From the NCBI GenBank assembly GCA_963701665.1, contig OY969622.1, positions 576,001-640,000 of the forward strand: DNA of 64,000 bases, given 5' to 3'. Below are positions 1-64,000 of this stretch, piece by piece. The number at the start of each line of letters is the position of its first letter. Within the stretch, counting starts at the first letter, position 1. The notes under the pieces are model-generated. The model was not told the origin of the DNA. It saw only the letters and a list, made by a program, of their open reading frames with translations, and ran no database searches. Source of the DNA: Candidatus Babeliales bacterium. Lineage in GTDB: Bacteria > Babelota > Babeliae > Babelales > JANWKD01. Both the position numbers and the translations under genes were made by a program.

Positions 1-1
1 T

Positions 2-1129
2 TCCCTGGCAAAAGCATTTGCGGATTATTGTGGATTGCCACGGCAATTTATCGTCGGTGCTTCATTGTTAAATCAATACCAACATTCAGGACAGCAGAAT
101 TTGCGCCTTCTTTTTGGACGATTGTTGCGGAAAAAGAATAAAAATCCACACGTTGTTATTTTTGATGAATTTTCAGCAATAGCTAGCCAGGATGATAAAA
201 AAGAAAAAAATAATGAAGAACAAATGCTTTCCGTTTTATTAAATATTATTGACCAATTTGAAGAACATAAAAATATACTTTTTATTGCAACAACAAACAA
301 CATCAAAGATATGCCTGCTCCAATAAAAGATCGCTTTTCAGGATCGGTTTTCAAAATTTCATTTCCGACTCTTGAGCAAAATTTGGATTACATCGAAAAT
401 GATTTGGATGATAAAAAATATGATGATGATTATGACAGTGAACATCCATCAGATGAATCTATACAAGAATTTGATGGAAAATTAGAATTTAAAGCTAACC
501 TAGACAAAAATACCAAAAAAACTTTAGCAAAAAAGATGTCTAATTTTAGCTGCAGAGATCGTAATGAAATGCGAGATAACTCAAGATTATTAGCATTGAG
601 AAAATTTGTTGATGAAAATTTTGACATAACTCAACTAGCTATTCCAGTAACTAAGGAAAATTTATTTGACGCAATAAAGGAAATTGAACTACATAAAAAA
701 GAATTTGCGCCTAGTACTTGGAAATACTATAAAGAGATTTTCAAAGATTATTACCCATTGGTTTCAACAACTGTTCAGGTTGCTGCTAGCATTGGCTTGC
801 AATGGTACAGTATAAGGCAACAGGCTGCTTTTACAAGATCATCCCATGAAAGTCAACTCTCATTGATGGAAGCTTTCCAAAACAGTCAAATGGCGTTCAG
901 TGAAAGAGTTCATCAAAATCAGATGGATTTTCAAACTAGAGTTCATGCAGAACAAATGGTATTTCAGAAAGAGGCAGCTCGAGACCAATTAGGTCAAAAT
1001 GTAAAGGCGGCTGATGATCAATTAGCTGCTCAAAAAAGTGCTGCAGGGTGGCAATTGGGTACGCAATGGTTTTTTGGCCTTGCTAGCTGGGTAGGGCCGA
1101 TCATCCTAAAAGGTACGGCTGGACAATAA
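2..1129 (+). CDS. AAA+ ATPase (5'-truncated by window edge) with C-terminal hydrophobic helix and 11-residue Gln-rich repeats
   Basis: Frame is open from base 2 (SLAKAFADYCG, the helix that follows Walker A). Walker B VVIFDE, sensor-1 IATTN, Arg finger IKDRF. Confidence 0.85.
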   Translation, partial: SLAKAFADYCGLPRQFIVGASLLNQYQHSGQQNLRLLFGRLLRKKNKNPHVVIFDEFSAIASQDDKKEKNNEEQMLSVLLNIIDQFEEHKNILFIATTNNIKDMPAPIKDRFSGSVFKISFPTLEQNLDYIENDLDDKKYDDDYDSEHPSDESIQEFDGKLEFKANLDKNTKKTLAKKMSNFSCRDRNEMRDNSRLLALRKFVDENFDITQLAIPVTKENLFDAIKEIELHKKEFAPSTWKYYKEIFKDYYPLVSTTVQVAASIGLQWYSIRQQAAFTRSSHESQLSLMEAFQNSQMAFSERVHQNQMDFQTRVHAEQMVFQKEAARDQLGQNVKAADDQLAAQKSAAGWQLGTQWFFGLASWVGPIILKGTAGQ

Positions 1130-1157
1130 TCTAAATAACCGCAAAGTACTATATACT

Positions 1158-3539
1158 ATGTTATTCCTTATTTTAATATGCGTATATTTCAATTTACCTT
1201 TTACTTCAAACGGGATGGAGGAAGGTAATAATAATCTTCCAATCATAATTGTAAACTCCCACACTAATTCAATATCTAGATTTGATCCGCATTCACAAAG
1301 GTTTGCCAAGCATGATGCATTAACAAAAAACTTATCGCATCTTACTAGACAAGAACTAGGACAAATGTATCGGCAAGCATGTGAAATACGTGATCAAAAG
1401 ATTGCTATCAATAAAGAAATAATTTTAGATGTTCATGCATATAATGCAAGCTTAAATTATGAGCCGCTTGATAAGGTTTTCACACTTTATAACTATCACC
1501 TAGCAACACCAGATAAGAACTTGATTTCGACAGTTGATAAGTTAATTCCTATTTTTTATACCCCTCAAGGATATTCTAACTTAACAGTAAATGCTTATGA
1601 AAGAACTATCGTTGCTCGTATTGTTGCAGACGCATTAAAAGTTAAACTACCTTATGCAATATATGTGGAAACTATCACAGCGTACGCCGCTCAGTATTCA
1701 GAATTTAAAGAAATTGTTGCACAGGAGACTCGATGGTTTCCTTGGGCCAAAGAAAAAGTTACTGAGTGGTGCGGATTAATTAAAGGTCATTTTTATGCAA
1801 AGCACCCACTGATAAATATCGATGTGCTGAAAAAGAATATTTTAGCACATGGGTTTAAGCAGAGTTTATTGAAAATCAGTGATTCTCGTTTAAATACTTT
1901 CCCTGCCACGAATATGAAAAAAGTCGATGCTCAATGTTGTTCTGATGTAGCGCATGCGCTTGGATGGCTACAAAAGAATAAAGAATTGATCAATAAGGAC
2001 ATTCTATCATGTAAAAGTCTTGATGCTGTTCAAGATTATCTGAGCGGTACTCCTGTTGAGCGTAGGCTCGTGCCTTTAACAGCAAATTTACTGAATGAAA
2101 TACAACACGGTATTGAATCTAAAGCTGAGCAGTCTCATCTTATGTGGTTGCAAGAATCACTCCTGCAGTTAGATACATGTGCAGGAAAAGTATGCGCTGA
2201 AAGTTCATATGAATCAAAAGCGGCCTTAATTGGTTTGATTTCTGAAATCGAAACTCAATTAGGTGTATTAACACGCCCAGAATTACGTAGATCGCCTTCA
2301 ATGGAAAAACTTTTTGCTCCACAGACAGATTTGCTTTTTACCAGTAAAGATGTAGGAGCAATATCCTTAGCTGAGCTAAAAAAATTTTCTGGGACTCCTG
2401 AACAGAATGCTTTGAACCTGAAAATGATAGATCATGTTGAAAAAATTCATTCATGCTATGAAAGCATAGTTGATAATGACGCTAAGCAAATTATTGAAAC
2501 ATATAATGCCCTCATTTCACAAGCTCATGAATTAACCAAAGATAGTTATATTACTGCCGCTGAAGGCGTTTTTACTGTTGCAAAAGACTTAGTTGAAATT
2601 GCGCTAATTGATCCTCCAGTTAATGAGATTTGTGATTATCTCGAGCAAACAGTCTCAAATCCCCAAGATTATGTTCTCAAAACAGTCGAAGGATATAAAT
2701 CAGTTGCGGGTGCTATTTTAAATGCATGTAAGTATACTTTGGAGAGACCATCGGCGGCTCCTGAGCAAAATTTTCAATTTGCATTGAATCAAAATAAAGC
2801 GATTCACGCATTCTTTGACGGGTGGGAAAAGCTCGAAGTTCAACAGAAAAAAGAATTTTTAGCACAAATTGTAGTTGATACGGCAATTAATAAAGTTGCT
2901 TATTCGCTGCCAAAATTAATTTTGAAAATAGGCGGCGGTTCCTCTGCAATCAGTTCTGCGATACAAAAAGCGGGGTCTGCTTTTGATAAAATTGATCCAG
3001 GTGCTTCAGGAGTTGTTGCAGTTGCTGTTCCTGCTAACATTGCAGAAAGCGTCGTTGGAGCCATAGAGCATGTTGCCGAAGTTGTGGGATCAATACCTGT
3101 TGCGGTTGCTACAGCAGGGATACAAGATACCGTTATGTTGTCAGAAGCGATGCAGGGTGGTGGAAATAATGTGCCTAATAAAACGTATGAATGCCCTGCT
3201 TCATGTCATTTTTTTGACAAAGAAGATAAAGTATTACGCATTATTGATAATGAAGTTATAAAGAATATTAGAAGTGGAAGTGCTTTAAAATTAGATGCGC
3301 ATCATGCATTTAATAATATGATTGATAATTATGTGGAATATGCTCAAAAATTCGAGCTCGTGGGCGATGATGGTATTAGTAGACCTTTATTCCAAATTAA
3401 AGGATCTCTAAATGGTGTCGAAGGAATCTTTGAATGGATTGTAGATCCGAATTCTTTAAATGGAGTTACACATAGATTATTCATTAAAAATGGGATTATT
3501 ACTGGTAAACCAAGCATTTTTCCATCTATGAAAAAATAA
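1158..3539 (+). CDS. Putative secreted polymorphic toxin (signal peptide, helical trunk, C-terminal toxin domain)
   Basis: 793-aa ORF with hydrophobic N-terminus and an Ala/Val/Gly-rich pre-toxin segment. C-terminal ~100 aa (GSALKLDAHH...GDDGISRPLFQIKGSLNGVEGIFEWIVD...VTHRLFI.NG.ITGKP) resembles toxin tips I recall from LXG/Rhs/CDI proteins. An immunity-like gene follows directly. Confidence 0.7.
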   Translation: MLFLILICVYFNLPFTSNGMEEGNNNLPIIIVNSHTNSISRFDPHSQRFAKHDALTKNLSHLTRQELGQMYRQACEIRDQKIAINKEIILDVHAYNASLNYEPLDKVFTLYNYHLATPDKNLISTVDKLIPIFYTPQGYSNLTVNAYERTIVARIVADALKVKLPYAIYVETITAYAAQYSEFKEIVAQETRWFPWAKEKVTEWCGLIKGHFYAKHPLINIDVLKKNILAHGFKQSLLKISDSRLNTFPATNMKKVDAQCCSDVAHALGWLQKNKELINKDILSCKSLDAVQDYLSGTPVERRLVPLTANLLNEIQHGIESKAEQSHLMWLQESLLQLDTCAGKVCAESSYESKAALIGLISEIETQLGVLTRPELRRSPSMEKLFAPQTDLLFTSKDVGAISLAELKKFSGTPEQNALNLKMIDHVEKIHSCYESIVDNDAKQIIETYNALISQAHELTKDSYITAAEGVFTVAKDLVEIALIDPPVNEICDYLEQTVSNPQDYVLKTVEGYKSVAGAILNACKYTLERPSAAPEQNFQFALNQNKAIHAFFDGWEKLEVQQKKEFLAQIVVDTAINKVAYSLPKLILKIGGGSSAISSAIQKAGSAFDKIDPGASGVVAVAVPANIAESVVGAIEHVAEVVGSIPVAVATAGIQDTVMLSEAMQGGGNNVPNKTYECPASCHFFDKEDKVLRIIDNEVIKNIRSGSALKLDAHHAFNNMIDNYVEYAQKFELVGDDGISRPLFQIKGSLNGVEGIFEWIVDPNSLNGVTHRLFIKNGIITGKPSIFPSMKK

Positions 3540-3544
3540 ACAAA

Positions 3545-4069
3545 ATGAAAATTGAAAACATTTTTTTAAAAATTTTTAAGGAAAATAATATACCGATCTC
3601 CTGGAAAACAATTATTATAGGAAGAAAATTAGGACTTGCGGATTCTAAGCTTATAGATGAATATGCAACCCAATATCTTCTTGATAACTATAAAATTGAA
3701 AATCCGTATATTATTGCATTAGCAAGTGGGGTAAATGATAATGAAATCGACTCTATTTTAGATAATCTTACACGATTATTAAATTTAGAAGCAACGTTAA
3801 ATGCTGAACTTGAAATTAGAAAATGGAGATATGCACAATTAAAAAAACTTTTATTGAAAAAATACAAAAATAATGAATTATTATACAAAATAGAAGAAAT
3901 TTATGCTGATTTCTCTTATCCTGAAGATATGCGGCATTTAATATATTATATTCCCAGTGGCAACTTTGATACATCAAAACACACTAAAGAAGAATGTCAA
4001 CAACGTTTGATTAATCTCTTTTATGCATTTTTACAAAAAGAGCAATCAGAATTATCAAATCAATGTTAA
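3545..4069 (+). CDS. DUF2247-family protein, putative cognate immunity protein
   Basis: Motifs ISW..I..G, KWRY..L and IEEIYADFSYPEDMRHLIYYIP are characteristic of DUF2247. Starts 5 bp after the toxin stop. Confidence 0.75.
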   Translation: MKIENIFLKIFKENNIPISWKTIIIGRKLGLADSKLIDEYATQYLLDNYKIENPYIIALASGVNDNEIDSILDNLTRLLNLEATLNAELEIRKWRYAQLKKLLLKKYKNNELLYKIEEIYADFSYPEDMRHLIYYIPSGNFDTSKHTKEECQQRLINLFYAFLQKEQSELSNQC

Positions 4070-4075
4070 CAAATT

Positions 4076-4264
4076 TTGATGATGTATTCCCGCTCTTTAG
4101 ATAAAATTCAAAAATTAGGAAAAAATTATGGGGTAATGATCGATTGGCAAAATAAAATATTATTAGATTGTTCAAATTCCATTTTTTCTGGTTTATACGA
4201 GGACATCTTAAATGTTATTTATGAGCAAAAATTATCATTTAATAACGAATGTAAAAAAACCTAA
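4076..4264 (+). other. Small AT-rich ORF or gene remnant (possible orphan immunity fragment)
   Basis: 62-aa ORF packed between the immunity gene and the AAA ATPase; no recognisable motif. Confidence 0.3.
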
Positions 4265-4273
4265 TGCATAGTT

Positions 4274-5524
4274 ATGTTCACTATCTTTTCAAGCAACTGG
4301 ATTATCATGTATCGAAAATCTTTAATCTATAAGACAATAGTTATTCTTCTAATTATGAACCATCTTTCACTGATAGGTAACACCTCTTATCAAGAGTTTC
4401 CTCCTGAATTACTTCAAGTTGCTTCTGATGAAATTTCTCGTTTATTAGCAGAAAAAGAAGAAACGTTTAAGAAAAAAAATACAGAAATATGCCTTTCAAA
4501 AAAGGACATTATTCTTGATTCAGCACTCATTACTCAATTGATTTCGCAATGTCCAGAAAGATTGAATGATATTATTAGTGCATTAATAATGCGGAATCAA
4601 TTTAATGATGATATCTATCAAGAATTTATTCCGCATCATATTGTTCTTGTTGGGCCGCTTGGTGTTGGCAAAAGTAGTTTGGCCAGAGCTATTGCACAAG
4701 CAGCTTGCGTTTCTTATACCTTTATCAAATCAATGGCATTAGCTAATGAATATATTAATTCAGGGCCAAGTAATCTTATGAGGATTTTTGATCCTATATT
4801 AGAAACAGATGAACCGTACATTGTTATTATTGATGAATTACAAACAATCATTAGAAGAAAAGATAACAATGAATTTGATATGGCAACGGCAGAAGTACTA
4901 TGGATGTTGCTTGATGAATGTAAGGCAAAAAATAACATTATGATAATTGCAACTGCTAATGATATTTCTGATTTGCCCGAACAGCTAAAAAGCCGTTTTG
5001 CAAAAAGTGTCTATGAAATAAAATTGCCAGGTTTATTAGCGCGTGAACGCATTATTAGTCATTATATAGAAAACAGTAAGGCAGATAGCAGCAATATTAC
5101 TCATGCAGTTATTAAAAATTTAGCGCAAAAAACAAGAGGTTTTTCACCGCGTAATTTAGAAGATCTTATTGAAATAGCTTTTTCACGAGCATTTTTTAGA
5201 GCTAAACGAGAAAATGACTTTGTCATATCTCTTACTAAAAAAGATTTAGACATAGGATTTGCTCATATTAAAAAACAGAAAGGAAGCTCGTACGGTATAC
5301 CAACATGGTGTAAAAATTTCGTAAAATTATTGGGTCCTGTGGCTACTATTTCATTGGGACTTACTGTGCTTCAGATAACGATACAATGTTTTCTGCAATA
5401 TTATGATCATCAGCGATATTTATCTTTGATACAGCAACATCATAATGATTTTGTACGCATTAATGGACAGCATAACAAAGCAATATTACAGCAGAATGAA
5501 AGATTTCATCAAGCAAAAATGTAA
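4274..5524 (+). CDS. AAA+ ATPase, paralog of 2..1129, with N-terminal hydrophobic segment and C-terminal TM helix plus His/Gln repeats
   Basis: Walker A GPLGVGKS, Walker B IVIIDE, sensor-1 IATAN, Arg finger LKSRF, TM LLGPVATISLGLTVLQITIQCFL. True start may be ATG 4307. Confidence 0.88.
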   Translation: MFTIFSSNWIIMYRKSLIYKTIVILLIMNHLSLIGNTSYQEFPPELLQVASDEISRLLAEKEETFKKKNTEICLSKKDIILDSALITQLISQCPERLNDIISALIMRNQFNDDIYQEFIPHHIVLVGPLGVGKSSLARAIAQAACVSYTFIKSMALANEYINSGPSNLMRIFDPILETDEPYIVIIDELQTIIRRKDNNEFDMATAEVLWMLLDECKAKNNIMIIATANDISDLPEQLKSRFAKSVYEIKLPGLLARERIISHYIENSKADSSNITHAVIKNLAQKTRGFSPRNLEDLIEIAFSRAFFRAKRENDFVISLTKKDLDIGFAHIKKQKGSSYGIPTWCKNFVKLLGPVATISLGLTVLQITIQCFLQYYDHQRYLSLIQQHHNDFVRINGQHNKAILQQNERFHQAKM

Positions 5525-5554
5525 TAATTTTTCAATCATAAAAAGGATTTTCTT

Positions 5555-7228
5555 ATGCAAAAGAGAATGCCATTGAGCTTTTTCATAATTATTATGATTA
5601 GTTTTAAGCTCTGTGCCTGGGCAAAAGATAATGGTAAAAAAGATGCAGATTTTATAAAGAGGTTTGGAGAAGAATATTTTAAGGTACCTGTTGAGAAGGA
5701 TGATAATAACGATCTATATATTAATGCATGTGAATTAATAAATCTTTTCCAAACAATTGTCTTTGAAACAATGAATGATATATTTGCTGAAATAACAGAT
5801 GAAAGGCTTGAAGGATTTCAGATTGAGCAATCCCCTACTAAGCAACCTGAAAAGGTGACTCTATATACAAGTGTAGCAGAGCAAAATAATAAAACGGGGC
5901 ATGAAAAAATTGTACAATTAATTTCTACTATTTTAATGCAAAAAAGTTTAAAGGAAACAGTCAATTTTGTTAAACAAATATCGCCAGAAACAAAAAAGGT
6001 CATTAAAGAAATAATTAATACTCCTGATAAACATTGGAGTAATACATTTTTACACAAAGCTTCAACCGCTTTGGAAGTAGAGCAACTTTTGTTACTTGGA
6101 GCAGATCCTGAAATAAAAAATGAGTTAGGGCGAACACCATTAATGGCGTTACTTTTTGATGGTAAATGTGAAGCAGCCAAGATGCTTATTTCGAAATTAC
6201 CTTCATTTGATTTTTCTATGGTAGATAATGAAGGTGCAAATTTAACACTATGTGCTGTTCGCAGTGGTGATACTAAAATTGTAGATTTATTCTTGAAAAA
6301 AGGTGGGAGTTTAAATAGCGAAGTAGGCGGAGTAACACCTTTACTGATAGCCGTAGGTGCAAGAAATATACCAATGGTTAGGTATTTATTAAAGTTAGGA
6401 GTTGATGTTAATCAGGCGATTACCGCTACAGATTTTTCGGATTCTAATCGGGAAAATCTGCCTGATACCTCTGATATTATAGGGGTAACGCCGCTTATGA
6501 TGGCAGCCTCAAATGACGATGGTGAGATGGTAAGATTATTATTAAAAGCAGGAGCGAATGTTAATGCAATGTGCCTAGATGGTTCAACAGCATTGATAAA
6601 ATCTTTGGCAGGATCAAATGTGTTTAAGATCCTAATTGATGCTGGTGCAAATGTTAATGTAACAACACATAATGGGTTTACGGCTTTATTAGCTGCAACA
6701 ATAATACAGCCAAATGCTATTATGCCATTATTGAAAGCTGGGGCGTTGGCTAATAGTGAAATTTCTAAGGACTATTTTATTCCCGATATGCCTTCTGTTA
6801 ATTTGCAAGGGTTAACGCCATTATTAATGGCGATAAAAAATGCACCAGATACTGTACTGTTTCTTATTGATGCTGGTGCAAATATCAACCACAGAACAGA
6901 TGAAGGACTTACACCTCTCATGATGGCGGTCATTTCAAACAACATTGATTTAATTTCTCAGTTACTTGAAAAAGGAGCGCAAGTAAATTGTGCAATGATA
7001 TGTGACAGTCCGTATCTAAAAGTGCTGTTGCAAGATTGTTTATCATCAAAATTTGATGCAGACACAACAGGATTAACGCCACTTATGATAGCAACAATTT
7101 TAGATGAAGCGCCTACCGTTACTATTTTGCTAAAGCATGGTGCTGATAGAAATGTAAAAAATGCAAAGGGACTTACTGCTTTGAATATGGCAATCATGAA
7201 AAATATTGCAGAGATATTATCAGTTTAA
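5555..7228 (+). CDS. Secreted ankyrin-repeat protein
   Basis: Signal-peptide-like N-terminus; many G.TPL..A...G.....V..LL..GA.VN repeats. Confidence 0.92.
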   Translation: MQKRMPLSFFIIIMISFKLCAWAKDNGKKDADFIKRFGEEYFKVPVEKDDNNDLYINACELINLFQTIVFETMNDIFAEITDERLEGFQIEQSPTKQPEKVTLYTSVAEQNNKTGHEKIVQLISTILMQKSLKETVNFVKQISPETKKVIKEIINTPDKHWSNTFLHKASTALEVEQLLLLGADPEIKNELGRTPLMALLFDGKCEAAKMLISKLPSFDFSMVDNEGANLTLCAVRSGDTKIVDLFLKKGGSLNSEVGGVTPLLIAVGARNIPMVRYLLKLGVDVNQAITATDFSDSNRENLPDTSDIIGVTPLMMAASNDDGEMVRLLLKAGANVNAMCLDGSTALIKSLAGSNVFKILIDAGANVNVTTHNGFTALLAATIIQPNAIMPLLKAGALANSEISKDYFIPDMPSVNLQGLTPLLMAIKNAPDTVLFLIDAGANINHRTDEGLTPLMMAVISNNIDLISQLLEKGAQVNCAMICDSPYLKVLLQDCLSSKFDADTTGLTPLMIATILDEAPTVTILLKHGADRNVKNAKGLTALNMAIMKNIAEILSV

Positions 7229-7239
7229 AGTTGTTCAAA

Positions 7240-7264
7240 AGGATGAATGTGCAACATTCATCCT
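7240..7264. terminator. Hairpin between convergent genes (probable terminator)
   Basis: AGGATGAATGT-gca-ACATTCATCCT, perfect 11-bp stem. Confidence 0.6.
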
Positions 7265-7273
7265 CTAATGAAA

Positions 7274-7942
7274 TTAAATAACTAACTCATCAACTAACTT
7301 TTTAATTGTCTCAAGATGTGCATGATATGATGTTGGATTTATTTTATAGACATCATGAATCATGTAGTTTTTAATATAAGGGACGCCCATAAATCTAAAT
7401 GTGTCAGTTATTTGCCGTTGTGCTGGATGTTCAATGAAAAAAGCATACCAGGGTCTTTTAGCGATTGCGGAGTTTACAGAAAGAACTTTAGTAATATGAT
7501 GCAGTGGTTCTGCATGTACACCGCTCTTATATGCCCACGCATAGTTTGTTATAAGATCGATCCATGCTTTAACAATTGCGGGTGTTGAATACCAATACAC
7601 AGGAAAAAAGAGGATAACTCTATCAGCTTGCAAAATTAATTCTCTATTCTGTTTAAAGAAATGGGATTCTTCTAGAAATTCAGGATCATGGCGATAAAAA
7701 GGGATTTCTGCGGCATAATCGTAAAGATCTAAATTGAGTAGCTCAACCGTATGTTTTGTCGCTAAATAGTCAGAAATTGCATCATAGAGCGAATAGGTTA
7801 ATGATTGCTTAATGTCATGGGCAACGACGAGCAGAACTTTGACTCGTCCCGCGTGTGCATGTTCGAGCGATAGTGCATATGCACTCGTTTGGTAGCCAAA
7901 AAAGCTAAACAAAATAATAAAAATAATATTTTTCAAAACCAT
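7274..7942 (-). CDS. NAD(P)H-dependent oxidoreductase, flavodoxin-like (Flavodoxin_2/MdaB-type), with signal peptide
   Basis: KVLLVVAH...SLT and ADRVILFFPVYWYSTPAIVKAWID motifs. Confidence 0.8.
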   Translation of the reverse strand: MVLKNIIFIILFSFFGYQTSAYALSLEHAHAGRVKVLLVVAHDIKQSLTYSLYDAISDYLATKHTVELLNLDLYDYAAEIPFYRHDPEFLEESHFFKQNRELILQADRVILFFPVYWYSTPAIVKAWIDLITNYAWAYKSGVHAEPLHHITKVLSVNSAIAKRPWYAFFIEHPAQRQITDTFRFMGVPYIKNYMIHDVYKINPTSYHAHLETIKKLVDELVI

Positions 7943-8149
7943 GCAAATATCCTTTCTTGGGGTGATTCATTACTGATGCGTCAACCATAAAAATTATATC
8001 TTTTTAAAGTAGCAAAAACGTATCATGAACTTGCAAAAAAGACAATGATACTGCGCTATGTTTTTTGGTTTTTAAAAATCGCTTTTAAAACTATTTAATC
8101 AATCGGAAAATATATTGGCAGATAAACCGGATCGTAAACAATCGGGGTT

Positions 8150-8488
8150 TCAATAGGCATTGTGTACATAGGTATACGTCGTTGTTAAAGGAGTTATATA
8201 AAAATTATTATTCGAATCAAAAGTTTTAATAGAACCACTGGAAGACCCCATAGTCTTTGGTTTACAGGATCCAAGAATTATTGAAAGCACCATTAATAGT
8301 GCTGCCGCTACTTGAAAATGAAGCGAAGAAGAATCCAGGTTCAAAATATGCCCTGTTCCTGCAAGTGTTGACGACAACGCAGGCTGCATATTTTCATATA
8401 ATCCGCGTATCTTCTTATCAATATTCAAAGACTGGCAGTATGACTGTGTCCCAACGAATAACGAAAGTACTAATAGAATTTTTTTCAT
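8150..8488 (-). CDS. Hypothetical exported/membrane protein
   Basis: MKKILLVLSLFVG signal peptide; one further hydrophobic helix. Confidence 0.6.
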   Translation of the reverse strand: MKKILLVLSLFVGTQSYCQSLNIDKKIRGLYENMQPALSSTLAGTGHILNLDSSSLHFQVAAALLMVLSIILGSCKPKTMGSSSGSIKTFDSNNNFYITPLTTTYTYVHNAY

Positions 8489-8613
8489 TTTTCTATAATT
8501 AATAGTGGTTTTTAGTTAAAAGTACCACCTCTATGAATGCATGTAAAGCACTTTTTTGAAGAATTTTATTGGTAACCTGAGCCGTGGCTATAATGGGCAT
8601 CCACGGCGGAGAA

Positions 8614-9000
8614 TTAGTCGTTTTTGGGGGATTTTGGTTTTGAAACCACTACTATTCTCATTTTCGAGCGTGATGTTTGAGGGCTGTCCGATTCTTCAAA
8701 AACAGGGGGTTCCTCGCCTGGGTTCCAGGGCTTTCTGGACGTTTGGGGAGACGAAGGGTTGCTTTGAGGTGAATGCGGACTTTTTGGGGAGCCTTTTTTG
8801 TGAAAAACGGGAGGATTAGAAGGGACATCTAGCCTATCATGATCAGGCATGAGACGTTCAAAAATCTCCTGAATAAGTTTTTCTTCGCGACTTGGTGTTG
8901 CTTCTGGTGCATCGTCTTCCATTGCATGCGCAGCATGGATGAAAATAAGTGTTGCGCAGTAAGCCTTCAAAAGGAATGCCATCTTTGTGACAGTGTTCAT
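8614..9000 (-). CDS. Hypothetical secreted protein with Ser-Pro-rich disordered tail
   Basis: Signal peptide ending AAHA|MED; GGGGG RBS-like run upstream; repeated SPQTSR. Confidence 0.65.
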   Translation of the reverse strand: MNTVTKMAFLLKAYCATLIFIHAAHAMEDDAPEATPSREEKLIQEIFERLMPDHDRLDVPSNPPVFHKKGSPKSPHSPQSNPSSPQTSRKPWNPGEEPPVFEESDSPQTSRSKMRIVVVSKPKSPKND

Positions 9001-9228
9001 TGAGTTGTCCCCCCTACAATGTGACTGATAAATTATAATTGAAAATATTATGCAATATTTTAATGAGCTGTTCTTAATAGTATCATTATTTTTAGAATAT
9101 TCCCAGAGTTATGCTTTCTGGCAGTTGTTTGCCAAATTAGGTTATTTTAACTACACTCATCGAAAATACCCAATGGAAACGCGTTTTCCATCATAGGTTT
9201 TTTTAATACGTTCGCAAGAAGGACACTT

Positions 9229-10623
9229 ATGAAAAAAAAATTAGTGACAAGTTATATTGCTGGAGTTTTTGATCAAGCCCATGGTGAAAGTTATTGGAAT
9301 ATTTTAACCTATTTTGTTCCCGAGTTCATTTCTTCATTAGTCCTTTTATTATTGTTGATAGATGCACAATGGGTATCCATGCTCAAATCAACGTCTATGT
9401 ATGCCACCGTAGGTACCACTAATACGCTGTTGCATGTAATTACCAAATTAGCAGAAGGTTTTTGCGTTGGTACTATTATTATGACGGGTCATTTTAATGG
9501 TCTTGAAGATTATAAGCAAGCAGGTAGAACACTCGTTGATGCCTTCTGGGTTACCTTTATATGTGGAGCCCTCGTTGCGGGATTTCTTTTTTTTGGTGCT
9601 TATTGGATTTTTTATTATTATGGTGTACCAACAAAAATGATTGCCTTAGGAGTGCCATATTTACGTCTCAAAGCGCTCAGTATTTTTTTCATGTTTATAT
9701 ATTTTGGTGTGATCGGTTTTTTACGAGGCATCAAAAAGCCTCGCGTGCTCATGCAGATTTTCATGCTTGGTGCTGCTCTTTATTTGTTTTTTGATTATGT
9801 GTTGATTTTTGGCAAATTAGGCTTTCCCGAAATGCAATTACAAGGATCGGCAATTGCTTCGGTGATTCAATATGCTGTTATGCTTCTTGCATCATTTCTC
9901 TTTATCTTTTTTGATCGAGAAAATCGCAAATATGGCATTGCACTTTTTTCACCGTTGCAAGATTTGGGCCGTATTAAAGAACTATTCATCCTCATGCTGC
10001 CTGTAATGATTGATAAAGCAACGTTAGCGGCAGCCTATATGTGGCTTGGTTACATGATCAATCCAATGGGTATTAGCGCGATTGCAAGTTTGACGGCAAT
10101 CAAAGACCTCGAACGGTTTGCTATTTTGCCGGCAGCTGCTTTTGCGAATGTAATCACTTTTTTGGTAAGCAATGCCTACGGACGTCATGATTGGGATGGC
10201 ATAAAATGCAATATTAAAAAAACGGTGTTCCTTTCTGCGCTCTTTGTCTTTTCAATTTTGCTTATCTTTTCCTTATGGCCATCCTACTTTATTGGCATAT
10301 TCGATTCAAAAAATAAATTTACCGCATTTTCGGCACGTATTTTCCCGATGCTGAGTGTACTTGTGTTTTTTGATTTGTTACAATTGATTTTATCTGGAGC
10401 CTTACGAGGCGCTGCAAATGTCAATGCCGTTATGTGGGTGCGATTGGCAGTCTGTGTATTTTATTTTATGCCTGTATCATGGATTATAGCGCATATGCCT
10501 CTTGAACGTTTGACCCTTAAATTTCTATTAGTCTACAGTTCCTTCTACATCGGCAGCGCTTTAATGAGTGTTATTTATGTTTATAGATTTCGTGGCGAGC
10601 GTTGGCAAAAAAAGAGTATTTAA
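9229..10623 (+). CDS. MATE family efflux transporter
   Basis: About 12 TM helices; FLRG..K, LIFGKLGFPEM...GSAIAS and LSGALRG MATE motifs; AAGGA RBS. Confidence 0.9.
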   Translation: MKKKLVTSYIAGVFDQAHGESYWNILTYFVPEFISSLVLLLLLIDAQWVSMLKSTSMYATVGTTNTLLHVITKLAEGFCVGTIIMTGHFNGLEDYKQAGRTLVDAFWVTFICGALVAGFLFFGAYWIFYYYGVPTKMIALGVPYLRLKALSIFFMFIYFGVIGFLRGIKKPRVLMQIFMLGAALYLFFDYVLIFGKLGFPEMQLQGSAIASVIQYAVMLLASFLFIFFDRENRKYGIALFSPLQDLGRIKELFILMLPVMIDKATLAAAYMWLGYMINPMGISAIASLTAIKDLERFAILPAAAFANVITFLVSNAYGRHDWDGIKCNIKKTVFLSALFVFSILLIFSLWPSYFIGIFDSKNKFTAFSARIFPMLSVLVFFDLLQLILSGALRGAANVNAVMWVRLAVCVFYFMPVSWIIAHMPLERLTLKFLLVYSSFYIGSALMSVIYVYRFRGERWQKKSI

Positions 10624-10641
10624 CATTTGATGAGGATAGTC

Positions 10642-10932
10642 ATGCAAACCATTTCTAAAGAAGAACTTCTGCATCTTGCTCGTTTATCGCGATTAGAGTT
10701 AGATGAGCATGAAATTACGTCATTAATAAAACAAATTGAATCAGTGTTGCAGTATGCAAAACGCGTGCAAGAAATTGCTCATGGTGATAGCCTTCCGCTT
10801 GAGCTGAAAAAAAATAGTAATGTCATGCGTGAAGATGTAGTCATACCTACCAATTCTGCCACTATTTTAGGACAAGCTCCTGAATGTGAGCAAAACTACT
10901 TTGTTGTCCCGGTCATCTTAGAAAATAATTAG
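10642..10932 (+). CDS. gatC: Asp-tRNA(Asn)/Glu-tRNA(Gln) amidotransferase subunit C
   Basis: ISKEELLHLARLSRLE...NVMRED...AP....YFVVP; GAGG RBS before ATG 10642; directly upstream of gatA. Confidence 0.93.
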   Translation: MQTISKEELLHLARLSRLELDEHEITSLIKQIESVLQYAKRVQEIAHGDSLPLELKKNSNVMREDVVIPTNSATILGQAPECEQNYFVVPVILENN

Positions 10933-10946
10933 GAAATTTAGCTGCT

Positions 10947-12392
10947 ATGAATACGCTTGCTTTTGCTACTATACAACAATTGCGTGATCAACTTGCGACC
11001 AAACAACTATCGCACGGTGAGATGCTTGATTTTTTTCTAGAAAGATTTGCCCGTTATGATAAAAAATTAGGTTCCGCGCTTGAAATTTTTTCACGCGAGT
11101 CAATTCTTGCCGATTATGTTCCCCATGGCATCTTACAAGGGATCCCTGGTCTTATTAAAGATAATATTTGTCAGCAACAACGTATTACCTCCTGTGCTTC
11201 TAAAATGCTTGAGAATTTCAAATCGACGTACGATGCAACGGCAATTGAGCGTTTAAAGATAGAAGGTGCTTTGTGCATTGGCCGTGCAAATATGGATGAG
11301 TTTGCCATGGGCAGCTCAACAGAAACATCTGCTTTTCAAAAAACAGTAAACCCGTGGAATAGCGCGTGCGTTCCTGGCGGTTCGAGTGGCGGTTCAATTG
11401 CTGCTGTTGCCGCGGGACTCATTCCGTGGGCGCTCGGTTCTGAAACGGGTGGGTCGGTACGCCAGCCGGCGGCATTTTGCGGGATTGTCGGTTTAAAACC
11501 GACGTACGGTCTTATTTCACGGTACGGATTAGTTGCGTACGCATCATCATTTGATCAAATTGGCATTGCAACGCGCACGGCATATGATAATGCACTCGTT
11601 TTGAGTGCTATTGCGGGTGTTGATCCTAAAGATTCAACCACGATCATGGTGGAGAAAAAAGATTATACCCAAGCACTGAAAGGTGGTATGCCCGAGGGTT
11701 TGAGAGTGGGGGTTATTGATAATGCCCTCAATGCTGAAGGCGTTGATGCGCAAGTTCATAAAGCTATTTCTACTGCGATCACCTATTTTGAAAAAAAGGG
11801 TGCTTCTGTTCAAAAAGTTTCAATTCCCAGCATGGATTATGGTGCTGCTATTTATTTTATTTTAAGTCGCGCGGAAGCTGCATCAAATTTAGCGCGGTTT
11901 GATGGCGTACGTTATGGATTGCGCGATAAAAAAGCGCACACATTACTTCAACTTTACGAAAAATCACGAAAAGCTGGTTTTGGTAAGGAAGTGAAAGCGC
12001 GTATTATGATTGGCAATTATGTGCTTTCAGTAGGACACGCTGCAGAATTCTATACCAATGCAAAAATTGCACAACATCGCATGCGCCAAGAATTTGAAGA
12101 AATTTTCAGGCACGTCGATATTCTCGTTTGCCCAACCACGCCGACAACGGCATTCAAATTTGGTGCCTTCGATGACAATAAATTACAAATGGATTTACAA
12201 GACTACTTTACATGTTCTATGAATATTACTGGTATTCCTGCATTGTCCATTCCTTGTGGTTTTTCAACGGATAACATGCCAATTGGTTTCCAGCTTGTTG
12301 GCCCGCATTTAAGTGAAGAAATGTTGTTACGTGTTGCACATGCCTATGAAATGGACCATGAATGGCATTTGCAGCATCCTAAAGGTTTTTAA
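10947..12392 (+). CDS. gatA: Asp-tRNA(Asn)/Glu-tRNA(Gln) amidotransferase subunit A
   Basis: Amidase signature PGGSSGGS, GSETGGSVRQPA, SNLARFDGVRYG. Confidence 0.97.
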   Translation: MNTLAFATIQQLRDQLATKQLSHGEMLDFFLERFARYDKKLGSALEIFSRESILADYVPHGILQGIPGLIKDNICQQQRITSCASKMLENFKSTYDATAIERLKIEGALCIGRANMDEFAMGSSTETSAFQKTVNPWNSACVPGGSSGGSIAAVAAGLIPWALGSETGGSVRQPAAFCGIVGLKPTYGLISRYGLVAYASSFDQIGIATRTAYDNALVLSAIAGVDPKDSTTIMVEKKDYTQALKGGMPEGLRVGVIDNALNAEGVDAQVHKAISTAITYFEKKGASVQKVSIPSMDYGAAIYFILSRAEAASNLARFDGVRYGLRDKKAHTLLQLYEKSRKAGFGKEVKARIMIGNYVLSVGHAAEFYTNAKIAQHRMRQEFEEIFRHVDILVCPTTPTTAFKFGAFDDNKLQMDLQDYFTCSMNITGIPALSIPCGFSTDNMPIGFQLVGPHLSEEMLLRVAHAYEMDHEWHLQHPKGF

Positions 12393-12410
12393 AAAAGATT
12401 GAGGTGAAAT

Positions 12411-13076
12411 ATGATTGCTTTTTCTTTTTTGTGTCTTGTTCTTTTTGTGAATGTGGTGAGTATTTGTCATTCTATGGATAGCATTCAAAAAAGAGTTAGT
12501 ACTTGGTGTTACAAAGGCCCCGAATTTACCATTGAGGTAAAAACAATGGGGAAAGTGCATAGTTTAACAAGGCAAGATGAAAACAAGATTTTACGTTGGC
12601 TAAAAGAGAAAAATATTGATGAGGAACAAGAAGAATTTATAAGAGCGAGTCTCTTCGTTTTTATAAATGCACAAATTCAGGAAAAACCTGAAGTTATAGA
12701 TGCTATTGATCGACGGCATAACAATTATCTATTTCGCTTATTTAATATTCGTAAAAATGATGTGATATATAAGGCTACGATACATCATTGTGCACAGGTT
12801 GCTTCGTGGTTAAAGCGCCGTGGCATGCAAAAACATTGTGGTGAAAAAGAACGTATAAAAATTGTAAATCATGGCCCATACATTTCTTTACGCGCAAAAA
12901 ACATAGGACGTTATAAAGAAGTTGTACCTAACAATACGTATAGACAAGCACTTTTAGAAAGAAATAAATTTATTGCTTTGCTCAGTACGACTGTGGCAGG
13001 TGAAGATATTACGAGTGAAGCATTATCACAAGCGACGCTTCAATTTCATTTTGAACGCCATATCAAAAATAATTAA
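12411..13076 (+). CDS. Hypothetical secreted protein
   Basis: GAGGTG RBS; signal peptide ending ICHS|MDS; no recognised domain. Confidence 0.7.
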   Translation: MIAFSFLCLVLFVNVVSICHSMDSIQKRVSTWCYKGPEFTIEVKTMGKVHSLTRQDENKILRWLKEKNIDEEQEEFIRASLFVFINAQIQEKPEVIDAIDRRHNNYLFRLFNIRKNDVIYKATIHHCAQVASWLKRRGMQKHCGEKERIKIVNHGPYISLRAKNIGRYKEVVPNNTYRQALLERNKFIALLSTTVAGEDITSEALSQATLQFHFERHIKNN

Positions 13077-13181
13077 CAGTTTGTTAATTTATCAAAAATC
13101 GTTGCCTCAAACTTTTCTATAATTATATACTGAGTGTCTAGGGGATAGACACGTTACCTTTCATTCATGAAAGGTGGGTAT

Positions 13182-14033
13182 ATGATTTGGGGACGATATT
13201 TACTCATTTTTTTTGTGATAATGATGCCATTCTGTGGTTATGCATATCGAAATTGCCACAAAAAACATTATGTACATGCGCATTGCAAAAGATTTAAGCA
13301 GAAACAAAAGAAGAAAAGGCTGCCATATAGAATTGTGAATGGCATCGGTACGCTTGTGCAGGAAGCAATTTTATTGAATAGAAATTTGTTTAGTATTGAT
13401 ACGGTAAAGGTATTTACTGCTTTTACACCGCTCTACATTACAACACGTATGGCAGATGAATCGCTCCATGGGAAGTTTTATGATGCTGAGCATCATAAAA
13501 ATAAATATCAAATGCCGCATACGTTTATTAAAGTTATTAATAATTTTGGTGATGTTGGTATCATTACCTTGACGAGTCTAGCATTTTTCGCATCAGATGA
13601 GCAATTACGGTTAACCGCGCGCATATTTGGTATTGGTGCAGTATCAGCACTCGCTGCAAAAGATATTGTAAAAAAAATGCGCGTGAAAGCTTGTATTAGG
13701 CCTTATAGCGAAAAATTTGAACCCACGCCAGCGTATGGAGGTTTTCCTTCGGGACATATGATCGAAGTAGCCTACATGGCAACATTATGGGGACTACAAT
13801 ACGGCTTAAAAGCAGGAATACCATTGGGGATTTTGGCAGCATTGTCATTTGGCGTTCTTGTTGGTAGTAATCGCCATTTTATTTCTCAGGTTGTTGCTGG
13901 TACTGGGTTTGGTGTTATCTATGCATTAGCTGCTAATACGCTCATTAATACAAAAATTGCTGAAACAATAACGTTTGGTTGTACCCTTAATAATAACGCT
14001 CTTCCGACATTTTCTCTTGCGTACAATTTTTAA
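13182..14033 (+). CDS. PAP2-superfamily phosphatase
   Basis: K......RP, FPSGH and SNRHFISQV motifs of PAP2. Confidence 0.8.
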   Translation: MIWGRYLLIFFVIMMPFCGYAYRNCHKKHYVHAHCKRFKQKQKKKRLPYRIVNGIGTLVQEAILLNRNLFSIDTVKVFTAFTPLYITTRMADESLHGKFYDAEHHKNKYQMPHTFIKVINNFGDVGIITLTSLAFFASDEQLRLTARIFGIGAVSALAAKDIVKKMRVKACIRPYSEKFEPTPAYGGFPSGHMIEVAYMATLWGLQYGLKAGIPLGILAALSFGVLVGSNRHFISQVVAGTGFGVIYALAANTLINTKIAETITFGCTLNNNALPTFSLAYNF

Positions 14034-14507
14034 TTACAGCCTACTTCCCAGAAAAATGAGTAACTTAATAACTGTTTTAAGCACAAATGCTTTGACTATG
14101 ATCTCAACTGAATCAAGAAAAAAGCTTGTATGTTTTGGTGCATTAATAATATTGCTTGGAATATAGGTAAGGATAGTTTCCTTCAATCCTCCCTTGTTAA
14201 GTGGCATATTTTCTGTGCCATAAATTTCTCCGTGCTTTTCATAAATTTTATACGAGCAATAAGTAAACATCCCCAAATTTAATCCATAACTTGAAAGAAA
14301 TTTACTCATTTTTCTAAATCGTTTTTTTAATGTCGTAGTTGTGGGCTTTTCATATTCACGTTCAGAAAGAAAATGTTGTAAATAGGGCTTTTCAAAATAA
14401 AGTTGAGCGGCATGCTGCTCGATACTTTTTTCTGGGCAAGATGCAGGGAAAAGAGTAAAAGGGATGATTAATATAATCACCCCTTGCACAAACTGTGTTA
14501 TGTTCAT
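14034..14507 (-). CDS. Hypothetical membrane/exported protein
   Basis: 157-aa ORF overlapping the stop of the upstream gene (ATGA coupling). Confidence 0.6.
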   Translation of the reverse strand: MNITQFVQGVIILIIPFTLFPASCPEKSIEQHAAQLYFEKPYLQHFLSEREYEKPTTTTLKKRFRKMSKFLSSYGLNLGMFTYCSYKIYEKHGEIYGTENMPLNKGGLKETILTYIPSNIINAPKHTSFFLDSVEIIVKAFVLKTVIKLLIFLGSRL

Positions 14508-15424
14508 TCAGCCATCATAGATGTGGAGCCGGAGTCGGTTTCTTGAATTCCTTCAGCCTGTATGCGACTTAAACGGGGTACAAATTTATCATGAATAATC
14601 TCGGTGCTATAATCATTAATCCACGCGTGCAGAACATCTTTGAAAAAAACGAGTCGTTTGATTTTTACTTTTGCTGTCGCGATTTCTTTTTCGTAGCCTG
14701 GGAAGAGATATGATAATTTTGTGTAGGAAAGCCACTCATGCAATTGCAAAAATTTATTTAACTTATTTAATTCGCGATCAACGGCATTATTGAATTTTAC
14801 CATAGGCGTCATCATATCAGTGTTATTCGCAGGAAGATAAGTTGATTTTATGGTATTGAAAAGTTCTTCAGCTACTTCCTGATGGGGAACTTCTATCATT
14901 ACTTCTAAAGGTATATGTTCTTTCCACGTTGACCATGTATTTCTTTTGAGTGCGTAGTGAGATAAATTATACATTTTAATTTGATAAACAGCATAGACTG
15001 CCAGTAGGGCTCCGATAGTTATAGTGACGGGATTAATCGTGGAAAAAGTATTTTTAATAAATGTCGAAATATTACTAAATGAAGGGGCGTTCGAACGGTA
15101 TGATGGTGTTGCTTCTTGTTGAGGTGTTACAAAATATACAGGCGATTGAACATTGCCATCTTGTGTAGGTAGTTCAAAGTTTGTTGCTGGTTGTTGCAAT
15201 GTATGTAAGGGTATTGCCAAATATGTGGGGGGTTGCTTGCCAGTGCGATGTGGTTGCTGGTAGTGGCCACGTGATTGTTCGATGCCATTAGAGCTCTTGC
15301 TATAACTTGAACTTTTAGTTGAGATATGAACGGTGAAATTTTTGCCCGGTTGAATTTTTTCATCTTCGGCGATCAAGCTGTTGAAGGCAAGAAGTGAACA
15401 TAAGAGTGTATGCTTCATGTACAT
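14504..15424 (-). CDS. Hypothetical exported protein with one TM helix
   Basis: Signal peptide, Q/P/S-rich linker, TM segment, helical C-domain; AAGGA RBS. Confidence 0.7.
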   Translation of the reverse strand: MYMKHTLLCSLLAFNSLIAEDEKIQPGKNFTVHISTKSSSYSKSSNGIEQSRGHYQQPHRTGKQPPTYLAIPLHTLQQPATNFELPTQDGNVQSPVYFVTPQQEATPSYRSNAPSFSNISTFIKNTFSTINPVTITIGALLAVYAVYQIKMYNLSHYALKRNTWSTWKEHIPLEVMIEVPHQEVAEELFNTIKSTYLPANNTDMMTPMVKFNNAVDRELNKLNKFLQLHEWLSYTKLSYLFPGYEKEIATAKVKIKRLVFFKDVLHAWINDYSTEIIHDKFVPRLSRIQAEGIQETDSGSTSMMAE

Positions 15425-15442
15425 CCTTTTTTTAAATGGTAC

Positions 15443-16057
15443 TTAAGAAAATTTTTCTTCGATATATTTTTTATATTCTTGTTCTTCCTTTTCAAGTGCA
15501 TTGCGAGCGTTTTTGTGACAATCAAAGCTAACCATAATGCCATAGGCGAGTGGAAGGGGTAAAAAAACTAAATCAAAAATGGCATCTTTAACAGCATTTT
15601 TATAATAATCAGCATCCCCATTTTCTTTGATCAAGAGAAGCTTATTAAATTGTTCTTTAATGCTTTGGGGCCAACGTTGTTGTTCAGATTCACTAAGATG
15701 AACAAGTAAATCATGCCATTCTTGTTCGGTGAATAATGAAAGGAACTCTTCATATTCAGTTCGATTTAAGTTTTTTATAAAAGTGCTACGATGTTGTTTT
15801 GATAATTTTTGTAATAATTTTTTTCTTTTTTTATTAGTTGTTGCTTGCAAACAGTCTTTGAGTGCCGTGCCACTTTTGCATTCGGCGCAGCGCATTTTTT
15901 TAGGCGGTGGAGGAAAGATCACACTGCTATTTGCTTCTTGTTTATTTTCAACAATGAGATTGATGATCGTGTTGTCAGATTCATTTGGTGCTTTTTGTTC
16001 ACCGTGCACACGCATGCCCGTACTTATTAAAAGAATACAGAGCCATTTTTTTTGCAT
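15443..16057 (-). CDS. Hypothetical exported protein with basic NLS-like patches and short helical repeats
   Basis: AAGGGG RBS before MQKKWLCILL; PPPPKKMR and KKRKK; one TM helix near the C-terminus. Confidence 0.65.
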   Translation of the reverse strand: MQKKWLCILLISTGMRVHGEQKAPNESDNTIINLIVENKQEANSSVIFPPPPKKMRCAECKSGTALKDCLQATTNKKRKKLLQKLSKQHRSTFIKNLNRTEYEEFLSLFTEQEWHDLLVHLSESEQQRWPQSIKEQFNKLLLIKENGDADYYKNAVKDAIFDLVFLPLPLAYGIMVSFDCHKNARNALEKEEQEYKKYIEEKFS

Positions 16058-16124
16058 AATTCCCCTTCTTGTCCCTAGCGTCACCTATTTTTACTCGGTT
16101 ATAGCCAAAATAGTGGCTAAAATA

Positions 16125-16144
16125 CAATATTTGGCCAAATATTG
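16125..16144. promoter_or_regulatory. Perfect 20-bp palindrome in the divergent region upstream of uvrA (candidate operator)
   Basis: CAATATTTGG|CCAAATATTG; a second inverted repeat TAGCCA-N6-TGGCTA lies at 16102-16119. Confidence 0.4.
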
Positions 16145-16262
16145 GTGAATAATGGATGGTTATTGTCGCTTTCATTTATTTATGGTAAAATAAAGATATT
16201 TCATAAATAAAATTTAATCTTATTTGAATAAGTAAATATGAATAAAAAAGAGGATTAGCCGC

Positions 16263-18842
16263 ATGAAAAACCAGGCAAAAGACAAAAAATTTACTAGCTG
16301 GATTTCCATTATGGGGGCGAGGGAACACAATTTAAAAAATATTGATGTTACCATCCCCAAAGGCGCGTTTACTGTTATAACAGGCCCCTCGGGTTCTGGT
16401 AAGAGTACCCTCGCTTTGGACATATTATATACCGAGGGAAAGCGGCGCTATATGGAATCGCTTTCTTCCTACGCGCGTCAATTTCTTGGTATTGCCAAAA
16501 AACCTGATTTTGACCGAATTGAAGGATTGTGCCCCTCGATAGCCATAGAGCAAAGAACTGTGGGCAACAACCCTAGGTCCACTGTAGGAACGATCACTGA
16601 GATCTATGATTATTTGCGTGTGCTTTTTGCACGTATTGGGCGAGCGCATTGTCCTAAATGTTTGCTTCCTATTCAAGCTGAGTCGCCAGAAAATATAACC
16701 GAGATGGTGCTTAAAAAATTTAATGAAAAAACCATCACCATAGCGGCACCCGTTGTTATTGAGAAAAAAGGTGAATTTCATAACCAGCTAGAACAGCTTT
16801 TTGGCCAGGGGTATTATCGGTTTGTCATCGATGAAAAAAAATACAAATTTCAAAACGTCGATGAAATAAAACGGTTAAAGCTTGGAAAAACCTATAAACA
16901 CTCCATAGACGTGCTTTTAGACATCATTGATGTATTGCCCGCAGAACGTTCACGATTACAAGAAGGGGTCGAGCGTGCATTTTCATTAGCACAAGGGTTT
17001 TGCAAGCTTATCGTTGGTAATCAAAAACATATGTATTCTTCTAGCCGCATTTGCTTAAAATGTGCCACCTCATTTCCTGAGCTTGAACCACGTCTATTTT
17101 CATTCAATTCACCATTCGGGGCATGTAATCAATGTCATGGCTTAGGGGTAATGCATGTCATACCTTGGATGAAAGAAACGCCACACGAGTGGAAAGAAGG
17201 ATACGAGCATTTTTACTCAATGTATGGGAATCCGCTTTGTAAGCAATGCAGAGGTAAAAGACTCAATACTCATGCCTTATCAGTTACAATCCAAGATAAA
17301 ACAATTTATGATATTGCAGATCTTTCGGTAAAACATGCGCTTGAATTTTTTAACAAACTTACCATAACAGACACTGAAAAATTAATTGCGCAAGCATTGT
17401 TAAAAGAAATTATTACGCGTCTTACCTTCCTACAAAATGTAGGTCTTTCCTATCTTTCCCTGATGCGCACCGCGCGTACCTTATCGGGCGGCGAAGGTCA
17501 GCGTATCAGATTAGCAACACAAATTGGATCAGCATTAACGGGCGTTCTCTATATTCTTGATGAACCAAGTATTGGCTTGCATCAACGAGATAACGATCGT
17601 TTGCTCGATACCCTCAAAAAGTTGCGCGATCAAGGTAACACTGTCGTTGTTGTTGAACACGATCTTGATACTATTTCCCAAGCAGATTATCTCATTGATA
17701 TGGGCCCTGCAGCAGGAATTTTAGGTGGCCAAGTGACGGCTGTGGGTAATCCTAAAGAGCTTGCACGAAATCCAGCTTCGCTTACGGGAGCATTTTTAGC
17801 CGGTAAGCGTACCATTGCAATGCCTGATCATATTCGAAAAGCGCAAGGCTATTTAACGTTGCAGCATGCGCAAAAAAATAATTTAAAAGATTTGAACGTG
17901 AAATTTCCTCTTGGGGTAATGTGTTGTGTGTCAGGCGTATCGGGATCAGGTAAAAGTACCCTCGTTCTTGATGAATTAGTGCCTGCCATTGAACGCGCGC
18001 TTGCAAGTCGAGGGAAATCTAAAACGATCATGCAAACAGATGACAATTTGACCGGTGCTGATGCACTCGAGTCATTAGTGGTGATCGATCAATCGCCGAT
18101 CGGTAAAACGCCGCGCTCAAATCCAGCAACCTATTTAGGTATTTTTGATGAAATTCGCGCGCTTTTTGCATCATTGCCTGAAAGTAACGCGCGCGGTTAT
18201 AAAGTAGGTCGTTTCAGCTTTAACGTGGAAGAAGGGCGTTGCTTTGAATGCCGTGGAGAAGGTACACTCACCGTTGCAATGCAATTTTTAGCAGATGTCA
18301 TCATAACGTGTAAAGTCTGTAGCGGGAAACGCTATAATAAAGAAACGTTAGATATTCAGTATAAGCAAAAAACAATCGCTGATGTGTTAGCATTATCTGC
18401 ACGTGAGGCAGTCAACTTTTTTGCATCACATAAATCAATCGCAAAGCGATTACAGCTTCTGTGTGATGTTGGCCTTGATTATTTAACCTTGGGCCAACCT
18501 TCAACAACACTCTCAGGTGGTGAAGCACAGCGCATTAAATTAGTTAATGAGCTTGCAAAGCGTGGCAGCAAAACGCTCTATATTCTTGATGAACCTACAA
18601 CAGGATTACATTCAAGTGATATCGATAAGCTGATTCAAGTACTCAATAATCTCATTAATAAAGGTAACTCAATGGTGATCATTGAACATAACCTTGATGT
18701 GCTCAAAATTGCCGACCATATTATCGATTTAGGCCCTGAAGGTGGTGATGAAGGTGGTACAATTGTTGCGCAAGGTACGCCACAAGAAATAGCACGATCA
18801 GCTAAAAGTCACACCGGTAAATATTTGAAGAAGCTACTTTAG
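16263..18842 (+). CDS. uvrA: Excinuclease ABC subunit A (short form lacking the insertion domain)
   Basis: GAREHNLKN, two Walker A motifs (GPSGSGKS, GVSGSGKS), two LSGGE signatures, Zn fingers; 859 aa. Confidence 0.97.
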   Translation: MKNQAKDKKFTSWISIMGAREHNLKNIDVTIPKGAFTVITGPSGSGKSTLALDILYTEGKRRYMESLSSYARQFLGIAKKPDFDRIEGLCPSIAIEQRTVGNNPRSTVGTITEIYDYLRVLFARIGRAHCPKCLLPIQAESPENITEMVLKKFNEKTITIAAPVVIEKKGEFHNQLEQLFGQGYYRFVIDEKKYKFQNVDEIKRLKLGKTYKHSIDVLLDIIDVLPAERSRLQEGVERAFSLAQGFCKLIVGNQKHMYSSSRICLKCATSFPELEPRLFSFNSPFGACNQCHGLGVMHVIPWMKETPHEWKEGYEHFYSMYGNPLCKQCRGKRLNTHALSVTIQDKTIYDIADLSVKHALEFFNKLTITDTEKLIAQALLKEIITRLTFLQNVGLSYLSLMRTARTLSGGEGQRIRLATQIGSALTGVLYILDEPSIGLHQRDNDRLLDTLKKLRDQGNTVVVVEHDLDTISQADYLIDMGPAAGILGGQVTAVGNPKELARNPASLTGAFLAGKRTIAMPDHIRKAQGYLTLQHAQKNNLKDLNVKFPLGVMCCVSGVSGSGKSTLVLDELVPAIERALASRGKSKTIMQTDDNLTGADALESLVVIDQSPIGKTPRSNPATYLGIFDEIRALFASLPESNARGYKVGRFSFNVEEGRCFECRGEGTLTVAMQFLADVIITCKVCSGKRYNKETLDIQYKQKTIADVLALSAREAVNFFASHKSIAKRLQLLCDVGLDYLTLGQPSTTLSGGEAQRIKLVNELAKRGSKTLYILDEPTTGLHSSDIDKLIQVLNNLINKGNSMVIIEHNLDVLKIADHIIDLGPEGGDEGGTIVAQGTPQEIARSAKSHTGKYLKKLL

Positions 18843-18894
18843 CTTGAACTCGATTTGACTGTGCCGCAGGTAATGCATATTGGAAAACAGAATC

Positions 18895-18992
18895 GTCATT
18901 GCGAGCGAATGCGTGGCAATCCAATTATAAAATTAGTTCATTAAAGGAATTAATTAAAGTTTGGATCCCCACGGCTAAAGCCTCGGGATGAC
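18895..18992. repeat. REP/REPIN-like inverted hairpin doublet, copy 1
   Basis: GTCATTGCGAG...GTGGCAATCCA, AT-rich spacer, then TGGATCCCCAC...CTCGGGATGAC; near-identical to 25567-25666. Confidence 0.85.
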
Positions 18993-19016
18993 ATTCTTGT
19001 GTTTATCAAGTTCACG

Positions 19017-19496
19017 TTATTTAACCTTAAGATGCTTTTTTCTAGCATTATCGCGTCTACGATTATCAGCTTTGATTGCTCTATACCAATTTTTATCATT
19101 AGATGATTGTGCTTGTCGCTTCAAAAAGGTCTTTGAAGGACCTTTGTTCATTGCTAATGTAGGTACTGATTGAGGTTTATTATTATCAAAATAATAATTA
19201 TATCCCACTGCTGCAATAGTACCGGCAACAATTTGAGTTCCAATAAAAGCAGCATATCCTTCAGAAATTGGATCTGGATGGTGATGTTCTTGTGCGATAC
19301 TACTTATTCGCGCATAGGCATAAGTCGATAAACCGGTAGCACCTGTAAAAAATGAAAAGATATAGAGTGCTTTTGACAAAGTTTCATGTGAGCAGTTACA
19401 TGCGTTTACAGCATTTTCTTCTTCGTCCATGGAAAAACTGAACATAGGGCATAGCATGCATAAAACTACAAAAGACCAATTAAGAAGTTTTTTCAT
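19017..19496 (-). CDS. Hypothetical exported protein with two TM helices and basic C-terminal tail
   Basis: AAAGGG RBS; MKKLLNW...FSFS|MDE; two hydrophobic helices. Confidence 0.65.
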   Translation of the reverse strand: MKKLLNWSFVVLCMLCPMFSFSMDEEENAVNACNCSHETLSKALYIFSFFTGATGLSTYAYARISSIAQEHHHPDPISEGYAAFIGTQIVAGTIAAVGYNYYFDNNKPQSVPTLAMNKGPSKTFLKRQAQSSNDKNWYRAIKADNRRRDNARKKHLKVK

Positions 19497-19713
19497 GATG
19501 AACCCTTTCTGTAAAAGTTTTTCTATAAGAATAAAATATAATTTTTTTTTATTCTTGTAAATCACAATCTTTTTTTGATGTTTCTAATAATTTACCGTTT
19601 TCTTTACATTTTTTATGAGCTATTTTATCATTATCATCGATTACTAAAGGCTTTTTTATTTAATTTTGTTTTCTATTAGGATATTCACTCATAGTATATA
19701 AAGGTTTACGCAT

Positions 19714-20682
19714 TTGAAGATAAACAAGACAACGCTATCATTATTGCTAGTAAGTACAGCGCTTTACGGAACCGAGCAGGCTATTACGTTTGCATCAATT
19801 GATGAATCGGTCATCCACAACTATGTACAAAAAATCACCTCAGAATTTAAAACCAATAATGTACAAAAAAAAGTTATTTACGGGGCAGCGTTATTAGGAC
19901 TTGGCTATGTTACCTATCAATGTTTCTATGGCGGCCAAACGCCAACACCAATTCCTGTTAAAACTGATGTCCCCGTGCCATTGATTGCTTCCGAAGAAAT
20001 TGCTCAACCAAGGAAGCTTGAACTTTCTCCTGCTGCTATTGCTCAGTTAAATAAGGAGGCGTTAGACAGAGCAGTAAAAGATAACCTTTCATTTATACCG
20101 GCAATGTACCATTGGACAAAAGAAAATTTTTCCATACTTGCACAACAAACACTCGTTCTTGCAATATTCACTGGCCTTAATAATTCACTCGGGCCAATTG
20201 CAAAATACATTTCCGTTCTTGATGGTGCACTCGACAAAGTATTAACGCGTGTTTTCCATGAATGGGATATTTCATGGTTTCTGAAACAGCACACGCAATT
20301 GCCTATTTTGTTCTCGACACTCGAATATCATGCTAAGGAACTTGCTCAAGATGCGACGCAAGAATTTCACCTGCTGCAGTTGCAACGCACATGGAATATC
20401 ATGATACATCAATTTGAATATGCTTTTGCATTTATGCACTATTCAACGATAAGCAAACCATGGTATTCGCTCGCAATATTACAAGTACAAGCATTGCAAG
20501 ATACAATGAAAACTGAGTTGCATAAGGTTGCTCACAACCTTGAAGTTCAACTTGACGAGCTTGTTAATCAAAAAAATAACACCAATGCTGAATCAATAGT
20601 GAATACGATACAAGAGCTGCGCAAAATCCTCTTTCAAGATTTTGATGCATTTAAAGATCTTGAAAAATTGAAACCGTATTAA
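19714..20682 (+). CDS. Hypothetical exported protein
   Basis: 322-aa ORF (TTG start) with signal peptide and TM segment, helical; followed by terminator. Confidence 0.7.
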   Translation: MKINKTTLSLLLVSTALYGTEQAITFASIDESVIHNYVQKITSEFKTNNVQKKVIYGAALLGLGYVTYQCFYGGQTPTPIPVKTDVPVPLIASEEIAQPRKLELSPAAIAQLNKEALDRAVKDNLSFIPAMYHWTKENFSILAQQTLVLAIFTGLNNSLGPIAKYISVLDGALDKVLTRVFHEWDISWFLKQHTQLPILFSTLEYHAKELAQDATQEFHLLQLQRTWNIMIHQFEYAFAFMHYSTISKPWYSLAILQVQALQDTMKTELHKVAHNLEVQLDELVNQKNNTNAESIVNTIQELRKILFQDFDAFKDLEKLKPY

Positions 20683-20689
20683 AAAGATT

Positions 20690-20727
20690 AAAAAAAAGGA
20701 GTACCAAATTTGGTACTCCTTTTTTTT
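20690..20727. terminator. Bidirectional intrinsic terminator
   Basis: A-tract, GGAGTACCAA-at-TTGGTACTCC stem, T-tract, between convergent genes. Confidence 0.85.
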
Positions 20728-20736
20728 ATTAATTCA

Positions 20737-22290
20737 TTATGAGAAGGCAAATCCACCTTTGATCCACACAGCCCATTGACTGAGTGCGAAGTTCTTACGC
20801 CCACAAAATTCTACTTCGCCGCCAATACCGAGGAATGGACTATAATCACAATCATCCCACGTATAGCTGATGTTAGCAAAAACTTTATGCGACATTGCTG
20901 TTGGGTTGACAGCCGAATCGATAGAAAGACTGTTATTACTGATGTATACATTATCCGCATTTGAAGTTCCATCAAAAGCACCTGCATTTGCACCACTGAT
21001 GGTTGTCATGCTTGCGGTTCTATTAACATCAGCACTTCCAGCCGTTCCAGAGTCACCAGCTACGCCGTATGTATTAGCAGGAATTTGTTGAGTGACGACA
21101 ATTTTATCTTTCGTTCTCGCCCAAAATTCATAACCAATATCAATATAAAATCCACAGCGTGAGTAATCAAAGAGTGCAATGACGTTTGCTTGTACAGTAT
21201 TGCTCACTTTGCATTGAAGCGCTAGGACGTTCGGGCCAAATAAAACTTCACCGGCGTATACGTTATTTGCGTATTTTTTTATAAGCAAGCGGCTGCTACC
21301 AACATTTTGTGTGCCATCTGCATTGAGTAAATCAAAAATTCTGCGTTGTTTTGCTTTAAAAAAGTGATACACAGCACCTTGGAGCCATCCACTAAATGAA
21401 GAATCACAGCAATTGTTCCAGAATTCATAGTGTGCATTTACGCTACCGCCAATTGCCCAATGCCTACCATTACCAGCAATTGGTTCAAAAAGAAATTTTG
21501 ATTCAGGTCTGTTGCCGGTCGGAAATACACCGCGGACATCAACACCGAGATGATACATTTCACAACACAAGAAATTATAACCGGCGACTAGCTCAACATC
21601 TGCTACACTGACTTTCGATTTTCTGCCGCTGGCTGTATCATCGTCAACACGACCGAACTGCAATGTCTCCGATAAATCAGGAAAATCAGCACTTAAAGTT
21701 TGACCGTTATAAGCGGTTATAATATCACCGATTGGGGAACTGAGAGCGGCTGTATTACCAAGTTGGTCTGCAGCAATACTTTGCCCTGTTGAATTTACCG
21801 TTTGATCAAATGACATAGCCCAACGTGTCCAATTTATTGGCACATAGAGTTCTGCATAAATTCCTGTTACCCATTCATCAAAATTGACGCGCACTTGAAA
21901 ATCTAAAACAAAATTTTCAACTTTTGGAAGCGCGGTTATCACGCCGTTGAACTGATCATTGAGGAAGAAGTTACGTGCGAATACATCGATGCCCGGCGTA
22001 TCTTCGGTACCAAAGGTCATAGTATTGGTGCCATTATAGAAGAAATAGGTGCCAATACGATCACGATCAAATGAACGCATATAGGATGGTACGACACCAA
22101 AATAACCATTTAAACAATCGGTATCGCAGGGAACAAGAAATTGTGGCGTTACACCAACTAATCTTTTAGCAAAATCGTTCCCTTGAGAATGTTGTGAAAG
22201 AAATGTGTGTCCGAAATCAAGAGCATCACCGTACGCAGACGTGCATACTAATAATGATAGAATCGATATATTGAATATTTTTTTTCTCAT
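20737..22290 (-). CDS. Putative outer-membrane beta-barrel protein, Cys-rich
   Basis: AAGGAG RBS, signal peptide, alternating amphipathic strands, C-terminus SQWAVWIKGGFAFS resembling a beta-signal. Confidence 0.6.
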   Translation of the reverse strand: MRKKIFNISILSLLVCTSAYGDALDFGHTFLSQHSQGNDFAKRLVGVTPQFLVPCDTDCLNGYFGVVPSYMRSFDRDRIGTYFFYNGTNTMTFGTEDTPGIDVFARNFFLNDQFNGVITALPKVENFVLDFQVRVNFDEWVTGIYAELYVPINWTRWAMSFDQTVNSTGQSIAADQLGNTAALSSPIGDIITAYNGQTLSADFPDLSETLQFGRVDDDTASGRKSKVSVADVELVAGYNFLCCEMYHLGVDVRGVFPTGNRPESKFLFEPIAGNGRHWAIGGSVNAHYEFWNNCCDSSFSGWLQGAVYHFFKAKQRRIFDLLNADGTQNVGSSRLLIKKYANNVYAGEVLFGPNVLALQCKVSNTVQANVIALFDYSRCGFYIDIGYEFWARTKDKIVVTQQIPANTYGVAGDSGTAGSADVNRTASMTTISGANAGAFDGTSNADNVYISNNSLSIDSAVNPTAMSHKVFANISYTWDDCDYSPFLGIGGEVEFCGRKNFALSQWAVWIKGGFAFS

Positions 22291-22453
22291 AAATGGCTCC
22301 TTTTTGCTGGATAATTTTTTGTTCTCTAGATCAAAAAACGCTAGTATATTTCGCATTATTCGTCAACTAGTTTTTGCCGACAGATCGACGCGTAAGATAA
22401 AATCATCTATACTTCGTGCATAGCTGATCGATCTTTTGTGCATAAGGATATTC

Positions 22454-23245
22454 ATGCTTGATGTAGCTCTTTTTATCGAAACATTATCTTTATTATTAGA
22501 ACCTTTTCCTATCAGCAGTTCAGGTCACGCACACTTGGTACGTACGCTGGTTGTTTGTTTTACCAATCTTGATGTGCAAACGTCGCCTTCTTACTACGCA
22601 TATCTTATGCATGGACCCACAGCACTTGTGCTGTTGCTCTTTTTTTGGTCTCCATGGCTTAATGTAATCAAAAATAAAAACGTGCATTTCATTATGCATC
22701 TTATGGAAGCAGGAATTGTTGCTGAAAGTATGACGGCACTGCTGTATGGTATTTTTTCCTATACATCAACATCGTTTTTTCCCCTATGGTTAGGATTTTT
22801 CATATCAGCATGTGCATTGTGGTCATTGAAAAAATGTCCAACGCGTGCGATTAATAATCCTTTTTCATATTCTACTGCGGCAGTATTGGGATTAGTGCAA
22901 GGCATTGCATTATTGCCTGGCATATCACGTTTTGGCGCAACATTTGTAGCTGCACGATGGTTGAAATTTTCTTCGCGTGATGCCTTTATATATTCCTTTT
23001 TGATCGAATTCCCGATTAGTGTTGCCGGTTTTTTAAAAGGTGTTTACAAAATGCAGGGAGCGCACGTGAATATGATGGAAATATTGAATCCACCTCTATG
23101 CTTCAGTATTCTTATAGCAATGGGGGGCGCATATGCAGGATTTTATGCGGTGCAAAAAATAGTCAATCAACAATCTTTGTGGGTTTTTAGCATCTATTTG
23201 TGCGTGCTTTCATGGTTGAGCATAGTGATAACTGCAGTTTGTTAA
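22454..23245 (+). CDS. uppP: Undecaprenyl-diphosphate phosphatase (BacA family)
   Basis: EPFPISSSGH and GLVQGIALLPGISRFGAT motifs. Confidence 0.9.
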   Translation: MLDVALFIETLSLLLEPFPISSSGHAHLVRTLVVCFTNLDVQTSPSYYAYLMHGPTALVLLLFFWSPWLNVIKNKNVHFIMHLMEAGIVAESMTALLYGIFSYTSTSFFPLWLGFFISACALWSLKKCPTRAINNPFSYSTAAVLGLVQGIALLPGISRFGATFVAARWLKFSSRDAFIYSFLIEFPISVAGFLKGVYKMQGAHVNMMEILNPPLCFSILIAMGGAYAGFYAVQKIVNQQSLWVFSIYLCVLSWLSIVITAVC

Positions 23246-23256
23246 AGGAGTGGTAT

Positions 23257-25509
23257 ATGTTTAAAATTCTGAAATTGAGCGTTTTTGCACAAGCATTGCC
23301 GCCACTTACCATGCGTTTGTTATATGCTGGTTTTATAGCATTTTTTTCTTGCTGGTTAGCAGGGGCATTATGGTCTTTTGATAAAAATGATGCATCATTT
23401 CTTTTTTTAACATCACATGCAGTAAGCTGTACAAACTACTGCGGCATATGGGGAGCTCATGTTGCGGCATTGCTCTTTTTTTTATGCGGAACTGCTGCGT
23501 TTATTATCGTTCCATTTCTTTTTTTTACGGCTCATTCGATTTTTAAAAAACGAAGTTTACGCTATACCTGGGATGCTTGGTTAGCTTATAACACTGCATT
23601 TCTTGCAATGGCCGGATTATGTAACGGATGTTTAGGCGATCTCTACAATGCTGCAGTGCCTGGCGGTGTTATGGGATACATTATTTTTACAACGTTAACC
23701 TTATGTGCTGATACTTTTTTAATCACCTTGTTTCTGTCACTCGTTTTGTGCGCAAGCATAGTGCTTGTGACGAGGATCTCTTTTGTTGTTGTTGGTATGT
23801 ATGCAGTGTCGTGCATGCGCATGCTGTATCAAACTTTTGCTTGGATACATCCATGGCTATGGTATGGAGCCGCGTGTGTTAAGAAATTGATAAAGGCGAT
23901 ATATAAACTGTTGAATGGTACAGAAGTGCAAGAGAGTTCGTCATCTATCGTTGATTTTGAATTGGGCAATGATGGCGACGATGATGCGGCAAAAGCACTT
24001 GAAGAATTTTGGGCACAACGATTTGCACGTACCATTGAACAACCAAAACCTTCATGGGTGATGCATGATGAACAGGAGCCATATGTTTCCTTTGAAAATA
24101 CCGTGATCCCAAAAAAAGAAATTATATATACCGTGCCATCGGTAGGATTATTTTCAGCAACTGATACGCAGAACCATCTTCAAGATAACCTGAAAAATAA
24201 TCAATTACTTGCAAGGGTGCTCGAAGAAAAATTAGCGCGCTTTGGTATTCAAGGTACGGTGGTTTCTATCAAAGTTGGTCCGGTTATTACCCTTTTTGAA
24301 TACCAACCACATATCGATACAAAAATTAGTAAGATTATTGCACTCGAAGATGATTTAGCGCTCGCTTTGCAAGCAGTAAGCATACGCATTATTGCACCAA
24401 TCCCCGGTAAATCCGTCGTTGGTTTTGAAGTTGCAAATAAATATCGGCGCAATGTGTTGCTTGGCAAAGTGCTGCAGTCAGATGAATTTAAAAATTCTTC
24501 GCATTACATACCGCTGGTGCTTGGTGAAGATAGTATTGGCTCAACGGTGATCGTTGATTTAGCAACAATGCCACATTTATTAGTTGCCGGTTCAACCGGT
24601 TCGGGTAAATCAGTTGCGCTTAATGCAATGTTAATCAGTTTGTTGTGCAAATTTTCTCCGGAAAAATTAAAATTAATTCTCGTCGATCCAAAAAGACTTG
24701 AATTTGCGGCGTATGCTGATATTCCTCATTTATTGGTGCCTATCGTGACCGATCCGCGCAAAGCGTCGCCAGTATTGCGATGGGTTGTAACGCTGATGGA
24801 AGAGCGATATGCACACATGGAGCAATGGAAAGTGCGTAACATTTTTGATTATCATCTATTGAGTCAGCACAATCCTGAATTAGAACCAATGCCATTTTTA
24901 GTTATTGTTATTGATGAATTATCTGATTTAATGATGACTGCTGCAAAAGATACAGAAGATTTAATCGCGCGCATAACACAGATGGCGCGTGCAGCAGGTA
25001 TTCATATGATTGTGGCGACGCAACGACCTTCAGTGGATGTCATAACAGGGCTTATAAAAGTTAATTTCCCAAGCAGAATTTCTTTTAGAGTGACGTCTAA
25101 AATTGATTCACGCACTATTTTAGATTGTGGCGGCGCAGATAAGTTGCTCGGTAAGGGCGATATGTTATTCCTTGATTCAGCATCACGCATTTCGCGCGCG
25201 CATGGCGCTTTTGTTTCGGACATTGAACGCGCGCATTGCATCGATTTTATTAAATCACAAGGCACACCAGACTACGTTGATATTGCCGATAAAATTTCAT
25301 CAGGCACCACTGATATTTTTCAAGAAGACGAGCAATTGTATAAAGACATTATAGAATTCATCGGATCTGTTGATGAGATATCAATTTCGTTGCTACAACG
25401 CAAATTTAGAATTGGATATAACCGTTCTGCACGCCTTATTGAGCGTCTACAAGCAGAAGGAATTATATTACAAGAACCAGGCGGCAAAACGCGCAAAGTT
25501 TTGAAGTAA
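23257..25509 (+). CDS. ftsK: DNA translocase FtsK
   Basis: N-terminal TM domain, PHLLVAGSTGSGKS, ARAAGIH..VATQRPSVDV, gamma domain LQRKFRIGYNRSARL; AAGGAG RBS. Confidence 0.96.
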   Translation: MFKILKLSVFAQALPPLTMRLLYAGFIAFFSCWLAGALWSFDKNDASFLFLTSHAVSCTNYCGIWGAHVAALLFFLCGTAAFIIVPFLFFTAHSIFKKRSLRYTWDAWLAYNTAFLAMAGLCNGCLGDLYNAAVPGGVMGYIIFTTLTLCADTFLITLFLSLVLCASIVLVTRISFVVVGMYAVSCMRMLYQTFAWIHPWLWYGAACVKKLIKAIYKLLNGTEVQESSSSIVDFELGNDGDDDAAKALEEFWAQRFARTIEQPKPSWVMHDEQEPYVSFENTVIPKKEIIYTVPSVGLFSATDTQNHLQDNLKNNQLLARVLEEKLARFGIQGTVVSIKVGPVITLFEYQPHIDTKISKIIALEDDLALALQAVSIRIIAPIPGKSVVGFEVANKYRRNVLLGKVLQSDEFKNSSHYIPLVLGEDSIGSTVIVDLATMPHLLVAGSTGSGKSVALNAMLISLLCKFSPEKLKLILVDPKRLEFAAYADIPHLLVPIVTDPRKASPVLRWVVTLMEERYAHMEQWKVRNIFDYHLLSQHNPELEPMPFLVIVIDELSDLMMTAAKDTEDLIARITQMARAAGIHMIVATQRPSVDVITGLIKVNFPSRISFRVTSKIDSRTILDCGGADKLLGKGDMLFLDSASRISRAHGAFVSDIERAHCIDFIKSQGTPDYVDIADKISSGTTDIFQEDEQLYKDIIEFIGSVDEISISLLQRKFRIGYNRSARLIERLQAEGIILQEPGGKTRKVLK

Positions 25510-25566
25510 CATGAATTCAATAAATAACATATTTTTGTCTAGGAAATTGAACACTGAAAACAAATC

Positions 25567-25666
25567 GTCATTGCGAGCGAAGCGTGGCAATCCAATTATA
25601 AAATTATTTCATTAAAGGAATTAATTAAAGTTTGGATTCCCACGGCACAAGGTGCCTCGGAATGAC
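25567..25666. repeat. REP/REPIN-like inverted hairpin doublet, copy 2
   Basis: Same left arm and spacer as 18895-18992; right arm TGGATTCCCACGGCACAAGGTGCCTCGGAATGAC. Confidence 0.85.
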
Positions 25667-25828
25667 AATTTTGTGTTTATTAAATAACGTTCATGCGACA
25701 TATAATTCTATTCTTTTATAATTATTTTTTTATATTACTTGACAACTGATCAAAAAATAGCCATTTTGTCCTCAAGTAAAAGTTCTTTGCACACATGTTT
25801 AAAAAAATAAAAAAGCGGAGATTTATCG

Positions 25829-27301
25829 ATGCGTTTGAGCGAGCATTTTCTAAAAAATGCATTACCGGAAATTTCATTTGTATCTGAAATTTTTCCAGAT
25901 TTTGCAAATTTTTCAACAGATACACGAACATTGCAGCAGGGTGATGTTTTCATAGCGCTAGAAGGTCCTCATTTTGACGGACACACTTTTCTTGAGGAAG
26001 CACTAGCAAAGGGTGCCATTGGTTTTTTCATTGCAGAAGCAAAAAAAGATTATTTAAAGAAACTTAATCAAACTATTCTTAAAAAATTATGCATTGCGCT
26101 CGTTCCAAATACAAGAACCGCGCTTATCAAATTAGCCACCGCATGGCGCGCGCAATTTACGTATCCCGTTGTTGGTATAACTGGTTCAGTGGGAAAAACA
26201 TCAACACGCGAGCGTCTAACAACAATCTTAGATCATAATAAAACAAACTATGTTGCAACGGTCGGCAATCAAAATAATATTATCGGCGTTGCACTCAGCG
26301 TCCTCAGGATGCGTCCTGAACATGAGCTTGCAGTGTTTGAGCTCGGTATTAATAAACGTGGGGAAATGGCGCAACTCGTGTCGATTGTAAAACCGACAAC
26401 AGCGCTCATTACCTGCATCGGCCATGCTCATATGGAAGGGCTTGGTTCTATCGTTGATATTGCGGCAGAAAAAAGAGACATTTTCTCGCTATTCAAAGAA
26501 GATAATATTGGCATTATTAATGGTGATCAATTATTACTTTCCACCATTGCTTATCGGCATCCTGTCATAAAATTTGGTTCAAAAACAACGAACCAGGTGC
26601 AAGCACGCAAGATACGTATTACAAGTGATCATACATCATTCATTTTAAAATTGTATCATGAAAAATATAAGGTTGATTTACAATCAAGTCATTCAGGTGC
26701 TGTTTTCAATGCGCTCGCTGCTATAACTATTGCACACCATTTAAGAATACCAACGCCAATTATTTTGGAAGCAATACAAAAGAAATTCGTTGTTGAGCGT
26801 CGTTTTGAACAATTGCCATTGAAAGCTGGCAGAGGTGTTGTGATCGACGATTGTTATAATGCAAGTCCAGAAAGTATGAAGGCAGCATTATTAGCATTAC
26901 AAAAATTAGAAACAAAAGCGCAAAAAGTTGCCGTTCTAGGTGATATGCTTGAGCTTGGTGTTAACAGTCCATTTTGGCATCGTCAACTTGGAAGATTTTT
27001 GCGTAAAGTTCCTACACTTAAAAAAGTATATTTAGTTGGCAATTTAGTTGAGTGGACAAAAAAGACGGTGCCCGTTGGCCTCGCTGTTGAACATGCTGCA
27101 ACGTGGCAAGATGCGCTGAATATGGTAAAATCTGATTTGAAGGATGAGTCAGTTGTGTTAGTAAAAGGATCAAATGGTGTTGGCCTAGGTAATTTAGTGC
27201 AAGCAATGACACAGGAAAAAGTAAACTTGAAAGATGATACTGCGTTAGTAAATGGTTTTGGTCTTGGCAATGTAATGCACGCAACACAGGAATCCGCATA
27301 A
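25829..27301 (+). CDS. murF: UDP-N-acetylmuramoyl-tripeptide--D-alanyl-D-alanine ligase
   Basis: FDGH, GITGSVGKT, NQNN.IG, DDCYNASPES, VLGDMLELG, VLVKGS. Confidence 0.95.
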   Translation: MRLSEHFLKNALPEISFVSEIFPDFANFSTDTRTLQQGDVFIALEGPHFDGHTFLEEALAKGAIGFFIAEAKKDYLKKLNQTILKKLCIALVPNTRTALIKLATAWRAQFTYPVVGITGSVGKTSTRERLTTILDHNKTNYVATVGNQNNIIGVALSVLRMRPEHELAVFELGINKRGEMAQLVSIVKPTTALITCIGHAHMEGLGSIVDIAAEKRDIFSLFKEDNIGIINGDQLLLSTIAYRHPVIKFGSKTTNQVQARKIRITSDHTSFILKLYHEKYKVDLQSSHSGAVFNALAAITIAHHLRIPTPIILEAIQKKFVVERRFEQLPLKAGRGVVIDDCYNASPESMKAALLALQKLETKAQKVAVLGDMLELGVNSPFWHRQLGRFLRKVPTLKKVYLVGNLVEWTKKTVPVGLAVEHAATWQDALNMVKSDLKDESVVLVKGSNGVGLGNLVQAMTQEKVNLKDDTALVNGFGLGNVMHATQESA

Positions 27302-27304
27302 TTC

Positions 27305-28198
27305 ATGATCTATCATAAATCAGTTTTAGTGCATGAAGTCCTTGAATATTTAGGGCCTAAACCTCAAGGGGTTTATGTTGATGCTACTTTTGGAGGTGGC
27401 GGCCATACGCGCGCTATTTTAAAAGCAGAGCCAACGTGTAGTGTGATTGCATTTGATTGGGATGCCGTTGCACTTGAAAAGAATGGCTATCCATTACAAG
27501 AAGAATTTCCAGGGCGGTTAACGCTGCTCTGGTCAAATTTTGCTCAGATTGACAAAAAGTTAAAGAAAGAAGGTATTGAACATGTTGATGGGATACTTGC
27601 TGACTTTGGAACATCCCAATACCAATTAACGGAACGAGCAGGATTTTCTTTTTATCAAGATTCGCCGCTCGATATGCGCATGTCGCCATCGCATCAAAAG
27701 GTAACGGCGCAAGAGTTAATAAACAAAGGTTCAGAAGAAAAGCTGTATGAGATTTTTGCTTATTTAGGTGAAGAACGCCGTGCACGTTTTTTTGCACGAT
27801 TGATTATAGAAGAGCGTACCAAGAAACCAATTCAAACTACACGTCAATTAGCAGTGCTTATTGAACGCGCGGCAGGCTCTTCCGCTCGCCAAAAAAAGAT
27901 TCATCCTGCTACTAAAATTTTTCAAGGTCTGCGCATTTATGTTAATAAAGAACTTGAAAATATTCGCTCATTTTTAGTGGCAAGCGCTCGGCTTTTAAAT
28001 CCTGAGGGTCGCTTGGTTTGTATTAGTTTTCATTCGTTAGAAGATCGTCTTGTAAAAGAGTTTTTTAAGAATGAATCGAGTCTGACGATACTTACCCCAA
28101 AAGTGGTCATTGCAAGCCCACAAGAACTTCAGCTGAATCCCTCGGCCCGATCGGCAAAATTGCGCGCAGCGCAAATGAAAAACGACGGTACTAAATAA
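27305..28198 (+). CDS. rsmH: 16S rRNA (cytosine1402-N4)-methyltransferase
   Basis: HKSVL..EV, DATFGGGGH, PLDMRM, HPATKIFQ, ISFHSLEDR, NPSARSAKLR. Confidence 0.97.
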   Translation: MIYHKSVLVHEVLEYLGPKPQGVYVDATFGGGGHTRAILKAEPTCSVIAFDWDAVALEKNGYPLQEEFPGRLTLLWSNFAQIDKKLKKEGIEHVDGILADFGTSQYQLTERAGFSFYQDSPLDMRMSPSHQKVTAQELINKGSEEKLYEIFAYLGEERRARFFARLIIEERTKKPIQTTRQLAVLIERAAGSSARQKKIHPATKIFQGLRIYVNKELENIRSFLVASARLLNPEGRLVCISFHSLEDRLVKEFFKNESSLTILTPKVVIASPQELQLNPSARSAKLRAAQMKNDGTK

Positions 28199-28199
28199 G

Positions 28200-28227
28200 T
28201 TGACAAAAGCCAATGGGATGATACATT
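28200..28227 (+). promoter_or_regulatory. Sigma70-type promoter for spoVG-tRNA-Gln
   Basis: TTGACA-N16-TACATT with an extended -10 TG. Confidence 0.5.
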
Positions 28228-28292
28228 AGCTTTAGTTGCCATTGCAAGCAACAAAAAGTGAGATAGTAACGAACCTTTGTAAGGGCATGCAG

Positions 28293-28577
28293 ATGAAAAT
28301 AACCGAGGTAAAAGTTTATCCAGCTAAAGAGAATGGGAGACTTAAGGCATATGCAACAGTGGTCTTTGATGACTGTTTTATCGTAAGAGATTTGAAAGTT
28401 ATCGAAGGAGAAAAAGGATTGTTCATTTCAATGCCTTCGCGTCGAAGAAAAGATGGCTCATTTCGGGATATAGTTCATCCTCTCAATGCCGACACTCGCA
28501 AGATGATTGAAGATGCAATTATCAAAGAGTTTAACAAAGCGGTCGAGTCTGGTTTCAGTACTGAAGCTGAAGAGTAA
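28293..28577 (+). CDS. spoVG: SpoVG family nucleic-acid-binding protein
   Basis: MKITEVKV...LKAYATVVFDDCF.VRDLKVIEG..GLFISMPSRR..DG.FRDIVHP. Confidence 0.93.
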   Translation: MKITEVKVYPAKENGRLKAYATVVFDDCFIVRDLKVIEGEKGLFISMPSRRRKDGSFRDIVHPLNADTRKMIEDAIIKEFNKAVESGFSTEAEE

Positions 28578-28619
28578 AAAACAATACTCATCATTTCTTA
28601 TAGTTGTGATTTTCTTACT

Positions 28620-28694
28620 TGGGGCGTCGCCAAGTGGTAAGGCACCGGGTTTTGGTCCCGGCATTCGGAGGTTCGAATCCTTCCGCCCCAGCCA
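28620..28694 (+). tRNA. tRNA-Gln (anticodon UUG), CCA encoded
   Basis: Acceptor stem TGGGGCG/CGCCCCA, anticodon arm CCGGG-TTTTGGT-CCCGG, T-loop GTTCGAATC. U1-A72 pair fits the GatCAB pathway. Confidence 0.97.
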
Positions 28695-28831
28695 TATTAT
28701 TAACATGCTTTTGCATGTATCTTTTTTTTAAATATTTTTTAGTAAGGGGGATTTGAAAAAAAGCTATTCTATACTTTTTATATATATCGCAATCTTTGAT
28801 TTTTAGCTCAAAATTAAACTGGGACAACTAT

Positions 28832-29764
28832 ATGAAAATATTAAAAAATCTACAAAAAAATTACCCATTTTTGTGCTTGATATTTTATTCATTTTTTACA
28901 AACGCGATGAAAGATAATTCATTAATCAATAACTCTTTGCAGACAAAAGGTTATTGTGAACTAGAGAATAGAACTTTTTTGAAAGCTAATTATTATGGTT
29001 TATATAATAAATACGATGCTTTTATTGATCTAATGACAAATGATAACGATTTTTTCAACGCTATGGCAGATTCAGAGAAAACATTTAACTTAGTTGAAGA
29101 GCAAAGCGATCGTTATTGTTCTGTGCCCCCAAGTTTCAGAGATCCAAGAATACATACAAAAAACATACATAACAGAATTTATTTTCAATTTATCGAAGAT
29201 CACTATACTCTATTAAAAGAAAAATACGCTGAACTTCTATGTAGTTATCCAAAAGTAAAAGATTTTTTTGATGATCTACTTAAAATTGATCAAATGGCAA
29301 AAGAGTACTTTACCTCAATCCTTGAAGTATTGGAAAAAGATCATCCAGGTATTACAAAAATTTTTTACGGAAAACATAATCAATTAACGGTTGCAACGAG
29401 AATTGTACGTTATAAAAAAGAAGATACTTGGGATGAAGAAAAACCGCATTTCGATAAATGTGGCTTGACTTTGATTTGGGATAATGATGACGACTATGAT
29501 AGTTTAACATTTTGTGAAGATATCATTAATCCAACTCGGGAAGGTTTAAAATTGCCGCAATTACTATACGCACACCAGCCTGAAGTAACTTCTACCATAC
29601 TTATTGGTGGTTTATGTTTAAGTGCAGCCGGTATTGATATTAAACCAACGCTACACTACGTTGGGCCTATAAAAAATCAATATAGACATTCCATAATTTC
29701 ATTTTTGTTAGTTCCGAATACAGATACAACAAAAATGCAAAATCATCTCAAGGAAGATAGTTAG
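28832..29764 (+). CDS. 2-oxoglutarate/Fe(II)-dependent dioxygenase (IPNS-like) with signal peptide
   Basis: HxD (PHFDKCGLTLI), distal His (PTLHYV), RxS (YRHSIISF). Confidence 0.8.
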   Translation: MKILKNLQKNYPFLCLIFYSFFTNAMKDNSLINNSLQTKGYCELENRTFLKANYYGLYNKYDAFIDLMTNDNDFFNAMADSEKTFNLVEEQSDRYCSVPPSFRDPRIHTKNIHNRIYFQFIEDHYTLLKEKYAELLCSYPKVKDFFDDLLKIDQMAKEYFTSILEVLEKDHPGITKIFYGKHNQLTVATRIVRYKKEDTWDEEKPHFDKCGLTLIWDNDDDYDSLTFCEDIINPTREGLKLPQLLYAHQPEVTSTILIGGLCLSAAGIDIKPTLHYVGPIKNQYRHSIISFLLVPNTDTTKMQNHLKEDS

Positions 29765-29994
29765 AATTGCTCGATTAGGCGTCAGAAAGTATAGAACTGA
29801 TAAAAAATGAAGGCTTTTAATATGCTTTACTGACTTTACTGACATTAGAAAAAATACAAACCCTTATTGATACTTATCAACCAAAATAAAACATCAAAAG
29901 ATTTTATCCAGTCTTTTCTAGCAATTTTAAAACTGAGTACTATAATAAGCTCAATCTATGATTTAGCTTTTTTTACCTGCTTAAAGGAGCATGT

Positions 29995-31329
29995 ATGGTT
30001 AAGATTCAATCTTATGGTATACAATCGGGTATACTTCTTTTGCTTATCTTTGCATATCAACCCCGTATCTTTTCTATGGAAGAAAAAAAGCGAAAATTTG
30101 GGCATGGCGACGAAAAAATTGAGAATGATGCTGTATTGCCGCGCGCAATTTTTAATCAAGCAAGCAAAACATTAAAATTACATTGTTTAAAAAGACTGAA
30201 AGATCAATCTTTGCGTGATCAAGTTATGCAAGAAACAAATAGTAAGGGGGACACCCTTTTGCATACATTTGCATATTTAGGTCGATTGGGAAAAGTGAAA
30301 TATCTTGCAGACAGCGGTGCAAATCTAAAAAAGAACAATAACAATGGTGAAAAGCCAATTATATCAGCTGCTCAAGGCGGGCATATCGATGTAGTGGAGT
30401 TTCTTTTTCAAGAGGGTGGTTATGATAAGATGTTTGATGAGAGAAAATTTCTTGTGCCTTTGGTCAAAATTGCTGATAAAAGAGCAGTAGTGTTTTTTAA
30501 AAAACATTTCTCTCACGTGATATGGCCGACATTGATAGTAGTTCATGCCGTTAAGGGCGGTGGGGATCTTGATTTTCTAGAATTATTTTTAGAACAACCG
30601 AGAAGCATACCAGGTATTAGATGGATGTCGGAACGCCAAAAGAAGAAAGCAATATTGACTGCTTGTAAAAATGGTCACGCTGATCATTTAAAAAAATTAA
30701 TTAGGCACAACTTTAACATTCATGTAACTAATAGGGCACATTTTTCTCCGCTTTGGTTTGCAGCATATAATGGACATATTCCATGTATAGAAGTTTTGAT
30801 GAAGGCAGGTGCATCATTAAATAATGAAATGAGTGATAGGGGCAATGTCCCTGAAATTGATTTGCCCTTACATGGTGCGTTACTCAATCAACAACATGCA
30901 ACAGTGCGATTTTTAGTTGAGCATGGAGCTGACGTTAATGCTGAAGATGAGAGTGGTCATAATCCACTTTCGTATACAGCATCAAGCGGAGATTTAGAAA
31001 TGTTCAATTTTTTGATCGGTAAAGGTGCTTCAACTAAAGAACAAGGATTTATTTTGTTAGAAGATTCTTTAAGTAATAGAAATTTTAGCTTTGCTGAGTT
31101 TTTACTTGAGAATAAAATAAGCTCCGTGAATGATGTTGATAGCGATGACCCAAGTTTGGGAGAAATTCCACAGTCTATCTTAGCCCGCGCAACAAAAGAT
31201 AATCTTCTTCATGTGGTAGAATTTTTACTTGAGCATGGGGCAGATGTACATCATCCAAGTGTTAGATTAGACAATGATACAAAACCTGAGATAATTGAGC
31301 TCATTCAAAATAAAAAAGAGTTAATATAG
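29995..31329 (+). CDS. Secreted ankyrin-repeat protein (tandem paralog 1)
   Basis: AAGGAG RBS, signal peptide, multiple ankyrin repeats. Confidence 0.9.
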   Translation: MVKIQSYGIQSGILLLLIFAYQPRIFSMEEKKRKFGHGDEKIENDAVLPRAIFNQASKTLKLHCLKRLKDQSLRDQVMQETNSKGDTLLHTFAYLGRLGKVKYLADSGANLKKNNNNGEKPIISAAQGGHIDVVEFLFQEGGYDKMFDERKFLVPLVKIADKRAVVFFKKHFSHVIWPTLIVVHAVKGGGDLDFLELFLEQPRSIPGIRWMSERQKKKAILTACKNGHADHLKKLIRHNFNIHVTNRAHFSPLWFAAYNGHIPCIEVLMKAGASLNNEMSDRGNVPEIDLPLHGALLNQQHATVRFLVEHGADVNAEDESGHNPLSYTASSGDLEMFNFLIGKGASTKEQGFILLEDSLSNRNFSFAEFLLENKISSVNDVDSDDPSLGEIPQSILARATKDNLLHVVEFLLEHGADVHHPSVRLDNDTKPEIIELIQNKKELI

Positions 31330-31352
31330 TTAGCTATTAAGGAAGAATTAGT

Positions 31353-32660
31353 ATGACTTTCAGATATGCTGCCCAAGTTCGGGCTAATAATATAAAATCA
31401 AGTGTATTTTTTTTACTTGCCTTGGCATATATGCCATTTCTCTTATCAATGCATGACATTAAAAGAAAAAAAATTGAGAATCCTGGCATTGAGAATAATG
31501 CTGTATTGCCGCGTGCAATTTTTAATCAAACAAACAAAACATTAAATTTTCGTTGTTTAAAGAAGCTAGATGATCAGTCTTTGCGTAATGAAGTCGTGCG
31601 ACAAACAGATAAGATGGGTAATTCACTTGTGCATACGTGCGCTCTTTTAGGCCGATTAAAGAAAGTGCAATATCTTGCTGGCATTGGCGCAGATCTAAAG
31701 AAGAAAAATAATAAGGGGGAAAAACCAATTATACTTGCCGCTCAAGGTGGGCATATGAATGTTGTAGAATTTCTTGCTGGACAAGGTTTTGATCAAAATT
31801 TTGATGGGTTAAAGCTTATTAGATTTCTAGTGCAAATTCCGGATGAAGGGGCTGTAAAATTCTTTAAAGCTAATTTTCATAACGATTTATTATGGCCAGG
31901 AGCGTTGTTTGATACCGTTGAAGGGGGTGGGCATATTGAGTTTCTAGAAATTCTTTGGCAGCAGGAGCATAAGCTAGGTGAAATGGAATTTGATGAAGGA
32001 TTGGTACCAATCGCAGCTGAAAATGGTCACGCACTACATTTAAAAAAACTAATTGAATACGGATCTGATTGTGAAGATGCTGATAGAAGTGGTTATCCTC
32101 CGCTTTGGTTAGCAGCATATAATGGACATATCCCTTGTATGGAGATTTTAATAGATTCTAAAGTGTCACCAAACGATGCAATAGATAGCTACGAAAATTC
32201 ACCATTGCATGCGGCAGTATCTAATGGAAAGCGCGACGCAGTAGCATTTTTGATTGAAAAAGGAGCTGATGTTAATAAAAGAAATGCCAGTGGTGAGACA
32301 CCTATTGTATACACAGCAGCAAGAGGAGATTTGCAAATGCTCGAATTATTGCTCGATAATAAGGCTTCAACTGAATCTCAAGGCCTTATAATGTTATTGG
32401 GATCTTTAGAAAAAGGCCATCGTCAATTTGCAGAATTTTTACTTGAGAAAAAAATAAGTTCCGCAAATGATGTTGGTTTTTTAGATGAAACATCACAATC
32501 GGTATTATCAGGCGCGATGCACTGCGGTTTGATCGATGCAGTACAATTTTTACTTGAACATGGTGCAGATGCGAATGATCCAAGTATTAGATTTGATGAA
32601 GATACTGACCCAAAAATAATCGAGCTTATTGAAGAGGCAAAAGCAAAAAAACTGTCATGA
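31353..32660 (+). CDS. Secreted ankyrin-repeat protein (tandem paralog 2)
   Basis: Colinear with 29995..31329 (shared AVLPRAIFNQ, PLW.AAYNGHIPC). Confidence 0.9.
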   Translation: MTFRYAAQVRANNIKSSVFFLLALAYMPFLLSMHDIKRKKIENPGIENNAVLPRAIFNQTNKTLNFRCLKKLDDQSLRNEVVRQTDKMGNSLVHTCALLGRLKKVQYLAGIGADLKKKNNKGEKPIILAAQGGHMNVVEFLAGQGFDQNFDGLKLIRFLVQIPDEGAVKFFKANFHNDLLWPGALFDTVEGGGHIEFLEILWQQEHKLGEMEFDEGLVPIAAENGHALHLKKLIEYGSDCEDADRSGYPPLWLAAYNGHIPCMEILIDSKVSPNDAIDSYENSPLHAAVSNGKRDAVAFLIEKGADVNKRNASGETPIVYTAARGDLQMLELLLDNKASTESQGLIMLLGSLEKGHRQFAEFLLEKKISSANDVGFLDETSQSVLSGAMHCGLIDAVQFLLEHGADANDPSIRFDEDTDPKIIELIEEAKAKKLS

Positions 32661-33829
32661 AAAAATTATTTGTAGTTTTGTGTATATGTATGATGTTTTT
32701 TCTGCATCTTGTTGGTATGAATCATGATAAAAAACAACGATGTAAAAAAGTTTTTGTAAAAGAAGAATTTAAGCCTACTATTCTTTTCCAGCCAAAGAGA
32801 CTTGCAGTGTTGGTTGGTGAAAAAATTTATAATAAGCATTATAGAAATAAGTCTTCTTGCTCGCTTGATCTATTACGTACGTTGCCAGATGGGGCTGCAT
32901 TATATATCGCAAATAACTCAAATGATCAAAAGGATACGTTACTGCATGTCATGGCAAGAGAAGGAAATGAGGCTGAGGTTGAGTACCTGTTAAAAATCAG
33001 TGTTGATCCAAAAGAAGACAATATACATCATGAAACACCACTTTTTTTAGCGGGAAAACATAGACATCTTGGAATTTTTAAGACTCTTTTTAGCGCAGGT
33101 GGGTATAGGTTTAAATATTTTGCTGCTCGAAATGATCCCATTAATTTTTTAGTATCTATGCCGAATAGAGAGGCTTTTCTATTTTTTAAATATGAAATCG
33201 CCGAAAAAGCGATGAAGGAACCATCCTTTCAAGAAAATGAATATCAAGATGATATCGAATTAAAATTTCCTTATACGTGGATTCGAAAAGCAGTGCGACG
33301 AAGAGGGCATTTTAATTTTCTCAAATACCTTTTTAATAAAAGGGATGAAGAGATGAATCAAGGATTTCTTTTACATAAAGCAGCTAAGCAAGGGTTAGAA
33401 GATCACTTGGCATTTTTAATAAAAAAGAATTTTTTTGTTATTAACGCAGAAAACTATATGGGGAGACCAGCAATTAATTCCGCGGTTAGGGGTGGTAGTA
33501 TTAATTGTATCGCACTTCTTTTATCACATGGTGCATTGTTGCAATCCAACAATATGGCGCATCCTCCTTTAACGGTTGCAGCGAGATCAGCCCAGCTTGG
33601 TATAGTTAAATATCTACTTGCCCATGGTGCTGATGTTAATGTTGAAGATGAATTAGGAAATGTGTCACTGTATTACGCTGTCCAAAAAAATGACGTTGAA
33701 ATGGTTAAAGAGTTATTTAGTTCACCGGTATTAGATATTACTCACTCTTCGATAGAATATGATGACGATACAGATCAAGAAATTATCAAACTCATTAAGC
33801 AGAAAAAGAAAAAAATTAAGTCAAAATAG
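32657..33829 (+). CDS. Secreted ankyrin-repeat protein (tandem paralog 3, more divergent)
   Basis: ATGA-coupled to paralog 2; ankyrin repeats; shared C-terminus SI..D.DTD.EII.LI. Confidence 0.9.
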   Translation: MKKLFVVLCICMMFFLHLVGMNHDKKQRCKKVFVKEEFKPTILFQPKRLAVLVGEKIYNKHYRNKSSCSLDLLRTLPDGAALYIANNSNDQKDTLLHVMAREGNEAEVEYLLKISVDPKEDNIHHETPLFLAGKHRHLGIFKTLFSAGGYRFKYFAARNDPINFLVSMPNREAFLFFKYEIAEKAMKEPSFQENEYQDDIELKFPYTWIRKAVRRRGHFNFLKYLFNKRDEEMNQGFLLHKAAKQGLEDHLAFLIKKNFFVINAENYMGRPAINSAVRGGSINCIALLLSHGALLQSNNMAHPPLTVAARSAQLGIVKYLLAHGADVNVEDELGNVSLYYAVQKNDVEMVKELFSSPVLDITHSSIEYDDDTDQEIIKLIKQKKKKIKSK

Positions 33830-33865
33830 TTTGCATTAATAAGGTTGTTTATCAAAAAGATTATT

Positions 33866-33926
33866 ATGAAAAATATCTTATTGTTGGCATCAAAATCAGC
33901 CTCGCGTCAAAAAATTCTTCAAGAAG
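33866..33926 (+). pseudogene. 5' fragment (61 bp) of the maf gene at 34575
   Basis: 60 of 61 nt identical to 34575-34635. Confidence 0.85.
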
Positions 33927-33974
33927 TAAGTATTGTTTTTGTTCAAATTGTTATTAAGGAAAGAATATAAAACA

Positions 33975-34502
33975 ATGACTCATATTAGCAAAAAAAATAT
34001 GGATGCCGATGAAGTTATTTCTGTATTAAAGCTATTTGAGAAACATAATATAACTGTTTTTATTGATGGTGGATGGGGCGTAGATGCTTTACTTGGGGAA
34101 CAAACACGGTTGCACAGTGACTTAGATATTGCATTAGAACATAAAGATGTTCCAAAACTTCGTCAATTGCTCAGTGAAAGAGGATATAGCGAAATATTGC
34201 GAGATGATACTCGCGAATGCAATTTCGTCTTGTGCGACAAAAGGGGCCATGAAATAGATATCCATTCTTATACTTTTGATGCCTCTGGTAATATAATTTT
34301 TGGCGTTCCATATCCATTTGATTCACTATCGGGAACAGGAAAGATAAATAATTATACTGTAAAATGCATATCGGCTGAATGGATGGTAAAATTTCATACG
34401 GGTTATGAATTAGATGAAAATGATTATCATGATGTGCTTGCCCTTTGTAATAAGTTTAACATTGAAATTCCCCAAGAGTATAATAAATTTAGATCTAAAT
34501 AG
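33975..34502 (+). CDS. Lincosamide nucleotidyltransferase-like (Lnu(A/C)/ANT(2'') family) protein
   Basis: IDGGWGVDALLGEQTR.HSDLDI, IDIH, G.I....V.CIS.E....FH.GYE....DYHDV motifs. Confidence 0.82.
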   Translation: MTHISKKNMDADEVISVLKLFEKHNITVFIDGGWGVDALLGEQTRLHSDLDIALEHKDVPKLRQLLSERGYSEILRDDTRECNFVLCDKRGHEIDIHSYTFDASGNIIFGVPYPFDSLSGTGKINNYTVKCISAEWMVKFHTGYELDENDYHDVLALCNKFNIEIPQEYNKFRSK

Positions 34503-34578
34503 CGTTAAATTTGGTGAAGATACAGACTCAAAAATAATCAAATTGATTAACGAAGAAAAAGCAAAAAAACTGTCATGA
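34501..34578 (+). pseudogene. 3' remnant of a fourth ankyrin paralog
   Basis: Translates SVKFGEDTDSKIIKLINEEKAKKLS*, versus SIRFDEDTDPKIIELIEEAKAKKLS* at the end of 31353..32660. Confidence 0.8.
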
Positions 34579-35186
34579 AAAATATCTTATTGTTGGCATC
34601 AAAATCAGCATCGCGTCAAAAAATTCTTCAAGAAGCCGACATTCCTTTCAAAGTAATTGAACAAGATGCTGATGAAGAGCAATGTGATCGGACGCTTCCT
34701 TTTGCACAACTGCTGGCGGCAATCGCCGTGCACAAAATGAATCACGCGCGTGTTTCACCGGCAAGCGAGGGCGAACACTGTTTTGTACTCACCGTCGATA
34801 CCATGGTGCTGACACACGAGGGAACTGTTTTAGGAAAACCGCGCGACAAAGAAACAGCGCGTGCCATGATACAAGCTTCCAGGCGAGGGGGCATCGTAGC
34901 GAGTGCATTTTGTTTAGATAAAAAAATCTTTAAAAATAACGCGTGGATTCTTGAAACGCGCAAACAACGATGCGTGCGCGCTTCATTTGAACTTGATATG
35001 CCTGACGCGTGGATTGAGCATTATTTGGATGTGCAAGATGATTACACAACCATTGCGGGCGGTCTTAGCATTGAAGGCTATGGCATGCAATTCTTAACAA
35101 CTGTTCATGGTTCTTATTCAACGGCACTCGGATTGCCGATCTATGAATTACGTGAAGATCTTGAATCACTCGGTTTTTTTGAATGA
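34575..35186 (+). CDS. maf: Maf-family nucleoside triphosphate pyrophosphatase (paralog 1)
   Basis: LLLASKSASRQKIL, TVDT, LGKP, GSYSTALGLP. Confidence 0.88.
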   Translation: MKNILLLASKSASRQKILQEADIPFKVIEQDADEEQCDRTLPFAQLLAAIAVHKMNHARVSPASEGEHCFVLTVDTMVLTHEGTVLGKPRDKETARAMIQASRRGGIVASAFCLDKKIFKNNAWILETRKQRCVRASFELDMPDAWIEHYLDVQDDYTTIAGGLSIEGYGMQFLTTVHGSYSTALGLPIYELREDLESLGFFE

Positions 35187-36098
35187 ATCCCATAAAAATT
35201 TCATGCGCACGACGGCATGATCCGAGAAATACTTATCGTTGGTAGGGTTTACGTGACGCAGCAATTTTTTGTAATCTTCGGGATATATAGAGAGTTTTTG
35301 TGGTGTAAGCTGGCGACTATCAAAAAAAATGAAGTCATTCAAATTAAAATTTTTTTCGCCGCTTGTTGATGTTGGTTGTACATGATAATCAGCATTACTT
35401 TTCATGCCTCTAAAATAGTGCTTCAGGGTGTGGTAACGATCTTTATCGAGAACCGATGTTCCTTTAAGCACGGTGTAATTGAAATCCCCACAGATGACCC
35501 ACGTATAACTTTTTGAGTAACATTTCATTTTTGCATGTATAATCTCAAATGCTTCAGGCATTTCTTGCGATCGTTTGAAGGGTATGTGTGCATTAATAAC
35601 ACCAAGATGTTTTTTTCCTCCTTTATAGGAAATAAGGGTAGTGAGTATTTTCTTGTTGGGCGTCAAGGTATAAAATTCATACGATTCGAGCGTAAATTTA
35701 TTTTTATTAATGAGCGTTAAAACGCCATCTTTTTGTGCACAACTATCCATGACATAGTAATAATCGGCGGGAGGAAAAGCTCTCTTTAATGCCGTCATAA
35801 AAGATCGTGGTTGTATGGTTGCCGTGTCTTCAAAATACTCTTTTTTGGTTATGGCAGCATTATCGATGATGAGCTTATCCATTTCAAATTGAGATCGTAA
35901 TATGCCTGGATGATAGGGCCATTCTTGAAAGCAGAGAATGTCAGCATCAAGAAGCGCTGCCTGATCCCGCAATGCTTTTCTAAAATAGGTACAACGTTCT
36001 TTAACGGCAATGGGGTTTGAAGTGACGTATTGAATATAATAGGCTTGGTATAAAACGTTACATGTTGCGATAGAGAAACTAATAAAATCTGATTTCAT
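35166..36098 (-). CDS. Endonuclease/exonuclease/phosphatase (EEP) family protein
   Basis: ATCNVL, DILCFQE, NAH, ICGDFN, DFIF, SDH. Confidence 0.85.
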   Translation of the reverse strand: MKSDFISFSIATCNVLYQAYYIQYVTSNPIAVKERCTYFRKALRDQAALLDADILCFQEWPYHPGILRSQFEMDKLIIDNAAITKKEYFEDTATIQPRSFMTALKRAFPPADYYYVMDSCAQKDGVLTLINKNKFTLESYEFYTLTPNKKILTTLISYKGGKKHLGVINAHIPFKRSQEMPEAFEIIHAKMKCYSKSYTWVICGDFNYTVLKGTSVLDKDRYHTLKHYFRGMKSNADYHVQPTSTSGEKNFNLNDFIFFDSRQLTPQKLSIYPEDYKKLLRHVNPTNDKYFSDHAVVRMKFLWDSFKKTE

Positions 36099-36184
36099 TA
36101 AAATCCTTATCAGCGCTTTTGGGTTAAAATTATAATTTATTGTATACTACTCTTAAAACAACCTTATTTTCTAGATTGTATATA

Positions 36185-36793
36185 ATGAATAATATTTTAT
36201 TGCTTGCATCCAAATCTAAGTCACGCCGTTTTTTGCTCTCTCAAGCAGAAATTCCTTATGTGTTACTCGATCAAGAAGCTGATGAAAAACAGTGTGACTG
36301 GGGTATGCATTTACAAAAATTGGTTGAATCGATTGCGTTGCATAAAATGGCACAAATTGCCATGCCGCATGCAACGGATGAAAAGCAGTTATTTGTGTTA
36401 ACGGCAGATACCTTAACACAAAACTCGCGCGGTGATTTATTAGGAAAACCTCAATCGCGTGATGATGCTATGGCAATGTTACGTTCATTACGCGAAGGCC
36501 CTGCGCGCGTGGGAACCGCGTTTTGTCTTGATAAGAAAGTATTTAAATACGATCAATGGCAAACGAGTGCACGCAACGTTGTATTCGTTGACGCTCGCTG
36601 CGATTTTAAGGTTCCCGAACATTGGGTCGAGCGTTATCTCAATAATTCGCACGCATTGAACTGTTCTGGCTCAATGGCAATTGATGATTATGGTGCGCAA
36701 TTCTTGCATACCATTCAAGGTTCTTATACCACCATTCTTGGCTTGCCGATGAGCCAACTCCGGAATGCATTAGAAGAGATGGGATTCTTTTAA
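36185..36793 (+). CDS. maf: Maf-family nucleoside triphosphate pyrophosphatase (paralog 2)
   Basis: LLLASKSKSRR.LL, TADT, LGKP, GSYTTILGLP. Confidence 0.88.
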   Translation: MNNILLLASKSKSRRFLLSQAEIPYVLLDQEADEKQCDWGMHLQKLVESIALHKMAQIAMPHATDEKQLFVLTADTLTQNSRGDLLGKPQSRDDAMAMLRSLREGPARVGTAFCLDKKVFKYDQWQTSARNVVFVDARCDFKVPEHWVERYLNNSHALNCSGSMAIDDYGAQFLHTIQGSYTTILGLPMSQLRNALEEMGFF

Positions 36794-36899
36794 TACTCTC
36801 TCTGGTCAGTTTGCAATACTATTGCCTTGATTATTCTACTTGAATTATACTTTTAATTGAGCTTTATAAATAAGTATTTTTAAAAAGTATAGGTGATGT

Positions 36900-37244
36900 A
36901 TGAATATCAAAAAATCTCTTAGCTTTTTGGGTGTTCTTTTAGCGATAGCTTTTTGTATCTTTGGTGAATCAATCAAAGAGCGATTGTTTGGAAAATCAGC
37001 TCCTAAACAAGAAGCAGTAATGGAATGTATGTGCTATTGCTCAGAAATTTGTGCTCCTCGTGTTCCCGATAAACCAGGCGATAACCCTTTCGTTGATCCA
37101 GAAACAGGTATTTGTTTTTGCCAAGAGCGCGATAGGGTAAATTATGAAAATAATAGTTGCTATACACAAAATAATGCAAAAATATTTAATAGCTGCTGTG
37201 ATCAGATGAAAAATCAACCAATTAACATACAACCCGTAAAATAA
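36900..37244 (+). CDS. Small Cys-rich exported/membrane-anchored protein
   Basis: N-terminal hydrophobic helix; CxCxC..C, CxC, C and CC motifs. Confidence 0.65.
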   Translation: MNIKKSLSFLGVLLAIAFCIFGESIKERLFGKSAPKQEAVMECMCYCSEICAPRVPDKPGDNPFVDPETGICFCQERDRVNYENNSCYTQNNAKIFNSCCDQMKNQPINIQPVK

Positions 37245-37278
37245 TAACCGAATGGAATGATCAAAAAAAGGAGTCCCA

Positions 37279-37509
37279 ATGGCAAGATACGGTAAGGCAT
37301 CTCAAAAATCGGTAAAACGAGCAGTGCGTAAATATAAAAAAGGTACATTAGAAAGTGGCAGAAGCGGCAAAAAAGTTAAAAGCAGAAAACAAGCTATTGC
37401 AATAGGACTTGCAGAAGCGCGCGCAAAAGGTGTGAAAGTGCCAAAAAAAGCAATAAAGGCCACAAAAAAAAGAAAAACTACAAAAAGATCTAAAAAATCT
37501 AAGAAATAA
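37279..37509 (+). CDS. Small very basic protein (DUF6496-like) with Lys-rich tail
   Basis: AAGGAG RBS; YKKGTLESGRSGKKVKSRKQAIAIGLAEAR matches DUF6496 proteins. Confidence 0.8.
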   Translation: MARYGKASQKSVKRAVRKYKKGTLESGRSGKKVKSRKQAIAIGLAEARAKGVKVPKKAIKATKKRKTTKRSKKSKK

Positions 37510-37586
37510 TGCTAAATTTTTTTAAGAGCGTTTTAAAGCCGCCCTTTTTAGAGAATCTCACAGTTTATTCTTAATAGAGCAATTCA

Positions 37587-37615
37587 TTGACCACACATAA
37601 GGCTCATGGTACCAT
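37587..37615 (+). promoter_or_regulatory. Sigma70-type promoter
   Basis: TTGACC-N17-TACCAT with extended TG, upstream of 37653. Confidence 0.45.
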
Positions 37616-37652
37616 GCAATAAAATTTATTTTTATAAAAGAGGCGTGTTGGT

Positions 37653-38042
37653 ATGAAAAATATAAAAAGTTTTGTGATAATATTTTCATTGTTCTTGGTT
37701 GAGTGTTCTTATATGAATGCTATGGATTATGAAACACAAAAAATTATGGTGCTTCTTACTCCTTGGATAGAGAGAAAAGAACTTGCATTACAATACATGG
37801 ATGAGGCAATACAATCAAACAGCGTCAAAAAAGTTGAAGAAACTATTCAAAAAATCAAAGTAATAACAATCTTTAATCCTGAAACAAAAATTATAGATCT
37901 TCAAGTTGGTCAATTATCTGATAGTATAGAATATTCATTATTTATGAGATGGCTTGATTTAGCAAATAATACTGAAGAACCGCAAAAAAAAGCTGATTCA
38001 ATAGCAAAAAATTCATCGAGCTGGTGGTGTTCTTTGCAATAA
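37653..38042 (+). CDS. Hypothetical secreted protein ending in a CaaX box (CSLQ)
   Basis: GAGG RBS; signal peptide ending MNA|MDY; C-terminus SSWWCSLQ*. Confidence 0.7.
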   Translation: MKNIKSFVIIFSLFLVECSYMNAMDYETQKIMVLLTPWIERKELALQYMDEAIQSNSVKKVEETIQKIKVITIFNPETKIIDLQVGQLSDSIEYSLFMRWLDLANNTEEPQKKADSIAKNSSSWWCSLQ

Positions 38043-38065
38043 ATTTAATTCAAGTAATTATGGTA

Positions 38066-38095
38066 GAGCTCTTTTTTCAAAGAGCTCTTTTTTTC
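38066..38095. terminator. Hairpin with T-tract between convergent genes
   Basis: AGAGCTCT-N8-AGAGCTCT (self-complementary arms) followed by a T run. Confidence 0.5.
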
Positions 38096-38096
38096 T

Positions 38097-38564
38097 TTAA
38101 TTCAAAACACTTTTTTTATCAGGTTTCCACTGTTTTAAAATTTCTTTTAAAAGCGCATCTTGCAAAGATTCTTTTGATGAATCTTCATCAAGTTTTGAAC
38201 TTGCTTTTACAAGACTTGATTCAACCATTTCATTGGTACAAATGGTGGCATCGAGATGATTAAGCGCCGGAATTAAATTTCTTTCTACAGTCTTTTTTAC
38301 CCCAAGCTCATTTGTTGTTTCATGAAGAAGTATATCAAGCAAACTTAAAAAATCAGCGATGCTATTTTGAATATGTGCATCTGAAGTTTGTAATTCGATA
38401 GTGTCATCAGTTTTTTCAATTGAATCACGAAACCCTTGGCGTACGGCACGTGCAATAATTTTCTTTAAGGCTTCAGCTTCATGATCAACAAGCCATTGGA
38501 GCAAATACAAAAGCTCATAGGAGAGTACAAATTGTCCGTTATTAGTATTAAATGAATCAGGCAT
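38097..38564 (-). CDS. Hypothetical protein, last gene of the hspR-htpX operon
   Basis: Strong AAGGAGGT RBS; 155 aa. Confidence 0.75.
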   Translation of the reverse strand: MPDSFNTNNGQFVLSYELLYLLQWLVDHEAEALKKIIARAVRQGFRDSIEKTDDTIELQTSDAHIQNSIADFLSLLDILLHETTNELGVKKTVERNLIPALNHLDATICTNEMVESSLVKASSKLDEDSSKESLQDALLKEILKQWKPDKKSVLN

Positions 38565-38575
38565 GCTTTACCTCC

Positions 38576-39454
38576 TTAATAGTGTTTGTTTAACATTTTT
38601 CGTAATCGTTCAACACGCTGTTGTACCGGTGGATGTGTGGAAAATAAATTACTCCACTGCATTGTGGTAAATGGATTGACGATAAATAATGAAGCAGTAG
38701 CAGCTTTAGCTGGTTCTTTTTGTGCATCAAAATGCTCACGTTGTACGTTGGTCTGTAATTTTTCTAGTGCTGATGCGAGCGCAAGGGGTTCGCGCGAATA
38801 ATGTGCACCCGATTCGTCAGCCATAAACTCTCGGGACCTAGAGATGGCAAATTGAATGAGTGCAGCAGCAATAGGCATAAGCACGGCAACAATAATCATA
38901 ACGATCGGATTGCTCCCTCTTTTATTTGAGCGAGAGTTGCTGAGGGTACCCCAAAATGCTGCGTGTTGCATCATATTTGCTAAATAGCCAATAGCAGTTG
39001 CCATGGTTGCAGCAATAGTGCTGATCAGAACATCTCTATTTTTAATATGCGATAATTCGTGTGATAAAACACCGCGCAATTCATCTTCATTTAAGATGCC
39101 CAAAATTCCTGTGGTGAGCGCAACAGAAGCATGGCTAGGGTTTCTACCTGTTGCAAATGCATTGGCAACGGGAGTAGGTACAAGCCATAATTTAGGCATT
39201 GGGATGTTCATGGTATGGGTGAGTTCTTGTACCATCGCATAAATATAGGAATATTTCGTAGCATCAAGCGGCTGCGCGCGATACATTGATAACACAATTT
39301 TTTCTGAAAAAAAATAGGTTATAAAATTCATAATAAGCGAGAGAACGAGTGCAATTTTCAATCCTTGAGCACCGCCGAATAAGCTGCCGAGTGCAAGGAG
39401 GATGCCGCTCATTAAAGCAAGCAACATAACTGTTTTAAAGGTATTGAGTATCAT
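38576..39454 (-). CDS. htpX: Zinc metalloprotease HtpX (peptidase M48)
   Basis: NAFATGRNP, HELSH, SRSREFMAD, LFSTHPP...R. Confidence 0.95.
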   Translation of the reverse strand: MILNTFKTVMLLALMSGILLALGSLFGGAQGLKIALVLSLIMNFITYFFSEKIVLSMYRAQPLDATKYSYIYAMVQELTHTMNIPMPKLWLVPTPVANAFATGRNPSHASVALTTGILGILNEDELRGVLSHELSHIKNRDVLISTIAATMATAIGYLANMMQHAAFWGTLSNSRSNKRGSNPIVMIIVAVLMPIAAALIQFAISRSREFMADESGAHYSREPLALASALEKLQTNVQREHFDAQKEPAKAATASLFIVNPFTTMQWSNLFSTHPPVQQRVERLRKMLNKHY

Positions 39455-39472
39455 AGGCAACCTCTTAAGTAA

Positions 39473-39937
39473 CTATTCATCATAATCTATTTTCCATTGA
39501 ACAAGATCAACAGTTTCGTCCAATGGCGTATTTGTTTCTTGGTTTCTTGCATGTATTTTTTGTAACATTGGTGTTTGTTTCATATACATTAATTTTTTAG
39601 CATTTTCTTGTGCATTTATTTTGCAAACCATGCTTTCTTTAGTAAGTGCATCATTAACATCGTCAAATACAAGGTTCATCTGTTTTTGCAATTTTTGTAC
39701 TTTTTTTTGTAATTTTAATATCATTTCCACTCCTGCCAAGTTAATGCCAAGTTGATGGGTTAAGTAGATAATTTCTTCCAGTCTATTAACATCCTCTTCA
39801 GAAAAAAGACGTGTATTACCCTCAGATCGTTTTGGGGTAATAAGACCTTCTTTTTCATAGAGCCGAATAGTCTGTTGGTGTACTGAAAACATTTCAGCAA
39901 CAGCCGATATTGAAAAATATCCTTTTTTTCTTTTCAT
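39473..39937 (-). CDS. MerR-family transcriptional regulator, HspR-like
   Basis: FSISAVAEMFSVHQQTIRLYEKEGLITPKRSEGNTRLFS...LGINLAGV is typical of HspR. Confidence 0.85.
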   Translation of the reverse strand: MKRKKGYFSISAVAEMFSVHQQTIRLYEKEGLITPKRSEGNTRLFSEEDVNRLEEIIYLTHQLGINLAGVEMILKLQKKVQKLQKQMNLVFDDVNDALTKESMVCKINAQENAKKLMYMKQTPMLQKIHARNQETNTPLDETVDLVQWKIDYDE

Positions 39938-40222
39938 AGGTTTTTCCCGTTATGAACAAGTATCTACCTTTATTGGTAGTATGCGCATAAAGCTACTCTA
40001 TTTTACCACAATTTTTTAAAGAAAGCATTGCATTCGTATGGCCTATCATCAATATTTATTCCATAAAATTTCAATCTGAAATTTTGAGGGTTGGTTTTTA
40101 ATTTTTCAATATTCTTGTATTTAAAGAATACTGTTTGATAAGAAATAAAATAGCCAATGTATGCTCTACCTTCATTGACTATTTGTATGAAATAATAGGT
40201 TCACAAGGATAAGGAAAGTCTC

Positions 40223-42040
40223 ATGAACATAAGAATGATAGGTGTTTTCCTGGTATGGCTTTTACCTTGCTTTGGTATGGTACATAATTCAGAAATCAAA
40301 AAAGATCTGGCTGTTCTTACCCAGAAATTACAAGCTTTGGGCCTCAATAAAGAAGAAAGAAAAGGAACTGTCAGATTTACTTCTGAGACCTTGGCAAGTT
40401 TAAAAGATTTTGCTCAACGACATGGCATTAGCGACCTTAATGAGGCATTAAGATTAGCCCTATCAGGGGCGGGTGAAGCGACCGGAGGCCCAGGACCTAT
40501 ACCGAGCTTTCAACCTGTGCCAACCCTAGGCCCTGTGATGCCACCTCCGCCTCCTCCGCCAGCTCCTCCTGTAGCAGAAGTTAAAACTGGGCCCCCAGTG
40601 CTTTCGGCTATAGAAGAAATTGTTGCCGGTGGCAAGAAGCTTAGTCATGTTGGTGGTGAGAAAAAAGAGTATTCCAAAGAAGAAAAACTAATTTCTGATA
40701 CAGAATTTTTGAAAGCATTTGATGCCAACACATTTGAAGAGCTCCTGGATAATATAAGGAATCTACGGGCTGATCCAAAGTATTTAAAAAAAGAGTCGAT
40801 TAAAGAACCAATAAGGCTAGACCAACCGATAAATCTTGATTTAAATGAGATGCTGACGATGAGCAGAACTCTTTTAGCTCTGCTTGAAAAAAAAAATAAA
40901 GTTTCCCTTAAACAGATTAATCATGGCTATCTAAAGAGTTATATGTTTGATCCTTCATTGTTTGACGAAGGGTATTTTGAAAAACTGAATAATTTGGTTG
41001 GTGCTGAATCCGTCAGCCCAAAAAAAACGGAAGTTGCTTATAGTGCGTTTAAAGAAATTATGCGTGAACTTATTAATGAAGCGCCTAATCTAGATTATCT
41101 TTTAGATGTCATTAAAAATCTGCCTTCTAATCAGAAAAGGATTGTTGTACCCCTTGAAAAAGCTAAATTTTTGACATTGGAGGGAAAGGATTTTAATACT
41201 TTTGAAGCTTTGAAAAATTATAGCAATGCTGGGCGAGATGAAAACTTTGTTAAGGAACTAAAAAAGATTGTAAAAGGGTATGAACAAGAAGAAGAAAAAA
41301 TAGATACACTTTTAGCCAATTATTTAGTCTATGTTAAGTTTGATAGTGCTGTTATGAATATCTTTAGAGATAAAGGAATAACGTCAAGTCGCGAAGTTTA
41401 CGATGCGCTTCAGGAACTGAATGTTGATGAAAAATATGATAAAGCGGTTATACAACCTTTACTAAAAAAACTTACGGCATTGAAACGTACTCCTCAAAAA
41501 ATTTATCTTCTGTTAAAACAACGTATAAAACATTCACATCTTGTTGAAAATATAGAACAGGATATTAGAAAAAAAATAGAACCATATGGATTATTAGTAA
41601 TGTTGCTGAAATTTTTCAATAAATATTTTGCAAACAATAATGATCCTCAATTTCGTCTGATATGTGTAAAAGCGCTGAAAACAGCACTTTCAGATTTACA
41701 TGAGCATGGTAGCTTTATTAACGTAATTAAAAAAATGAAAAAGAAATTAAATAAAGGGAATGAGACTCTCAATAGGAATATTATTGCGATGAGTGATGAT
41801 TTTCAGAAATTTCTAAAAAAGACATCGGGTAATAAAGAGAGCTATAAAAAAGGGACTATTAATCCAATGTTAAATTATTTGATTCCTGAAGCTCTTAATG
41901 CACTTAATGAAGCTAAATCAGATGCTTTTACTAACGCCGTCGGTGGTTTTATTGCCAACGCTAAAATGCCTGGATTGCTGGAAAAATATAATGCTTTTGC
42001 TGCACTATTTGATAAGAATTTAGCAAAGGCGTTTGCATAA
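40223..42040 (+). CDS. Large secreted orphan with poly-proline tract and WH2-like motif
   Basis: Signal peptide; PPPPPPPAPP then SAIEEIVAGGKKLSHV; Lys/Glu-rich helical body. Confidence 0.7.
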   Translation: MNIRMIGVFLVWLLPCFGMVHNSEIKKDLAVLTQKLQALGLNKEERKGTVRFTSETLASLKDFAQRHGISDLNEALRLALSGAGEATGGPGPIPSFQPVPTLGPVMPPPPPPPAPPVAEVKTGPPVLSAIEEIVAGGKKLSHVGGEKKEYSKEEKLISDTEFLKAFDANTFEELLDNIRNLRADPKYLKKESIKEPIRLDQPINLDLNEMLTMSRTLLALLEKKNKVSLKQINHGYLKSYMFDPSLFDEGYFEKLNNLVGAESVSPKKTEVAYSAFKEIMRELINEAPNLDYLLDVIKNLPSNQKRIVVPLEKAKFLTLEGKDFNTFEALKNYSNAGRDENFVKELKKIVKGYEQEEEKIDTLLANYLVYVKFDSAVMNIFRDKGITSSREVYDALQELNVDEKYDKAVIQPLLKKLTALKRTPQKIYLLLKQRIKHSHLVENIEQDIRKKIEPYGLLVMLLKFFNKYFANNNDPQFRLICVKALKTALSDLHEHGSFINVIKKMKKKLNKGNETLNRNIIAMSDDFQKFLKKTSGNKESYKKGTINPMLNYLIPEALNALNEAKSDAFTNAVGGFIANAKMPGLLEKYNAFAALFDKNLAKAFA

Positions 42041-42056
42041 GGGAGAACCGGGTATT

Positions 42057-43169
42057 TTACACATTAAACTTGATGTTGATGATATCGCCATCCTGAACAA
42101 TGTATTCTTGGCCTTCAGTTTTCATTTTGCCTTTTTCTTTTACCTTAGCTTCACTGCCTAAAGCAAAAAGATCTGCGCAATTAAAAACATCAGCACAGAT
42201 AAACCCTCGTTCAAGATCCGAGTGAATTTCGCCGCCCGCTTGGCGTACTGTTTTCCCTCGCGTGAATGGCCACGCGTGTATTTCTTTTGGCCCGCACGTA
42301 AAGAAGGTTATGAGCCCGAGGTTGCTGTATGTTTTTTTAATAATTTCATCAAGGCCGCGCGCTTTAATGCCCATAAAACCCATCATTTGTTCAGCTTCAT
42401 CATCGGGTAATTGCGAAAGTTCGTATTCCAATTTTGCACTGATTGGAATTACTTTCTCTGGTCCAAATTTTTTCACCAAAGATTGGTAATATGTATTTGA
42501 TTCATAACCGCCTTGTTCAGCTTCGTGCTCAGCAATATTGGCAACGATCAGGAAATTTTTTGTAGTAAGTAGTGGTACTGTGGCCACCGCATGCTGTTTT
42601 ATGGTGGCTTGAACAGATTCTAACGTTCCTTGATTGAGCTCTTTCATCAAAGCTTCTAAAAGTTGTAACTCTGCCGTAAGTTCTTTAAATTCAGCAGGCT
42701 TATTTTTTGCTGATTTTAAAAGATGCTGTACTTTTTCGATGCGTTTGCTGACTGACTCAATATCTTTGAGCATAAGTTCGGCATTAATAATATCGAAATC
42801 GTTAAGTGGATCTATATCAGCACTCGTGTGAATAATATTAGGATCAGAAAAACAACGTACGACATGAATAATGAGATCAACTTCACGAATATGACTAAGA
42901 AATTGATTGCCAAGCCCCTCGCCTGAAGCTGCCCCTTTAACAAGGCCTGCAATGTCAACAAAACTAACCGTGGCAGGGATCTGTTTTTGGCTGTTATAGA
43001 TTTTTTGAAGTTTTGTAAGACGCTCATCTGGCACATTGGTTATGGCAACATGAGGATCAATGGTGCAAAAAGGATAATTTTCTGCGGGTACCGCAGATTT
43101 TGTCAATGCATTAAAAAGGGTTGATTTTCCAACATTGGGTAATCCAACAAGGCCAGCGCGTATACTCAT
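42057..43169 (-). CDS. ychF: Redox-regulated ATPase YchF (Obg family)
   Basis: GLVGLPNVGKSTLFNALT, NYPFCTIDP, DIAGLVKGA..GEGLGN.FL, IHSDLERGFI. Confidence 0.97.
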   Translation of the reverse strand: MSIRAGLVGLPNVGKSTLFNALTKSAVPAENYPFCTIDPHVAITNVPDERLTKLQKIYNSQKQIPATVSFVDIAGLVKGAASGEGLGNQFLSHIREVDLIIHVVRCFSDPNIIHTSADIDPLNDFDIINAELMLKDIESVSKRIEKVQHLLKSAKNKPAEFKELTAELQLLEALMKELNQGTLESVQATIKQHAVATVPLLTTKNFLIVANIAEHEAEQGGYESNTYYQSLVKKFGPEKVIPISAKLEYELSQLPDDEAEQMMGFMGIKARGLDEIIKKTYSNLGLITFFTCGPKEIHAWPFTRGKTVRQAGGEIHSDLERGFICADVFNCADLFALGSEAKVKEKGKMKTEGQEYIVQDGDIINIKFNV

Positions 43170-43344
43170 GGGAAATAATATCCTTAGCAAATAAAACAAT
43201 ATCACTTCTAGTCTGCTTTAAAAAACAAATTTTATCAAATAACGCATCATAGTAATTTTATAAATTGAAATTATTGATTTTAAATTAATGTCTTTTGTAT
43301 TCTATTAATAACTATAAAGGGCAGAGTAATTTTTGAGGAACAGT

Positions 43345-46266
43345 ATGATAAAAAAGCGGTATATTCTTGGGCTTTTGTTGAGTGTTATTTGTATTACCGT
43401 ATTAGAAACCATGGTTGCAGGTGAACGTGTTGTTGAAGAAAAACCATGGAAACCTGCTGAAGAGCCGAAATCTGTTGAGGAAGCGAAAAGGCTTCAAGAA
43501 ATAGCTCGTAAAGAAGAATTGGCGGCAGAAAAGAAGCTTGAAGAAGCAAAAAAGGCAAAAGACACCGAGGAGATGCGTAAACAACAGGCTCTTGTGGATA
43601 AAGCACAATTTGATTGGAATACTGCTGATGCAGTTATAACTAATTTAGGTGTACTGCAAGATCCTGCTCAATCTAAAGAAATGAAAAAATCCGCACAGGA
43701 AACATTGGAGAATCGAAAAATTGAGATAACCCAAAAGATTAGAGAATATGAAAAAGCATTAGCAGGAACTGGTACATCTACAGGAACGGGCACTCAAAAT
43801 GCCGTTAAGAGCTATCAAGAAAAAGTTGCAACTGAATTACAAGGACTCTCAGAGAAACAAATCTTGGGAGAATTAAAAGCAGAGATTGATGCTCTTGTAT
43901 CAGGTGGTTATTCATCTACAGCAAAAAAACAGGGAAGAGATATTCCCTATAGTGAGCGTAAGGCTATGCTTGAGTTCCTAGAAAATACACTCAATGCACG
44001 AGTAAAAACGCAAAGTCCCGAAGTTGCTGCATTGAAAAACAGTATTGTTGATACGATTGAGAATATTGATAATCTCGGTAAACAAAAACCTATTGCTAAT
44101 AATGCCATAGATAAAAAGTTTGATCTTTCAGAAAAGATCACGGCAGATCAGATTAGGCTTTTAAGAAAGCAATTAGTGAAAGATGTTTTTGAAAAAGATT
44201 TTAAAACACCTGCAGAACGATTAAAAGCGTTGAATGAAATGCAAAAAATTGTTGATACCTATGATATTTACGATGATAAGATTCAGCCCGTGATGGATAA
44301 AATTGCCCATCAACCTGATATTGTTGAAGCAAAATTAAAAGAGATTGAGATTGCTAAAACTATTGCAGCAAAATTTAATGACGCTTTTGTGACATTAAAT
44401 GATATGTATGAAAGAATTAAATCGTTAAAATATAACGAGCAAGCGACAATGTTAAAGGATTTCCAAAATATGTACAATAAATTTCTTCAAGCCAATGAGA
44501 AATCTCCAACATTGGATGCCCAGCAACAATCTGCGCTTAAACAAAAATACGATGACGTTGTGCGACATGCACAAGAAGTCGATGCATTCTTAAAAAATCC
44601 AAAGCAGACAAATCAAACGGCCCTAGAAAAAGATTTAAAATTAGCGGAAAAAATCCCTTCTGATCAAATTAAAGCCATCATGGATCGTATAGAACTCTTT
44701 GGTTATACTAATGCAAGGGAATTAACAGCAAAAGATATTGCTACGTTGAAGGATATACGAGACGCTATGGATCATTTCAAATTACAAAAAGAGTACTCTG
44801 ATGAATATGGGTTCATTGATGATCTTATTAAAGATGCCACAAAATCTGTTATTTCTCTGCCAGAAGGTCTTACCAAAGAAGATGTTGCATCGACATCCAT
44901 ATTGGGTGAAATTGGTGAAAAAATTACGAGTGGTGTGCAAAACATTAAAGATTTTTTTGTTAAAGATGGTGCCATAATCGTTAAAAATGCCGCTGAGATT
45001 GTAGTATATCCAGCGAAAAAAATTGCAGAAGGCTTTAGTTATATAATTCGCGAGACAGGGAAGTTTTTACAAAAAACATTCACGGCACCTGAGTTTGTTA
45101 ATAAAATGGCGGATGCCCCAGAGATGCTTGATGATGTATTAACGAGCATAGCTAATCTTGATACCGCAGGTGGCGGTGTTGTTAAAGGAGTGCTCCGAGC
45201 TGATATTGGCATACAACAAGTTTTATTAACCGTTGTTGGACAACAAGATGTAGCTGATGCATTAGGTGAATTTGCTAAGATTTCTTATAAAGAGCATGTC
45301 AATGATCCTATGGTGCAAAAAATTAAAAGATATGTTGATAAAGTTGGCACTGTTGGCAAAACGCTTAAATCAATCATGGAATTCCCTAAATATATCGGTG
45401 AAAAATTAGAGCAAAGTGTAAGAACCAAAAAAGAAACAGCGTCGTTGAGAGAAATAGATGAAACGCAGCGACTGATTGAAGAAGAACGTGCGAATATTAC
45501 ATTAGCAAAAGGAGAAGCTAATAAAGAGATTCCAGGTATTAAGCAGTTAGGCGATTTACTATTCAAACTGTCGAACTATGTCAGTGATCGTGTATATAAC
45601 ACTAATAAAAGTATTGAAACGGCACAACAAGACTATGAACAAGCGCGCAAAGACTACTTCGTGGCATTGGGAGTTGATTATAGTGCAAACTTAACACCAC
45701 AACAGATTGCCGGGAGAATTGAACAAATGAAATTAAGTAGAAATGATAATTTCATTCAAGCAACAAATAAATTGGCTGACGCGGTTGATCAGTTGGCTTT
45801 TGCCTACGAAGTATTGGTTAATAAATTAACGAGTGTTGAGACTAATTTGAAATTCGTTGTTGATGCATGGGATATGATTATTATATCCCCCGATGGGCAA
45901 AATACAGAGCTTCCGGTAATAATAAAAAGTATTTTTACGCTCCGCGACCTTAAATTAGCTTATTTAGAGGCAACGAGAAATGGCGTTTTACAAATGCAAT
46001 CTGACGTTGCTAAATTTAAAGATTCTCCATCAGGATTATTGGCTGATGATGCAGTAACGCGCTATAGAAGAGTTGTTGATGATAAAATATTTGAGACAAT
46101 TCAAGAATATGCAAATGCCATGAATCAAATTGATAGAGCAATTGCAGGGCAAAAAGAATTTATTGAATCAAAGTTACCAAAAGTAGTGGATGAAACATCA
46201 GGCTCAAGCAGTACTGGCACAGGAAACGTACCACCACCAGATACCGGTGGCGGTGGATGGGATTAA
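43345..46266 (+). CDS. Large exported coiled-coil/helical orphan protein
   Basis: About 970 aa; hydrophobic N-terminus, E/K-rich heptads, Gly/Thr linkers. Confidence 0.75.
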   Translation: MIKKRYILGLLLSVICITVLETMVAGERVVEEKPWKPAEEPKSVEEAKRLQEIARKEELAAEKKLEEAKKAKDTEEMRKQQALVDKAQFDWNTADAVITNLGVLQDPAQSKEMKKSAQETLENRKIEITQKIREYEKALAGTGTSTGTGTQNAVKSYQEKVATELQGLSEKQILGELKAEIDALVSGGYSSTAKKQGRDIPYSERKAMLEFLENTLNARVKTQSPEVAALKNSIVDTIENIDNLGKQKPIANNAIDKKFDLSEKITADQIRLLRKQLVKDVFEKDFKTPAERLKALNEMQKIVDTYDIYDDKIQPVMDKIAHQPDIVEAKLKEIEIAKTIAAKFNDAFVTLNDMYERIKSLKYNEQATMLKDFQNMYNKFLQANEKSPTLDAQQQSALKQKYDDVVRHAQEVDAFLKNPKQTNQTALEKDLKLAEKIPSDQIKAIMDRIELFGYTNARELTAKDIATLKDIRDAMDHFKLQKEYSDEYGFIDDLIKDATKSVISLPEGLTKEDVASTSILGEIGEKITSGVQNIKDFFVKDGAIIVKNAAEIVVYPAKKIAEGFSYIIRETGKFLQKTFTAPEFVNKMADAPEMLDDVLTSIANLDTAGGGVVKGVLRADIGIQQVLLTVVGQQDVADALGEFAKISYKEHVNDPMVQKIKRYVDKVGTVGKTLKSIMEFPKYIGEKLEQSVRTKKETASLREIDETQRLIEEERANITLAKGEANKEIPGIKQLGDLLFKLSNYVSDRVYNTNKSIETAQQDYEQARKDYFVALGVDYSANLTPQQIAGRIEQMKLSRNDNFIQATNKLADAVDQLAFAYEVLVNKLTSVETNLKFVVDAWDMIIISPDGQNTELPVIIKSIFTLRDLKLAYLEATRNGVLQMQSDVAKFKDSPSGLLADDAVTRYRRVVDDKIFETIQEYANAMNQIDRAIAGQKEFIESKLPKVVDETSGSSSTGTGNVPPPDTGGGGWD

Positions 46267-46356
46267 TCTTAAAACCAAAACTATTGCATATTCAGGCAGT
46301 TTATGCAATCATATTTTTTGTTGTTATATAACTGTCATCATAAGAAAGGAGATGAT

Positions 46357-46599
46357 ATGCATTCACCAATGAAATTTGTTTATTATTTAATTGTTTTTCT
46401 TGCAGCATTAGGTTCAATTCATCTTGGATTACTTGCATCAGGCTATGATATTCTCGCTATGGCAAATATTTCACACTTATCAAAAGCGTTGTACACAACG
46501 TTTGGTGTTTGTGGAGTTTTAACCGTTATTATGTTGTTCATGCATTGCAGTGGCCATTGCCATGCAGGGTCATGCAACAGCTCATGCGGATGCAAATAA
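46357..46599 (+). CDS. Small two-TM membrane protein (DUF378-like) with Cys/His-rich tail
   Basis: AAGGAG RBS; LAALGSIHLGL...GYD.L and LYTTFGVCGV resemble DUF378. Confidence 0.6.
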   Translation: MHSPMKFVYYLIVFLAALGSIHLGLLASGYDILAMANISHLSKALYTTFGVCGVLTVIMLFMHCSGHCHAGSCNSSCGCK

Positions 46600-46633
46600 A
46601 ACTGCAAGTTTTAAAAATAATGAAAGAGGTCTG

Positions 46634-47632
46634 TTACTGTTTACAGGCCTCTTTTTTTTGAACTCTATGGCCGATTGATTGTCCCATTTTAATAGGTGTT
46701 TCTTTACCTTGTTGTGAATGGTGCACATATTCCTGGCAAAGCTTTATACTTCCCTTTTTGAATACTAACACGATAGTTGAGCCCCCAAAGCAAAAATATC
46801 CCGCTTCATCACCTTTATTATAGTTTTTTTCAGCGACATATGTTTCTTTAATAGCACCGACAAATAATGCACCAACGCTTACCATGCATACTGGATCGCG
46901 GGAATTAGTTTTTAAGAATATGATATGACGCTCGTTTTGTGTGAGCGGCTGTATGCCACATAGATATGCTATTGGATTTACGGATTCATAGATACCTTTT
47001 ATTCGCTGCGCTTTTGATGGTATGCATGAAATAGGAAAATGAAATCGATGATAATCCCACGGCGCCAATCTCAAGAGAACGAGTGTTCCGCCTTCATAGT
47101 CGTGTGCCAAGCGCGCGTTTGCCAAAAATGTTGCCAGATTAAAATGACATTCTTTTACAGGAAAACCCATAGTTTGTGAGATATTTTCAAAGACAAAAAT
47201 AGTGCCATCTGCAGGAGAAATGATGACATCAGGATTTTTATCAATAGGGCGTGCGCTAGATTTGAGCTTGCGAATAAAAAATTCATTAAACGTTTTATAC
47301 GTTGCAAGAGGTTCTTGTGCTTCATGCATATTAATATGATAGCTTTTGACAAACGAGGGTATCCACCACGAACTTAGTTTGCGATCGCAAAACCATCCAG
47401 CGAGTGAGCTTGCCCATGATTTGATCAAACATGAGCGCATTATTTTACCAATGCTATTGGTATATAAAAAGGAAAGCATAGAAGGTGTTTTTTCAGTGCT
47501 CACCGTTGTGCTCATGTTTTTTTTATCTAAAAAAGTTTTTTTATGTATGCTTTTGCTATGCATTAAAAAGCAGGCGATAAACAGTATAAAAGCTACTAAT
47601 TTTTTTTTATTTTTATAACTTTTTTGTGTCAT
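46634..47632 (-). CDS. psd: Phosphatidylserine decarboxylase proenzyme
   Basis: FNEFFIRKLK..ARPI, SPADG, RLAP.DYHRFHFP, GYFCFGGSTIV self-cleavage motif. Start placed at ATG 47632 (GGTGAGG RBS). Confidence 0.93.
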   Translation of the reverse strand: MTQKSYKNKKKLVAFILFIACFLMHSKSIHKKTFLDKKNMSTTVSTEKTPSMLSFLYTNSIGKIMRSCLIKSWASSLAGWFCDRKLSSWWIPSFVKSYHINMHEAQEPLATYKTFNEFFIRKLKSSARPIDKNPDVIISPADGTIFVFENISQTMGFPVKECHFNLATFLANARLAHDYEGGTLVLLRLAPWDYHRFHFPISCIPSKAQRIKGIYESVNPIAYLCGIQPLTQNERHIIFLKTNSRDPVCMVSVGALFVGAIKETYVAEKNYNKGDEAGYFCFGGSTIVLVFKKGSIKLCQEYVHHSQQGKETPIKMGQSIGHRVQKKEACKQ

Positions 47633-47675
47633 CCTCACCCGGCCGCTGATGTGTTTTAGTTCTGCGGTTCTTGCT

Positions 47676-48902
47676 TTAAAATAGTTTTGATTTTCTAGAT
47701 TCTTGCTGTAATTTTTTTTGAAACTCAAGCATGTCTAGCTTATTTACACTTCTTGATGTGGCGTCTTCTATTTGTGACGATATTTTATGTATGGTATCTG
47801 ATATCGTATTTAAATCTTGTTCCAATAAAGCTATAGATTCAATTATGTGTGAATCATTATTGAATTTCTTGCATGTTTTAAATGTAGCATAAAGAGCTTT
47901 TTGTTTTTCTATTATTTTCGGTAATGTTGTTAACTCATTTAAGGTCATACCTTTTTGAGCACCTTTTTTAAATACACTATTTGCATCTGCAAAAAATGAA
48001 ATATAAAATATTGGATTAATAGGATATAAATGTTCCATTTTAAAAACTCTTTGACAAAGTTTAACTTGTTTTTTGGAAGATTGAGCAGCGCAAAATTTAG
48101 AGATGAATTGGCCAAATTTTAACTCAGCTGCGCAGCGTAATTTAGCAAGTTCATTGTTCGACAAAAAGATTTTTTTGGCTATCACAATTTTTGGATTTTG
48201 TTCTTTATTACAATCAATGCCAGATAAAGCTTTTTTAAGTTTATCTTGTGATGCATAGGGATCTACATGGAGAACACTATATGGCGATTCATCAGGATAA
48301 CAAGTAAGCCATAGTTGTGAGAAAGAAATTGCCTCTCTTTTTTTATTATTATTATCATAATCAATGCTAATTGGCTGCTCCCCCATTGGATACAATAATG
48401 CCTTAAGGTACAAAGCAAGATCTGCATAAAAGGCAAGCAATAATGGTGAGAAAGATAATGATGATGCAAAACGTATATTATAACATTTATTTAATTGTGA
48501 CGTTACTTCATTGTAGAATGCAGCGCCTTCATTATTCGACGAAAGGATTTTTTTGGCTACCAGAATTTTTGAATTTTGCTCGTTATTACAATCGATTTCA
48601 GATAAAGCTTTTTTAAGTTCTTCTTCTGGCGCATGGGTATCTATGTTGAGAGCACTGTACGGTGATTCATTGGGATAACAAGTAAGCCATAGACGTGAGA
48701 AAGAAGGTCCCGCTATTTTATTATCCCTGTTAGTTTTTGGTTCATTTAAGACTTTGAGTGTAGCATGAAGAATGTTTAAAAGACTTATCTCTTTTTTATC
48801 ATCACATCTACGGTTTTGCTTCTCATCCATTGGATATAATAATGCATTAAAGAAAATAATTGTGGTAAGAACAACATACTTCTGAGATCTTATTTTTATC
48901 AT
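47676..48902 (-). CDS. Secreted orphan with two tandem degenerate J-domain-like modules
   Basis: Two repeats SFS.LWLTCYP.ESPYS.L..D..A....LKKALS.IDCN.EQN.KI..AKKI..SNNE; no HPD. Confidence 0.65.
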   Translation of the reverse strand: MIKIRSQKYVVLTTIIFFNALLYPMDEKQNRRCDDKKEISLLNILHATLKVLNEPKTNRDNKIAGPSFSRLWLTCYPNESPYSALNIDTHAPEEELKKALSEIDCNNEQNSKILVAKKILSSNNEGAAFYNEVTSQLNKCYNIRFASSLSFSPLLLAFYADLALYLKALLYPMGEQPISIDYDNNNKKREAISFSQLWLTCYPDESPYSVLHVDPYASQDKLKKALSGIDCNKEQNPKIVIAKKIFLSNNELAKLRCAAELKFGQFISKFCAAQSSKKQVKLCQRVFKMEHLYPINPIFYISFFADANSVFKKGAQKGMTLNELTTLPKIIEKQKALYATFKTCKKFNNDSHIIESIALLEQDLNTISDTIHKISSQIEDATSRSVNKLDMLEFQKKLQQESRKSKLF

Positions 48903-48940
48903 AAAAATGCCTCGCAATACATGAATCATATTTTATTATC

Positions 48941-48976
48941 TGGATTGCCACGCCAACTGCGTTGGCTCGCAATGAC
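48941..48976. repeat. Single (unpaired) arm of the REP-like element
   Basis: Reverse complement is GTCATTGCGAGCCAACGCAGTTGGCGTGGCAATCCA. Confidence 0.8.
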
Positions 48977-49108
48977 ATCCCTGCATTCTATTATCTACTG
49001 TTACTTTTATTATACCATTTATACTTCGTGACGCCTAAAAAGATTTCTATTACACTAAACAAATCACTGCTCTACAAGCTCTAGTTATTTAAAAAGGTAC
49101 TTTTTTGT

Positions 49109-51676
49109 ATGTCATTGGATTTTGCGTCAACACAAGCACTCACACCTTTAATGCAACAGTATTTTGAAATAAAAAATCAGTATGTCGATGCTTTGGTGCT
49201 CTTTCAAGTCGGTGATTTTTATGAACTGTTTTATGATGACGCAAAAAAAGCTGCAGCATGTCTTGCCATTGCGCTCACCGCGCGTGGAAAAAATAATGGC
49301 GAACCAATTCCTTTGTGTGGCGTGCCTGTGCATGCCATTAATCATTATCTAGCTAAATTGGTTTGCGCGGGCTTTAAGGTTGTGCTCTGTAATCAGCTTG
49401 AACCTGCAACGCCAGGAAAAGTTGTCGCACGCGGCGTGACGCAAGTTTTTTCGCCAGGTACGCTGACTGATGCAGCACTTCTCGATGAAAAAAAACCTTC
49501 CTATTTATTTTCTTTTTTTCCCGGAAATACGGCACATGCATTACTTTTTGGCGAATTGCTGACAGCACAATTATGGGCGACCACGATTGCTGCGAATAAT
49601 ACGTATCACGTTGAAACAGAGCTGCAGCGGTTTATGCCCGATGAAGTGTTGCTGCCCTCGATGAAAGAATCGAAAGAATTTGAAGCTTTTTTTAAAAAAT
49701 TAGGATATTACACGACAATCATTACACGCGATGATGAAGCGTATGCGCGCGCTACGCAGTGGATTTCGCCACTGCTTTCAAAAAAAAATGTGAATGGTCA
49801 TCATGACATTCTATATAATGCGCTCGCACAATTTCACTCGTATATAAAAACTTCGCACGCGGCATCGCTCGATCAATTTCAAACACTCGAGTTATATTCA
49901 CCACAAGAATTTTTAAGTATTGATAGTGCAACGCAAAGAAATCTTGAACTGGTAAAAAATATGCATGACGGCACGGTAAAAAATTCGTTATTTCACGTGA
50001 TGGATGGTGCTGTAACGGCGATGGGTTCCAGGACTATAAAAAAATGGATCGCGCGTCCGCTTATTGATCGCGAAGCCATTGTGCAACGTCAAGATGCGGT
50101 GGAACATTTTGTGTATCACGTTAGCTTTTTGCAAAAAATCCGCACGCTTTTACAACGCGTGGGAGATGCCGAGCGCATTATTGGGCGCATCATCGTCATG
50201 CGAGGGACTATTCATGATTATCGTTCGTTACTTTCTATCTTGGAAACATTGCCCTCGTTTGCTGCCGGTTTGTCAGATGCATCATTGCCGCTCTTATTGC
50301 GCATGATTGGTGCTCTGCTGCAACAAGCTGATTCGCTCGCGCACTATTTAGCCCAAGCACTTTCAATTGACAGTACGCAAGAATGGCTTATTGCGCCAAA
50401 GTTTGATGCACAGCTTGATGCGTATCGTTTGCTTGTTGAAAAAAGTACCCAGGTATTACTTGAATTTGAAAAACGTGAACAAGAGAAAACAAGAATCTCT
50501 TCACTCAAAGTTCGGTTTAATTCTGTGCATGGCTATTATATTGAAATTACGCATGCGAACGCTCATTTAGTTCCTACTGATTATATGCGCACACAAACGC
50601 TCGTTGGCAAAGAACGATACACAACACTCGAATTGAAAAAACTTGAAATCCAGGTGAATGAAGCGCGTGCCAACATTGATCAATTAGAAAAGAATATTTT
50701 CGCGCGTCTCAAAGCAGAAGTGCACGCGCATGCACCCACACTGCGTCGCATTGCGCGCGCGTTATCGCAGCTTGATGCATTATTTGGTTTGGCATATATC
50801 AGTTATGCACATGGTTTTATACGGCCGACTTTTAATGACACGGCGAATGTGAGCATCAAACAAGGTAAACATCCGGTGGTAAGTGCGCACGTGAAGACAC
50901 ATTTTATTCCTAATGATACGGCGCTTGATGATGAACACTCTCTGTGGATTATTACTGGTCCTAACATGGGTGGCAAATCAACCTACTTACGGCAGGTAGC
51001 ATTAATTAGCGTTATGGCACAATGTGGCTCATTCGTTCCCGCTGCTCATGCGGAGTTGCCGATTTTTGATAAAATTTTTTCACGCATAGGCGCAGGCGAT
51101 AATGTTGCTGCAGGAAAAAGTACCTTCTTAATGGAAATGGAAGAAACTGCATTTATCTGTGCACACGCAACGAACAAAAGTCTTGTAATTTTTGATGAAA
51201 TTGGGCGAGGGACGAGTACCTTTGATGGGCTTGCACTCGCGCAGGCTGTCCTTGAATATGTGCATACGGTGATACGCGCGCGGTGCCTTTTTGCAACCCA
51301 TTATCATGAATTAACGGCGTTGGCACATCAGTTGAAGGGTATTGTATGTTACCATGCTGCAAGTAAAAAAACGGCAACAGGTATCTCATTGCTTTATTCA
51401 ATTTTGCCAGGTTCTGCTGATGGCAGTTTTGGCATTGAAGTGGCAAAAATTGCTCACGTACCTGATATGATTATTCAGCGTGCGCAAGAACTTGTAACGC
51501 AATTAGGCATGCACGTGCCTACTGCATCGAGGGAACATGAAGCGAGTGCCGTAAAAGTGGATGCGCGTGCATCTGAGCTTTGCGCACTCGTTGAAAAAAT
51601 AGATTATAATAATTTGTCGCCTAAACACGCGTTTGATATTCTGTGGGCGATGAAAGAAATGGTTGAAAAAAAATGA
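49109..51676 (+). CDS. mutS: DNA mismatch repair protein MutS
   Basis: TPLMQQY, GDFYELF, GPNMGGKSTYLRQ, STFLMEM, DEIGRGTS, FATHYHEL. Confidence 0.97.
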   Translation: MSLDFASTQALTPLMQQYFEIKNQYVDALVLFQVGDFYELFYDDAKKAAACLAIALTARGKNNGEPIPLCGVPVHAINHYLAKLVCAGFKVVLCNQLEPATPGKVVARGVTQVFSPGTLTDAALLDEKKPSYLFSFFPGNTAHALLFGELLTAQLWATTIAANNTYHVETELQRFMPDEVLLPSMKESKEFEAFFKKLGYYTTIITRDDEAYARATQWISPLLSKKNVNGHHDILYNALAQFHSYIKTSHAASLDQFQTLELYSPQEFLSIDSATQRNLELVKNMHDGTVKNSLFHVMDGAVTAMGSRTIKKWIARPLIDREAIVQRQDAVEHFVYHVSFLQKIRTLLQRVGDAERIIGRIIVMRGTIHDYRSLLSILETLPSFAAGLSDASLPLLLRMIGALLQQADSLAHYLAQALSIDSTQEWLIAPKFDAQLDAYRLLVEKSTQVLLEFEKREQEKTRISSLKVRFNSVHGYYIEITHANAHLVPTDYMRTQTLVGKERYTTLELKKLEIQVNEARANIDQLEKNIFARLKAEVHAHAPTLRRIARALSQLDALFGLAYISYAHGFIRPTFNDTANVSIKQGKHPVVSAHVKTHFIPNDTALDDEHSLWIITGPNMGGKSTYLRQVALISVMAQCGSFVPAAHAELPIFDKIFSRIGAGDNVAAGKSTFLMEMEETAFICAHATNKSLVIFDEIGRGTSTFDGLALAQAVLEYVHTVIRARCLFATHYHELTALAHQLKGIVCYHAASKKTATGISLLYSILPGSADGSFGIEVAKIAHVPDMIIQRAQELVTQLGMHVPTASREHEASAVKVDARASELCALVEKIDYNNLSPKHAFDILWAMKEMVEKK

Positions 51677-51703
51677 AGAGCGAAGGTTACTTCGCTCTTT
51701 CAT
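51673..51703. terminator. Hairpin/terminator after mutS, related to the hairpins between the paralog-array genes
   Basis: GAGCGAAG-gtta-CTTCGCTC; homologous hairpins at about 52578-52610 and 53419-53451. Confidence 0.6.
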
Positions 51704-51716
51704 CAATGTTTCTTGC

Positions 51717-52499
51717 TTATGAATTTACTGGGTATAGGGGTAATGCTGGCGTAGTTTGGGTTGGATTTTGCTCTCTGGGTGTATTTACTGGAATTTGCAG
51801 GTTATATTTGTAAATAATTAATTGACCCAGCGCATACGATATAAATTGTTGCTTTTTACTAGGTTCTGTTGGAGTTATAACGCCACCAACACCAATTTGT
51901 GCGGGAATATCAGTTAAAAGCAAGTCTGATTTAACCCATGAATGTGCTTGTTCTATAAAATCGCCGGCGTCTGAAATAAATTTGAAAGTTTTTCCAACAA
52001 TACCTTCATCAAAGCCTAAACCTTGACCTCTTTTAATACCTGCATACGTTTGGCCATTGTATAACCATGTTAACAATGTAATAAGCTTATCAACATCGTT
52101 TGAAGTTAAACGAACGATATTATTTACTGAAGGAATTCCTGCAAGTATATTTTCTAATTGTTGCACGGCTATCGTGTGAAGGCTCTTTAAACGAACGATC
52201 GCAATTTGCGCGTTCTGCAACTTAATGAGTGATGCAGATTTAATAGATTTTTCGATTTTGTCTAAGGCATCAATATAGGGTTGGTCACTGACTCCTTTTT
52301 GTGGCCCAGGAACCGGCTTCTGTTTAAAGATATCCCTTATAATTTTTTCTATATCAAGGGGCTTGTTTGGATTGCTGATAGGAGATGTTGGGATCTTATC
52401 AACGGTATAATTTGTAGGCGCTTCACCACCCTGAGCAAAAAGTGAATTTGCCATACAGAATGCCATTATGGCAGTTAAAGCTAGTAATTGATTCTTCAT
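51717..52499 (-). CDS. Secreted paralog family member 4
   Basis: Signal peptide; shared IKSASL..L and DVDKL..LL..LYNG...VG..F.FI..AG core. Confidence 0.8.
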   Translation of the reverse strand: MKNQLLALTAIMAFCMANSLFAQGGEAPTNYTVDKIPTSPISNPNKPLDIEKIIRDIFKQKPVPGPQKGVSDQPYIDALDKIEKSIKSASLIKLQNAQIAIVRLKSLHTIAVQQLENILAGIPSVNNIVRLTSNDVDKLITLLTWLYNGQTYAGIKRGQGLGFDEGIVGKTFKFISDAGDFIEQAHSWVKSDLLLTDIPAQIGVGGVITPTEPSKKQQFISYALGQLIIYKYNLQIPVNTPREQNPTQTTPALPLYPVNS

Positions 52500-52637
52500 T
52501 ATAAATCCTTTTTTTTCTTAAATTTAAATACAAAATAATTTTTTTTTCAAATAAGCATATGTTCAACGGTAGAAAGAATGAAGAGAGCGAGGGTTGGCTC
52601 GCTCTTTCATAAGAATACCGATTGATGGAGGAATATT

Positions 52638-53354
52638 TTATTTTCTTTGTGCGGCAGCTTTTGCTCTATCTTTAGCTTCTTGCATTTTTTTCTGTGCTGT
52701 CTTTTCTGAAATTGTTGGAAGATTGTTTTTGTAAATCTCTAACTTACCAATAGCAAATGCTATAAAGTGTTTCATTTTCTCTTCAGATGGCATTAAAACA
52801 CCACCACCGTGAGCAGCAATACCATCAGCTGGTAATAATGGTTTCAAGTGAGTGTGTAAGCTTTGCATAATATTTCCAGCGTTAGCGATGAATACAAAAA
52901 GTTTACCAACTTTACTTGTGTCTAATCCGGCAAGACTATAAAGAAGTGCATTAGCAGTTTCACCATTATATAATCTTGTTAATAATTTAGTAAGTTGATC
53001 AACTTCTCTGTCATCTAATTGAGCTTTATCAATTTGAGCATCTAATTGATTCATTGTACCCATAAATGATTCTTTTAATGTTGATCCTGCGATTGCTTCA
53101 TTCTTGAGGTTGGTTAATGACGCAGATTTGATACCACTTACAATTTTCTCAATATCACCAGCATTTACAGGCGGATTATAAACACCTGTTTTTCCTGGGA
53201 TAAGGGTTTGATTCCAAATTTGTTTAACATCTTGTGTAAGTTGCTTAGCTTCAAGAAGTTTGTTTGAGTCAAGTGGCTGTAAATTGAGCATAGCAACTGA
53301 GTTCGATGCAAATAATGCTAATAAAGCGGTTAAAACTAATAATTGTTTTTTCAT
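52638..53354 (-). CDS. Secreted paralog family member 3
   Basis: AAAGGA RBS before MKKQLL; first 70 aa identical to 53463..54263. Confidence 0.82.
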   Translation of the reverse strand: MKKQLLVLTALLALFASNSVAMLNLQPLDSNKLLEAKQLTQDVKQIWNQTLIPGKTGVYNPPVNAGDIEKIVSGIKSASLTNLKNEAIAGSTLKESFMGTMNQLDAQIDKAQLDDREVDQLTKLLTRLYNGETANALLYSLAGLDTSKVGKLFVFIANAGNIMQSLHTHLKPLLPADGIAAHGGGVLMPSEEKMKHFIAFAIGKLEIYKNNLPTISEKTAQKKMQEAKDRAKAAAQRK

Positions 53355-53462
53355 AGTAAATCCTTTTTTAATATACAGAATAAATTTTTTAAATAAGCAT
53401 ATGTTCAATGCTAGAAAGAATGAGGAGCGAAGGATTACCTCGCTCCTCATTAAGAAATACTG

Positions 53463-54263
53463 TTATTGATGAATAGTTTCTCCTGCAGCAGCTTTTGCTT
53501 TGTCTTTAGCTGCTTGCATTTCTTTCATTTGATCGATCATTGACTTTTCTGAAGCGGGCAGTTCGCTTTGTGCCTTTTCATAAGCCTTAGGTAAGCCTTT
53601 GTAAATAATTAATTTACCAATTACATAGGCAATATACTGTTGCATTTTGTTTTCCAAGGGGAAGGCGCGGGATGTTGGGGTCATAACGCCACCACCGTGA
53701 GCAGCAATACCATCAGCTGGTAATAATGGTTCTAAGTGAGTATGTAAGGTTTGAATAACGTTTGCACTATTAGCAATGAATGCAAAAAGTCTACCAACGG
53801 GACCTTCTTTAAATCCGGGCAATGGCTTGCCTCCTGGCATTGGATTGTTCATGATTGTATTAGCGCTATCGCCAAAATATAATCTTGTTAATGCAGCAGT
53901 AAGTAGATCAACTTCTTTTGCATTTAAATTCGCTTTGTCAATTTGAGCATCTAATTGATCAATGGTAGACATATATAATTCTTTTAATGTTGATGACGCT
54001 ATTGCCTCGTTCTTCAGGTTGATTAATGACGCAGATTTGATACCACTTACAAATTTCTCAATATCACCAGCATTTACAGGCGGATTATAAACACCTGTTT
54101 TTCCTGGGATAAGGGTTTGATTCCAAATTTGTTTAACATCTTGTGTAAGTTGCTTAGCTTCAAGAAGTTTGTTTGAGTCAAGTGGCTGTAAATTGAGCAT
54201 AGCAACTGAGTTCGATGCAAATAATGCTAATAAAGCGGTTAAAACTAATAATTGTTTCTTCAT
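53463..54263 (-). CDS. Secreted paralog family member 2
   Basis: MKKQLLVLTALLALFASNSVA|M; shared core. Confidence 0.82.
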   Translation of the reverse strand: MKKQLLVLTALLALFASNSVAMLNLQPLDSNKLLEAKQLTQDVKQIWNQTLIPGKTGVYNPPVNAGDIEKFVSGIKSASLINLKNEAIASSTLKELYMSTIDQLDAQIDKANLNAKEVDLLTAALTRLYFGDSANTIMNNPMPGGKPLPGFKEGPVGRLFAFIANSANVIQTLHTHLEPLLPADGIAAHGGGVMTPTSRAFPLENKMQQYIAYVIGKLIIYKGLPKAYEKAQSELPASEKSMIDQMKEMQAAKDKAKAAAGETIHQ

Positions 54264-54419
54264 AGTAAATCCTTTCTAATACATAAAATTTTTAATGGGC
54301 TATGAAACCCACAAAATAACGTTAAAAACAGCGTTTTTTGTCTATTAAGGGCAGAGTAGGCATTTTTTGGATAACCAAAGCAATCCAGTATCCCTATAAA
54401 TCCTTCTTTAGAGGGCTTA

Positions 54420-55035
54420 TAGTTATTATAAGGATAACTTAAAAAAGACCGTATTTTCAAGGGTTTTTAGGGATTTGCCCCCTATCATAAACAATACTAT
54501 GAAGGCAAGGTTTATTTCTGTTTTTGTTGGATAAATGGGGGTTTTTGAAGGGATTTCTTAGCGTTATTTTTATAGGACGCTAATGTATCAATTGCATGCT
54601 TTATAACATCTTTTTTAGGATTATCGTTAATGACACGAGGTTGTAAACTATAATTTCCTGCGGCAGCAATTAATGTAAAAAGTATGCCAACGTTACTTTC
54701 TCTGAACCCGAAGCTTTGCTTGTTAATAATAGATGAGTAGCTTGCACCGTTATATAACATTTTTAACACTTCGGTAAGCTTATCAATTTCATTTGAATTT
54801 AACATAGCGTGGCTAATTGCATTATCCATTTGCTCAGTAGCTTGAGCAACCACTGAATTAGCTGCAAATAATGTTAATAAAACAAGTAAGCCCAAGAGTA
54901 GTCTTTTCATGGTGAATCCTTTTTCTAAATAATTATTTATTCAAATTGAATTTTAGGGTTTTTGTTTTTATTATAAGGATAGCTGAAAAAGAGCCCTATT
55001 TTCAAGGGTTTTAGGGATTTATACCTACCATAAAA
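54420..55035 (-). repeat. Duplicated upstream/promoter block (about 54420-54490 and 54968-55035) for paralog-array genes
   Basis: Both copies read TTGAAA-N18-TATCCT on the minus strand, with conserved flanks. Confidence 0.55.
54512..54910 (-). CDS. Secreted paralog family member 1 (short, core domain only)
   Basis: Signal peptide; LNSNEIDKLTEVLKMLYNG...VGILFTLIAAAGN matches the family core. Confidence 0.75.
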   Translation of the reverse strand: MKRLLLGLLVLLTLFAANSVVAQATEQMDNAISHAMLNSNEIDKLTEVLKMLYNGASYSSIINKQSFGFRESNVGILFTLIAAAGNYSLQPRVINDNPKKDVIKHAIDTLASYKNNAKKSLQKPPFIQQKQK

Positions 55036-55150
55036 CCCAGCCTATAAGGGCAATGGATAGAGAGGGGTGATTTTATGGGCCTCCAGGCTTATTTTAAAAA
55101 GAAAAAGGGCCGCCCTTAAGGCGACCCCTTATTAGATTGTTATGGTAGGC

Positions 55151-55636
55151 TTATTCATCTTGAAACACAGAATTGTGTAACTCTTGATTGGTGTTGTTAC
55201 AATCTTTTGTGCAAACCGAGAAAAATGGTGACATATGATGCGGTGTTCCAGTGTTGCGAAGGAAACTATGTGCCGCGCTATTTATACCAAGAGCGCCTAA
55301 TGCTGTTGAAATATAGGGTAGAATACCTAATCCTTTATGATTTTGGGTTAATCGTTTAAACATAGAAAAACCGCAAATATTAACAAAGGCTGAAGAAAGG
55401 AAAGGGTGAGAATAACAGAATTGTGCAAATGCAGTTTTGCCAGGGTGTTTATCCGCATATGACTGCTGAAAAGATATATTTCTTATTGTACGATTCAATA
55501 CCTTACCTGCAGAGGTGGTCGCTTGATAGCAACTGTCCTTTAATTCTTGCCAAGATTCAGGTAATTTACCCTGTAAAGCAGAGAAGCTCATGGTGAAAAA
55601 TAAACTGCTTATAATTATTTTTTTTGCTATAGCCAT
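55151..55636 (-). CDS. Hypothetical exported/membrane protein
   Basis: GGAGG RBS, signal peptide, two hydrophobic segments; downstream hairpin at about 55104-55130. Confidence 0.65.
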   Translation of the reverse strand: MAIAKKIIISSLFFTMSFSALQGKLPESWQELKDSCYQATTSAGKVLNRTIRNISFQQSYADKHPGKTAFAQFCYSHPFLSSAFVNICGFSMFKRLTQNHKGLGILPYISTALGALGINSAAHSFLRNTGTPHHMSPFFSVCTKDCNNTNQELHNSVFQDE

Positions 55637-56002
55637 ACATCCTCCATTGATTATTGCTATTTTAAAATAAGTGATTCAAGAATAAGGTATCATTTTTGAC
55701 TAATAGTGTCAAATTGGCATAAATAATAAGATTATATAAAAGTATATATATTTCTATAAGAATTTTTCAGGGATAGACATGACACCTGTTAGACTCTGGC
55801 TTTTTTGAATATATATCTGGTATAATTATTACAAATAGAATGATTTTTAAGTTTCTTATATCTTAAAGGATTGTTATGAAAACTATAAAAACAATTGCTT
55901 TTACCATGCTACTTTCTGCTATAAGCAGTAATGTATATTGTGCTGCTTATACTGTTACTAATAATGCAAATGAGCCTATAAAAATGTATTTTTTCATATT
56001 AA

Positions 56003-56966
56003 GAGCCTATCTGAAAACTCTAAGTACTTGAAAAAATAAATAAAAAAAATAAAATCCCTCTTGAAGTTATCACACAAACAAAAAGGGATTTTTTCATATG
56101 AAGCATTTAAATTACAAAGAAATGATACCATCAAAATATGTCATAATTTAAATTACAAAGAAATGATACCATCAAAATATGTCATATCTGACGAACTTTT
56201 ACAAGAATTTCATAACGTTATATCAACAAATATTCCACCAAGTAAAATAGGCCGGCCACGTTCTGATGATGGCCCATTAATTGCTGGGATATATTATTTG
56301 CTTAGAACAGGATGCCAATGGGATGCGCTTCCCAAGTGCTTTGGCCCCGCAAAGACTGTTTATCATAGATTTAGAGAATTGGTCAAAGCTAATGCTTTTC
56401 AAAAAATTTGGAAATCGGTTTTAACGCACTATGATCGAACCAAAGGACTTTGTCTTGAAAATCAATCTATGGATTCATGTCATAAAAAGGCTCCGCTTGG
56501 AGGAGATAAAACAGGGATCAGCCCGGTTGATAGAAGAAAATTAGGTTCAAAATTAAATCTTGTTGTAGAAGAATATGGACTACCTCTTGGTGCTACACTT
56601 GCAAGTGGAAATCGACATGACACGCAATTATTTGTTTCCCTTGTCGATAATTTACAGCATCAAATTCCACAATCAAGAAATCATTATCTTCGAACCGATA
56701 AGGGCTTTGTTTCTAAAAAAAATAAGGCAGAAGCTATTAAAAGAAACTTCACGCCTATCATGCCATTAAAAAAACCAAAAAATAAACCTCGAGTTACGCA
56801 AAAAAAAGATCCAATACGATGGGTCGTTGAAAGAACATTTTCTTGGATGAATCGATTCAGGCGTGTTTTTATTCGTTATGACAAGCTATCTAAAAATTTT
56901 CTTGGATTAGTTCAATTCGCTTGTCTAGTCATTGTTTTCAGAAAAATTTAGTTTTCAGACAGGCTC
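56003..56966 (+). mobile_element. IS5-family insertion sequence (IS1031-like), 964 bp
   Basis: 16-bp TIRs GAGCCTATCTGAAAAC / GTTTTCAGACAGGCTC (1 mismatch); TAA target duplication at 56000-56002 and 56967-56969. Confidence 0.93.
56098..56951 (+). CDS. IS5-family DDE transposase; native start frameshifted by a 41-bp tandem duplication (in-frame restart ATG 56163)
   Basis: GRPR, LRTGCQWDALP, TVYHRF, MDS, TDKGF, RWVVERTFSW..RFRR...RYDK. Confidence 0.9.
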
Positions 56967-57264
56967 TAAGTGTAAATTCGTTAGGATTTGTTACTGGAAC
57001 AAGTACTGTGAGTGCTGAAGTTCAACCTGGAGAAACTACTAACAAAGGTTTAAATGTAGGCGGAGGGAAATATGTCGACTTTGTTTATCTTGCAAAGCCA
57101 AATGGACAAAATCTTGAACAGATAGCTTATAAACCTGGGATGTATATTGGTGATAATAAATTCTGGCCACGCTTTAAGCCTAGCAATGGTGATTATACAT
57201 TTGTTCTTACTAAGAATGATGGCAAATGGAGCATCGAAACCCGTCGTTCTAAATAAGGATTGTT

Positions 57265-57681
57265 ATGAAAACTATAAAAATAATTGCTTTTACCGTACTA
57301 TTTTCTGCTATAAGCGGTAATGTATATTGTGCTTTATATACTGTGACTAATAATGGAACAGAAGCTGTGACAGTAAATCTTGATATAGTAAGTAAAGCTG
57401 GGTTTGGAACTATTCGACATGAAAAACCCTTAACTGTGGGACTTAATCCGGGAGATTCTACCAAGTTAAATGCATATGGAGGGAAATATTGCTACTCGAT
57501 TTCCCTTACAAAATCTGGTGAAAAAAATCTTTTGCCCTTAAATGTTAAGAGTATTGGATCAGGTGGGACTCTTAAAGATAATATATTATTTCCAAAATTT
57601 AGCCCTACTAATGCTGATTTTACAATTATTCTTACCAATAAGAAGAGCTCGTGGACTATTGAAACCCATCGTTCTAAATAG
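57265..57681 (+). CDS. Secreted beta-rich hypothetical protein
   Basis: AAGGA RBS, signal peptide; paralog of the IS-interrupted gene. Confidence 0.8.
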   Translation: MKTIKIIAFTVLFSAISGNVYCALYTVTNNGTEAVTVNLDIVSKAGFGTIRHEKPLTVGLNPGDSTKLNAYGGKYCYSISLTKSGEKNLLPLNVKSIGSGGTLKDNILFPKFSPTNADFTIILTNKKSSWTIETHRSK

Positions 57682-57683
57682 AT

Positions 57684-59276
57684 TTACGATGGCGTTAGAA
57701 AATTATAAGTGCCATACATACGGTGAATAACGGCCCTTTTCTGTTCAATAGTTAAAGCAGCCTTCAAGAGATCATCAAGATCTTCCATGAATGAACATTG
57801 ATCATGTTTTGGTAGATTGGTGACTTGCTTTTTCAATTCACTGATCCAAAATACTACAAAGCCAAGATCCATTGGCAATATCTCATCTGCATTAGTATAT
57901 TTATTCAACGTGCGATGAATTAGCCGTGTGCAGTTTTTTAACGGTAGAATATTTCTCTTGTTGATATAATGAAGTGTTTCCTTACTAGCATTGTATACTA
58001 ATTTGCCAATAATGAACGTCGGAACGAGGGCAAATAATTCTATAATAAGCTGGTTTGAGCGCAGATTTTTTACCATAAGATTATATGTCTTAATACCGTT
58101 GTTTACCAGCTCTGTTACCTGTGTTTTAGCATGCAAGACTTCAATTTCTAGTGTTTGTGGTAATTCTCCGTACAGCGTATTCTTAATAGGATTCTTCATA
58201 TATTCATTTCTGTCATGTATAACCTGTGGAATATGCCCGTTATTTGCGTCTTCGATTTCTTTTTCTATATCGTATTCACTGACGGTTCCAGAAATATGGT
58301 TTCTTGTAAAAAGATAGTCACGCATTTTCCTGAGATAATACCATGTACCTCCCCAAATGCCCTTTGCTTCTTCGTTTTGATTGAGGTGTTTTCTATATGC
58401 TCTTATGCGGTCATTTCTTGCTTCACGCTCAATTTCTACCGTTTGGTCATCAACGGGGCTGCTCTCCATATATTGCGAATTATCAGTGAGTATGTCTACA
58501 GAATTAGCAATAGGATCGTGAACATGGCTGTGCCAATAATTATCTAAAGCGGTCGTTGCTTTTGCATACCATTCTTTAATATTTTTTTGGTTGCGAAAAG
58601 CATAGACAGCCAAGGCCACCGTGCTAGCGGTTAGCGCGGAATAGGCAAGCCAATTTCGTCTGAAATGATTTGGTTTTTTGTATCCTTGGTAGGCGTCGCA
58701 CATACGATAATAAAATGTGTTCAGATTTTTTTGATTGCTGACAAGCAACTGAGACCATTGTTGTTGTGACGTTTCTTGGTACGGTAAAACAATATCATAT
58801 GGTTGCGCGTGTTCTGGCGAAACGCAGCTGTGAACGAGTGAGAGTAGTTCACGCATATATTTTTCAATATCATACGCGCTTTCTGCATGATAATTTTTTA
58901 TTAAATAATAATGGATTCGCCCGAGATAATAGGCATTTTTTTCAAGTGCCTTTTTTAAAAAAACTATTTTTTCATAAAGTTCCTGCTCTTGGGCCTTATC
59001 GGTGAACCATGCGGCCGGGCCCTTAGAAATAAAATAGCTAAAGGTGGTTAACTGCTGAAGATTCCAATAATCCATGTCTTCTGAGAGTTCATGAAGCAGT
59101 CTCTGGAGAATTTCTTTAAGTTCTTCTGCTTGATTGCAGCACTGATGAACAAATTCAAAATTGACCTGGTTAGCCAGAGTTATAGTGAGTAGGGGGGCTG
59201 GGGCTTCAAGGGTGTAGGTCATAGAGGGGGATAATAGGAGGACGGCAATGAGTGATTGTTTCAATAAAGTAATCAT
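57684..59276 (-). CDS. NCA2/DGS1-like protein (eukaryotic mitochondrial membrane protein family) with signal peptide
   Basis: Colinear motifs YW...YFISKGP, KKP..FRRNW..Y+TM, W..HV.DPI, NPIKNTLYGEL...L.I.V...K, LRSNQL...L.ALVP+TM, DL.DL......EQK..VI.RM...Y.FL match the family as I recall it. Confidence 0.65.
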   Translation of the reverse strand: MITLLKQSLIAVLLLSPSMTYTLEAPAPLLTITLANQVNFEFVHQCCNQAEELKEILQRLLHELSEDMDYWNLQQLTTFSYFISKGPAAWFTDKAQEQELYEKIVFLKKALEKNAYYLGRIHYYLIKNYHAESAYDIEKYMRELLSLVHSCVSPEHAQPYDIVLPYQETSQQQWSQLLVSNQKNLNTFYYRMCDAYQGYKKPNHFRRNWLAYSALTASTVALAVYAFRNQKNIKEWYAKATTALDNYWHSHVHDPIANSVDILTDNSQYMESSPVDDQTVEIEREARNDRIRAYRKHLNQNEEAKGIWGGTWYYLRKMRDYLFTRNHISGTVSEYDIEKEIEDANNGHIPQVIHDRNEYMKNPIKNTLYGELPQTLEIEVLHAKTQVTELVNNGIKTYNLMVKNLRSNQLIIELFALVPTFIIGKLVYNASKETLHYINKRNILPLKNCTRLIHRTLNKYTNADEILPMDLGFVVFWISELKKQVTNLPKHDQCSFMEDLDDLLKAALTIEQKRAVIHRMYGTYNFLTPS

Positions 59277-59453
59277 AAAAACCCTTTTTACTTATTCCAA
59301 TAGGGTAAAATAGAAGCTCTAAATCCTACTATATCATAAAATGACCATTATTTCTAAAGGGTATTGCTCTGGTATTCTAGACAGAACGCGCTAATATGAT
59401 AAACTTACTATAAAATTGATCATATATTTAAAGTAATTCCAAAAGGAAATTTG

Positions 59454-59816
59454 ATGGCAACAGATAAAGCTGATAAGAAAAAATCAGAAAAAACAGCATC
59501 GTTGTTTCCTCGTTATGCTATTTTTCAAACGGGCGGTAAACAGTATCAAGCAATTGAAGGAAAAACAATTGCGATAGAAAAAATTGAAGGCGATGCAGGT
59601 TCAACTATAGAATTTAGCGACGTACTTTTAAGAAAAACAGGCGATAGCGACATTCAAGTAGGGCAACCATTCCTCAAAGCCCCTATCAAAGCTTCCATCG
59701 TAAAACAGATGCGCGGGCCAAAAGTCGTGATTTTCAAGTTTAAACGCCGTAAAAAGTCACGCGTTAAAAAGGGTCATCGCCAGTCAATTACCGTGATCCG
59801 CATCGAAGCTATCTAA
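59454..59816 (+). CDS. rplU: 50S ribosomal protein L21
   Basis: YAIFQTGGKQY, VGQPFL, KVVIFKFKRRK..R.KKGHRQ..T. Confidence 0.96.
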   Translation: MATDKADKKKSEKTASLFPRYAIFQTGGKQYQAIEGKTIAIEKIEGDAGSTIEFSDVLLRKTGDSDIQVGQPFLKAPIKASIVKQMRGPKVVIFKFKRRKKSRVKKGHRQSITVIRIEAI

Positions 59817-59846
59817 CGCTGGGTACAAAGTAACATAAACAAGAAT

Positions 59847-60000
59847 GTCATTGCGATCCTACTTCGCTCTACGAGCTACGAAGGAGCTGGCAACCTGTTC
59901 TACGAAGTTTTAACGAAGTAGAACCCAGCTTATAAAATGAGTTCATTAAAGGATTTATTAAAGTTCTGGATCCCCACGTCGCTGCGCTCCTCGGGAAGAC
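59847..60000. repeat. REP/REPIN-like doublet, copy 3, with extra nested hairpins in the left arm
   Basis: GTCATTGCGA...GGCAA, shared spacer TTATAAAAT.AGTTCATTAAAGGA.TTA.TTAAAGTT, right arm TGGATCCCCACGTCGCTGCGCTCCTCGGGAAGAC. Confidence 0.8.
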
Positions 60001-60020
60001 ATTTTCTTGTAGGTAAAATT

Positions 60021-60046
60021 AAAGCCTCCTAATAGGAGGCTTTTTT
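60021..60046. terminator. Bidirectional intrinsic terminator
   Basis: AAAGCCTCCTA-a-TAGGAGGCTTT followed by a T run, between convergent rplU and the trkA-like gene. Confidence 0.8.
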
Positions 60047-60695
60047 ATTTTGATGGTAACTTAGCGAGTGCTATAAGTTTTTCTATTGGGCCAGCAAACA
60101 CGAGTTGCTCATCCTCATTGATCAAATAATCGACATCGATAGGGACGATACGATCGTTTTTTCTGACAGCTATACAATGAACCGAATATTTATCAAAAAG
60201 TCGTAATTCGCCCACTGTTTTGCCGACAAATTTAGAAGGGGTTGTTATTTGGCTAAAGCCGAAATCGGGTGTGATACGCGTGATGTGCGCGTGTGGATAA
60301 CTGAGGGTATCGGCGAGTTTACGGCCAATTTCTTGCTCGGGTAAGACGACTTGGTCTGCGCCGATAAGTTTTAAAATATCTTTATGAATTTCGCTGACAG
60401 CGCGCGTTATGACATGGCGCACTGAAAGCCTTTTTTTAAGTAACGCGGTTACCAAGATTGATTCTGCAAAATTTTCGCCCATGGCGACAATAACGGTGTC
60501 CATGTCTTCAACGCCAATTGAGCGCAAGGAATCTTCATCATGTACTTTGAGGCATACAGCTTGTGTGATGTGATCACGAATGGAAGCAACAATCGATTCA
60601 TTACTATCAATACCAAGAACTTCCATACCATTTTCAGCTAATGTCGTAGCGACACGAAAACCAAATCTACCAAGCCCAATAACACAAAATTTCAT
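60045..60695 (-). CDS. TrkA/KtrA-family K+ uptake regulatory (RCK) subunit
   Basis: VIGLGRFG NAD-binding motif, GADQVVLPE, TrkA-C domain. Confidence 0.92.
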   Translation of the reverse strand: MKFCVIGLGRFGFRVATTLAENGMEVLGIDSNESIVASIRDHITQAVCLKVHDEDSLRSIGVEDMDTVIVAMGENFAESILVTALLKKRLSVRHVITRAVSEIHKDILKLIGADQVVLPEQEIGRKLADTLSYPHAHITRITPDFGFSQITTPSKFVGKTVGELRLFDKYSVHCIAVRKNDRIVPIDVDYLINEDEQLVFAGPIEKLIALAKLPSK

Positions 60696-60720
60696 ACGAT
60701 GAAGACCTTCTTTTATATAT

Positions 60721-62055
60721 TTAACCTAATATAATTCTTTCTTCTGGATAAGAATATTCTGGGTTTTCGTGCTTTCTTAGAAACACAAGAACAATTCCTA
60801 AGGCGCCTATGCGTCCAATAATCATGCTCATTATGATAAAAAATTTTCCGATAGGGGAAAGATAAGGAGTAATGCCTGTTGAAAGCCCGAGTGTGGCAAA
60901 TGCCGATACTGATTCAAAAAGGATATCCAAAAATGAAGCTCCTTCTTCTGTTATGAGCAAGCAAAATGTGGTGAATAGAATCCACATGCAGCCAAGAAGA
61001 ATAATGGCAATTGATTTAAATATTTGATCAAGTGCTATACTTCGGCCCATAATTCTTACCAACGTGTGTCCTTTAATGGCAGATTTAATGGTATTTATCA
61101 AAATAGTGAATGTTGTTACTTTGATACCGCTACCCGTTGATCCTGGTGAAGAGCCGATAAAAGCCATAACCATGATGAGCAATAGTGTCGCTAGTTGCAG
61201 TTGATCGACGGGAATAGTTGTAAATCCTGTTCCACGCAATGCAATGCCATTAAAAAGTGCATTAACAAATCCTTGCGGCAATGCAAATGAAAGCAGCGTA
61301 TTATGGCGTTCAAGAATCCAATATATCAAGGTTGAAGATGTAATTAAAATGAAGGTCATTAACAGTACGATTTTACTGTGTAATGAAAGATGATAACGTT
61401 TGTTTTGTTTCCATGCGCGTATATATTTTACAATATCAAACCATGTTATGAAACCCAAACTTGAAATCGTCATGATACCAGATGCGGTGAGCAATAAACC
61501 CATATTATATTTGTGGCTTATAAAGCCAAAAGGAAAGAGTGAAAGGCCTGCATCACAAAATGAAGAGACGGCATGAAACAATGATAAAAATAAAGCTTTT
61601 GAAGTAGGATAGTCTTTGTAAAGACTTGCAAACATTAAGAGCGTACCTATAGTTTCTATGAATATTGTGCCAATGATAATGAACACAAGCATACTTTTTA
61701 TATTTTTTGCATGTTCGACATCAAGAAGTTGTCCTGCCATAAGCTGTGTTTTAAAACCGAATTGAACGAAGCATGACATTAAAAATAATGTTAACGTTAT
61801 GAGGCCAAGGCCACCAATTTGCACAAGAATGAGCACCATACAATGACCAAAGGTAGTGAAATTACCCAAATGTACGGTCAATAAACCACACGTGCATAGA
61901 GCTGAGGTCGCGGTAAAAATGGTATCGAGCAGAGGAATCGGCACGCGCTGACTCCATGGTAATGCAAGTAAAAATGAGCCTACGACAATTGCCGTCACGA
62001 TAGAAATGAGAATAACGCGCGCGGGAGAAAAATGTGCCATACTCCGAGGAGACAT
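60721..62055 (-). CDS. TrkH/KtrB-family K+ uptake membrane subunit
   Basis: FTATSALCTCGL, LVQIGGLG, SSFCDAG, MFIG.SPGSTG.GIKVTT, ESVSAFATLGLSTG, MIIGRIG. Confidence 0.92.
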   Translation of the reverse strand: MSPRSMAHFSPARVILISIVTAIVVGSFLLALPWSQRVPIPLLDTIFTATSALCTCGLLTVHLGNFTTFGHCMVLILVQIGGLGLITLTLFLMSCFVQFGFKTQLMAGQLLDVEHAKNIKSMLVFIIIGTIFIETIGTLLMFASLYKDYPTSKALFLSLFHAVSSFCDAGLSLFPFGFISHKYNMGLLLTASGIMTISSLGFITWFDIVKYIRAWKQNKRYHLSLHSKIVLLMTFILITSSTLIYWILERHNTLLSFALPQGFVNALFNGIALRGTGFTTIPVDQLQLATLLLIMVMAFIGSSPGSTGSGIKVTTFTILINTIKSAIKGHTLVRIMGRSIALDQIFKSIAIILLGCMWILFTTFCLLITEEGASFLDILFESVSAFATLGLSTGITPYLSPIGKFFIIMSMIIGRIGALGIVLVFLRKHENPEYSYPEERIILG

Positions 62056-62082
62056 GCGTACAATTCCTTATTTATTATACGT

Positions 62083-62667
62083 TTATCGTAACCATAAAAG
62101 GGTAACGATTACTAACGCTGTAAATAAGAGTACAAGAAGATTAAAGTATCGGTCAATACATTCTTTGATCTGCCGTCCCCAAATCATAATGATGCCAGCA
62201 ACAAGAAAAAAGCGTGCGCCGCGAGAAATCAATGAATAGAGCACAAAAGGAACAAAGGGCAGTTTGCAAAACCCTGCCGTAAGAGTAACCACTTTATAAG
62301 GCAGCGGCGTGAACCCAGCAATCAGTACAGCCCATGATTCATACTTTGTGTAATTTTCAAGCGCGTGTTCAAATTGTTGCGGTGTAAAAAGAAGATGCAC
62401 AAGCCATGAACCAATTGATTCCCAAATAGCAAATCCAATGTAATAGGCTGCAATACCGCCTGCTACTGAGGCAGCAGTTGCCAACGTGGCATAGTACAGT
62501 GACTTGGTACGATCTTCAATGCAATAGAGGATCAAAAGTGGATCAACGGGAATAAAAAAGATTGCCTCAATAAAAAATAAAAAAACTAATAACGGTGTGG
62601 CGTATGGCGTGTGTACTTGTTTGCCAAACCAATCATAGAGCCGTTTTAATGATAATGTTGCAATCAT
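62083..62667 (-). CDS. YqaA/DedA-family (VTT domain) membrane protein
   Basis: FIEAIFFIPVDPLL, ASVAGG...Y.IG, AGFTPLPYKV....AG, SRGARF. Confidence 0.88.
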   Translation of the reverse strand: MIATLSLKRLYDWFGKQVHTPYATPLLVFLFFIEAIFFIPVDPLLILYCIEDRTKSLYYATLATAASVAGGIAAYYIGFAIWESIGSWLVHLLFTPQQFEHALENYTKYESWAVLIAGFTPLPYKVVTLTAGFCKLPFVPFVLYSLISRGARFFLVAGIIMIWGRQIKECIDRYFNLLVLLFTALVIVTLLWLR

Positions 62668-62692
62668 ACTATTCCTTTCATGACTTTTTTTA

Positions 62693-64000
62693 TTATAAAG
62701 AAAGCATCGCTTTCAAATATTCTTTTACAGAATTGATGGGTAACCGTTCTTGGGTAGTTGAATCGCGATGACGAATAGTTACACAATGATCTTGCTCAGA
62801 ATCAAAATCATACGTAAAACAAACGGGTGTGCCAATTTCATCATGTCTTCTATAACGTTTGCCGATAGACCCTGAATCATCAAAATCAATGGTAATGCCC
62901 AATTTTTTTATATCATTATATAACGCAAGCATAGGTTCTGAGAGTTTTTTTGTTAAAGGCAAAAAGGCTGCTTTAATGGGAGCAATAGTTGGTTTAAATC
63001 TGAGAACAACGCGCGTTTCTCCTTCAACAACATCTTCATAATACGCATCAAAGAGCAAGGTAAGAAAGAGACGATCGACACCAACGGAGGTTTCTACAAC
63101 ATGCGGCATGTAGGAGGCTTTCGCTTCTTCGTCAAACACTGCTAAATCTTTGCCAGAGAATTTGGAATGTTGCGATAAATCAAAATCGCCTCGATGTGCA
63201 ATTCCCTCAATTTCTTTCCAGCCAAAAGGAAAATGATATTCAACATCGGATGTGCCTTTTGAATAGTGGGATAATTCAGTTTTTTCATGCGAGCGCAAGC
63301 GAACTTTTGTTGCATCTAAGCCAAAAAAACGAGCGTATGATTCAAGACGAGATTTTGTCCAAACATCAAAAAAATAATCCGAGGTTTCAGGTTTACAAAA
63401 CCATTCCATTTCCATTTGTTCAAATTCGCGCATACGGAATAAAAACTGCTTTGGCGTGATTTCATTTCTGAATGCTTTACCAATTTGCGCAACGCCAAAA
63501 GGTATTTTTACTCGCGATGAACTCATAATGTTTTTGAAATTAATAAAAATCGATTGAGCTGTTTCGGGACGTAAATACGCAACAGAAGCATGTTCAACGG
63601 ATGCGCCAAGCTGTGTTGAGAACATCATGTTAAATTGGCGCACGTCTGTCCATGCTGTTTTACCACAATGAGGGCATGCTTTTTTCAGATCAATGTCATC
63701 GGCACGATAGCGGTGTTTACAGTTTAAACAATCAACTAATGGATCATTAAAATTTTCGATATGTCCTGAAGCTTTCCATACCATTTCGGGTCCAAGAATG
63801 GCGCCTTCAAAAAGAACGATATCTTCTTGAGTAGCTTGTAATGACTGCAGCCATGCTTTTCTAATATTTTGTTTGAGTAGGGTTCCTAGCGGGCCAACAT
63901 CATAAATGCCATTGAGCCCACCATAAATTTCGGCAGATGGATAAACAAAGCCTCTTCTTTTGCACAAAGCTACTAACTTTTCAAGGGTAACAACTGATTC
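62693..64000 (-). CDS. glyQS: Glycine--tRNA ligase, homodimeric (alpha2) type; 5' end lies beyond the window
   Basis: LCKRRGFVYP..EIYGG, YLRPETAQ.IF, GKAFRNEITP..F.FR.REFEQME, GSIGKRYRR.DEIGTP; frame open to base 64000. Confidence 0.95.
   Translation of the reverse strand, partial: ESVVTLEKLVALCKRRGFVYPSAEIYGGLNGIYDVGPLGTLLKQNIRKAWLQSLQATQEDIVLFEGAILGPEMVWKASGHIENFNDPLVDCLNCKHRYRADDIDLKKACPHCGKTAWTDVRQFNMMFSTQLGASVEHASVAYLRPETAQSIFINFKNIMSSSRVKIPFGVAQIGKAFRNEITPKQFLFRMREFEQMEMEWFCKPETSDYFFDVWTKSRLESYARFFGLDATKVRLRSHEKTELSHYSKGTSDVEYHFPFGWKEIEGIAHRGDFDLSQHSKFSGKDLAVFDEEAKASYMPHVVETSVGVDRLFLTLLFDAYYEDVVEGETRVVLRFKPTIAPIKAAFLPLTKKLSEPMLALYNDIKKLGITIDFDDSGSIGKRYRRHDEIGTPVCFTYDFDSEQDHCVTIRHRDSTTQERLPINSVKEYLKAMLSL

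Follow-up and report, generated by a model that had tools for sequence, protein, structure and literature searches.

The 793-aa protein encoded in the stretch of DNA analysed here (64,000 nucleotides, called the window below) is, to judge from its sequence and its relatives, a polymorphic toxin. Its Ntox19 tip, a predicted RNase, is likely neutralised by the Imm38 protein encoded downstream, and the likely targets of the toxin are rival bacteria that share its protist host. The signal-peptide AAA+ ATPases that accompany it likely act as optional co-exported unfoldases. The system is of a known kind: tip (Ntox19) and partner (Imm38) are a published pair, and the original prediction of a candidate new system stands only for the trunk family and the recurring AAA partner, which are new. 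Published accounts of the Dependentiae portray them as parasites that depend on their hosts, with ankyrin effectors and Sec/type II export (PMC4378268, PMC6561590), and one survey found no toxin-antitoxin systems in the Babelota genomes that it covered (PMC12644861). In the open-access literature neither polymorphic toxins of Dependentiae nor this AAA link were found to be described; subscription papers were outside the scope of the search.

The window genome (G000) belongs to the Dependentiae (Babelota) and is a single contig of 1.34 Mb with ~1,170 genes. Five co-oriented ORFs were found on the plus strand where they had been predicted, including the gap of 5 bp between the toxin gene and that of the 174-aa protein (Table 1). 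The gene of the first ATPase (AAA1) starts at genome position 575513, 487 bases upstream of the window, and is the first gene 3' of a terminator-like hairpin. The block had been called AT-rich, which is true of the tip (GC 0.30) and the immunity gene (0.26) but not of the trunk, the GC of which (0.37) equals that of the whole genome (0.37). The low GC of tip and immunity gene would be as expected for an exchanged cassette. For the 62-aa ORF no homologue was detected among the loci compared and it is also absent from the orthologous locus in G001, a genome of the same genus; it probably lies outside the toxin system. An Rfam search gave no match at the locus, and promoter matches there were at chance level.

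Table 1. Features of the toxin locus, in window positions.
Feature	Position	Strand	Basis or remark
AAA1, 3' part of 538-aa ATPase	2-1129	+	PF00004; 5' end outside window
793-aa toxin, whole ORF	1158-3539	+	ORF call; no Pfam family
Toxin, signal-peptide-like segment	1158-1214	+	ends before 'G-M-E' signature
Toxin, trunk	1215-3167	+	predicted all-alpha; no Pfam or PDB match
Pre-toxin module inside trunk, aa ~370-580	2265-2897	+	phylum-wide profile
Toxin, Ntox19 tip	3168-3539	+	motifs D713, H716, D738-x3-R742, E759, H772-x2-F775
Imm38 / DUF2247, 174 aa	3545-4069	+	DUF2247 at 96 bits, cut-off 25
62-aa ORF	4076-4264	+	no homologue in loci compared
AAA2, 416-aa ATPase, signal-peptide-like N-terminus	4274-5524	+	PF00004; start may be ATG at 4307

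The tip contains all motifs published for Ntox19 (D, H, DxxxR, E and HxxF). The accessible text of Zhang et al. (2012; PMC3482391) predicts a BECR RNase for Ntox19 and takes DUF2247 to be Imm38, with Ntox19 as its main toxin partner and the same motifs listed; the window pair agrees in motifs and in partner. DUF2247 is treated as Imm38 also in PMC11566119, as far as that source was accessible. The tip motifs quoted in the original prediction are present in the 793-aa protein, and so is the Ala/Val/Gly-rich segment (aa ~612-664). In an alignment of 20 tips D713, H716, E759, H772 and F775 are invariant, D738 is nearly so and R742 is the majority residue. GTDB yielded 9 loci with the same tip, Neisseriaceae, Lachnospiraceae and Bacillus being represented, and in 7 of the 9 a detectable Imm38 lies beside it; in other phyla it rides on PT-TG, LXG and haemagglutinin-repeat carriers. 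The carriers given for Ntox19 in the accessible part of PMC3482391 use MafB-N, T5SS, T7SS or TcdB/TcaC export, whereas the window carrier is an unclassified helical trunk; that part of the source names no TM6/Dependentiae.

The tip was without a match in Pfam. A Foldseek search, proposed with the original prediction as a check, gave no match with the tip model (pLDDT 85) either. Comparison of this model with RelE gave Z 4.2 (rmsd 3.1, 68 aligned), and further weak matches were BrnT (Z 4.2), MqsR (4.0) and colicin D (3.8), all tied with unrelated folds. The model thus fits the BECR RNase fold that had been predicted, though weakly and not as proof. No solved structural relative of Ntox19-Imm38 was found. 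We infer that the 174-aa Imm38 is the cognate cytoplasmic immunity protein of the toxin, and the locus would offer a clean handle on this pair, predicted in 2012.

The trunk is predicted to be all-alpha. A Pfam search returned no family for the 793-aa protein, and NCBIfam one unrelated sub-threshold match and nothing else. As had been predicted, the trunk lacks any Pfam sign of Rhs, CdiA/FHA, LXG, PAAR, VgrG or MafB, and no trafficking domain of the MafB, CdiA, LXG, Rhs, PAAR or VgrG type was found with Pfam among 21 members of the module. Its structural model is all-helical and moderate (pLDDT 69, pTM 0.36), so that the absence of a Foldseek match with it is weak evidence. Among 41 genomes, 4 contained close relatives of the trunk, and these 4 belong to the window's family. 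With the trunk profile, matches were obtained in 5 of the 261 phylum genomes, in one case a marginal match, and in 16 of 1.84 billion representatives. Neither the trunk nor AAA1 gave a match in metagenome scans. The viral contigs scanned contained no trunk, and none of their 79 generic AAA loci had a trunk module; therefore no phage link was found.

Six closely related trunks that were aligned lead into three tip types. P0012, with 80% identity in the aligned trunk, carries a different tip, and the first gene downstream of the toxin changes as the tip changes. Invariant C-termini among trunk homologues had been named as a refuting result; the tips were found to vary instead. This bears out the polymorphic-toxin architecture that had been claimed, with one trunk, at least three swapped tips among close relatives and an immunity gene downstream. 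Taken together, 94 tips fall into 28 clusters. G000 and G001 carry tip types at opposite loci. The G001 locus orthologous to the window (AAA1 51%, AAA2 75% identical, downstream genes in common) encodes a toxin with an Ntox35-like tip, and the first immunity gene there is a new one, with Imm38 kept behind it; Ntox19 is found at the second G001 locus, where the matching G000 locus bears a third tip. Locus C of G000 contains an array of extra immunity genes. Such spare immunity genes, the G001 Imm38 and the locus C array, fit attack by other bacteria.

Part of the trunk extends well beyond the window's family. A module profile made from other families only aligns with the profile of the window's family (hhalign 89.7%, E 1.9e-6); against the window protein itself it is weak (E 0.013), and relatives of that protein are matched better, down to 5e-6. 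The joint profile was found at 306 places in 125 of 261 phylum genomes. It has no relevant match in Pfam, a PDB profile search with the module returned helical designs and chance rows only, and the ESM Atlas gave unnamed clusters with sub-0.9 leads to MafB, EndoU carriers, PT-TG and Ntox35. The pre-toxin module, which is unannotated, is thus carried by about half of the phylum genomes and comes with immunity arrays and dozens of nuclease-type tips, a spread that points to interbacterial conflict inside protist cells. MafB of Neisseria, APD1/APD2 of Amoebophilus and the Microscilla system show a similar organization, with a signal peptide, a lineage-specific N-terminal part, a variable toxin and immunity arrays. 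Unlike MafB, the window toxin has no MafB Pfam match, the language-model lead being sub-threshold, and no lipobox was noted. The Sec-exported toxins in Table 1 of Zhang et al. have no signature neighbour gene in the accessible part of that source, whereas here an AAA gene recurs (PMC3482391).

All three detectable toxins of G000 stand directly behind one of four AAA-family genes, the fourth being AAA2, and these loci are distant from each other; among ~1,170 genes the naive chance of this is 1.5e-8. Every close trunk relative with upstream DNA has the AAA gene (5/5; that of G003 lies at a contig start), and three more distant module proteins of the window's family do not (L033, with an IS upstream, L132 and L133). 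With an AAA profile, at E 1e-40 and with six candidates scored per genome, matches were obtained in 55 of the 261 phylum genomes. Outside G000, G001 and G004 there were 88 matches, and the forward sample of 60 stretches covers 69 of these. Next to 40 of 65 AAA clusters lies a gene of at least 400 aa, and 36 were kept after WD40-like, Sel1, phosphomutase and second AAA genes had been dropped. Thus 36 of the 65 clusters lead into a toxin gene. They represent 5 families, with 15 genera and 30 genomes; in three of them a single small gene intervenes, and the case of L057 is truncated and uncertain. Pfam supports 15 of the 36, by the tips EndoU (9), Ntox35, Ntox21 and DUF4258 or by the neighbours CdiI_ImmP (2) and DUF6980, and the remaining ones were called by trunk modules, common tips or layout. 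Irrespective of orientation, a toxin was present in 44 of 60 AAA stretches and none was detected in 16; several AAA genes stand 3' of immunity genes or face the toxin. The linkage, the absence of which had been regarded as refuting, is conserved in this sense. Flanking by two ATPases is kept in the ortholog of the same genus; more usually, one or two AAA genes stand upstream. The linkage of AAA and toxin recurs with unrelated trunks, in two subclades of the AAA family and in no fewer than seven host families.

Seen from the toxin, the association is looser. The reverse sample consisted of the best listed module match in 37 genomes outside the window's family; it omits the AAA-sampled genomes and five matches near a contig start, and two rows lack upstream DNA, which leaves 35. 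An AAA gene was upstream and co-oriented in 11 (two cut off, two weak, four from one genus), divergent in 2 (one may be another AAA type) and absent in 22; the omission of the AAA-sampled genomes lowers this rate of linkage. Five genomes, at least 95% complete and with 8-12 module matches each, gave FtsH-like and other AAA matches only. In sum, the AAA mostly accompanies a toxin, but the toxin needs no AAA. The 22 AAA-free toxins and the five toxin-rich genomes rule out an obligate dedicated translocase and weaken the word 'dedicated' in the original prediction. AAA-linked toxins are longer, with a median of 946 aa (n=11) versus 669 aa (n=18; p=0.003, kinship uncorrected, eight cut or broken rows omitted). 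Across genera AAA similarity did not follow trunk similarity (rho 0.07, 45 pairs; reached by 54 of 500 shuffles), and one well-conserved AAA clade precedes mutually unrelated trunks; there is therefore no sign of a lock-and-key interface. The N-terminal trunk modules N1/N2 were rejected as an AAA-specific handle: in the reverse sample they are missing from most of the AAA-linked toxins, and they do occur in some toxins without AAA.

The ATPases themselves appear largely intact. AAA1, with 538 aa, has a signal-peptide-like N-terminus upstream of the window and a Gln/His-rich tail; its Walker A reads GPPGAGKG, and among 94 members it alone has Gly in place of Ser/Thr. AAA2 keeps K133, S134, Y160, D187, E188, N229 and R241. 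Among the 94 family members the Walker A S/T is present in 92, the Walker B Glu in 90, the sensor-1 Asn in 92 and the Arg finger in 90. The aromatic loops NQYQHSG and NEYINSG, on which the idea of polypeptide threading had been based, were found in both window ATPases, and the aromatic residue (Y/F) is kept in 85 of 94. The family divides mainly into two subclades. One is conserved and has a canonical pore loop, the other is divergent and includes both window proteins; in the clade of the latter the loop is non-canonical, with Y followed by polar residues and N/H. The description as 'membrane-tailed' applies to AAA2 (hydrophobic stretch at aa 352-370, KD19 1.78) but not to AAA1 (weak stretches, about 1.0), and only 29 of the 94 members have a C-terminal hydrophobic stretch.

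The best PDB matches are the p97/VAT/Cdc48 unfoldases, of the classic clade. A tree of 46 rows placed 31 secreted AAAs on one side of a branch (94/88, not starred), apart from FtsH/CDC48-like rows. Identity with FtsH was rejected, as there is no M41 Pfam match and a grouping of the canonical-loop subclade with FtsH has p-AU 9e-5. The anti-phage protein IetA was rejected as well (25-42 bits against a cut-off of 510); PADLOC matches to IetAS were limited to the AAA core, and no neighbour matched the S8 peptidase. A C48 peptidase match was absent from the window AAAs in Pfam, which the circularly permuted published domain may escape.

A hydrophobic N-terminus was present in 84 of 95 AAA proteins, 70 of 94 toxins and 5 of 83 immunity proteins, as judged by a hydrophobicity rule and no signal-peptide predictor; the segment may be an uncleaved anchor instead of a signal peptide. 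The signal plus x-M-E/N signature occurs in 163 of 1,170 G000 proteins (3% background), AAA1 and the toxin among them. Sec export and vesicles are described for the Dependentiae in the accessible part of PMC6561590. G000 further contains two secretins and four ATP/ADP translocase matches, and the latter would imply that host nucleotides reach the periplasm.

AAA+ motors normally work in the cytoplasm, where ATP is. Beyond gene linkage, motif conservation and N-terminal hydrophobicity, we infer the mechanism as follows. Toxin and ATPase would leave the producer by Sec. A hexamer of the ATPase would then work in the periplasm or in a host compartment on host ATP, where it would grip and thread the long helical trunk and release the tip, unfold it or push it across a membrane; short-trunk toxins would manage without it. 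That an optional co-exported unfoldase runs on host ATP and handles long trunks is the reading we favour over those weighed below, held tentatively and at a little under an even chance. Tip exchange, AAA-toxin adjacency, the kept catalytic motifs, the p97/VAT/Cdc48 matches, the hydrophobic N-termini, the greater length of AAA-linked toxins, the four ATP/ADP translocase genes and the precedent of colicin import through FtsH speak for it. The 22 of 35 AAA-free toxins, the five AAA-free genomes, the missing AAA-trunk co-variation, the 16 of 60 AAA stretches without toxin, the AAA genes behind immunity genes or facing the toxin, the non-canonical pore loop, AAA1 without its Walker A hydroxyl, signal peptides judged by hydrophobicity only and the weak BECR match (Z 4.2) speak against it. 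With an apparently exported, toxin-tied AAA family one would have a rare case of an ATPase outside the cytoplasm, and perhaps a novel means of moving toxins across membranes.

The same ATPases might instead be host-directed effectors of their own, or passengers in the same variable islands, that do not act on the toxins. The large number of Dependentiae proteins that are exported under this one signature at the N-terminus (in G000 there are 163) suits such a role, as do the lack of co-variation and of an obligate link; in Babela signal-peptide AAA-peptidase fusions have expanded and are thought, in the accessible part of PMC4378268, to act in the amoeba. This is nonetheless unlikely: of the ~163 exported-type proteins it is the AAA family, with four genes, that precedes all three toxins, and the arrangement recurs with unrelated trunks across subclades and host families. 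Ranked below it is a defensive, Msp1-like extractor in the envelope, which would pull incoming trunk toxins from membrane or periplasm and protect its carriers whatever the tip. Such a generalist would account for the missing co-variation, for toxins that work without AAA in other genomes, and for AAA genes behind immunity genes (window AAA2; L046, L052, L061, L070, L092) or, in L090, behind several small immunity-like genes in a row, on a stretch that has no toxin. Its probability is lowered by the position of the AAA, commonest as first operon gene directly before the toxin (36/65), by the toxin-rich genomes, most in need of defence, that are without the family, and by the link to longer own trunks, which it does not lead one to expect.

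Export by Sec would be hindered if nuclease and immunity protein formed a folded complex, and an ATPase anchored in the inner membrane of the producer and facing the cytoplasm could strip off the immunity protein or unfold the toxin for SecYEG. There ATP is certain, and longer trunks would need more help. The N-termini, however, look cleavable, with a short h-region after basic residues and often x-M-E as in ankyrin effectors; a cleavable signal places the AAA domain outside and so argues against this arrangement. Short AAA-free toxins also bear the same tips and immunity genes, and we consider it the least probable of the readings. The favoured co-exported unfoldase has, in addition, a bolder form, a new delivery route in which an own exported AAA+ motor on host ATP threads the nuclease toxin into rivals or host organelles; this form is doubtful.

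Partial likenesses to known AAA+ systems exist. The CDC48-like AAA of PVC/eCIS and ClpV of T6SS stand beside polymorphic toxins, and the former resembles the window type in its CDC48-like sequence. They are cytoplasmic and serve a phage-tail syringe, whereas the window-type ATPase has a signal-peptide-like N-terminus, and no phage-tail or baseplate gene was recognised among the neighbours of the toxin and ATPase loci read by eye. HSP101 of the Plasmodium PTEX is an exported AAA+ unfoldase in the parasite vacuole, a Clp-clade protein with a pore partner, and mitochondrial Msp1 is a membrane-anchored single-ring extractor. Both are analogies only; no pore partner was seen at the window locus. 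Within the phylum, Babela massiliensis has an expanded family of signal-peptide AAA-Ulp1-like fusions, for which the accessible part of the report gives no toxin linkage (PMC4378268); the window proteins show the AAA domain only in Pfam. A functional parallel is the import of nuclease colicins, which enter through the AAA+ protease FtsH (PMC9424206, accessible part), as there too a nuclease toxin is carried over a membrane by an AAA+ motor. That motor, FtsH, is the victim's own and includes a protease domain, whereas the window-type AAAs belong to the producer and have none. If the new delivery route proved true, the attacker would bring along the translocase that colicins borrow from their victim.

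Two further loci in which an AAA+ ATPase gene accompanies a toxin and its immunity gene are present in the source genome (G000; see the table). At the first of these, L020, the Ntox35 toxin is accompanied by an array of paralogous immunity genes together with Imm38 fragments. Genome-wide, the pattern [ACGS]-M-[EDNQ] follows the hydrophobic leader in 163 of 1,170 G000 proteins, compared with 15 of the 484 leaderless proteins that served as comparison set. The leader plus this pattern may represent a phylum-specific export or cleavage signature. For exit through the outer membrane, two frames with secretin-domain matches are candidates.

Features located in the source genome (G000) and in fetched stretches (L numbers)
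Feature	Location	Remarks
AAA-toxin-immunity locus, L020	G000:C1:1012653-1019831	toxin 936 aa, Ntox35
AAA-toxin-immunity locus, L023	G000:C1:1035143-1040031	toxin 1054 aa, tip unclassified
Secretin-domain matches, two, L150 and L151	G000:C1:9233-14955	open frames ~1,000 aa each
AAA-adjacent toxins, trunk Hint-like in appearance	L086:3431-4672; L093:3118-4737	ends HNFY...ILVHN
Two-AAA-domain proteins	G000:C1:814178-816871; L136; L137	~897 aa

A tandem run of four module toxins, differing in their tips and immunity genes, was found in G233 (L134, G233:C1:1001000-1019000); none adjoins an AAA gene; such genes are present elsewhere in that genome. In L062, L073, L076, L059 and L035 the AAA gene and the toxin operon face each other with the immunity genes in between. 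Behind AAAs of the canonical-loop subclade (L041, L042, L053, L066 and L094) stand toxins that share, by eye, the short motif DK/R-V/I-Y-S/T-x-EE...G...LT, which falls outside the profiles built here. The trunk of the toxins in L086 and L093 presumably resembles a Hint self-splicing domain.

AAA domains also occur in other combinations. An ankyrin gene follows AAA2 (window 5555-7228), and in the same-genus genome G001 an ankyrin-like N-terminal part and an AAA domain close to AAA2 are joined in one protein of 894 aa (L019:3863-6547). In G020 and G037 the ends of the two-AAA proteins are FtsH-like; these genomes also contain additional FtsH paralogues.

The G001 toxin ortholog (L016:6976-9425) appears as two ORFs in the genome record, whereas the protein record P0002 (662 aa) reads uninterrupted across the split region, reflecting either an assembly error or a strain difference. 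The same toxin-immunity region lies, mutually inverted, at both ends of contig G003:C1 (L017 and L021), and this duplication is probably an assembly artefact.

Follow-up and report, generated by a model that had tools for sequence, protein, structure and literature searches.

The window, meaning the whole stretch of 64 000 nucleotides that was analysed, carries on its minus strand an ORF whose product had been likened to the NCA2/DGS1 proteins of eukaryotic mitochondria. The ORF encodes 530 amino acids and has an ATG start with AAGGG five bases 5' of it, and all the NCA2/DGS1 motifs listed in the original prediction were found in its translation, in the order claimed. The gene and the parts of its product are as follows.

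57684..59276, minus strand: NCA2/DGS1-family gene (ORF, PF08637, BLASTP and profile-profile alignment)
59211..59276, minus strand: predicted Sec-type signal peptide, about residues 1-22, with no lipobox (heuristic; absent from the eukaryotic homologues compared)
58683..59159, minus strand: N-terminal helical domain, residues 40-198, with conserved YW70-71, P87-x-x-W90 and LG118-119 (AlphaFold model, conservation over 228 bacterial rows, eukaryote alignment)
58596..58679, minus strand: KKPxHFxRxWxxY motif and first, weakly hydrophobic predicted membrane segment, residues 200-227 (conservation, hydropathy)
58050..58589, minus strand: middle domain between the membrane segments, residues 230-409 (hypervariable in Babelota, where it is also exchanged, and conserved in eukaryotes)
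57993..58049, minus strand: second predicted membrane segment, residues 410-428, with conserved P419 (conservation, hydropathy)
57687..57980, minus strand: C-terminal four-helix domain, residues 433-530, with G472, D499, QK512-513, M520 and Y524 (AlphaFold model, conservation)

The Pfam NCA2 model (PF08637), proposed as the first check, matched the protein at 78.1 bits (E 8.4e-22, cut-off 20.6), residues 221-524 lying on profile positions 7-289 of 289; the same model matched 44 of 79 aligned relatives at E <= 0.001, and no other Pfam family matched. By BLASTP the window protein was 25% identical over 351 columns (E 1e-24) to P0140, Willaertia magna KAL9643436.1, a eukaryotic family member named by NCBI. 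Profile-profile alignment (hhalign) of 33 bacterial with five eukaryotic proteins, three of which came from the bacterial profile search, gave a probability of 100 and an E value of 1.6e-54 over 453 columns. Residues 32-530 were aligned to the eukaryotic profile, which extends the homology to the N-terminal part that the Pfam model leaves out. Two homologues matched only NCA2/DGS1 clusters in the Atlas, at 0.93-0.96; the rows shown were all eukaryotic and the clusters are named 'Protein DGS1, mitochondrial'. These comparisons confirm the ORF as a full-length NCA2/DGS1 homologue, and the predicted homology was right over its whole length; judged from sequence, the tie to yeast Nca2 and Arabidopsis DGS1 in particular rests on Pfam and Atlas cluster names. 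In yeast the family is linked to ATP-synthase subunits, a tie reflected in its Pfam name. The attribution to Babelota was also correct, a close homologue (57% identical, gene order the same) coming from a Candidatus Babeliales bacterium. Scanning of the locus for promoters and terminators gave matches at or near chance level.

The best-conserved positions over the 228 bacterial rows were W71, G119, P202, R207, W209, P255, P419, G472, D499 and K513, and these ten residues were identical in all five eukaryotic rows; W71, P87 and G119 of the N-terminal domain are common to bacteria and eukaryotes. Besides P255 and P419, the strongly conserved positions fall in the two terminal bundles and in the motif that precedes the first segment. 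Hydrophobic segments were predicted at residues 209-227 (Kyte-Doolittle 19-mer mean 1.42, weak) and 410-428 (1.98), and they align with the eukaryotic ones and flank the middle domain. Against the textbook mark of 1.6, the first segment had a median of 1.06 in bacteria (12 of 97 reach the mark) and 0.75 in eukaryotes, the second 1.57 (46 of 97) and 1.82; the best helices of TrkH and PgsA, taken for comparison, score 2.0-2.8. Mean net charge was +1.4 before the first segment and +2.2 after the second, with +0.7 and +0.2 on the middle side. Such positive charge on the N- and C-terminal sides is the reverse of that expected, under the textbook positive-inside rule, for an inner-membrane protein with an exported N-terminus.

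AlphaFold modelled the window protein as all-helical with a mean pLDDT of 83. The Atlas model of P0146, the Ca. Chromulinivorax destructor homologue considered below, gave TM 0.52/0.49 against a plant cluster model (383 residues aligned), below the naming bar, the next row scoring 0.30; homologue P0157 gave no such plant-cluster row. No significant match was found in PDB sequences, Foldseek PDB or viral models, and the PDB searches turned up no solved structure for the family. The best VIA-align matches (Z 9.1 and 8.4), considered as a clue to function, were rejected as generic helical bundles, these being comparisons of whole models, and a fold prediction for a eukaryotic member (pLDDT 56) was left out of the comparisons.

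Strong matches (E 5e-23 or better) were present in 100 of 261 Babelota genomes, ~38%. The Pfam model found 64 genomes, a first profile 101 and a second 108, eight of which were dropped from the count as weak partial matches near 1e-4. By family, strong matches occurred in f1 (5/5), f3 (15/16), f5 (14/14), f7 (1/1), f10 (1/1), f12 (10/10), f16 (2/2), f18 (11/12), f20 (2/4) and f21 (39/80), and were found in 0/41 genomes of f2, 0/35 of f17 and none of nine small families. Divergent homologues hidden in the negative families were considered and rejected, the second profile round having added just the eight weak partial matches. The rplU and mutS neighbourhoods of four f2 genomes held no homologue, gene order being different there, and the f21 slot before ssb was empty or occupied by an unrelated ORF in 4/4 negative genomes examined; a 455-aa ORF in this slot of G197, tried as a family member, was unrelated.

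Outside Babelota, coverage extended to 14 control genomes, a narrow-pattern scan of 185,579 genomes, plasmids, phages and viral contigs. The Pfam model had 0 matches in the 14 control genomes, and the scan of 185,579 genomes, made with a low-power pattern, yielded one locus. Profile searching returned 1,594 matching representatives, 386 of them at E <= 1e-30, and all named or placed bacterial members were Babelota among the matches listed (150 of 1,594). The Babelota are obligate parasites of eukaryotes. P0168, from a MAG labelled Epsilonproteobacteria, clusters at 90% with a protein that shares 96% identity with one from G074, and its MAG is probably misclassified.

Loci from 90 of the 100 positive genomes were examined for their neighbourhoods. 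The gene is adjoined by rplU and/or mutS in 31/33 loci of f1, f3, f7, f10, f12 and f16 and by ybeY in 14/14 f5 loci, while ssb lies downstream in 32/34 f21 loci, eight of which have tandem gene copies. A pgsA-like CDP-alcohol phosphatidyltransferase also stands beside the gene in f21. Neighbours of 470 and 415 aa were found in 9/9 loci of f18/f20, and in one locus these are phosphomannomutase and seryl-tRNA synthetase. Two of these neighbours are retained in the window.

59451..59816, plus strand: rplU (L21), divergent conserved neighbour, context (Pfam, relatives' gene order)
49109..51676, plus strand: mutS, convergent neighbour in relatives, here 6 kb off behind inserted genes, context (Pfam, relatives' gene order)

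The gene tree followed the families. On a FastTree tree of 97 bacterial and five eukaryotic rows, the 11 group labels required no more than the minimum of 10 changes; on a mixture-model tree of 46 rows, its deep branches poorly resolved, 12 groups required 14 changes where 11 is the minimum. Close pairs were under purifying selection (for example, G258/G259, pN 0.02-0.04 versus pS 0.29-0.39). Fixed neighbourhoods, a family-following tree and purifying selection together mark an old, inherited, functional gene with losses; it is mostly single-copy and inherited within many Babelota families. The tandem duplicates were seen at the f21 loci L041, L042, L044, L045, L046, L051, L056 and L058, and in genus g143 the two tandem copies fall in separate clades.

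Phylogeny had been put forward as the check on the direction of transfer. It did part bacteria from eukaryotes, the five eukaryotic proteins lying on one side of a single branch (SH-aLRT 96), but the tree is unrooted and does not give the direction. The stem is short (0.43) compared with tip branches of 1-2.6, which suggests that the split between bacteria and eukaryotes is about as deep as the radiation of the Babelota families. The eukaryotic sample in the tree represents three lineages; a search of eukaryotes yielded three heteroloboseans, together with a fragment that contains an intron and is spread over two contigs, which was left out. The family is present in Discoba, fungi and plants and so predates their split, and with the named bacterial members being Babelota, transfer from host to parasite is the economical reading. 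The gene was likely acquired from a eukaryotic host, and long ago. A natively bacterial gene, given by a Babelota-like parasite to a stem eukaryote and then retargeted to the mitochondrial outer membrane, appears improbable: it would suit a split as deep as the Babelota radiation (SH-aLRT 96, stem 0.43, unrooted) and the large bacterial diversity (386 representatives at E <= 1e-30), but the named or placed bacterial members among the matches listed are all Babelota, parasites of eukaryotes, the family is older than the split of Discoba, fungi and plants, and fast evolution accounts for the long bacterial branches. Rotifera was the commonest known phylum in the top Atlas NCA2 cluster. Orthologues of DGS1 are absent from metazoans according to a review, and the rotifer entries possibly reflect transfer into rotifers or contamination.

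The label itself is not new in this phylum, where it sits uncommented in automatic annotations. In a Dependentiae genome, OQA35210.1 bears the NCBI name 'ATP synthase regulation protein NCA2', and the label appears for two of seven genomes, SOIL31 and SOIL82, in one of the two files of Table S5 of PMC4776705. A search of the open literature (subscription papers lay outside its scope) found no paper with both NCA2 and a Babelota name, and the main texts of PMC6561590, PMC4776705, PMC4378268 (and nine supplements) and PMC12872458 do not mention NCA2. According to reviews, DGS1 bridges TOM40/20 and Mic60 at the outer membrane and affects lipids and cristae; background on the family and the organisms was drawn from parts of PMC7050145, PMC7865480, PMC10069894, PMC8154082, PMC9981465 and PMC12172432.

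It had been pointed out that one Babelota species associates with host mitochondria, and that species does encode a family member. P0146 is WP_115585725.1 of Ca. Chromulinivorax destructor, annotated 'hypothetical protein'; it was absent from the query alignment that found it and matched the profile at E 5.8e-55, and is over the Pfam cut-off. This organism is described as lying free in the host cytoplasm, shedding vesicles and being wrapped by the mitochondrion (PMC6561590). In a comparison of three isolates, the wrapping is termed 'unique to C. destructans'. Deeg et al. 2019 (PMC6561590) proposed a mitofilin-like CDS as the candidate for mitochondrion remodelling by C. destructans. Mitofilin/Mic60 reached the Pfam cut-off in 0/261 Babelota genomes, which gave 11 weak partial matches, and the published 'mitofilin-like' candidate is thus unconfirmed by that cut-off. 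The NCA2-like protein shares species and proposed role with this CDS but is the product of a different gene, whose homology to its family is strong.

The part of the protein between the membrane segments behaved differently from the rest. Over residues 346-409 identity was 32.5% among three distant eukaryotes, a small sample, but 10.7% between bacterial families and 12.3% between bacteria and eukaryotes, whereas the terminal domains and membrane segments were about equally conserved in all comparisons. Among eukaryotic pairs the middle domain was the highest or tied in 9/10. Among pairs of genomes from the same family, which are non-independent, it fell below both flanks in 38/45 and was at or above the flank mean in 5/45. 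The window protein and P0002 are 96/32/89% identical (N-terminal/middle/C-terminal), while the window protein and the more distant P0003 are 58/58/57% identical; G164 and G165, with neighbour genes 97-98% identical, gave 84/23/79% (pS 0.31/0.56/0.16). Two close pairs sharing a middle type were 93-96% alike there, G098/G101 being 96% with pN/pS 0.03/0.51.

Conflicting trees were obtained in genus g143, where the test groups were chosen after pairwise identities were known. G254 and P0095 were sisters on the flanks (85/88), a grouping rejected on the middle domain (p-AU 1e-29). The flanks in turn rejected (p-AU 0.036) a clade of four that the middle domain gave (98/95). For the window's genus, the middle-domain tree did not reject P0001 and P0002 as sisters (p-AU 0.35), so that a burst on one branch or an unsampled donor may be responsible there. 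Silent cassette copies of the middle domain were found nowhere else in the own genome. The middle domain therefore turns over in jumps, and by recombination in at least one genus. The decay in bacteria of residues 346-409, conserved in eukaryotes, makes it unlikely that the protein is a straight mimic binding the partners of DGS1 through its middle domain; loss of the motif lowers the case for its working exactly as DGS1 does, not that for homology. Also against a simple mimic are the absence of a Mic60 match over the cut-off in 261 genomes and the report of wrapping for one isolate of three.

The N-terminus was scored for signal-like character by a heuristic, which was positive for the window protein, for 90/97 family ORFs and for 0/6 eukaryotic proteins. 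The same heuristic passed 0/25 RplU, 0/34 Ssb, 0/14 YbeY and 1/8 TrkA control proteins, and also 333/650 ORFs of at least 250 aa in the window genome, where signal-like starts are common. The start of P0146 is hydrophobic but fails for want of a basic residue. Lipoboxes were absent from the window protein and seen at 4/97 loci and in 1/150 of the listed family proteins. The window genome (93.6% complete) encodes two secretins and four ATP/ADP translocases, and gave no match for a ketoacyl synthase.

Full-length homology, a predicted export signal and a fast-changing middle domain suggest that the protein likely works where the parasite meets host membranes. The leading reading, to which we give a rough probability of 0.4, is an old acquisition from eukaryotes that is exported to the membranes of host mitochondria, where it would act in contact or lipid access. 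The added signal peptide would send the protein through Sec, weak hydrophobicity and the charge pattern, both shared with the eukaryotic proteins, would keep it from settling in the bacterial inner membrane, and it would leave by type II secretion or outer-membrane vesicles. Its two-helix anchor would insert in the outer membrane of the host mitochondrion. The family's core job, holding membranes together or moving lipid, would fall to the conserved N- and C-terminal bundles, and the middle domain would be the replaceable part that meets variable host factors. A membrane-contact or lipid job would be of use to a parasite that takes in ATP and lacks fatty-acid synthesis.

This reading draws on the homology and invariant residues, the signal-like N-terminus and the reversed charge bias. 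The secretins and ATP/ADP translocases, without a ketoacyl synthase match, and the reported vesicles are consistent with it, as are the member in a mitochondrion-wrapped species, the TOM40/20-Mic60 bridging by DGS1, and a middle domain less alike than its flanks in 38/45 pairs and yet 93-96% alike within shared types. It is weakened by the frequency of signal-like starts (333/650 long ORFs), by the decay of 346-409 in bacteria, and by wrapping in one of three isolates when the gene occurs in ten families. The second segment, at 1.98 in the window protein and reaching 1.6 in 46/97, makes inner-membrane retention possible. Single copies in stable housekeeping neighbourhoods are commoner for core genes than for effectors, and in this respect the gene looks more core-gene-like than effector-like. 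An old, mostly single-copy gene, a decayed motif and wrapping in one isolate weigh against an effector, and the 'mitochondrion-manipulating effector' of the original prediction is an inference, one that fits the predicted export signal and the fast-changing middle domain.

The close rival, rather unlikely in itself, is that the protein stays in the bacterial envelope, with its bundles periplasmic and its middle domain displayed on the surface. There it would fasten the parasite to host membranes or acquire lipid, and would vary like a surface receptor under pressure from host or phage. The predicted signal-like N-terminus and the stable single-copy inheritance speak for it, and no path into a host membrane is required. 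Exposed loops of surface proteins come in deep, exchangeable types, which the middle types resemble. We know of no general bacterial machinery that inserts two alpha-helices into the outer membrane, which counts against such display, and lipoboxes are few (4/97 loci, 1/150 listed proteins). The 261 genomes also hold no mitofilin/Mic60 match over the cut-off, and so no bacterial MICOS-like partner. TM6 genomes are described as being without fatty-acid synthesis, with the host-lipid route left unresolved (PMC4776705), which favours this rival.

Least probable of the three is an inner-membrane housekeeping protein concerned with lipid balance, envelope contact or ATP-synthase assembly, its middle domain weakly constrained. 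Retention is the default fate of a signal peptide with two hydrophobic helices, a pgsA-like gene adjoins in f21, and the Pfam name ties the family to ATP synthase, which TM6 genomes keep (PMC4776705); but relaxed constraint accounts neither for 96/32/89% beside 58/58/57% when a more distant pair is compared, nor for a shared middle domain with pN/pS 0.03/0.51, nor for the conflicting trees. The charge bias opposes the topology needed, 161/261 genomes, including the whole of f2 and f17, have no strong match, and in 4/4 negative genomes examined the f21 slot has no ORF or an unrelated one. The neighbours differ by family, so that the pgsA link is not general.

Comparison with known systems shows where the Babelota protein departs from its relatives. 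It shares with the NCA2/DGS1 family (PF08637; yeast Nca2, Arabidopsis DGS1) full-length homology, domain order, the invariant N- and C-side residues and a pair of segments that are moderately hydrophobic and have a like charge bias. Unlike them it is bacterial, adds a predicted signal-peptide-like N-terminus, has a hypervariable and exchanged middle domain in place of one that is the most conserved part in eukaryotes, and comes from genomes encoding no Mic60 partner over the cut-off (261 genomes). Babela has ankyrin and Ulp1-like eukaryote-like proteins with predicted secretion signals, as described in PMC4378268. With these, with the mitochondrial carriers of Babela and with Legionella effectors, it has in common a eukaryotic family, an intracellular bacterium and a predicted secretion signal (PMC4378268, in part). 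It differs in being one old gene, in 100/261 genomes and fixed neighbourhoods, with no lineage-specific expansion, and in probably deriving from an organelle membrane-contact protein.

It is possible, and on balance unlikely, that a host contact-site protein has been turned into a phylum-wide exported anchoring chassis, with a host-tuned middle module, that draws in the mitochondrion and opens a lipid route. If so, it would be the first bacterial mimic of a MICOS-associated protein and a simple system for finding what NCA2/DGS1 does. One gene makes two questions testable, the remodelling of the mitochondrion by Chromulinivorax and the lipid supply of Babelota. The ~100 diverged bacterial versions mark invariant N- and C-side residues and show the middle to be replaceable, which can guide mutagenesis in yeast and plants. 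The interest of the family lies in its phylum-wide age, its presence in a mitochondrion-wrapping species and its exchangeable middle domain.

Several further features were observed beside the gene. The gap between mutS and the NCA2-like gene is occupied at 51717-54910 (minus strand) by four ORFs in tandem, whose starts are signal-like and which fit no Pfam family convincingly. Two of them are 68% identical with their first 70 residues identical; the closest relative has one 283-aa gene there. An IS5-type transposase (56061-56951, plus strand) lies near the 3' end of the NCA2-like gene, and in a further genome of this family a very similar one directly adjoins the gene (L017, 609-1421). Two short related ORFs of 111 and 138 aa, with no Pfam match, lie at 56921-57681 (plus strand), and both end in similar FP-F-P-N-D-T--LT---KWSIET-RSK tails. 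The end of the transposase overlaps with the 111-aa ORF, which may be a truncated copy.
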